The position numbers and the translations under genes are program-made. Under the pieces are notes generated by a model. It was not told where the DNA came from, did not search any database, and saw only the letters and a list, made by a program, of their open reading frames with translations. 27,211 nt of DNA, from NCBI GenBank assembly GCA_041742355.1, contig JBGSIV010000025.1, positions 1 to 27,211 of the forward strand, given 5' to 3'. The stretch's first letter is position 1. Each line of letters begins with the position of its first letter. This stretch comes from Candidatus Zixiibacteriota bacterium. GTDB lineage: Bacteria; Zixibacteria; MSB-5A5; GN15; FEB-12. This document shows, piece by piece, positions 1 through 27,211 of the stretch.

Positions 1-573
1 ATCGCGGCGGTGGGGTTGGATCGGTCGCGAAAGATGATAGAGGTGGCGCGCCGGGCGCGGCAACCGGAAGGGCTGCCGATTCTGTACCGTCAGGGGTCGT
101 TCGAGCGACTTCCGAAGTCGCTGCACGGGGAGTTTGATCTGGTCGTGTGCCTGGCGAATTCGATCTCGGGCGTGGGGACGCTGGCGAACCTGGCGATGTC
201 GCTGAAGAACTTCCATGCTGTCCTTCGTCCGGGCGGGAGCCTGGTGCTGCAGATGCTCAACTATGCCGCGGTTGAGGAAAATACGATCCTGCCGATCAAG
301 GCGACCAGGAACGGCGATATTGTGTACGAGCGGTTCTCGGAGCGGCAGGGGAGCATCCTGTTCATTTACGTGACGCGGGCGGATTTTGGGCAGACACCGC
401 CGAAGTTCGAGGTGTTCCGGCATGCGTTCGAGAACTTCTCGCCGGAGCAGGTGCTGAAGGGAGTGGAGAAGGCGGGGTTTGCAGATATCCGTCGTTTTGC
501 CGATCTACAGTTTACGAAGAAGTTCGGGTGCCGGTCGCGTGATCTGGTCCTTACGGGCAGGCGGCGGACGTAG
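1..573 (+). CDS. Class I SAM-dependent methyltransferase, 5'-truncated by window edge
   Basis: Frame open from base 1. Motifs VGLDRS..MIE.AR, FDLVVCLANS and LRPGGSLVL; stop TAG 571-573. Confidence 0.85.
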   Translation: MAAVGLDRSRKMIEVARRARQPEGLPILYRQGSFERLPKSLHGEFDLVVCLANSISGVGTLANLAMSLKNFHAVLRPGGSLVLQMLNYAAVEENTILPIKATRNGDIVYERFSERQGSILFIYVTRADFGQTPPKFEVFRHAFENFSPEQVLKGVEKAGFADIRRFADLQFTKKFGCRSRDLVLTGRRRT

Positions 574-616
574 CGATGCAGCGAAGCCCGGAAACGGGGA
601 GGATTTTTCGACGTTT

Positions 617-2077
617 ATGAGAAGACTGCTGATAGTGATGGTGGGGTTGCTGGCCGCGGCCGGAGTGGCCGAAGCGCAGCGTTCGATACCGGCGAGGCCG
701 TCATTTGGCGCCTACCGGCAGGTCGATGATTTTCGGGTCTGGACGTTTTTGCAGAAGGACTCGGTGATCGGGACATTGACCTCGCGGGTGGATCGGGCGG
801 AGGAGATCAACGGTGCGGCCGGGTTTGCCGTTTTTGAAGAGCTGAATCTCGATTTCACGAAGGTGGGAGGAGAGCATGCGCTGTCGGTGCGCGGGGAGCA
901 CTTTGTCGCGGCCAACGGCTCCTATCTCGGAGGGGAACTCCAGTTGTCTGTCGGCGGTCAGGAGGGAACGATTGGGGTCAAGCGGCGCGGGGGGGAGTTG
1001 GTCGGCGAGGCCAGTCGAGGCGGACAGGAGCAGCAGGTTTCGCATGCGCTGCCTGCGGGGATTTTTGCGATCGACAACCACATGGCCGATCAGATAGAGC
1101 TGTACTTCGCGCTGCGGGGGTTGACCGAGGGCCAGGTGATCAACGATTCGATCTTTGTGCCGCGTGATATGCTGGTGGCTCCGATCCGGGGGCAGGTGGT
1201 CGGCTGGCAGTGGCAGGAACTCTATAAAGGGGTGTTGGATTCGGTCTTCCTGGTGCGTTTGGAGCAGCCGGCGCCGATGGAGCTGTTTATCAACCGTGCT
1301 CTCCTGCTGAGAAAGATCAATATTCCGACCCAGGACATGCGGGTGTACCTCGATGTGGTGCGTAAGGAGGAGCGGACGGGGCCGCCGCCGTTCTCGATCG
1401 GGCGGCTGGTGAAGTTGATTCCGCAGTACGTGGTGTTTGCGCTCGTGGGGCTGGTGGGAGTCGTCCTGTTTGCCAGCCGGTTCCTGCGGCAGGGGACAAT
1501 CTGGCTGGCGATGCTGGTCGGCGGGGTCGCTGTCGTGATCGTGGCGTTGGTGCAGGTGCCGTTGCAGGAGTTCCTGTTTGAGAAGCTGTACCGTCCGCGA
1601 ATGCAGGACGGGGTCGCTGCGCTGTGGGCGCTGGTGGCAGTGCTTCCGGCGGGGATTATTCAGGAGGGGCTGAAGCTGCTGGGGATCTCCGGGGTGGAGC
1701 GGATGCGCCGATTTCCGGCCCGGGCGGGCATGGCTGTGGGGGCGGCTGTCGGCGCGGGCCTTGGAGTAATCGAGGCGGGGTACATTCAGACGGTGGTTGG
1801 TGAGACGGATTTGTTCACGCTGGCGGTGCTCCAGCGGGTGCTGTTTGTGTTGTTCCACGCGACTGCGGGGGCTTTGATCGGGCGGGCGTATGAACTCGGG
1901 GGCAGGGTTCTGTGGTTGGTGCTTGCGGCGGCTGTCGCGGGCAACGCCGTGTTGCGGCTAATGCCGATGTTTCTGCAGACGGGCGGGGCCGACATGGGTC
2001 TGCTCAGTATCCTGTCGGGGATACTGGTCGTGGCGTTTATGTTGTGGGGAGTGGTGTGGCAGCGCCGGGAAGTGTAA
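617..2077 (+). CDS. Signal peptide + soluble domain fused to a PrsW/YhfC-like intramembrane metalloprotease domain
   Basis: ATG 617 gives a clean signal peptide (MRRLLIVMVGLLAAAGVAEA). The C-terminal multi-TM region has AGIIQEGLK, GAGLGVIE and LFHATAG, resembling PrsW-family motifs. Confidence 0.65.
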   Translation: MRRLLIVMVGLLAAAGVAEAQRSIPARPSFGAYRQVDDFRVWTFLQKDSVIGTLTSRVDRAEEINGAAGFAVFEELNLDFTKVGGEHALSVRGEHFVAANGSYLGGELQLSVGGQEGTIGVKRRGGELVGEASRGGQEQQVSHALPAGIFAIDNHMADQIELYFALRGLTEGQVINDSIFVPRDMLVAPIRGQVVGWQWQELYKGVLDSVFLVRLEQPAPMELFINRALLLRKINIPTQDMRVYLDVVRKEERTGPPPFSIGRLVKLIPQYVVFALVGLVGVVLFASRFLRQGTIWLAMLVGGVAVVIVALVQVPLQEFLFEKLYRPRMQDGVAALWALVAVLPAGIIQEGLKLLGISGVERMRRFPARAGMAVGAAVGAGLGVIEAGYIQTVVGETDLFTLAVLQRVLFVLFHATAGALIGRAYELGGRVLWLVLAAAVAGNAVLRLMPMFLQTGGADMGLLSILSGILVVAFMLWGVVWQRREV

Positions 2078-2092
2078 GGCACCGGTAAAGGC

Positions 2093-2133
2093 AAAAATGA
2101 ACCGGCGGCCCGAATGCGGGCAGCCGGTTTTTT
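2093..2133. terminator. Probable bidirectional intrinsic terminator
   Basis: AACCGGC-G-GCCCG-AATG-CGGGC-A-GCCGGTT hairpin, with a T-tract after and an A-tract before, between convergent genes. Confidence 0.7.
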
Positions 2134-2151
2134 CTACACAGGAAAGCGGGT

Positions 2152-2487
2152 TTAACCGCAGGAAGAACATCCACCCTTGCTGTCGCCGCAACTGCTGTTG
2201 CCGACACGAATGGTGAATCCCTGGCGCCCCGGGCCCTCGTTCAGAAAGTCGAGATGGATATCTCCGTAGTTTCGGAGAAAGTTGACCAGACCGGGGTCTA
2301 TAAACGCGGTTATACCGTTCGATTCCAGTTTGTCAAGGCCGTCCGTTGACTCTTCCAGAGCCAATCCCAAATTGGGACCGCTTCAGCCAACGCCGGCAAA
2401 CGTGACGATCAGGTTTTTTCCTTTGGCCCGGTCAGCGTCGAGAACCTTTCTCAACTCCACGCCGGCGGCTTCTGAGACCTCAAACAT
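2152..2487 (-). CDS. HesB/IscA-like selenoprotein (111 aa, Sec35)
   Basis: GAGGA RBS and ATG at 2487. Translation MFEVSEAAGVELRKVLDADRAKGKNLIVTFAGVG-[TGA 2385-2383]-SGPNLGLALEE...GFTIRVGNSSCGDSKGGCSSCG. GxG-U-xGPxLGLAL and C-terminal CxxC match HesB-like selenoproteins. Confidence 0.85.
2346..2364 (-). promoter_or_regulatory. Putative bacterial SECIS element
   Basis: UUGGCUCU-GGA-AGAGUCAA 8-bp stem. The G-first loop starts 27 nt after the in-frame UGA, fitting the bacterial SECIS model. Confidence 0.7.
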
Positions 2488-2766
2488 GCGGTGTTTCCTC
2501 ACTTACGGGTGCTGTTTTCTATTGGACTGGCCGCAATCTACAATGATTCACGAAATTGTTCATACTAATTACCTGTTCACTGGACAAGGGTTCCCCTTTT
2601 TCGGACACTTCCTGCCCGAATCGGCGTTATAAGTTACTGATGCAAAAAAACTTCACAAAAACTGCTTGTTTCGGGCGGACTGTCTCGGCATTTTAGCACG
2701 AGGTGCTGAGAAACCTGCCTCCCGGTGGGCAAGCCAAACCCCTGAGATGAAGGAATATCGCAGTCG

Positions 2767-4038
2767 ATGGCACGTCACATACTGATATTTGAGGATGCTC
2801 ACTTCGGCGATTTTGCGCCGATCAGCCTGACCCGTCCGGTCTACCTGATGCGGGCCGGGATATTTCCGCAATATGAACGGATTCGGCGGGGACTGCGAGC
2901 GGACCGTATGACCTTTATGTGCCGCAATCAGATCGCGCCGCTTCTGGCCGAGCAGATCCCGGACTTCCCGGTGAATATTATCAAGCGGGGGCAGGACGAC
3001 CTGCTGTTGGTGAATGGTCGGATTCGGGAGTTCGGCGATCTGGTTGAGCGGCTGGCCGACGAGCGTTATACGCGGGGGTTCGAGTCGAATGGGGAGCTGG
3101 TGGCGATGCTGCTCAAGGCGGAGACGCTCGAGGCGCTGCCAGCGATAGCTCCAGGTGAGGACTACCTGAAGTTCTTTGGGGCCGAGAATGAGAGTGTGCC
3201 CCGGCACAAGACGTCGGCGACGCTCTATCGGTACCCCTGGGAATTTGTCGAGGACATTGACCGGTCGATCGGGCGGGATTTCCGCGTGCTCGAGCCGGAG
3301 TTCGGGGTGCCGAACGGAGTGAAAGTGCACGATGGGGCGTTTTTCGTCAATGAGAACAACGTCTTCCTCGGTGACGGCGTGACGGTTCTACCGGGGGCGG
3401 TTATCGATGCCTCGGCGGGGCCGGTGTATATCGGCGCCAATACCCGGGTTGAACCGCACGCGGCGATCGCGGGGCCGACGTATGTCGGGCCAAACTCCGT
3501 GGTGCTGGCCGGGAAGATCACGGCATCGTCGATCGGCCACACCTGCCGGGTCGGCGGGGAGGTGGAGGAGTCGGTTTTTCAGGCGTACGTGAACAAGTAC
3601 CACGCGGGGTTTATCGGGCACAGCTACGTGGGGCAGTGGGTGAATTTCGGGGCGATGACCACGAACTCGGACCTGAAGAACAACTACTCGACGATCCGGG
3701 TGTCGGTCAACGGGGAGTCGATCGATACGGGTTCGATCAAGGTGGGGTCGCTGATCGGGGACCACACCAAATTCGGCATAGGGACACTTCTCAATACAGG
3801 GATTTCGGTAGGGGTGTGCTGTAATATTTTCGGCGGTTCGCTGGTGGCCGACAAGGATGTGCCGTCGTTTCGGTGGGGGACGACCGGGGAGTGGACCGAT
3901 TATCGGTGCGATAAGGCGGTAGAGACAGCGCAGCGGACGACCGAAAGAAGAAATGTGACACTCTCCGACCGTGAAATCGGGGTGTTGCGCGACATCGCGT
4001 CCGGCGAGCGGTCGGAAGAGGGTGTGCTGTCGCTGTGA
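2767..4038 (+). CDS. GlmU-like putative sugar nucleotidyltransferase with hexapeptide (LbH) repeats
   Basis: N-terminal FED...F.PISLTRPVY.MRAG. C-terminal LbH repeats, NKYHAGFIGHSYVGQWVNFGAMTTNSDLKNNY and KVGSLIGDHTK. Confidence 0.85.
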   Translation: MARHILIFEDAHFGDFAPISLTRPVYLMRAGIFPQYERIRRGLRADRMTFMCRNQIAPLLAEQIPDFPVNIIKRGQDDLLLVNGRIREFGDLVERLADERYTRGFESNGELVAMLLKAETLEALPAIAPGEDYLKFFGAENESVPRHKTSATLYRYPWEFVEDIDRSIGRDFRVLEPEFGVPNGVKVHDGAFFVNENNVFLGDGVTVLPGAVIDASAGPVYIGANTRVEPHAAIAGPTYVGPNSVVLAGKITASSIGHTCRVGGEVEESVFQAYVNKYHAGFIGHSYVGQWVNFGAMTTNSDLKNNYSTIRVSVNGESIDTGSIKVGSLIGDHTKFGIGTLLNTGISVGVCCNIFGGSLVADKDVPSFRWGTTGEWTDYRCDKAVETAQRTTERRNVTLSDREIGVLRDIASGERSEEGVLSL

Positions 4039-4051
4039 TCCGGCAGGCTGA

Positions 4052-4080
4052 TTGACAAGCAGGAGGGCGAGCAATATACT
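4052..4080 (+). promoter_or_regulatory. sigma70 promoter for galT-glgA
   Basis: TTGACA-N17-TATACT, 27 nt upstream of the galT ATG. Confidence 0.8.
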
Positions 4081-4107
4081 GCGGTCCTCAAGATGGAGTA
4101 AGGTGAC

Positions 4108-5154
4108 ATGCCTGAACTACGAAAAGATCCGGTGATCGGACGGTGGGTGATTATCGCCACGGAACGGGGGAAACGTCCGAGTTCATTTCAATCGGTATCG
4201 GCGCGAGGGCCGGCGCGGCTGTGTCCGTTCTGCCCGGGGGCGGAGACGAATACGCCTCGGGAGATCCTTGCGTACCGTGACACCCACAGCGAGCCGAACA
4301 AGCCGGGGTGGACGTTGCGGGTGTTCCCGAACAAATATCCGGCGCTGGTGATCGAGGGATCCCTGACGCGCGAGCCGCACGGTGTGTACGACAAGATGCA
4401 GGGGATCGGGGCGCACGAGGTGATTGTGGAGACGCCGGATCACGGGCGCGACATGGACAGCATGACAGAGAAGGAACTGCGGGATGTGTTCTGGGCGTAC
4501 CGGGAGCGGATGCTCGACCTGGAACGGGACCGTCGGTTCCGGTATATCCTCATATTCAAGAACCACGGCCAGGCGGCCGGGGCGTCATTAGAGCACTCGC
4601 ACAGCCAGCTAATCGCTACGCCGATCGTGCCGAAGAAGGTGCAGGAGGAGATCGACGGTTCGCGGAAGTACTATGATTTCAAGGAGCGGTGTGTTTTCTG
4701 CGATATCGTGCGCCAGGAGATCATGGATCAAGAACGGATAGTCACGGATTTCGATTCGTTCATCACGATCCAGCCGTTCGCGGCGCGATTCCCGTTCGAG
4801 ACGTGGCTGCTGCCGAAGACACACCAGTCGAGCTACCTGGAGATGAGCGATTCGGATTTCTGGATTCTGGCCCGTGCGGTCAAGGATATCCTCACGCGGT
4901 TGAAGCGGGCGCTCAACGATCCGCCGTTCAATTTCGTGCTGCACACGCGACCGATCTCGTCGGAACACCACCAGTACTACCACTGGCATTTTGAGATCAT
5001 ACCGAAACTGACGCGCGTGGCCGGTTTTGAATGGGGATCCGGCTTCTACATCAACCCCACCACCCCTGAAGAGGCGGCCGCGTACCTTCGCCAGATCGAT
5101 GTCAACGCGGCGCCGGAACCTGTCCACACTGAAGTGCGGGAGAAGGAAGCCTGA
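4108..5154 (+). CDS. galT: GalT-family hexose-1-phosphate nucleotidyltransferase (galactose-1-P uridylyltransferase / ADP-glucose phosphorylase type)
   Basis: MPELRKDP..GRWVIIATERGKRP, CPFCPG, NKYPAL, GAHEVIVE, GASLEHSHSQ, HWHFEIIP and AGFEWGSG. Confidence 0.92.
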   Translation: MPELRKDPVIGRWVIIATERGKRPSSFQSVSARGPARLCPFCPGAETNTPREILAYRDTHSEPNKPGWTLRVFPNKYPALVIEGSLTREPHGVYDKMQGIGAHEVIVETPDHGRDMDSMTEKELRDVFWAYRERMLDLERDRRFRYILIFKNHGQAAGASLEHSHSQLIATPIVPKKVQEEIDGSRKYYDFKERCVFCDIVRQEIMDQERIVTDFDSFITIQPFAARFPFETWLLPKTHQSSYLEMSDSDFWILARAVKDILTRLKRALNDPPFNFVLHTRPISSEHHQYYHWHFEIIPKLTRVAGFEWGSGFYINPTTPEEAAAYLRQIDVNAAPEPVHTEVREKEA

Positions 5155-5156
5155 GT

Positions 5157-6614
5157 ATGAAGGTATGTCTGGTGGGACCGGAGATGGTCCCGTTTGCGAA
5201 GACCGGAGGTCTGGGCGACGTGGTCGGGGCGCTGCCGAAGGCGCTAGGCCGGCTGGGCCACGAGGTGGCCGTGTTCGTGCCGCTGTACCGTGAGATTGAT
5301 TTCGGCGTGCATCGGGTGCATGCAGTCGACATCAACCTCACGGTGCCGGTGGACGGGCAGCTGCAGCCGGTGTCGGTGCGGGCGGTGCGCCAGAAGAAGC
5401 ACAGCGTGGATGTCTACTTTGTCGGCAACAAGCAGTATTTCGACCGGGACGGGTTCTACCTCGATCCGCTGACGGGGGTCGACCACGATGACAACGACGA
5501 ACGATTCCAGTTTTTCAACCGGGCGGTGCTCGAGCTGCTCAAGGCGATCGATTTTCGTCCGGACGTGATTCACCTGCACGACTGGCAGACGGCGCTCATC
5601 CCGGTGTATCTGCGGACGTTTTACGGGGCGGATCCGTTCTTTGCCCATACGAAGACGGTGCTGACGATTCACAACCTGGCCTACCAGGGGCAGTTCCCGG
5701 CGGAGAAGTTTTCGAAGCTGGGGTTGCCGCCGGAGTGGTTTGCGCCGGCGACAGGGGCGTTCGAGTTCTGGGGGAAAGTGAACTACCTGAAGGCGGGGAT
5801 AGTGTCCGCGGACAGGATCACCACGGTGTCGCGGCAGTACGCGAAAGAGATTCAGACGCCGGAATTCGGGGCGGGACTCGACGGCGTGTTGCAGTCGCGG
5901 GCGCGGGATGTTTTCGGTATCATCAACGGGGTTGATTACACTGTCTGGTCTCCCTCGCGGGACAAGAAGATCCGGTACACCTACCACCCGGCGAATCTGT
6001 CCGGCAAGCGGATGAATAAGGTGGAGCTTTTGAATCGGGCGGGGATGCCGATTCGGGACAACGCCCCGTTGATCGGGATCATCTCGCGGCTGGTCGACCA
6101 GAAGGGGTGGGATCTGATCGCGGAAGCGGCGGACGAGATCTTTGCGATGAACGTGCAGCTGGTGGTGCTGGGAACCGGGGAACCTAGGTACCATGAACTG
6201 CTCAACAGCCTGCAGCAGAAGTATCCGGACCGGTGCCGGGCGTATCTGACGTTCGACGACAACCTTGCGCACATGATCGAGGCCTCGGCGGACATGTTCC
6301 TGATGCCGTCGCAGTTCGAGCCGTGCGGCCTGAACCAGATGTACTCGCTGAAATACGGGACGGTGCCGATTGTCCGCCGCGTGGGTGGTCTGGCCGACAC
6401 GGTGATCGATTACAACGAGTCGACGTGTGAGGGGACGGGGTTCGTGTTCGAGGAGTACAGTGCGGAGGCGATGCTCGCGGCGATTCGGCGGGCGGTGCGG
6501 CTGTTCGATCGGAAGCGGGCGTGGACGGGCGTCATGAAGGCGGGGATGAAGCAGGATTTCTCCTGGCAGTACACGGCCGAGCAGTACGCGGAGCTGTTTG
6601 CGCAGATCCAGTGA
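5157..6614 (+). CDS. glgA: Glycogen synthase (GT5)
   Basis: PFAKTGGLGDV, HLHDWQT, TIHNLAYQG, SRLVDQKG, MPSQFEPCGLNQMYSLKYGTVP and VGGLADTV. Confidence 0.96.
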   Translation: MKVCLVGPEMVPFAKTGGLGDVVGALPKALGRLGHEVAVFVPLYREIDFGVHRVHAVDINLTVPVDGQLQPVSVRAVRQKKHSVDVYFVGNKQYFDRDGFYLDPLTGVDHDDNDERFQFFNRAVLELLKAIDFRPDVIHLHDWQTALIPVYLRTFYGADPFFAHTKTVLTIHNLAYQGQFPAEKFSKLGLPPEWFAPATGAFEFWGKVNYLKAGIVSADRITTVSRQYAKEIQTPEFGAGLDGVLQSRARDVFGIINGVDYTVWSPSRDKKIRYTYHPANLSGKRMNKVELLNRAGMPIRDNAPLIGIISRLVDQKGWDLIAEAADEIFAMNVQLVVLGTGEPRYHELLNSLQQKYPDRCRAYLTFDDNLAHMIEASADMFLMPSQFEPCGLNQMYSLKYGTVPIVRRVGGLADTVIDYNESTCEGTGFVFEEYSAEAMLAAIRRAVRLFDRKRAWTGVMKAGMKQDFSWQYTAEQYAELFAQIQ

Positions 6615-6787
6615 GGTGGAGCGGCAGCGCCCGAATGCGCTGCCGGGAGCCCGAAATAATCATCCGGCCGCCTGCCCAGGGCGGCCGCTTTGCAAGATGG
6701 GCCCGCAGAGGCTGAACGCGGGATATACGGCCGGCAGGATTGTGTTGGGAAATCCGGCGGGGCTGATTATATATAGTTGAAAAGACA

Positions 6788-8713
6788 GTGGCATCACCCG
6801 GACAGTATACATTGAATACAAAGCAGACGTCTCGCTCAGAACTACTCTGGTTCCTCCCGGCGCTCGTTGTCTACGGGCTTCTGGCGTGGCATTTCCAGTT
6901 TGTTCAGGATGACGCGTACATCTCCTACCGGTACGTGGCCAACTTCCTCAACGGGGACGGCCTGGTGTTCAATATCGGGGAGCGCGTGGAGGGGTACACC
7001 AACCACGGCTGGGTGATTCTGCTGTCGCTGTTCGGAGCGCTGGGGATTGATTTCGTTGTTGTGTCGCGGGTGCTGGGGGTGCTCTGCGGCGCGGGAGTCG
7101 TCTTATTGGCGTGGCGGATCGGACGGCGGATTTTCGAATCAGGGGAGCAGGTCCTGCAGGTGCTCCCGGCGTATGTTGCGGCGGCGACGTTGTCGCTGGC
7201 GTACTGGGCCCCGGCGGGACTTGAAACGGCGGCATTCGTGCTGGCGGCGACGGCCAGCCTGCACTGGTATCTCACCCGGAGCCGGTTGCTGGTGCTCGGG
7301 CTGGTGATGGCGGTGTGGCTGCGGCCGGAGGGGGCGTTGGTGGCGCTGCTGCTGCTGATTGTCGAAGCGGTGGTGGAGCGCCGGGCGCCGTGGTTCAGCC
7401 TCGGGGCGGGCGTGCTGGCGTTTGTGCTGTCGTTGCCTATGGTCGGATTCAAGATTTCCTACTATGGATCGATACTGCCCAATCCATTCTATGCCAAGAC
7501 CGGGTGGGATGGGGAGCAGTTTGTCTCCGGGCTGGAGTATATCGGTGAGTTCTTCTCGCACTATCCGCTGGCGGCGCTGGGGATGATAGGGGCGGTGCTA
7601 TTGTACCGCAGACTGGAAGCGCCCGCGCGAGGTGTTCTGGTGTTTGTCGTGCTGTACCTCGTGTATGTGGCGGCGGTCGGCGGAGACGTGCTGAAGGTGC
7701 ATCGGTTCCTGCTGCCGGTGGTGGCGCCGCTGGCCGTGCTGTTTGCAGTGACGGTGGCGCAGGTGATTTCTGCGGTGGCGGCGCTGCGACGGATGGGTAC
7801 GGTCGTAGTCGTGGTTGTCGGATTGGCGGCGATGGCGGTGACCGGGCTGGTACCGTGGCAGTATGCCGCTCAATACAATCATCTCGAGAAGGCCTTTGTC
7901 CGCAAGATGGGACTGATGGCGGAGAAGATTCAGGCCTCGGACTCCACGGCGTTTTCAGTGGCAGTGGCGACAATCGGCGTGTTCGGGTACAAGCTGCTCG
8001 GTCACGACATTATCGACATGGTCGGATTGACCGATTCGACCATTGCCCGGCATCCGGAGGAGCCGACCCCGGGGATCGTGTCGACGTGGAAGGAGCGCAG
8101 TTACAACGCGGCGTACATACTGAAGCGGGCGCCGGAGTACATACTCTTTTCGACGGGGAACAAGCCCTCGGCGCCCGCCGAGCTGGTTTTGACGCTCTAT
8201 CCGCAGTTTCAGGAAGCGTACCGTACGACCTCGTGGTTCATCAGCCCGCCGGGGGAGACGGAGGGCATGCTGCAGAGTGTGTTCAAGAAGGTGCGGGAGA
8301 TCCGCGGCGAGTTGCGGCCGACATACCCGGCGGAATTCGTGCTGGAGTACAAACGGGGCGTCGAGGCCTTCCATTCGGGGGATGTTTCCGGCGCGCTCAC
8401 GCACTACAACCGCGCGCTGGCGGTATCACCCAAGCCTTACTATGTGTACACGGTATATCGCAAAGCCGAGGCGCATCTCCGACTGCGGCAGGTCGATGAG
8501 GCGCTCCGATATATGGAATGGCTGGTGAAAGAGGATCCGTGGGTGACCGATGCGCATCGGGATCTGTACCTGTACTATGCCCTGCAGGGGGATCAGGCAA
8601 AGGCGGCCGAGCACCGGATGTGGGTCGAGAAGATGATGCCGTGGTATATGCCGCGGATGGATTCGCTGGTGGCCAAGCAGGTGGCGGCGGCGCGGCAGGC
8701 GGGAGCCCGGTAA
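6788..8713 (+). CDS. GT-C-fold-like polytopic membrane protein (arabinofuranosyltransferase-like) with C-terminal TPR region
   Basis: QDDAYISYRY..NF..G.GLVFN.GERVEGYT, RPEG, PNPFYAK and DMVGLTD motifs; many TM helices; TPR-like helical C-terminus. Confidence 0.75.
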   Translation: MASPGQYTLNTKQTSRSELLWFLPALVVYGLLAWHFQFVQDDAYISYRYVANFLNGDGLVFNIGERVEGYTNHGWVILLSLFGALGIDFVVVSRVLGVLCGAGVVLLAWRIGRRIFESGEQVLQVLPAYVAAATLSLAYWAPAGLETAAFVLAATASLHWYLTRSRLLVLGLVMAVWLRPEGALVALLLLIVEAVVERRAPWFSLGAGVLAFVLSLPMVGFKISYYGSILPNPFYAKTGWDGEQFVSGLEYIGEFFSHYPLAALGMIGAVLLYRRLEAPARGVLVFVVLYLVYVAAVGGDVLKVHRFLLPVVAPLAVLFAVTVAQVISAVAALRRMGTVVVVVVGLAAMAVTGLVPWQYAAQYNHLEKAFVRKMGLMAEKIQASDSTAFSVAVATIGVFGYKLLGHDIIDMVGLTDSTIARHPEEPTPGIVSTWKERSYNAAYILKRAPEYILFSTGNKPSAPAELVLTLYPQFQEAYRTTSWFISPPGETEGMLQSVFKKVREIRGELRPTYPAEFVLEYKRGVEAFHSGDVSGALTHYNRALAVSPKPYYVYTVYRKAEAHLRLRQVDEALRYMEWLVKEDPWVTDAHRDLYLYYALQGDQAKAAEHRMWVEKMMPWYMPRMDSLVAKQVAAARQAGAR

Positions 8714-8822
8714 GGGGGGAGCGGAAAAAGTCAAGCCGTCCGGCCCGGAATGGAAGGGATCCCGGGAATAATCGTGGGGGAACCCCCCGGGCCGGTTCGG
8801 CATACAAATTTTGTCAAAGGTA

Positions 8823-8851
8823 TTGACAAGGTCCCGGTTGAATATTACTAT
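8823..8851 (+). promoter_or_regulatory. sigma70 promoter of tRNA pair
   Basis: TTGACA-N17-TACTAT with an AT-rich upstream region. Confidence 0.8.
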
Positions 8852-8869
8852 TAGGGGCCTTGTGATAAA

Positions 8870-8947
<78 letters not shown>

Positions 8948-8954
8948 TCTTGAT

Positions 8955-9026
8955 GGCGGCATAGCCAAGTGGTAAGGCGGAGGTCTGCAAAACCTCTATT
9001 CCCCGGTTCAAATCCGGGTGCCGCCT
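8955..9026 (+). tRNA. tRNA-Cys (GCA)
   Basis: GGCGGCA/TGCCGCC acceptor stem, anticodon GCA at 8987-8989, T-loop GGTTCAAATCC. CCA not encoded; followed by a T-tract. Confidence 0.97.
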
Positions 9027-9454
9027 TTTTTTTGTGCCTGCCGCCCAACTCCCTCCGGTCAATCGATGGCAAGAGCCTCAGTACTTTGGCCTGCAGCAAG
9101 TTTCCATGTCCCCCTCGGATACTGGCAGAAGCGGTCGTGGAATGGCCCCTGTTGTCGCAAATCGACGGCCTGTTGCCGGGCCCCAATCCGGTAAGAGGGT
9201 TCGGGAGCAGACAAGCAGCGAGGTGATGTTGCCGGGATTCTGTGCGGCTGCTGTGTGTCCGGCGTGGGTGCCAAACATAGATAACTGCCCGGGATGAGCC
9301 GGGCTGCGCATGTTCAGTCGGTTTATGTCGGGCTGGCGCCCTTCATGGAGCGTTGTCAGGGCAGCTACAAGGGGGCTCCGACGCAGCCAGGTCAGGGTAG
9401 CCTGCCGTGCGAGCGGCCGTGTGAGTAGTCACGCCCCGGCCGGCATCCGATCGG

Positions 9455-9742
9455 TTATAAGCCGGCCATTTCCGCAAGGTCAGTTACCGCCAGCGTTCCC
9501 CAGAGAATAACAAGCCCCAGGATGACTTTGGCCACCAGAGGAACGGAGAAGCCGAGTCTTTTCTTGAGGAGGGCACTGGCCGGAGGGAAGTAAACCAGAG
9601 CGACAAGAAGATAGAAGATGCCGGGAACGGGATGGACCAGGAACACATTGAGCACCCCGATCACCACGAAGATGATGAGGAATGCCCAACTGATAGTGTT
9701 CGACAGCACGGTCTCGCTCTGGACCAAGGTCTTTTCAGTCAT
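9455..9742 (-). CDS. Small membrane protein (3 TM), unknown function
   Basis: AAGGGAG RBS; start overlaps the upstream stop; hydrophobic helices. Confidence 0.75.
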   Translation of the reverse strand: MTEKTLVQSETVLSNTISWAFLIIFVVIGVLNVFLVHPVPGIFYLLVALVYFPPASALLKKRLGFSVPLVAKVILGLVILWGTLAVTDLAEMAGL

Positions 9743-10307
9743 GATCGCTCCCTTTTGAGCTCTGCGCCACCTGGCCTGCCTGGTAGAACAGCACCGCGGA
9801 CAAAGTAAACAGAAAAGCGAAGAATCCGTTGACGTTCAGGATCTGCCATACGGAGCTTTCGGGATACCGGTGCATTCCGGCGATCAGCGCGATGACGGCG
9901 GTCAATGTCTGAGCCAGTGCCATCGCCAGCAGCGCAAGAGCCATTCCGCGCGGCCGGAAGCGCGCGAGAACGGCACCGAGGATTCCGATTGCGACTACCC
10001 CGAAATACATCGAGTTGGCGGGCTCGTTCTCGTTTCCGATGATTCCGACGGCCAGGTTCGCCCAGATGAGGAAGAGCCCTGAGCCGATTGCCAGGCCGAC
10101 AGCGGCCCGGAACACGGTGTCACCGGACTTTCTCACCAGCAGTTCATACGCGAGGCCGGCGCCGAGCAGGAGGACGCCGGCGGCAATGAAGTCGGACAGG
10201 GTCCAAACGACGTCGTCGGCGAATTGCATAGCCACCAGAGGAATCAACAACAGGCACGCCACCACGATGATGAGTCGAATGATCCTCTTGCGAAAGCGCG
10301 GTTCCAT
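9735..10307 (-). CDS. Polytopic membrane protein, unknown function
   Basis: AAGGAG RBS favours ATG 10307 (MEPRFRK) over 10328. LLIPLVAMQF..V.WT.SDF and WANLAVGIIG.E..PAN motifs; about 6 TM helices. Confidence 0.75.
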   Translation of the reverse strand: MEPRFRKRIIRLIIVVACLLLIPLVAMQFADDVVWTLSDFIAAGVLLLGAGLAYELLVRKSGDTVFRAAVGLAIGSGLFLIWANLAVGIIGNENEPANSMYFGVVAIGILGAVLARFRPRGMALALLAMALAQTLTAVIALIAGMHRYPESSVWQILNVNGFFAFLFTLSAVLFYQAGQVAQSSKGSDHD

Positions 10308-10396
10308 AACTCTGTTACTCCTTACCATTGGTTTCGAGATGGGGGGTGCTCGGGCGAGATCTTCGATGGCATCCGGAGCGCCGCGGGAGTCATTGT

Positions 10397-10711
10397 CTAC
10401 TTTGCGCTGCCGGGAGCAATCCCCTCAATGAGTGCTTCAAGGGCCGCCAGGTGATCCTGAAAGGCCTTTCGTCCGGTTTTCGTTATCGAGTACGAGGTGT
10501 TGGTGGTCTTCTGGATGAATCGTTTCTTCACCCTGACATAGCCGAGTTGCTCAAGGGTCGAGATATTGCTCGAGAGGTTGCCGTCGGAGGTCCCCAGAAG
10601 CTGCTTGAGCGCTTTGAAGTCGATGCTCTCGTTGACCATCAGGGCGGCCATGATCCCCAGCCTCGTCCGGTTCTCGAAGCACTTGTTGATGTGGTCGATG
10701 ATCTGCTTCAT
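10397..10711 (-). CDS. Winged-HTH transcriptional regulator (ArsR/MarR-like, HTH_34 type)
   Basis: RLGIM..L......F..LK..L..SDGNL......LE..GYV...K.F.....T.YSIT..GR.AF..HL..LE pattern; ATGA overlap with the upstream gene. Confidence 0.88.
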   Translation of the reverse strand: MKQIIDHINKCFENRTRLGIMAALMVNESIDFKALKQLLGTSDGNLSSNISTLEQLGYVRVKKRFIQKTTNTSYSITKTGRKAFQDHLAALEALIEGIAPGSAK

Positions 10712-11334
10712 CGCTCGTACTTCAGGTACATTACGGTGCCGTAAATAATGGGCAGCAGGCCGAAACCGGCCAGCCAGAGGAGCAGTCCGGCTTCCAGGGC
10801 GAAGCAGGCTGCGAGTCCGAGGGCGATTTCTCCGAGCGCGAACCAGACCATGTCAAGCGGCACGAATCGAGCTGCGGCCAGAAGTGCGCAACCGAAGAAG
10901 AGCAGCATGGCGGGGACGACAAACTGGTACTGGCCGTGCAGCAGGAACATGGCCACAAAGGCCGCCCCGGCCAGCAGGGGGATGAAGAGGTGCAGGGCGA
11001 ATCGCCGCGAGCTGCCATCCCAGGCGGCCAGGTTCTGCGTCCTGGCTTTGCGCAGGGTCAGGAGCATACCGGTGAGGAGGGCGGCGATGAGGGCTCCGAC
11101 GGCGGTAAGGGCAAGGTGAAGCCGCGCGCCCTCCGGTTCGCCGGCTATTCGGGCCAGCGCCTGCTCGTTGAGCCAGACGCCCTTGAGGATAAGGGAAGCG
11201 ACGACGGAGGCCGCTATCCCGTACAGGCCCGCCATCACCCCGGCGAGGCCGGTCAGGGACATGAAGGTGGTTGACCGGCGCATGATGTCCCGGATTTCGT
11301 GCAGTTCATCGAGGTTCGGATCGATCGTGAGCAT
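10708..11334 (-). CDS. Membrane protein partner of the HTH regulator
   Basis: IRDIMRRSTTFMSLTGLAGVMAG at the N-terminus, about 6 TM helices, C-terminal IIYG..MY.KYER; AGAGG RBS. Confidence 0.8.
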   Translation of the reverse strand: MLTIDPNLDELHEIRDIMRRSTTFMSLTGLAGVMAGLYGIAASVVASLILKGVWLNEQALARIAGEPEGARLHLALTAVGALIAALLTGMLLTLRKARTQNLAAWDGSSRRFALHLFIPLLAGAAFVAMFLLHGQYQFVVPAMLLFFGCALLAAARFVPLDMVWFALGEIALGLAACFALEAGLLLWLAGFGLLPIIYGTVMYLKYER

Positions 11335-11354
11335 ATTGCCTCTAAAGCTAAAGC

Positions 11355-11400
11355 ACTTTGAGATTCAAAGTATGATACGTTGGTCCCGGGTTCCACGCAA
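11355..11400 (-). promoter_or_regulatory. Promoter plus palindromic operator of the HTH cassette
   Basis: TTGCGT-N17-TATCAT (11400-11372) immediately followed by a perfect ACTTTGA-GAT-TCAAAGT inverted repeat (11355-11371). Confidence 0.65.
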
Positions 11401-11574
11401 GCAGTTTTTAACAGATTCCTCGAAACCGGCGCCCGGGAATATTGCGGACCGCGAAACCCGGCCACCCGGAGGAGTGATCGTGCGGTCCCGTGAATTAGCG
11501 GGGACCGATCGGGGGTTGCGGGTCGGGGCCGGAGGGGAGCATAATCCGCGTGAATGTCGACGATCTCCGGCGCA

Positions 11575-11649
11575 GCCGGAACAACAAGGAGCGGATGCCA
11601 TGGCGAAGAGGACCACGAGTGACTACCCAGCCTGCGGGTTGTGCCTGCC
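11575..11649 (+). pseudogene. Degenerate copy of the ferredoxin RBS and first 16-17 codons
   Basis: 62/75 ungapped identity (hand count) to 14500-14574. Translation MAKRTTSDYPACGLCLP versus MAMKITDDCTACGLCLP. Confidence 0.85.
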
Positions 11650-11728
11650 GCGAGGCTCTCTCCCCGAACAATTCGCCAGAACGAAGCTCCACGATCCAGG
11701 CTGCGTCCGAACTCGGGTCAGATTAATA

Positions 11729-11758
11729 TTGACAAAATCGGTCGCTGCAATATACATT
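11729..11758 (+). promoter_or_regulatory. Probable sigma70 promoter of the 806-aa gene
   Basis: TTGACA-N18-TACATT in an AT-rich patch, about 165 nt upstream of ATG 11925. Confidence 0.5.
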
Positions 11759-11924
11759 ACAACGTAGGGTGGCGGGCGACCGCCCCATCCGGCAGTCCCT
11801 GCCGCATCCGCTCCCGTTTCAAGGAAGCTCGACAATCAAATAACTGGTCCGCCCGGCCAAAGGTCAGGCGAAACGCGGCCATTTGCCCGGCCGGCGGACT
11901 CACATACAGTAACGGAGGGCGCCA

Positions 11925-14345
11925 ATGTCCAAAGTAACTTCACGGTCGTGGCTGGCGGTGTGCCTGTTGGGGCTGGGGTTGGGGGGATCAGTCGAGGCAA
12001 CGATTCACACGGTCAATGTCGGCAATTTCTTCTTCAACCCGGTCAACACGCAGGTGATGCCGGGGGACACGGTCCGTTGGATGTGGGTGGGAGGTTCGCA
12101 TTCGACTACGGCCGACGGATCGTCACCCAAGTTCTGGGATTCGGGTGTGATGGGTTCGGGGTCGTACGATGTCGTGTTTCTGGTGTCCGATGGTCCGGGG
12201 CCGTTCCCGTACCATTGCTCGGTACATCCGATGATGCAGGATACGATTTTCTGGGCGCCGGGGGTGTTCAACGCCCGGATCAATCCGATGAGTCTTCCGG
12301 GGACGGAGCAATTCGACGTGGAGGTGGCCCAGAGTGACGCCTCGATGACCGATGTTACCGCGCTGTGGACGGAGATGACCAATCCCGGCTTTTCGCCCTC
12401 GAGAGTCGGGTGGGGCTGGTCAATGGCCGCCGGAAGCCCGGGCACATGGACTCATATGATAAAGCCGCTGCCGGGGGCTGGGCTCACCGACGAATGGCAT
12501 CCGAGCATTTCATCTCTACTTACCGGCACATACATGACGGCCACGGCGACCTATTCATTTCCGCCGTATACTTCCAATTCCGCCGTGGTTATGACACCAG
12601 TTACCGGTACCGGGGGCACCTGGCTGCCGGCGACTCCCCTTATGACGGGGACGGCCGGGGTCAACTGGATGGACTATCCGGTGGTGCGGGTCGACGATCA
12701 CCCGACCAACCCGCCGCAGTTTGTCAATACGAGCCACTTTGTGTGGACCGAATTTATTGAAGGCGGCGATCTCGACGCGGATGGAGACGGAAACATGTAT
12801 AACGATCCGGCCGACGGCTGTCGTCTGTGGTACACGTTCTCCAATCCTCCGGGGGGCCCAGGACCGTTTCCGTGGCCGGGCGTTGGTCCCAACACGGTAA
12901 TCTGGGCCGGTCCGGTGATGGCTGGTCCCGGCGCCCACATAATGCAGCGTCCCTCGATCGACATTGTCGGGCCGGTGGGTACGCCGGCGATGCCGTCCGG
13001 GTCGATTTACACCGCATGGTATGACCCCGGTATGGCCATTGTCTTTATTGATGCGTCCAATCTCATGTTTGGCATCCCGTTTGGCGCTCTGACGGGGGGC
13101 GCGGGACCGTCGCCAGTGGCTCCATGTATCGCGCTGCCGCAGGTTCTCAACGGGGGAATCAAAGCGGGAACAACAGTGGCGGTGGCGGTCGACAATGGGC
13201 CGAACTGCCCCGGTAATGTCTATGTGGCCTGGGCCGATATGGTGACCGGCGATGCGGATATCATGTTTGCCCGGAGCACCGACGGCGGGATGACCTGGGC
13301 GCCGTTCGTGCGTGTCAACTCTGACCCGGCGGGCAACGGATTGGACCAGTGGCTGCCGTCGATGTCTGTGGACGATGTCAGCGGTGAAATAACGATTATC
13401 TTCAAAGACCGCCGGAACGATCCGGCCAATTTCCTGGCGGAAACCTGGGTGGCGCGGTCAAAGGATTGCGGCTTGACCTGGTCCGATTGCGTGCTGTCGG
13501 ATCCCGGGCCGCTGCCGCCTTTCAGCTCGTATGCAACTTCGGCTCTGTGGGTCGGGGATTACCTCGGGATCGATGCCGCCAAGGCGGGGTGGGCGTACGG
13601 TTTCAATGACACTCGGAACGGCGGCGATAACGACGTCTTTTTCGACAAATACTGCCTGCCTGATCTTGATGGCGACGGGTATGACCAATCGGTCGACTGT
13701 GACGATACGAATCCGTCGATCAACCCCGGGGCGTTCGACATACCGGGGGACGGGATCGACCAAAACTGTGACGGGGTCGACGCGGTCATGTGTTACACGG
13801 ATGCCGACGGAGACGGCTACGGCAGTAATGGGGACCCGGGGACTTACACACCGGGCGGCGTTTGCCCGCCGGGGAAGGTGACGATCCAGGGGGATTGCCA
13901 TGACGGTGCGGCGGGAATCAACCCCGGTGCGACAGAAATCTGCAACGGTATAGACGAGGACTGCGACGGGTTCATCGACGACAACCCAGTCGGAGCGCCG
14001 ACCTGGTACCGTGACTCGGATGGCGACGGAGCCGGGGATCCGGCGGCGGATTCGGTGGCGTGCACGATGCCGGGAGGATATGTTGCCAACTTCGACGACT
14101 GCGACGATACAGATCCGACGGTGCCGCCGTGCGGCTGCTGCACACTCCGCGGCGACGCCAACGGTGACAGCAACCTGAATGTGTCGGATCTGACGTTCAT
14201 GGTCAACTACCTGTTCAAAGGAGGGGCCGCGCCCGCCTGTCTCGATCATGCCGATGTGAACAACGACGGCAACGTGAATGTCGCCGATCTGACGTTCATG
14301 GTCAACTATCTGTTCAAAGGAGGACCGGCGCCGGTGCCTTGTTGA
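11925..14345 (+). CDS. Large secreted multidomain protein: cupredoxin + BNR/Asp-box domain + Asp/Cys-rich metal-binding repeats + C-terminal dockerin-like domain
   Basis: GGAGG RBS and signal peptide. F.P....V.PGDTVRW..SHSTT..YHCSVHPMM gives type-1 Cu ligands. STDGGMTW and SKDCGLTW are Asp-boxes. DCDD.NP.INPGA..I..DGIDQNCDG repeats. Twin D.N.D...NV.DLTFMVNYLFKGG.AP. Confidence 0.88.
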   Translation: MSKVTSRSWLAVCLLGLGLGGSVEATIHTVNVGNFFFNPVNTQVMPGDTVRWMWVGGSHSTTADGSSPKFWDSGVMGSGSYDVVFLVSDGPGPFPYHCSVHPMMQDTIFWAPGVFNARINPMSLPGTEQFDVEVAQSDASMTDVTALWTEMTNPGFSPSRVGWGWSMAAGSPGTWTHMIKPLPGAGLTDEWHPSISSLLTGTYMTATATYSFPPYTSNSAVVMTPVTGTGGTWLPATPLMTGTAGVNWMDYPVVRVDDHPTNPPQFVNTSHFVWTEFIEGGDLDADGDGNMYNDPADGCRLWYTFSNPPGGPGPFPWPGVGPNTVIWAGPVMAGPGAHIMQRPSIDIVGPVGTPAMPSGSIYTAWYDPGMAIVFIDASNLMFGIPFGALTGGAGPSPVAPCIALPQVLNGGIKAGTTVAVAVDNGPNCPGNVYVAWADMVTGDADIMFARSTDGGMTWAPFVRVNSDPAGNGLDQWLPSMSVDDVSGEITIIFKDRRNDPANFLAETWVARSKDCGLTWSDCVLSDPGPLPPFSSYATSALWVGDYLGIDAAKAGWAYGFNDTRNGGDNDVFFDKYCLPDLDGDGYDQSVDCDDTNPSINPGAFDIPGDGIDQNCDGVDAVMCYTDADGDGYGSNGDPGTYTPGGVCPPGKVTIQGDCHDGAAGINPGATEICNGIDEDCDGFIDDNPVGAPTWYRDSDGDGAGDPAADSVACTMPGGYVANFDDCDDTDPTVPPCGCCTLRGDANGDSNLNVSDLTFMVNYLFKGGAAPACLDHADVNNDGNVNVADLTFMVNYLFKGGPAPVPC
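14151..14342 (+). repeat. Tandem dockerin-like repeat (two copies, 99-nt period)
   Basis: GATCTGACGTTCATGGTCAACTA(C/T)CTGTTCAAAGGAGG occurs twice. Confidence 0.85.
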
Positions 14346-14398
14346 TCGGTTACCTTGTAGCGATATAGTGGCGCCGACGTCACCGGCTGGTTTAGATG

Positions 14399-14433
14399 GA
14401 ACCGCCTCATTTCCCGTGGGGCGGTTCTTCTTT
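14399..14433 (+). terminator. Intrinsic terminator
   Basis: GAACCGCCTCAT-TTCCC-GTGGGGCGGTTC followed by TTCTTT. Confidence 0.75.
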
Positions 14434-14442
14434 CGGTACCGG

Positions 14443-14471
14443 TTGCATTGACTCGAAGTCAGGGGTATAAT
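14443..14471 (+). promoter_or_regulatory. sigma70 promoter of ferredoxin
   Basis: TTGCAT-N17-TATAAT. Confidence 0.7.
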
Positions 14472-14524
14472 GGCCAAAAACAGGAAGGCTCCGGCCAGGG
14501 CCGGAACAACAAGGAGCGAGTGCT

Positions 14525-14713
14525 ATGGCGATGAAGATTACCGATGACTGCACGGCCTGCGGGTTGTGCCTGCCTGAGTGCCCGAATGAGTCAATAACCG
14601 ACGGGGACATCTTCGTGATAGACGCAGCGAGCTGCAATGAGTGTGGCGACCACGCCGAAGGGCCGCAGTGCGCGGCGATCTGTCCGATCGATGATTGTAT
14701 TGTGAAGGCCTGA
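14525..14713 (+). CDS. 2[4Fe-4S] ferredoxin (YfhL/FdxN-like)
   Basis: AAGGAG RBS; CTACGLCLPECP and CNEC-x8-CAAICP motifs. Confidence 0.93.
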   Translation: MAMKITDDCTACGLCLPECPNESITDGDIFVIDAASCNECGDHAEGPQCAAICPIDDCIVKA

Positions 14714-14769
14714 GGGGGCGAACTCCGCTGGGTATCGAATTGGATGTCTGAGACCGGACCCTGAGGGGC

Positions 14770-14851
14770 AAAATAATAAGAGGGTGATGCTCTGGTTGGG
14801 TAGAGGGGGCTAGGAAACTACCCAGGGACAGCAGAGAGTCACCCTCATGTG
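14770..14851 (-). ncRNA. Candidate small RNA (single long hairpin, C-rich loop)
   Basis: Lies just downstream of TTGACA-N17-CATTTT. Stems GAGGGUGA/UCACCCUC, CUCUG/CAGAG and UGGGUAG/CUACCCA, followed by a UUAUUAUUUU tail. Confidence 0.5.
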
Positions 14852-14856
14852 CTATT

Positions 14857-14885
14857 AAAATGACAGATTTCGACAGGGCTGTCAA
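14857..14885 (-). promoter_or_regulatory. sigma70-like promoter with no downstream CDS
   Basis: TTGACA (14885-14880), N17, CATTTT (14862-14857), with an AT-rich UP-like region. Confidence 0.55.
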
Positions 14886-14932
14886 GTTAAAATAATGGGG
14901 CTGATTGTCGGGGGATCCGACCCAGGGAGGGA

Positions 14933-15655
14933 CTAATACCGTACGATCTTGACCGGAATAGTCATGACAGTCGGTTCGCCGTTCCCGGACTCAACCTGCA
15001 GGGTGAGGTTTGAGTGGTAGGTGCCTTTAGGGGCGTTTGCGGAGGGGGTGACTTCGATTTCGATGGCCTGGTTCTTCTTTGCTTTCCCGGAAACGACCTT
15101 GACCTGGAAGTGGTTGTCAAGCTGGGTCACGCCGGCCAATTCGATCAGATCGAAATTGCGGTTGGGAATGGTGACTTTCCGCGGCTGATTCGCCTGCAGG
15201 AAGAACAAGGCTTCAGGATCGGGTCGGAGGCCGTCGAACCACTGCCCGATAATCGAGAGGTAGAACAGCTCGACATTTTTCATGGCCGGATGGTCGGTGG
15301 TGACAGTGATGGATTTGTTCTGCGGGCCGTAGAAGTTCTTGGTGCTGAAGCGCAGGTTTATGGAGGTGGAATCGCCGGGGGGAACGACGCTGTCGGGGCA
15401 GATGGCGGAGGAGCAGTCGCAGTGCGCGACGACGCTGAGGATGCGGACGGTGTCGGCGGTGGGATTTACGAAGGCGTAGCGGTGGTAGACGTTGTAGTCG
15501 ATGCCGACGTGGCCGAAGTCGAACACGGTTGACTGGAATTGGGGCCGGAGGTCCGGGGAGACTGCTTTCGGTGTGCCGGGTTTGTCGCCGGCGGCAAAGG
15601 CGGCGCCGGTAAGCGCCAGGGTAAGAATAAGAAAGCGATAGGCTGGGCGTTTCAT
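14933..15655 (-). CDS. Secreted DUF1573-like Ig-fold protein
   Basis: Signal peptide; FDFG.V...H.Y.F.N......I..V.AHCDC.......VPPG.S..I.L.F......G...K.I.V.TD pattern. Confidence 0.8.
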   Translation of the reverse strand: MKRPAYRFLILTLALTGAAFAAGDKPGTPKAVSPDLRPQFQSTVFDFGHVGIDYNVYHRYAFVNPTADTVRILSVVAHCDCSSAICPDSVVPPGDSTSINLRFSTKNFYGPQNKSITVTTDHPAMKNVELFYLSIIGQWFDGLRPDPEALFFLQANQPRKVTIPNRNFDLIELAGVTQLDNHFQVKVVSGKAKKNQAIEIEVTPSANAPKGTYHSNLTLQVESGNGEPTVMTIPVKIVRY

Positions 15656-16650
15656 TTCAGGGCTCTTTCAGGGATATCAGCGGGGAGGAAGCCGTGCTGA
15701 CGCATCCAGGCGTCGTTGTAGCACTTGCTCAGGTATCGGATGCCGGCATCGCCGAAAATGCCGACGATGAGATCGTCGGGTTGGGCGGTGCGGGCGACCT
15801 GTTCCATGGCGAACGCGACGGCGCCGGATGATCCGCCGCCGGAGATGCCCTCGGTGCGGGCGATTATCCGGGCGCGGGTGAAGGCGTCGCGGTCGGAAAC
15901 AGTAATCACATCATCGACATACTGCGGGTGCAGGGCTTCGGTAATGACGTCGGAGCCGATGCCTTCGACTTTGTAGGCGACGGGGAGGGCCTCGCGGCCG
16001 CCGCGGATGTAGTCGGCAAAAATCGAGCCCTCGGGGTCAACCGCAATGCATTTGACGGCGGGGTTTTGCTCCTTGAGGTAGCGGGCGATGCCCGAGAAGG
16101 TGCCACCGGTGCCGATGCCGGCCACAAAGTGGGTCAGCTTGCCGTCGGTGTCTTCCCAGATTTCCGGGCCGGTGAGCATGTAGTGGGACTCGACGTTATC
16201 CTGGCTGTTGTACTGGTCGAGGTCGAAGTAGCCGTGTTGGCGGGCCATCGTGCGGGCGACCACGTAGGCGCCACGGGGGTCGTTGTGGTCTTCGGTTTCG
16301 GGGGTGACGATCACCTCGGCGCCGAAGGACCGGATAAGGTCGACCTTTTCCTGGCTGGTTTTCACCGGGGTCGTGAGGATAGCCTTGAGGCCGAGAACGG
16401 AGCAGACCATGGCGAGGGCCGAGCCGGTGTTGCCGGAGGTATTGTCGATAACGGTGTCGCCGGGGTGCAGGCGTCCTTCGCGGAGAGCTTTGGTGATGAC
16501 GTAGTACGTCATGCGGTCTTTGAGGGACCCGGTGGGGTTGAAGAACTCCAGCTTGACGTAGGCTTTCGGACCGTTCTCCGGGATACCGGTGCGGAGGCGC
16601 AGGAGCGGCGTGTTGCCGACCAGATCGAGTATATGTTCGTATGTTCTCAT
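15652..16650 (-). CDS. PLP-dependent cysteine synthase / cystathionine beta-synthase family protein
   Basis: VGNTPLLRL, KLEFFNPTGSLKDR, TSGNTG, GIGTGGT and YKVEGIG. The C-terminal RYLSK.YND.WM is CBS-like. Confidence 0.92.
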   Translation of the reverse strand: MRTYEHILDLVGNTPLLRLRTGIPENGPKAYVKLEFFNPTGSLKDRMTYYVITKALREGRLHPGDTVIDNTSGNTGSALAMVCSVLGLKAILTTPVKTSQEKVDLIRSFGAEVIVTPETEDHNDPRGAYVVARTMARQHGYFDLDQYNSQDNVESHYMLTGPEIWEDTDGKLTHFVAGIGTGGTFSGIARYLKEQNPAVKCIAVDPEGSIFADYIRGGREALPVAYKVEGIGSDVITEALHPQYVDDVITVSDRDAFTRARIIARTEGISGGGSSGAVAFAMEQVARTAQPDDLIVGIFGDAGIRYLSKCYNDAWMRQHGFLPADIPERALK

Positions 16651-16732
16651 AGTCGTTTTGTTAAGGCCGTAGCGTAGGCATTTTCTTATACAAATTCAAC
16701 CATTTAATTGCGGGAAGGGGGGGCTCTTTTTC

Positions 16733-16762
16733 TTGACAATTCTCGGCGGGAGGGCTTACTAT
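16733..16762 (+). promoter_or_regulatory. sigma70 promoter
   Basis: TTGACA-N18-TACTAT upstream of the SPOR gene. Confidence 0.6.
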
Positions 16763-16834
16763 CAAGGAAAACGGTTCCCCCGGCCCGGTTGGAGGGGCGG
16801 GCAAGCACCGTGCGACGGAACGGGAGTTACTTCT

Positions 16835-17419
16835 ATGCGATCTGGCCTAATTGTTATTGTGGTTCTTCTTCTTTTTGCGGGCCTCACGGGGTGCAAAAAT
16901 CAGGAAGCGGAAGAAATGGAGCGGGAGATCCTGGCGCAGCAGGGGGAAGCGGTGTCGGACGGATCCGTTGAGGCGGTGGAAAATGACCAGCCGTCGGGGG
17001 AAGTCGTAGCGGAAGAGCTGGGAGCCGAGCTTTCCGCCAGTCCTGAGACCGGGACGGCGGGGCAGGTCGCCGAAAAGGAGCTTGATCCGGGGGCGACGCC
17101 TGATCCGGGTGTGATTCCGGATGCCGGAGCGATACCGCCTGAAGCGGTTGTCGAAGCGAAAGCGCTGCCGGAGCGGCCGGCGGGTTCGGGCTACGAGGTG
17201 CAGATTTCGGCCGGGACCGACCGGGCAGATGCCGCTTTTGTCGTTGAGACCTACCAGAGTCGGGGGTACCAGCCATACGTGTCGACCTCGGTGGTCGACG
17301 GTCGGGAGGTGTACCGGGTCCGCCTGGGGGTTTTCGCGACGTACGGCGAGGCGGAAAAGGTGCGACGGGAGCTGGCCGACAGGTTCTCGATTGAGCCGTG
17401 GGTGGCCCCGGTGCCGTGA
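16835..17419 (+). CDS. SPOR-domain lipoprotein
   Basis: GGGAG RBS, LTGC lipobox, acidic Pro-rich linker, then GYEVQISA...YRVRLGVF..Y.EA SPOR domain. Confidence 0.88.
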   Translation: MRSGLIVIVVLLLFAGLTGCKNQEAEEMEREILAQQGEAVSDGSVEAVENDQPSGEVVAEELGAELSASPETGTAGQVAEKELDPGATPDPGVIPDAGAIPPEAVVEAKALPERPAGSGYEVQISAGTDRADAAFVVETYQSRGYQPYVSTSVVDGREVYRVRLGVFATYGEAEKVRRELADRFSIEPWVAPVP

Positions 17420-17521
17420 GGGGCAGGAATACAGTGCGAGCAAACTTCGTGAACGTCTCCTGAGCGACCAGCCGGGAGGCGTTCTGTTTTGTGTGGGAAC
17501 CAGAGCCAGGAGAGGGACAAG

Positions 17522-17935
17522 ATGCGGAGTTACCGTCAATATCTGACGTTTAACACGGAGAAGCGGCGCGATTATATCAATATCACCGGGGAAGTGGAAA
17601 AGGCGCTGCGTACGAGCGGAATTCGAGACGGATTCATTCTGGTGTCGGCGATGCACATTACGGCGTCGGTCTACATCAACGACGCCGAGTCGGGGTTGAT
17701 CCAGGATATCGATGACTGGCTGGAGAAGCTGGCGCCGTTCGGGCAAGGCTACCGTCACCATCGCACGGGGGAAGATAACGGCGACGCGCACCTGAAGAAC
17801 CTGCTCATGCACCACCAGGTGCTGCTGCCGGTGACCGACGGGCAGATTGATTTCGGACCCTGGCAGCAGGTGTACTATGCCGAGTTTGACGGCATGCGGA
17901 AGAAGCGGGTGATTATAAAGATCATCGGGGAGTGA
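17522..17935 (+). CDS. yjbQ: YjbQ/UPF0047 family protein
   Basis: NIT.EV......[31 protein letters not shown] and [15 protein letters not shown]. Confidence 0.92.
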
Positions 17936-17974
17936 CCCGAAGCGTGTGACCGCAGGAGGGAGGTCGCCGCGTGT

Positions 17975-18001
17975 TCAGTTTTCGCACACACCTGCCGATA
18001 T
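17975..18001 (+). promoter_or_regulatory. Putative sigma28 (FliA/SigD) promoter
   Basis: TCAG-N15-GCCGATAT versus consensus TAAA-N15-GCCGATAA. Confidence 0.55.
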
Positions 18002-18030
18002 CTACAGCAGGAGTAACAACCAAATAGGAT

Positions 18031-20538
18031 TTGGGGGTGTGTGTGCCTTCACCCTTGGTGACGATCGGCATTACCTGCTACAATGACGCGCGATATGTCA
18101 CGCGTTGTCTTGAATCGGTCTTCGCACAAACTCATGATAATCTTGAAGTCATCGTTGTGGACGATTGCTCCACGGACGACAGTGTTGCCCACATTCAAAA
18201 GTATGGCGATCGGGTACGCCTGATCGAGCATGTTCGGAATTCGGGCGGATACATGACGGGGCGCAAAGAAGTGATCGCAGCGGCGACGGGGGAGTACGTG
18301 TGTCACCTCGATGCGGATGATTTCCTGCAGCCTGATTTTGTCGAGAGGCATGTCGCGGCGTTTGCGGCCGATCAGCAGCTGGACTGGGTGGCGGGGAATC
18401 TGATCATTGTCGACGCTGAGGGAAAGCAGACAGATCGCTGGGACTACCGGGACTTTCCCACGGATCCCCTCAATGGGTTGCGACGGGGGTTCCTTACCGC
18501 GTCGGTGCCGGTGCCGAAGAACGGGTTGTTTTCGCTGCGGTTCCTGCGGGAGAACGGGCTTGATTGGTACCAGTTGCCGCGGACGGCGAACGGGTCGGAT
18601 GCGTTCACGTGCGTAAAGTACCTTGAGTGCAATCCGAAGATCAGCCTCATTCCCTACTACGGTTTGAACTACCGGATCCATGGGACCAACCGGTGCGGCA
18701 ACCCGGTCGAGCGGATAAAAATGACGGTGGATTTGAAGGAGTACTACGTCGAACGGTACAGCATCATGGTGTACCTGCCGCATCCGGATCTCCTCCGGCA
18801 CCAATTCGGGAGCGAGGAGTACCTGGCGGTGAAGTACTACCTGCTGGCGGTGGAGTTTTACCGGACGATGCGGGAGTTCCGTGTGCCGGAGCAGTTCCGG
18901 TCGCCGCGGACGGACCGTGAGATTCAGGCGAATCTGGGGCTGTTTCATGAGCCGATCGTGAGGTATGCGGAACGGTCGCTGTCCAATTCGGGACGGTACG
19001 AGCGAGAGCTGACGGCGGTTCTTCTGGCGATCGGCCACAGTCCGTCGGGGCGCAAGGCGCCGTCGGTTCAGGGGAAGCCCGTCACGGAGGAAGGCGGGAA
19101 TCGGGTGCCGGATTGGCAGCGGGTGGTGTCGGAAGCACCGATGTCCCTGGAGGCGCATAACGGCCTGGCGGAGGCTCACTATCAGGCCGGGGAACTGGAG
19201 CAGGCGCAGAGGCATGCCTCGGCGGCGATGCAGATTGCGCCGCATGATCCGCATACGCTCAACACGGCGGGGGTGGTAGCGTTCTCTTCGGGAATGCATG
19301 CCGAGGCGGAAGTTTTGTTCAAACGGGCGCTGGCCGGGGATCCGGAGTTTGCCGACGCGCGATACAATCTGTGCGAATTGTGGGGACAGGTGCTGCACCG
19401 GTTCGTGCCGGATGCGCAGCGACGCCGGGATTTGCTCAAGGCAGTGCGGTGGTTGTCGGAGTACGCGCCGGATCCATCGCGTTTGGCCCTGCTGCGGGAG
19501 AGTACGCAGCTTCGGGAAGACCTCCTGGCCGCATACAAGAACCGCTGGCAGCGGATGGGGCTTCGGGTGCTGCTGCACAGGCCGTCGAATGGCGCGCTGA
19601 AGTACCTGATGGACAGCTGGGCCGAGGTGCTCACCTACGCCGGGGTGCAGACGCGTCTGATCAACTGGGGAGAACGGACCGCGCCGGTATTCGAGCAGTT
19701 CCGCCCGGATGTGTTTCTGACGGTGGCGGATCCGAACTACATGGCGCAGCTGGATTACGAATACATTATGCAGTATCGAAAGAACACGGGCCTGCTCATC
19801 GGGCATATAACGACGTTCGAGCACGAGTTTCCGTCCTGCGATTTCCTCGTGACGTTCCACTTCGATCCGAGCCGGAATGCGAGGATGCAGGTGACCGAGA
19901 CGCCGCTCGTGTCGCTGCCGTTTGCGGCCAATCCGCTGCAGCACTACATGCGGCCGGGCGTGGAAGTGTGGGACTACTTCTTCGTGGGGACCAATTCGCC
20001 GCGCAAGGTGGCGTGCACGAAGGCGTACCTGCTGCCGCTCGTGCGGCGGTATTCGGGCGTGCTGGCGGGGGCGAACTGGGATATGGGGCTGGGAGAGCTT
20101 TCGGTGCAGGAAGCGGCGGTGCTGTACAATTTCGCGCGGATCTACCCGAATTACAGCACGCCCAGGCATTTCGATGAGTACAACGAAGTCAACGAACGGA
20201 CGTTCATCATACCGGCCTGCGGTGGATTCGAACTAATGGATAATCCGGTGGCGATAAGGGAGCTATTCACCGGGGAAGAACTGGCGATCGCCGATTCCCC
20301 CGCGCAGTACCGTGAGATGTTCGATCACTACCTTCGCCATCCCGAGGAGCGGCTGCCAATAGTGCGGGCAGGAATGCGCCGGGTGTACCGGGAGTACACG
20401 CTGTTCCACGTGCTGGAGCGGCTGGTATCGCAGATAGGCAGTCTTCGCACGCAGGGTGAGCCGGCACCGGTGTGGCAGAATGAGCCGGTGATGACGGCCC
20501 GGAGCCGGGGGATTACCTGGGCTGACCGCTTCATTTAG
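18031..20538 (+). CDS. Multidomain glycosyltransferase: GT2 + TPR + CgeB-like (Glyco_trans_1_2) domain
   Basis: LVTIGITCYN, LEVIVVDDCSTD and LDADD (GT2); central TPR helices; FFVGTN, VNERTF.IPACGGF.L.D and HTY/YTL-like end (CgeB-like). Exact start uncertain (18031-18043). Confidence 0.85.
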   Translation: MGVCVPSPLVTIGITCYNDARYVTRCLESVFAQTHDNLEVIVVDDCSTDDSVAHIQKYGDRVRLIEHVRNSGGYMTGRKEVIAAATGEYVCHLDADDFLQPDFVERHVAAFAADQQLDWVAGNLIIVDAEGKQTDRWDYRDFPTDPLNGLRRGFLTASVPVPKNGLFSLRFLRENGLDWYQLPRTANGSDAFTCVKYLECNPKISLIPYYGLNYRIHGTNRCGNPVERIKMTVDLKEYYVERYSIMVYLPHPDLLRHQFGSEEYLAVKYYLLAVEFYRTMREFRVPEQFRSPRTDREIQANLGLFHEPIVRYAERSLSNSGRYERELTAVLLAIGHSPSGRKAPSVQGKPVTEEGGNRVPDWQRVVSEAPMSLEAHNGLAEAHYQAGELEQAQRHASAAMQIAPHDPHTLNTAGVVAFSSGMHAEAEVLFKRALAGDPEFADARYNLCELWGQVLHRFVPDAQRRRDLLKAVRWLSEYAPDPSRLALLRESTQLREDLLAAYKNRWQRMGLRVLLHRPSNGALKYLMDSWAEVLTYAGVQTRLINWGERTAPVFEQFRPDVFLTVADPNYMAQLDYEYIMQYRKNTGLLIGHITTFEHEFPSCDFLVTFHFDPSRNARMQVTETPLVSLPFAANPLQHYMRPGVEVWDYFFVGTNSPRKVACTKAYLLPLVRRYSGVLAGANWDMGLGELSVQEAAVLYNFARIYPNYSTPRHFDEYNEVNERTFIIPACGGFELMDNPVAIRELFTGEELAIADSPAQYREMFDHYLRHPEERLPIVRAGMRRVYREYTLFHVLERLVSQIGSLRTQGEPAPVWQNEPVMTARSRGITWADRFI

Positions 20539-21280
20539 TCGCGACGATGACCAACCGGCTGGCTTTGAGGTCGCACGGCGCGCCATCGAGGGTGCCGAAG
20601 GCATGTACTTCGGAGAATCCGGCTTCGCGGAGTAAGTCGCCGAGGTCGGCGGCGCCGTAGAGCCGGAGGTTGAACTCCCACTCGTAGCGTTCCGAGCCGC
20701 GGATGATTATCCAACGGTTGTGAATTCGTGTGAATGAGTCAATCAACTCTCGTTCGTCCAGGACGAGCAGTCCGCCGCTTTCCATCCAATCACGAGCCTG
20801 AAATTCACGCAGCAGCCACTCCCGGTGGATCGTGTCGATCAGTAGGCGTCCGCCCGGTTTTAGAGAAGCGTGGAGGTTACGCAGGACGGTGAGGTCGTCG
20901 TCGGGATCGTCAAAATAGCCGAAGGACGTAAACATATTGATGGCGGCGTCGAAGGTGTTCGGGCGGCAAAACGCGCGCATGTCGGATTGGACGATGTCGA
21001 TGGCGAGGGAGGCTCCGGAGGCGTGGGTGCGCAATTCGTCGAGGAGCGGGACAGTCCGGTCGACGGCGGTGACGCGGAAACCATGCTGCGCGAGGGGCAG
21101 GGCGAAGCGCCCGGGGCCGCAGCAGAGATCGAGGACGGCGGCGGGAGGATCAATGTTGAGGAGCGAACGCAGCTTTTCGATGCTGCTGGCGGCGACATCC
21201 CACCGTTCGGGCGCGAACATGAAGGGGCGGGTGATCTCCCAGAACGCCACGTCTTCGAACCAATCCTTAGTCTCGCCCAT
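20531..21280 (-). CDS. Class I SAM-dependent methyltransferase (paralog 2)
   Basis: AGGAG RBS and ATG 21280; VLDLCCGPGR, DMR.F and TSFGYF; 249 aa. Confidence 0.92.
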   Translation of the reverse strand: MGETKDWFEDVAFWEITRPFMFAPERWDVAASSIEKLRSLLNIDPPAAVLDLCCGPGRFALPLAQHGFRVTAVDRTVPLLDELRTHASGASLAIDIVQSDMRAFCRPNTFDAAINMFTSFGYFDDPDDDLTVLRNLHASLKPGGRLLIDTIHREWLLREFQARDWMESGGLLVLDERELIDSFTRIHNRWIIIRGSERYEWEFNLRLYGAADLGDLLREAGFSEVHAFGTLDGAPCDLKASRLVIVATK

Positions 21281-21324
21281 ATGGTCTCCTAAGTCTATAT
21301 GGTTTTGGTCAGGCCCCAGCTGCG

Positions 21325-22074
21325 TTACTTCGTTGCGACGACGTACAGGCGACTGAACTTGAGATCGCACGGCGCACCGTCGAGGTTGCCCATTGCCGTG
21401 GCCTCGGAGAACCCGACGTTCCGGAGCAGCGCACACAGATCCCCTGCGCCGTAGAGCCTTAAGTCGAATTCCCATTCACGTCTCATTTGGCCGGAGATAA
21501 GGATCCAGTGGTTGTGAAGCCGGGAGAACGAGTCGATGAACTTGCGATCACACAGCAGGAACCGATCGTCGCGCTGGTGCCAATCGCGGGCCTGGAACGT
21601 GTGTATGAGCCATTCGCGGGGGGTTATCTCCATGAGCAACCGTCCACCTGATTTGAGAGAAGCGAAGAGATTTTGCAGGACCTTGATGTCGTCCTGGGGA
21701 TTATCGAAATAGCCAAAGGACGTCAGCATATTGAGAGCGACATCGAAAGCGCAGGGACGGCAGAAGTCGCGCATGTCAGATTCGACGATTTCGATGTCCA
21801 GCGCGGCATCTGTGGCGCGCGTCCGCAGTTCACTCAGGAAGCACCGGGTGCGGTCGACGGCGGTGACGCGATAGCCCTCTGCGGCGAGGGGAATGGCGTA
21901 GCGGCCCGGACCGCAGCACAGGTCGAGGATCGCGGTGGACGGGTCGAGTCTAAGGAGGGTGCGGAGCTTGTCGATGTTGCTGGTGGCCGCTTCCCACAAT
22001 TCCGGAGTGAATAGTATGGGTTGGGTCAATTCCCAGAGGGATTCGTCCTGGAACCATTCTTGAGATTCGGACAT
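21325..22074 (-). CDS. Class I SAM-dependent methyltransferase (paralog 1)
   Basis: AAGGGAG RBS; ILDLCCGPGR and TSFGYF; 249 aa, about 62% identical to paralog 2 by hand count. Confidence 0.92.
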   Translation of the reverse strand: MSESQEWFQDESLWELTQPILFTPELWEAATSNIDKLRTLLRLDPSTAILDLCCGPGRYAIPLAAEGYRVTAVDRTRCFLSELRTRATDAALDIEIVESDMRDFCRPCAFDVALNMLTSFGYFDNPQDDIKVLQNLFASLKSGGRLLMEITPREWLIHTFQARDWHQRDDRFLLCDRKFIDSFSRLHNHWILISGQMRREWEFDLRLYGAGDLCALLRNVGFSEATAMGNLDGAPCDLKFSRLYVVATK

Positions 22075-22113
22075 GAGATCTCCCTTCTGCCTGCGATTGG
22101 GGCGGTGGGCCGG

Positions 22114-23160
22114 TCAGTTACCGCTGTCGCCACAATCTACGCGGACATGGGGGACGAACGCAAGGCAATTGGGGAAGGAGGCGTTGAGGTTGCCGGTCGT
22201 GGCAAAAGCGACGCCGCGGCAGGCGCCGTGGCAATTGGCGAGGTTCTCGCAGTCGCGGCATTGTCCCTCGATTTGGTGGCATGAGTACTCGGCGACGGCC
22301 ATCATAGCCGGATCGTTCCAGATCTCCTCAATGGAGCGCTCGTTCACGTTGCCGACGCGGAAGCCGGGGCCCATGGGGGCAGTGCAGGGGTAGACGTCGC
22401 CGGTGCCGGTGATATAGAGCTGACGGATGCCGGCGATGCATTCGTGAAAGTCGTAGGAAGGTGGGAGGGGGCCGAAGGCGGGGTCGAAGAGGATCATGGG
22501 GGATTCGATATCGAGGCACTCTTCGATGAAGGCTTTGAGTTCGGGCATGCGGCCGTCGAACTGGAGGCGGGCGCGAACCTCGTCGTTGTCGCCGAAGCCC
22601 CACGGGACGAAGCCGCAGAAGCGGACGGATTTAGCACCATAGGAGCGGGCCAGCTCGATGAATGGCCGGGCATCGGGGAGGGTCGCGGCGCCGAGGAGCA
22701 TGGCCAGGTGGAGAGGGATGTCGCAGGAGCGGGTGGCCTCGATGCCCTGGATTACGAGGTCGAATTCGCGGGGGCTGCCGCCCCGGATGAGTTTGAAGAG
22801 TTCGGGGGTGGTGGCGTCGAGGCTGATTTGGATGGCTCTGATGCCGGCCTTTTTCAGGCTTTCGGCACGGCTCCGGGTGAGCGGGATGCCGTTGGTGGTA
22901 ATAGCCGATTGAATACCGCGATCGAGGGCATACGAGATGAGGTGGTCGAGGTCTTTGCGCAGGAGGGGTTCGCCGCCGGTCCAGCCGATGCGTTCGGCGC
23001 CCAGTTGGGCAAGAGAGTCGATGATGCGCTCGCAGGCGGCAGTGGACAGCTCGCCCCGGTTGACCTTCCCCGCGGAGCTGAAGCAGTGCGGGCAGGAGAG
23101 GTTGCAGCGGTCGGTGATGCCCCAGCCAACGAGGGCGGGTTTACGGTCGGTCAGGTCCAT
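22114..23160 (-). CDS. Radical SAM/SPASM protein without N-terminal extension (PqqE/NirJ/MftC-like architecture)
   Basis: W.IT.RCNLSCPHC, TGGEPLLR, TTNG and QISLD. SPASM C.AG...YI...GDVYPC ... CRDC....CHGACR...C. Start at ATG 23160, or GTG 23196 inside the hairpin. Confidence 0.92.
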   Translation of the reverse strand: MDLTDRKPALVGWGITDRCNLSCPHCFSSAGKVNRGELSTAACERIIDSLAQLGAERIGWTGGEPLLRKDLDHLISYALDRGIQSAITTNGIPLTRSRAESLKKAGIRAIQISLDATTPELFKLIRGGSPREFDLVIQGIEATRSCDIPLHLAMLLGAATLPDARPFIELARSYGAKSVRFCGFVPWGFGDNDEVRARLQFDGRMPELKAFIEECLDIESPMILFDPAFGPLPPSYDFHECIAGIRQLYITGTGDVYPCTAPMGPGFRVGNVNERSIEEIWNDPAMMAVAEYSCHQIEGQCRDCENLANCHGACRGVAFATTGNLNASFPNCLAFVPHVRVDCGDSGN

Positions 23161-23187
23161 ATGTGTGCGGGAGGCTTTCAGGAGTAT

Positions 23188-23222
23188 GCTGCACACCGGG
23201 TGTATTCCGCCCGGTGTGCAGC
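23188..23222 (-). promoter_or_regulatory. Strong stem-loop downstream of the precursor peptide gene
   Basis: Perfect 13-bp GCTGCACACCGGG/CCCGGTGTGCAGC stem with no U-tract. Confidence 0.8.
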
Positions 23223-23241
23223 GATAGTCATATCATTCGGC

Positions 23242-23328
23242 TCACCACGGCGGCAGAATGTAGTACAACATCTTGTAACACGGACACGGCTTGTTACGCT
23301 GGTCTTGTGGCTTCTCGATGAACTTCAT
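23242..23328 (-). CDS. Putative RiPP precursor peptide, 28 aa: MKFIEKPQDQRNKPCPCYKMLYYILPPW
   Basis: Perfect GGAGGTGA SD; ATGA overlap with the stop of the upstream radical SAM gene; charged leader plus Cys/Tyr/Trp-rich C-terminus. Confidence 0.85.
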   Translation of the reverse strand: MKFIEKPQDQRNKPCPCYKMLYYILPPW

Positions 23329-24653
23329 GGATTCACCTCCTTTCGGTTCTCTAAGAGATACCGTAGTTTCAACATGTCTCCCAGATTGTATTTCCAGGAG
23401 TTGCACGATCCTGTGAGGTTCGAATTTTTCTTTATGCCCTGGATGGGACAGCCGCCCATGCAGAGCGGGAGTACGTCGCAGCCGATGCAACCGGGTTTAT
23501 CGAACGCGTCCCATGCCATGTAGCGGTCGAGATTGGCCTGCTGGCGCGAGGTGATTTGATCGGAATGCAGGCTGCCGACGGACTTATCGGGATTCAGCGA
23601 AAGCTCTTCCCAGCACTTGAAGAGGAGTCCGTTGGGGGCGACAACCCAGGCGTTGGCGGAGTCGGCGCCACAGTGGCCGGCGGGGGCCAGCGTGGGGTAG
23701 TCGATGCAGTTATGACCGGAATCGAGCAGGGCCTGATAGAGGGAGACCTGGGCCGAGGCGAACTGTTCGCCGGAGAAACATCGACCGACGATGTCGGCGC
23801 AGACGCCGTCGGTCCCCATGACCGGGGCGAAGTAGACGCCCAGTCGGGAGAGGAGGCCGGCGCGGTCGAGTTCGGCCATGACATCACCCGCCTGGGAGAG
23901 GCTGTCGTGGTCGACGTTGATGCGGACGGTGATGTGCAGGAAGTCAACGGCCTCGCGCAGGTTATCGATGATCCGGTGGAAGGTCCCTTCGCCGTTGCGA
24001 AGGGGGCGGCGCTGGTCGTGAATGGCCGGCGGGCCGTCGAGGGTCACCTGGGTATCGACGATTCCGACTGAAGCGAGCTGCTCCGCGGCTTTTCGATCGA
24101 GGCAGTAGCCATTTGTTACGATGCCGGTCGGGTCCATCTTAACACCCTGGGCGGAGGCGAACTCGGCCAGGCGCCGCTGGATGCGGAGCACAGTCGGGAG
24201 GCACAGGGTGGGTTCGCCGCCGAACCACGTAACCATGAGTCCGGAAGCCCCGATCAGCCGTTTCTGGGCGAAGTCGAGGAGGGCCCGTTCGGTGTCGGCA
24301 TCCATGGATTTGCCGCCGGTGTTTTCGTAGCAGTAGCGGCAGGCGAAATTGCAGGCGAGGGTGGGCGCGATCGTCAGAAACAACGGGGCGTCGTGAAAGC
24401 GGCGCAGCCGGTTCTGGGCTTTCATCTGTACCAGTTCCTCGGCTTCATCCGCAATGAGGAATTTGCCGTAAGTCAGGCCCTCGACATATTCCTTTTCGGT
24501 TGCGTTGGCGGCGGATTCGGGGTGGTCGAGGAGGCGCCGGATGACAGGGATTTGGTCGCAGTCGATTTCGACGAGCGCTGCGCTCCGGCTATTGAACAGG
24601 AGGCGGCTCGAAGTTGGCAGATCAACCCACCGGTTGTAGCGCGATGCTTTCAT
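23325..24653 (-). CDS. Radical SAM/SPASM peptide maturase with N-terminal RRE-like extension
   Basis: MKASRYN....LLFNSRS N-terminal domain of ~90 aa; CNFACRYC, WFGGEP, VTNG, QVTLDG...H...R and RINVD; SPASM CGA...NG.LFKCW ... CIGC..LPLCMGGCP...C. Confidence 0.93.
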   Translation of the reverse strand: MKASRYNRWVDLPTSSRLLFNSRSAALVEIDCDQIPVIRRLLDHPESAANATEKEYVEGLTYGKFLIADEAEELVQMKAQNRLRRFHDAPLFLTIAPTLACNFACRYCYENTGGKSMDADTERALLDFAQKRLIGASGLMVTWFGGEPTLCLPTVLRIQRRLAEFASAQGVKMDPTGIVTNGYCLDRKAAEQLASVGIVDTQVTLDGPPAIHDQRRPLRNGEGTFHRIIDNLREAVDFLHITVRINVDHDSLSQAGDVMAELDRAGLLSRLGVYFAPVMGTDGVCADIVGRCFSGEQFASAQVSLYQALLDSGHNCIDYPTLAPAGHCGADSANAWVVAPNGLLFKCWEELSLNPDKSVGSLHSDQITSRQQANLDRYMAWDAFDKPGCIGCDVLPLCMGGCPIQGIKKNSNLTGSCNSWKYNLGDMLKLRYLLENRKEVNP

Positions 24654-24748
24654 GTGGCGGTTCCAGTTCACCCATCTCAGAGATGCACCGGAAGGTGATC
24701 TCTCAGCCCGCAACGTCGATCTCCCGGGGTAGGACGATCAACATTGCC

Positions 24749-24777
24749 AATATGGAGAGATCGAGGCGGTGAGTCAA
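24749..24777 (-). promoter_or_regulatory. sigma70-like promoter of the radical SAM operon
   Basis: TTGACT-N17-CATATT, about 95 nt upstream of ATG 24653. Confidence 0.6.
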
Positions 24778-24833
24778 GGAGAATTCGGTCGACAAAGAGT
24801 GTGCGATGGAAATGAGTTGGACGGGCGGGCGTG

Positions 24834-24865
24834 AAAGAAGGGCAGGATCCGCAGGGATCCTGCCC
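24834..24865 (-). terminator. Intrinsic terminator of the S9 peptidase gene
   Basis: GGGCAGGATCC-CTGC-GGATCCTGCCC followed by TTCTTT. Confidence 0.8.
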
Positions 24866-24893
24866 GAGAGAGAAATCTGGTCGCAGACGAGGT

Positions 24894-26846
24894 TCAGCCC
24901 TCTTTGCGAGCGGGGGCGGGAGTGTTCTTCTTCAGGTGTTTGGTGAAGAACTCCACCTGGCGGCGGTACTCCTCGATAACGTTGACGCGTTTGCTGGCGC
25001 CGTGGCCCTCATCGGGGAAGATGAGGGAGTCGACGATACCGCCGGATTTCTGGATGGCCGCGATGATCTGTCGGGCCTCGCTCACCGGCACACGCGGGTC
25101 GTTCTCGCCGTGGACAACGAGGAGGGGTGTCTTTATGAGGTGAGCCTTGTGGATCGGCGAGATTTCATGAAGGAAGGCTTCGTCGGACAGCGGGCCGTAT
25201 TCCGCCTCGCGCAGGGCACGCCGGTAGGCGGCGGTGTTCAGGAGGAAGGTCTTGAAGTTAGCGATGCCGACGCCATCGATGGCGGCGCCGAACATGTCGG
25301 GGTACTCGGTGATCATGCCGAGGACGACGTAGCCGCCGTAGGAAGCCCCGCGGATGCCGACCATGCCCTGTTGCGTGTAGCCGTTGGCGATGAGCCACTC
25401 GACGCCGGCCTTGTAGTCCATGAGGGAGTGTTTCCGGTTCTTGTAGTCGTCCATCGCGAGGTACTTGCGCCCGTAACCGTCGGAGCCCCTGATGTTCGGG
25501 GCGAAGACGCCGAAGCCGTTGAGGAGGAAGTACTGGATGTTACGCTGGAAATAGGGGCGGGTCTGCCCCTCCGGGCCGCCGTGGGCGTCGACGATGAACG
25601 GGAGCGGTTCGCCCGGCTTGTAGTCGGGGGGGAGGTAGATGAAGGCGGGGATTTCCAGACCGTCGAAGCTTTTGTAGTGAATGAGCTGCGGCTCTCGGAA
25701 GAGCTGGCGGTCGATACCGGCGTAGATGGAGAACGTCAGTTGGTCGAGCTGTTCGTTGGTGGGATTCCAACGCCAGACATCGGGGGCCAGGGTGGGGGAG
25801 TTGAAGGAGATGAGGCAGCTGCCCGTGATGTCGAAGAAGCCGCCGGTAATGATGCCGTCGACCGGGGGACTTTTCAGGTCGCGGCCGGTTTCGATTTCAC
25901 GCAGCCGGATTCGGCCGTAACCGTCCTCATTGATGAGGGCGGCGAGGAAGCGGAAGTCCTGCGAGATGCGGAGGCCGTCGACCGGCCACTTCGGATCGGC
26001 CCATTCCGCGGGCGCCCATTGGATTTCGGGGGAGTCGACGGTCATTTTCGCCAGGCGGGGGATGCCGTCTTCGTTGTTGTTGCAAACCATCCAGATGGTC
26101 ATGTTGTCGGGCATGAGGACGGGGCCATCGTAAAGGACGCCGCCGGTGTCCGAGGTGATCTTACGGGCCTCGCGGGAGGCGAGGTCGAGCAGGTAGAGGT
26201 CGTTGGCGACATTTGAGGTGAGATGGTACATGAGCAGGAGGGTACCATCCTGGGAGACATTGAGCGGACCGTTGTACCCCTCCATGCCGAAAATCTTTTC
26301 GTAGTTGCCGGTAGCAATGTCCATCTGGTAAACGAGGAAGTCCTTGCCGTTTTCCTCGTTGGACCGGAAATAGATCTGGCGGTTGTCGGGGGACCAGACG
26401 ACGGAAGCGTACTGGACCTTCTGGCCTTCGGTGAGGCGGACGACACGGCCGGTGCGGGTGTCCATGAGGTGGAGGTCGGACTGCTCCGAGCCGCCGACGG
26501 AAGCGCCGACGATGGCCATGGCGCCGTTGGGGGAGAGTTCGAAGAAGTCGACGCCGTCTTCGAAGGTCGTGAGCTGGTAAGGCCATCCTTCGGGGGTGAG
26601 GCGGTAGATCTGACTGGCGCCGGACATGCTGGAGGTGAAATAGGCGTCGCGGCCGTCCCAGCTCAGGCCGGCGGCCGTACATCCGCCGATCTGGAGGAAG
26701 GTGGCGATATCGGGGACATATTGGCCCTGGTTGAGGAGCGATTTGACAGTGGGCGGCTGGCTGTCGGAGACCGCCTGGGAGGTGCAGGAGGCCAGCAGGG
26801 CGGCGCAGCAGAGGGCTGTGCCGACAAAGACAAGAGGCAGGCGCAT
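24894..26846 (-). CDS. S9 family (prolyl oligopeptidase/acylaminoacyl peptidase-like) lipoprotein
   Basis: AGGAG RBS, LASC lipobox, beta-propeller repeats, HGGPE, GASYGGY (Ser), HGENDPRV (Asp) and DEGHG (His). Confidence 0.93.
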   Translation of the reverse strand: MRLPLVFVGTALCCAALLASCTSQAVSDSQPPTVKSLLNQGQYVPDIATFLQIGGCTAAGLSWDGRDAYFTSSMSGASQIYRLTPEGWPYQLTTFEDGVDFFELSPNGAMAIVGASVGGSEQSDLHLMDTRTGRVVRLTEGQKVQYASVVWSPDNRQIYFRSNEENGKDFLVYQMDIATGNYEKIFGMEGYNGPLNVSQDGTLLLMYHLTSNVANDLYLLDLASREARKITSDTGGVLYDGPVLMPDNMTIWMVCNNNEDGIPRLAKMTVDSPEIQWAPAEWADPKWPVDGLRISQDFRFLAALINEDGYGRIRLREIETGRDLKSPPVDGIITGGFFDITGSCLISFNSPTLAPDVWRWNPTNEQLDQLTFSIYAGIDRQLFREPQLIHYKSFDGLEIPAFIYLPPDYKPGEPLPFIVDAHGGPEGQTRPYFQRNIQYFLLNGFGVFAPNIRGSDGYGRKYLAMDDYKNRKHSLMDYKAGVEWLIANGYTQQGMVGIRGASYGGYVVLGMITEYPDMFGAAIDGVGIANFKTFLLNTAAYRRALREAEYGPLSDEAFLHEISPIHKAHLIKTPLLVVHGENDPRVPVSEARQIIAAIQKSGGIVDSLIFPDEGHGASKRVNVIEEYRRQVEFFTKHLKKNTPAPARKEG

Positions 26847-27005
26847 ACGTTTCTCCTGTTTGGCGAGAACGTGTTGTTTCCTTTATGTACTGAGACGAAA
26901 ATAGGCGGTGGAAGTTCGGGGGGCAACCCAAAAAGGCCCGGAGCGTTGGCCGGAGTAATTCTCCGGCCCGAGTTTGTCGGTGATTGATGCGCCCGGCAGG
27001 GGGCG

Positions 27006-27211
27006 TCAGGTGGTCTGGTGGGGGACGATGAGGACGGCGTCGTCCTCTTCATAAGCGACGCGGCGGTGGAATTCGCACTGGTGGCAACGTCCGGCGCGAC
27101 GGCAACCGGAGGCGGGGCAGCCCTCCTGGTCGGCGATCATCCAGCAGATGCGGCCGGCGGCCTGGCCGCCGTTGATGCCGTCGCACTTGAGGGCGGTGGC
27201 GACCGGGCAGG
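27006..27211 (-). CDS. Cys-rich two-CW-domain-like protein, 3' part only (not in ORF track)
   Basis: Frame from 27209: CPVATALKCDGINGGQAAGRICWMIADQEGCPASGCRRAGRCHQCEFHRRVAYEEDDAVLIVPHQTT*. CP...DG.NGG..AGR.CW...C..C.F...V..EE pattern. Confidence 0.7.
   Translation of the reverse strand, partial: CPVATALKCDGINGGQAAGRICWMIADQEGCPASGCRRAGRCHQCEFHRRVAYEEDDAVLIVPHQTT

Follow-up and report, generated by a model that had tools for sequence, protein, structure and literature searches.

Which of the five neighbouring minus-strand genes at positions 20531-24777 of this Candidatus Zixiibacteriota contig form a RiPP pathway, and what might that pathway make? Some of the most unusual crosslinks in RiPPs are the work of radical SAM/SPASM enzymes, and new enzyme-precursor pairings have tended to reveal new chemistry. 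A sequence-only reading of the window (the whole stretch of 27,211 nt that was analysed) had assigned all five genes to one candidate pathway, comprising two radical SAM/SPASM enzymes (rSAM1 and rSAM2), a short precursor peptide and two methyltransferases (MT1 and MT2). Here, a smaller unit is proposed. With a probability of about 0.7, positions 22114-24777 constitute a self-contained three-gene RiPP cassette that lies between an S9 peptidase gene and an older, unrelated methyltransferase pair.

The five genes, the 28-codon ORF, its strong RBS and a hairpin were all present on the minus strand where the sequence-only reading had placed them. Gene rSAM1 (23325-24653) encodes a radical SAM/SPASM peptide maturase of 442 aa when started at ATG, with an N-terminal RRE-like domain; a longer, TTG-started version of this ORF extends to 24713. 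Its stop codon overlaps by four bases with the start codon of the precursor gene (23242-23328), which is preceded at a distance of 5 nt by a purine-rich, strong RBS. The hairpin (23188-23222) is followed by rSAM2 (22114-23160), which codes for a PqqE/MftC-like radical SAM/SPASM protein of 348 aa lacking an RRE. After gaps of 39 nt and 47 nt, respectively, come MT1 (21325-22074; 249 aa), a class I SAM-dependent methyltransferase (Pfam Methyltransf_25), and its tandem paralog MT2 (20531-21277; 248 aa; 62% identity). A longer MT2 ORF of 314 aa reaching to 21475 found no support, as MT1 aligns over its full length (residues 1-249) with 20534-21280 at 62% identity.

Upstream of rSAM1, a terminator-like hairpin at 24865-24840 ends the S9 peptidase gene. 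The claim that the unit has its own promoter held in so far as a consensus scan located a promoter-like site at 24749-24777 on the minus strand (9 of 12 matches); this is weak evidence because the scan picked out three such sites in the region, compared with an expectation of 1.2 for shuffled sequence. No terminator was called between rSAM2 and MT1. Assembled contigs of run X1, which is perhaps the source of the window and then not independent, cover the MT1-rSAM2 junction (21359-22366) and the region from rSAM2 through the S9 gene (22343-25136), and none of the joints listed for read-derived contigs omits the entire cassette. A check for mobile elements revealed no direct repeats flanking the cassette, and no alignment could be made between the surrounding intergenic DNA and its counterpart in same-genus genomes.

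rSAM1 was matched by Pfam Radical_SAM (54.6 bits) and by the NCBIfam SPASM model TIGR04085 (50.4 bits; cut-off 27). The CX3CX2C cluster motif (C101, C105, C108) and the seven cysteines of the SPASM pattern (C328, C347, C389, C392, C398, C402, C417) are invariant in 41 homologs. All full-length curated models scored below their cut-offs: the best two, TIGR04334 (295 versus 600) and TIGR04463 (266 versus 525), aligned over the full length, followed by CefB (188 versus 600), geopeptide (177 versus 400), PapB (108 versus 340) and SCIFF maturase (63 versus 425). In the AlphaFold model (pLDDT 88.9), residues 7-87 form three strands and three helices with pLDDT above 87, and the closest folds were CteB (5why/5wgg, over the full length), then anSME, TigE (8vpo) and SuiB. 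The N-terminal extension noted in the sequence-only reading is thus predicted to be an RRE-like domain of the leader-binding kind.

The precursor peptide starts with a leader of approximately 13 residues. In the core that follows, a pair of cysteines spaced by one residue and an aromatic residue are accompanied by a hydrophobic tail that contains proline and terminates in tryptophan. In a model of the precursor-rSAM1 complex, peptide residues 1-11 and 13 contact rSAM1 residues 18-38 and 56-80. The complex scored 0.76, the best of three controls 0.00; the runs shared at least 49% of contacts, and partner pLDDT was at least 50. Of 157 solved complexes, 116 attain this mark, as do 2 of 215 mismatched pairs; these counts apply only roughly here given that our own alignments were used and that no calibration protein was shorter than 30 residues. 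The result may mirror resemblance to solved leader-RRE complexes, such as those of CteB and SuiB with their peptides. The proposal that rSAM1 holds the leader was thus upheld as a prediction.

Related small ORFs adjoin rSAM1 orthologs, with profile E-values of 1e-10 to 1e-19 at the first loci, and by comparison of these sequences the small ORF is far from a chance occurrence. Nine orthologous 30-codon copies differ by 307 synonymous and 119 non-synonymous codon differences, and 329 of 514 base differences fall on the third codon position, a pattern indicative of purifying selection. A candidate precursor was present at 46 of the 50 rSAM1 loci (tandem duplicates counted once), in line with the expectation that the small ORF is kept in relatives. 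Profile or tblastn searches identified 37 of these candidates; the other nine were recognised by eye or by a weaker filter only (short ORF, at least two cysteines, purine-rich RBS). At each of the four loci without a candidate, a contig ends less than 500 nt from rSAM1. Precursor length is 28 aa here and 27-45 aa in relatives. Among 24 aligned precursors the first cysteine is the sole invariant core residue, one isoleucine is nearly invariant, and isoleucine, leucine, proline and aromatic residues abound in the cores. The two cysteines are spaced by 1, 3, 5 or about 10 residues. The core is nearly identical throughout one large clade. Several loci encode two to four precursors with differing cores, and one precursor at such a locus has a single cysteine. 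Two leader types occur: that of the window, and a second in the same genome on contig C227.

The precursor gene may precede rSAM1, lie between the two enzyme genes or follow rSAM2, and the RBS and hairpin are kept throughout. In the window, the hairpin arms (23188-23200 and 23210-23222) form a perfect 13-bp stem with a 9-nt loop and a folding energy of -32.1 kcal/mol (z = -3.6), a stability matched by none of 200 shuffled sequences. It has no T-run, and the terminator scan did not call it. At least eight uninterrupted stem pairs were found within 80 nt 3' of 38 of the 44 precursor genes examined, and the fold z-score was -2 or lower, relative to mononucleotide shuffles, in 32 of these 44 downstream regions.

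rSAM2 was matched by Pfam Radical_SAM (87.7 bits) and SPASM (48.5 bits), with MftC (151.5 bits; cut-off 265) and PqqE (139; cut-off 381) as the top NCBIfam models, both below threshold. Its best solved relative in sequence and fold is PqqE (6c8v; E-value 2.2e-22, Foldseek E-value 5.4e-18). Its radical SAM motif already begins at residue 19, which leaves no space for an RRE at the N-terminus.

Distribution of the genes was surveyed in 285 genomes of the phylum of the window, using E-value thresholds of 1e-90 for rSAM1 and 1e-60 for rSAM2; records of the relatives are titled Zixibacteria, GN15 or Ignavibacteria. Orthologs of rSAM1 occur in 46 genomes and orthologs of rSAM2 in 48, including all 46 rSAM1 carriers. 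At 48 of 50 loci rSAM2 shares contig and strand with rSAM1 and is no more than about 1.7 kb away; the other two loci lie where their contigs, of 2104 and 2728 bases, break off. The predicted linkage of the two enzymes was thereby supported. A metagenome scan yielded six loci. The conserved unit consists of three genes (rSAM1, precursor and rSAM2); it is real, is present in many relatives and is uncharacterised. No curated family in Pfam or NCBIfam claims the peptide, rSAM1 or rSAM2 at threshold, and a literature search with most subscription journals outside its range found nothing on the cassette. The assignment to a RiPP-type system was sustained, as was, within the range of these searches, the impression that no described class matches it.

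Regarding the mode of action, the precursor would be translated from its strong RBS, and the hairpin probably makes the transcript more stable or ends part of it, with the result that there would be more message for the precursor than for what follows. Precursor residues 1 to 11-13 are predicted to form a strand that binds to the rSAM1 RRE. Judging from its nearest characterised relatives, rSAM1, being CteB/CrpC-like, would act on the cysteine-bearing core and most likely form sulfur-to-carbon thioether crosslinks. rSAM2, which constant adjacency ties to the same peptide, may add a different second modification, e.g. the linking of an aromatic residue through a carbon-carbon or carbon-oxygen bond. 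By analogy, the product probably carries thioethers at the cysteines plus a second crosslink.

As rSAM1 reaches no curated family cut-off, thioether families included, its chemistry could differ. We regard it as doubtful, yet worth serious consideration, that rSAM1 makes no thioethers and that the cysteines instead anchor the substrate at an auxiliary cluster, the modified side chains being aliphatic or aromatic ones that end up in cyclopropyl, cyclophane or other carbon-carbon links. The composition of the cores with their nearly invariant isoleucine would suit such a role, as would the presence among the top folds of TigE, which reportedly makes cyclopropyl groups on aliphatic residues (PMC10878394). 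That source describes a glycine-tyrosine-tryptophan motif, whose tyrosyl is a ligand to auxiliary cluster I, as unique to cyclopropyl synthases (PMC10878394); inspection of the rSAM1 translation by eye did not reveal this motif. Moreover, only the first cysteine is invariant in the aligned cores, and the nearest models (TIGR04334, TIGR04463, CefB, geopeptide and PapB) are all for cysteine-rich substrates, which argues for the thioether chemistry preferred here.

It is unlikely that the product of the cassette stays in the cell as a redox cofactor derived from the peptide, comparable to PQQ or mycofactocin, instead of being secreted. The sequence-only reading had called the product possibly cofactor-like, and the resemblance of rSAM2 to PqqE and MftC, the almost constant core in one large clade and the lack of a conserved exporter or peptidase nearby are compatible with this suggestion, which thus stands as possible without being favoured. 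Against it speaks the patchy occurrence of the cassette, whose carriers make up 46 of the 285 genomes and come from 22 of the 130 genera; in the window's own genus two of four genomes have it, at different genomic places and with different core types. Duplication of the rSAM1 gene at two loci and the multiple precursors with different cores likewise argue against a cofactor, as do the missed MftC and PqqE cut-offs and the absence from the locus of counterparts of MftB/PqqD, MftD/E and PqqB/C.

Even less probable is a pathway of all five genes in which the peptide, once crosslinked, is methylated by MT1 and MT2. Both genes share the strand of the cassette with short gaps, and their best NCBIfam match is a RiPP (daptide-type) methyltransferase model, NF041820, although the scores of 62.9 (MT1) and 70.9 (MT2) are far below the cut-off of 175. 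Synteny largely refutes this pathway. In the same-genus genomes G001, G002 and G003, one or two methyltransferase copies lie directly between the glycosyltransferase and S9 peptidase genes without a cassette in between. G001 possesses the methyltransferase but no rSAM1 ortholog (best E-value 1e-5; completeness 97%), and in G002, G027, G035 and G038 cassette and methyltransferase are located on separate contigs or about 500 kb apart. No tblastn match to the methyltransferases was obtained at other cassette loci (L001-L037 and 40 further loci of about 5 kb each). Since this gene order exists without the cassette and linkage is absent elsewhere, MT1 and MT2 are judged, on comparative grounds, to be older, unrelated neighbours outside the cassette. 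The sequence-only reading, which had cast them as tailoring enzymes, had itself named their lack of linkage in relatives as an argument against the proposal. Accordingly, of the neighbours it had suggested looking for beside rSAM1 homologs, the small ORF and rSAM2 were kept whereas the methyltransferases were not linked. In the three-gene cassette they would take no part and are probably transcribed here by read-through. As MT1 follows rSAM2 after 39 nt with no terminator in between, co-transcription and a recruited role in this one strain are possible.

Other neighbours were considered as accessory genes. The S9 peptidase was rejected as leader peptidase because it keeps its place beside the methyltransferases in cassette-free genomes. 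Genes for a PfkB kinase and a CDP-alcohol phosphatidyltransferase recur beside the cassette; they were rejected because they lie on the opposite strand, are confined to a single clade and are missing at other loci. Only one genome, G040, has ABC exporters upstream of the cassette. As no conserved leader peptidase or exporter was found near the cassette across loci, the route to the mature product is incomplete.

It is hardly credible that the small ORF, instead of encoding a substrate, acts as a regulatory uORF or arose by chance between two unrelated radical SAM genes: it has only 28 codons and no family model annotates it, but its amino acids are conserved with base differences mostly in third positions, its RBS and hairpin persist whatever the gene order, copies with varied cores occur at some loci, and the predicted RRE contact had clean controls.

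More broadly, we tentatively propose that the phylum of the window contains a superfamily, so far undescribed, of minimal RiPP cassettes with two radical SAM enzymes and either leader type, in which an RRE-bearing CteB-like and an RRE-less PqqE-like enzyme might act in turn on a precursor of 27-45 aa, giving a new doubly crosslinked scaffold (thioether plus second link) without dedicated protease or exporter. The RRE of rSAM1 might serve both enzymes. The compact three-gene set is easy to clone and a sound genome-mining lead, and its varied cores amount to a natural library differing in cysteine spacing. Two distinct SPASM enzymes would share a single, very short substrate. The cassette is also a clean case in which to ask how a SPASM enzyme lacking an RRE locates the peptide it modifies. 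To our knowledge, the source phylum has no cultured, chemically studied members. The methyltransferases hold a lesson for annotation, namely that operon-like adjacency can arise when a cassette inserts beside older genes.

Among known systems, PQQ biosynthesis resembles the cassette in that rSAM2 aligns end to end with PqqE, both lack an RRE of their own, so that rSAM2 would need one in trans, and the substrate is a short tyrosine-containing peptide. However, the PqqE score is 139 versus 381, so that the resemblance to PqqE is limited to the fold; PqqA and the precursor are unrelated, genes for PqqB, PqqC and PqqD are absent from the window, and the RRE resides on another radical SAM enzyme, rSAM1. 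Mycofactocin, whose MftC is the top NCBIfam match of rSAM2, likewise involves a short precursor and encodes no exporter; in contrast, the MftC cut-off of 265 is missed, the precursor here ends in tryptophan instead of valine-tyrosine, and neither an MftB, MftD, MftE, MftF set nor a separate small RRE gene occurs at the locus. TigE/TvgB are RRE-SPASM systems as well, with a fold close to rSAM1 (8vpo) and with aliphatic-rich cores (PMC10878394); the glycine-tyrosine-tryptophan motif was not seen in rSAM1 by eye, and the repeat-type precursor is absent here. CrpC of methanogens, a TIGR04463 member, installs thioether crosslinks on cysteine-rich substrates, which are large proteins with repeats as compared with the 28-aa peptide here (PMC13692751). 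TIGR04463 and the Clo7bot maturase model TIGR04334 fit rSAM1 best among curated models, yet at 266 versus 525 and 295 versus 600 it is a member of neither. The maturase CteB of the SCIFF peptide (thermocellin) and ranthipeptide maturases such as PapB share with rSAM1 the combination of RRE, radical SAM and SPASM domains in one chain; for CteB, a cysteine-bearing precursor is likewise encoded alongside, with its leader on the RRE (here predicted). rSAM1 scores far below the respective cut-offs (SCIFF maturase 63 versus 425, PapB 108 versus 340), and, compared with CteB/SCIFF, its precursor is much shorter, usually contains only two cysteines and is always accompanied by a second SPASM enzyme.

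The sequence-only reading had assigned two radical SAM/SPASM enzymes, a short precursor peptide and two methyltransferases to one candidate RiPP pathway on the minus strand of the window (20531-24777). All five genes are present on this strand and in the order claimed. The gene for the first enzyme, rSAM1 (23325-24653; 442 aa), is followed by a putative precursor ORF of 28 codons (23242-23328), whose start overlaps the rSAM1 stop by four bases and is preceded by a strong ribosome-binding site. Further downstream on the same strand are a hairpin with a perfect 13-bp stem (23188-23222; -32.1 kcal/mol, z -3.6), the gene for the second enzyme, rSAM2 (22114-23160; 348 aa), and the methyltransferase genes MT1 (21325-22074) and MT2 (20531-21277), tandem paralogues with 62% identity. 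Upstream of rSAM1, a weak promoter-like site (24777-24749, minus strand) is located behind the terminator-like hairpin at the end of an S9 peptidase gene (24894-26846). A glycosyltransferase gene lies downstream and is convergent with MT2. Elsewhere, the window encodes an 806-aa protein (11925-14345) in which putative copper-binding motifs resembling those of MopE are combined with a dockerin domain at the C-terminus, and a run of sugar-nucleotide/glycogen genes (2767-6614; nucleotidyl transferase, galactose-1-phosphate uridylyltransferase-like, starch/glycogen synthase) which is syntenic with a relative's genome, G002.

Pfam and NCBIfam models identified rSAM1 as a radical SAM/SPASM protein, and neither its CX3CX2C cysteines nor its seven SPASM cysteines varied among 41 homologues. 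The curated models that scored highest describe peptide maturases acting on cysteine-rich substrates, and every score is far under the cut-off: (i) TIGR04334, 295 bits; (ii) TIGR04463, 266 bits; (iii) CefB, 188 bits; (iv) geopeptide, 177 bits; (v) PapB, 108 bits. In the AlphaFold model (pLDDT 88.9), residues 7-87 form three strands followed by three helices, which is the layout of a RiPP recognition element (RRE). CteB headed the Foldseek ranking over the full length of the protein, followed by anSME, TigE and SuiB. As the radical SAM motif of rSAM2 begins at residue 19, this enzyme lacks an RRE. Its best models, again under the cut-off, were MftC (151.5/265), AhbD and PqqE (139/381), and PqqE (6c8v) is its closest solved structure in both sequence and fold.

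Orthologues were sought in the window's entire phylum, which comprised 285 genomes from 130 genera. Those of rSAM1 were found in 46 genomes from 22 genera, and those of rSAM2 in 48 genomes including all 46 with rSAM1. When each set of tandem duplicates was counted once, there were 50 rSAM1 loci, 48 of which carry rSAM2 on the same contig and strand at a distance of at most about 1.7 kb; the two exceptions are on contigs that end at this point and measure 2104 and 2728 bases. In a species-level genome collection, an rSAM2 homologue directly followed the rSAM1 homologue in 10 of 10 loci. Ten loci bearing submitter titles all coincide with genomes placed in the window's own phylum, and the cassette of rSAM1, precursor and rSAM2 is thus confined to that phylum in the data examined. 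These loci (L001-L010) match the genomes G047, G049-G053, G055, G056, G094 and G155. Records titled 'uncultured Ignavibacteria' or 'GN15' thus coincide with genomes that the genome search assigns to this phylum (most of them to the window's class), together with records named Zixibacteria, so that submitter titles are unsafe for taxonomy.

The precursor was visible by tblastn in 8 of the 10 loci of the species-level collection. At locus L001, a divergent copy was recognised from reading the DNA, and at L002 a profile search placed a copy upstream of rSAM1. Across the phylum, profile or tblastn searches found a precursor at 37 of the 50 rSAM1 loci, and candidates at nine more were seen by eye or with a weaker filter (short ORF, at least two cysteines, purine-rich ribosome-binding site in front). 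No candidate was found at the remaining four, in all of which the contig ends within 500 nt of rSAM1, nor by these searches and the weaker filter at one further locus with both enzymes (L093). Codon changes in the 36 pairs formed by nine orthologous 30-codon precursors were 307 synonymous versus 119 non-synonymous, the same strong ribosome-binding site precedes all 26 precursor genes listed, and a stem at least 8 pairs long occurs within 80 nt 3' of the gene in 38 of 44 cases. These sequence features are evidence that the small ORF, a conserved gene, is translated and under selection.

In an alignment of 24 precursors, seven well-conserved N-terminal residues are followed by about six variable ones and then by an invariant cysteine. 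The second cysteine is located 1, 3, 5 or about 10 residues beyond the first, and the tail is hydrophobic and rich in aromatic residues and proline, with one nearly invariant isoleucine. The precursor gene lies between the enzyme genes in the window and at most loci, and upstream of rSAM1 or after rSAM2 at others. Tandem rSAM1 duplicates occur at two loci (genomes G035 and G038), and two to four different precursors per locus in G038, G106, G182 and G186; a multi-precursor locus also holds the one case of a single-cysteine precursor. Rows of three or four precursors were seen at L084 2938-4429 (G106), L074 1811-2516 (G186), L082 3086-3693 (G182) and L024 6196-6865 (G038), each gene having its own strong ribosome-binding site and the number and spacing of cysteines varying widely.

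The gene set, its conservation and its domain make-up are established by computation. The precursor leader is predicted to dock on the RRE of rSAM1. When rSAM1 was folded with the window's peptide, with alignments given for both, the complex scored 0.76 and the best of three controls 0.00. Among solved complexes, 116 of 157 attained this score, as did 2 of 215 mismatched pairs; both counts are only rough here, since we supplied our own alignments and no protein under 30 residues was part of the calibration set. Contact agreement between runs was at least 49% and partner pLDDT at least 50. The confident interface comprises peptide residues 1-11 and 13 and, in rSAM1, residues 18-38 and 56-80 (third RRE strand and its helices), 319-325 and 431-435. 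Because leader-RRE complexes of related enzymes have already been solved, this result indicates likeness and is not proof; the modelled interface fits a precursor with some 13 leader residues and some 15 core residues.

We infer that rSAM1 makes thioether links from core cysteines, because the first cysteine is the sole invariant core residue and because the models and structures closest to rSAM1 belong to thioether-forming enzymes, among them CteB and CrpC; the latter, a TIGR04463 member, installs thioethers (PMC13692751). Chemistry on aliphatic side chains, as described for TigE (PMC10878394), is a real alternative, although the signature motif of the TigE family was not seen in rSAM1. rSAM2 would contribute a second modification, perhaps on the aromatic residue adjoining the second cysteine. 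The hairpin may increase the precursor message relative to the downstream message.

The five-gene pathway itself does not hold. MT1 orthologues with 38-51% identity occur in many relatives, and the three remaining genomes of the window's genus have the glycosyltransferase directly followed by one or two methyltransferases and then by the S9 peptidase, with the cassette missing there. One relative, G001, has no rSAM1 orthologue (best E-value 1e-5; genome 97% complete). The cassette of G002 is on a different contig, is only 45% identical and has another core type and an upstream precursor. In G027, G035 and G038 the methyltransferases are far from the cassette or on other contigs, and no match to methyltransferase, glycosyltransferase or S9 peptidase was found at any other cassette locus examined. 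Cassette-free synteny in the genus and absence from other cassette loci argue strongly against MT1 and MT2 as pathway members; judged by gene order, they are neighbours of the cassette, and may be related to the surrounding envelope or glycan genes. The order conserved in the genus (window 18031-22074 and 24894-26846; relatives' loci L048, L049 and L050) comprises an 835-aa glycosyltransferase (GT2, TPR repeats, GT1-like), one or two class I methyltransferases and an S9 lipoprotein of the prolyl-oligopeptidase family. Most simply, the window's lineage would have gained the cassette by insertion into the space between the S9 terminator and the methyltransferase genes; its loss from the other three genomes is formally possible. 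No flanking repeats were found around it. As the rSAM2-MT1 gap is 39 nt and contains no terminator, transcription probably reads through from the cassette into the methyltransferases in the window's strain.

The cassette is patchy, being present in 16% of the genomes of the phylum and in two of four in the window's genus, and its neighbours change between lineages. At L027 11017-12201 (G017), the cassette is closely followed by a transposase gene of the integrase-core (rve) type, which did not recur at other loci. Two ABC exporter genes, also not recurring, were seen just upstream on the same strand at L030 9697-13358 (G040). Such a pattern is more in keeping with an exchangeable accessory cassette than with a housekeeping cofactor pathway, which is regarded as a minor rival.

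A second, related two-radical-SAM cassette was observed on another contig of the window's own genome, C227 (10315-13315, corresponding to L028 6315-9315). Its rSAM1-like and rSAM2-like genes are 32% and 27% identical to those of the window, and upstream are two short precursors with a conserved leader unlike the window's. The core of such precursors, read in four loci (L028, L020, L021 and L022), bears cysteine and ends in a conserved lysine/proline-leucine-tyrosine-glycine motif. Matches of the 30-35% class, mostly with an adjoining SPASM gene, occurred in 16 of 41 relatives. No curated model was reached at cut-off by this cassette type.

For the window's cassette, no model in Pfam or NCBIfam (June 2026 release) matched the precursor, and none was reached by either enzyme. 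No description was found in a search of full-text literature whose scope largely excluded subscription journals and supplements. Radical SAM RiPP families that have yet to be characterised are common, and the cassette is a good experimental lead. Radical SAM/SPASM RiPP systems as a type are already well known; the new elements are the family of precursors, the constant association of a CteB-like enzyme that bears an RRE with a PqqE-like enzyme that lacks one, and the confinement to a single phylum.
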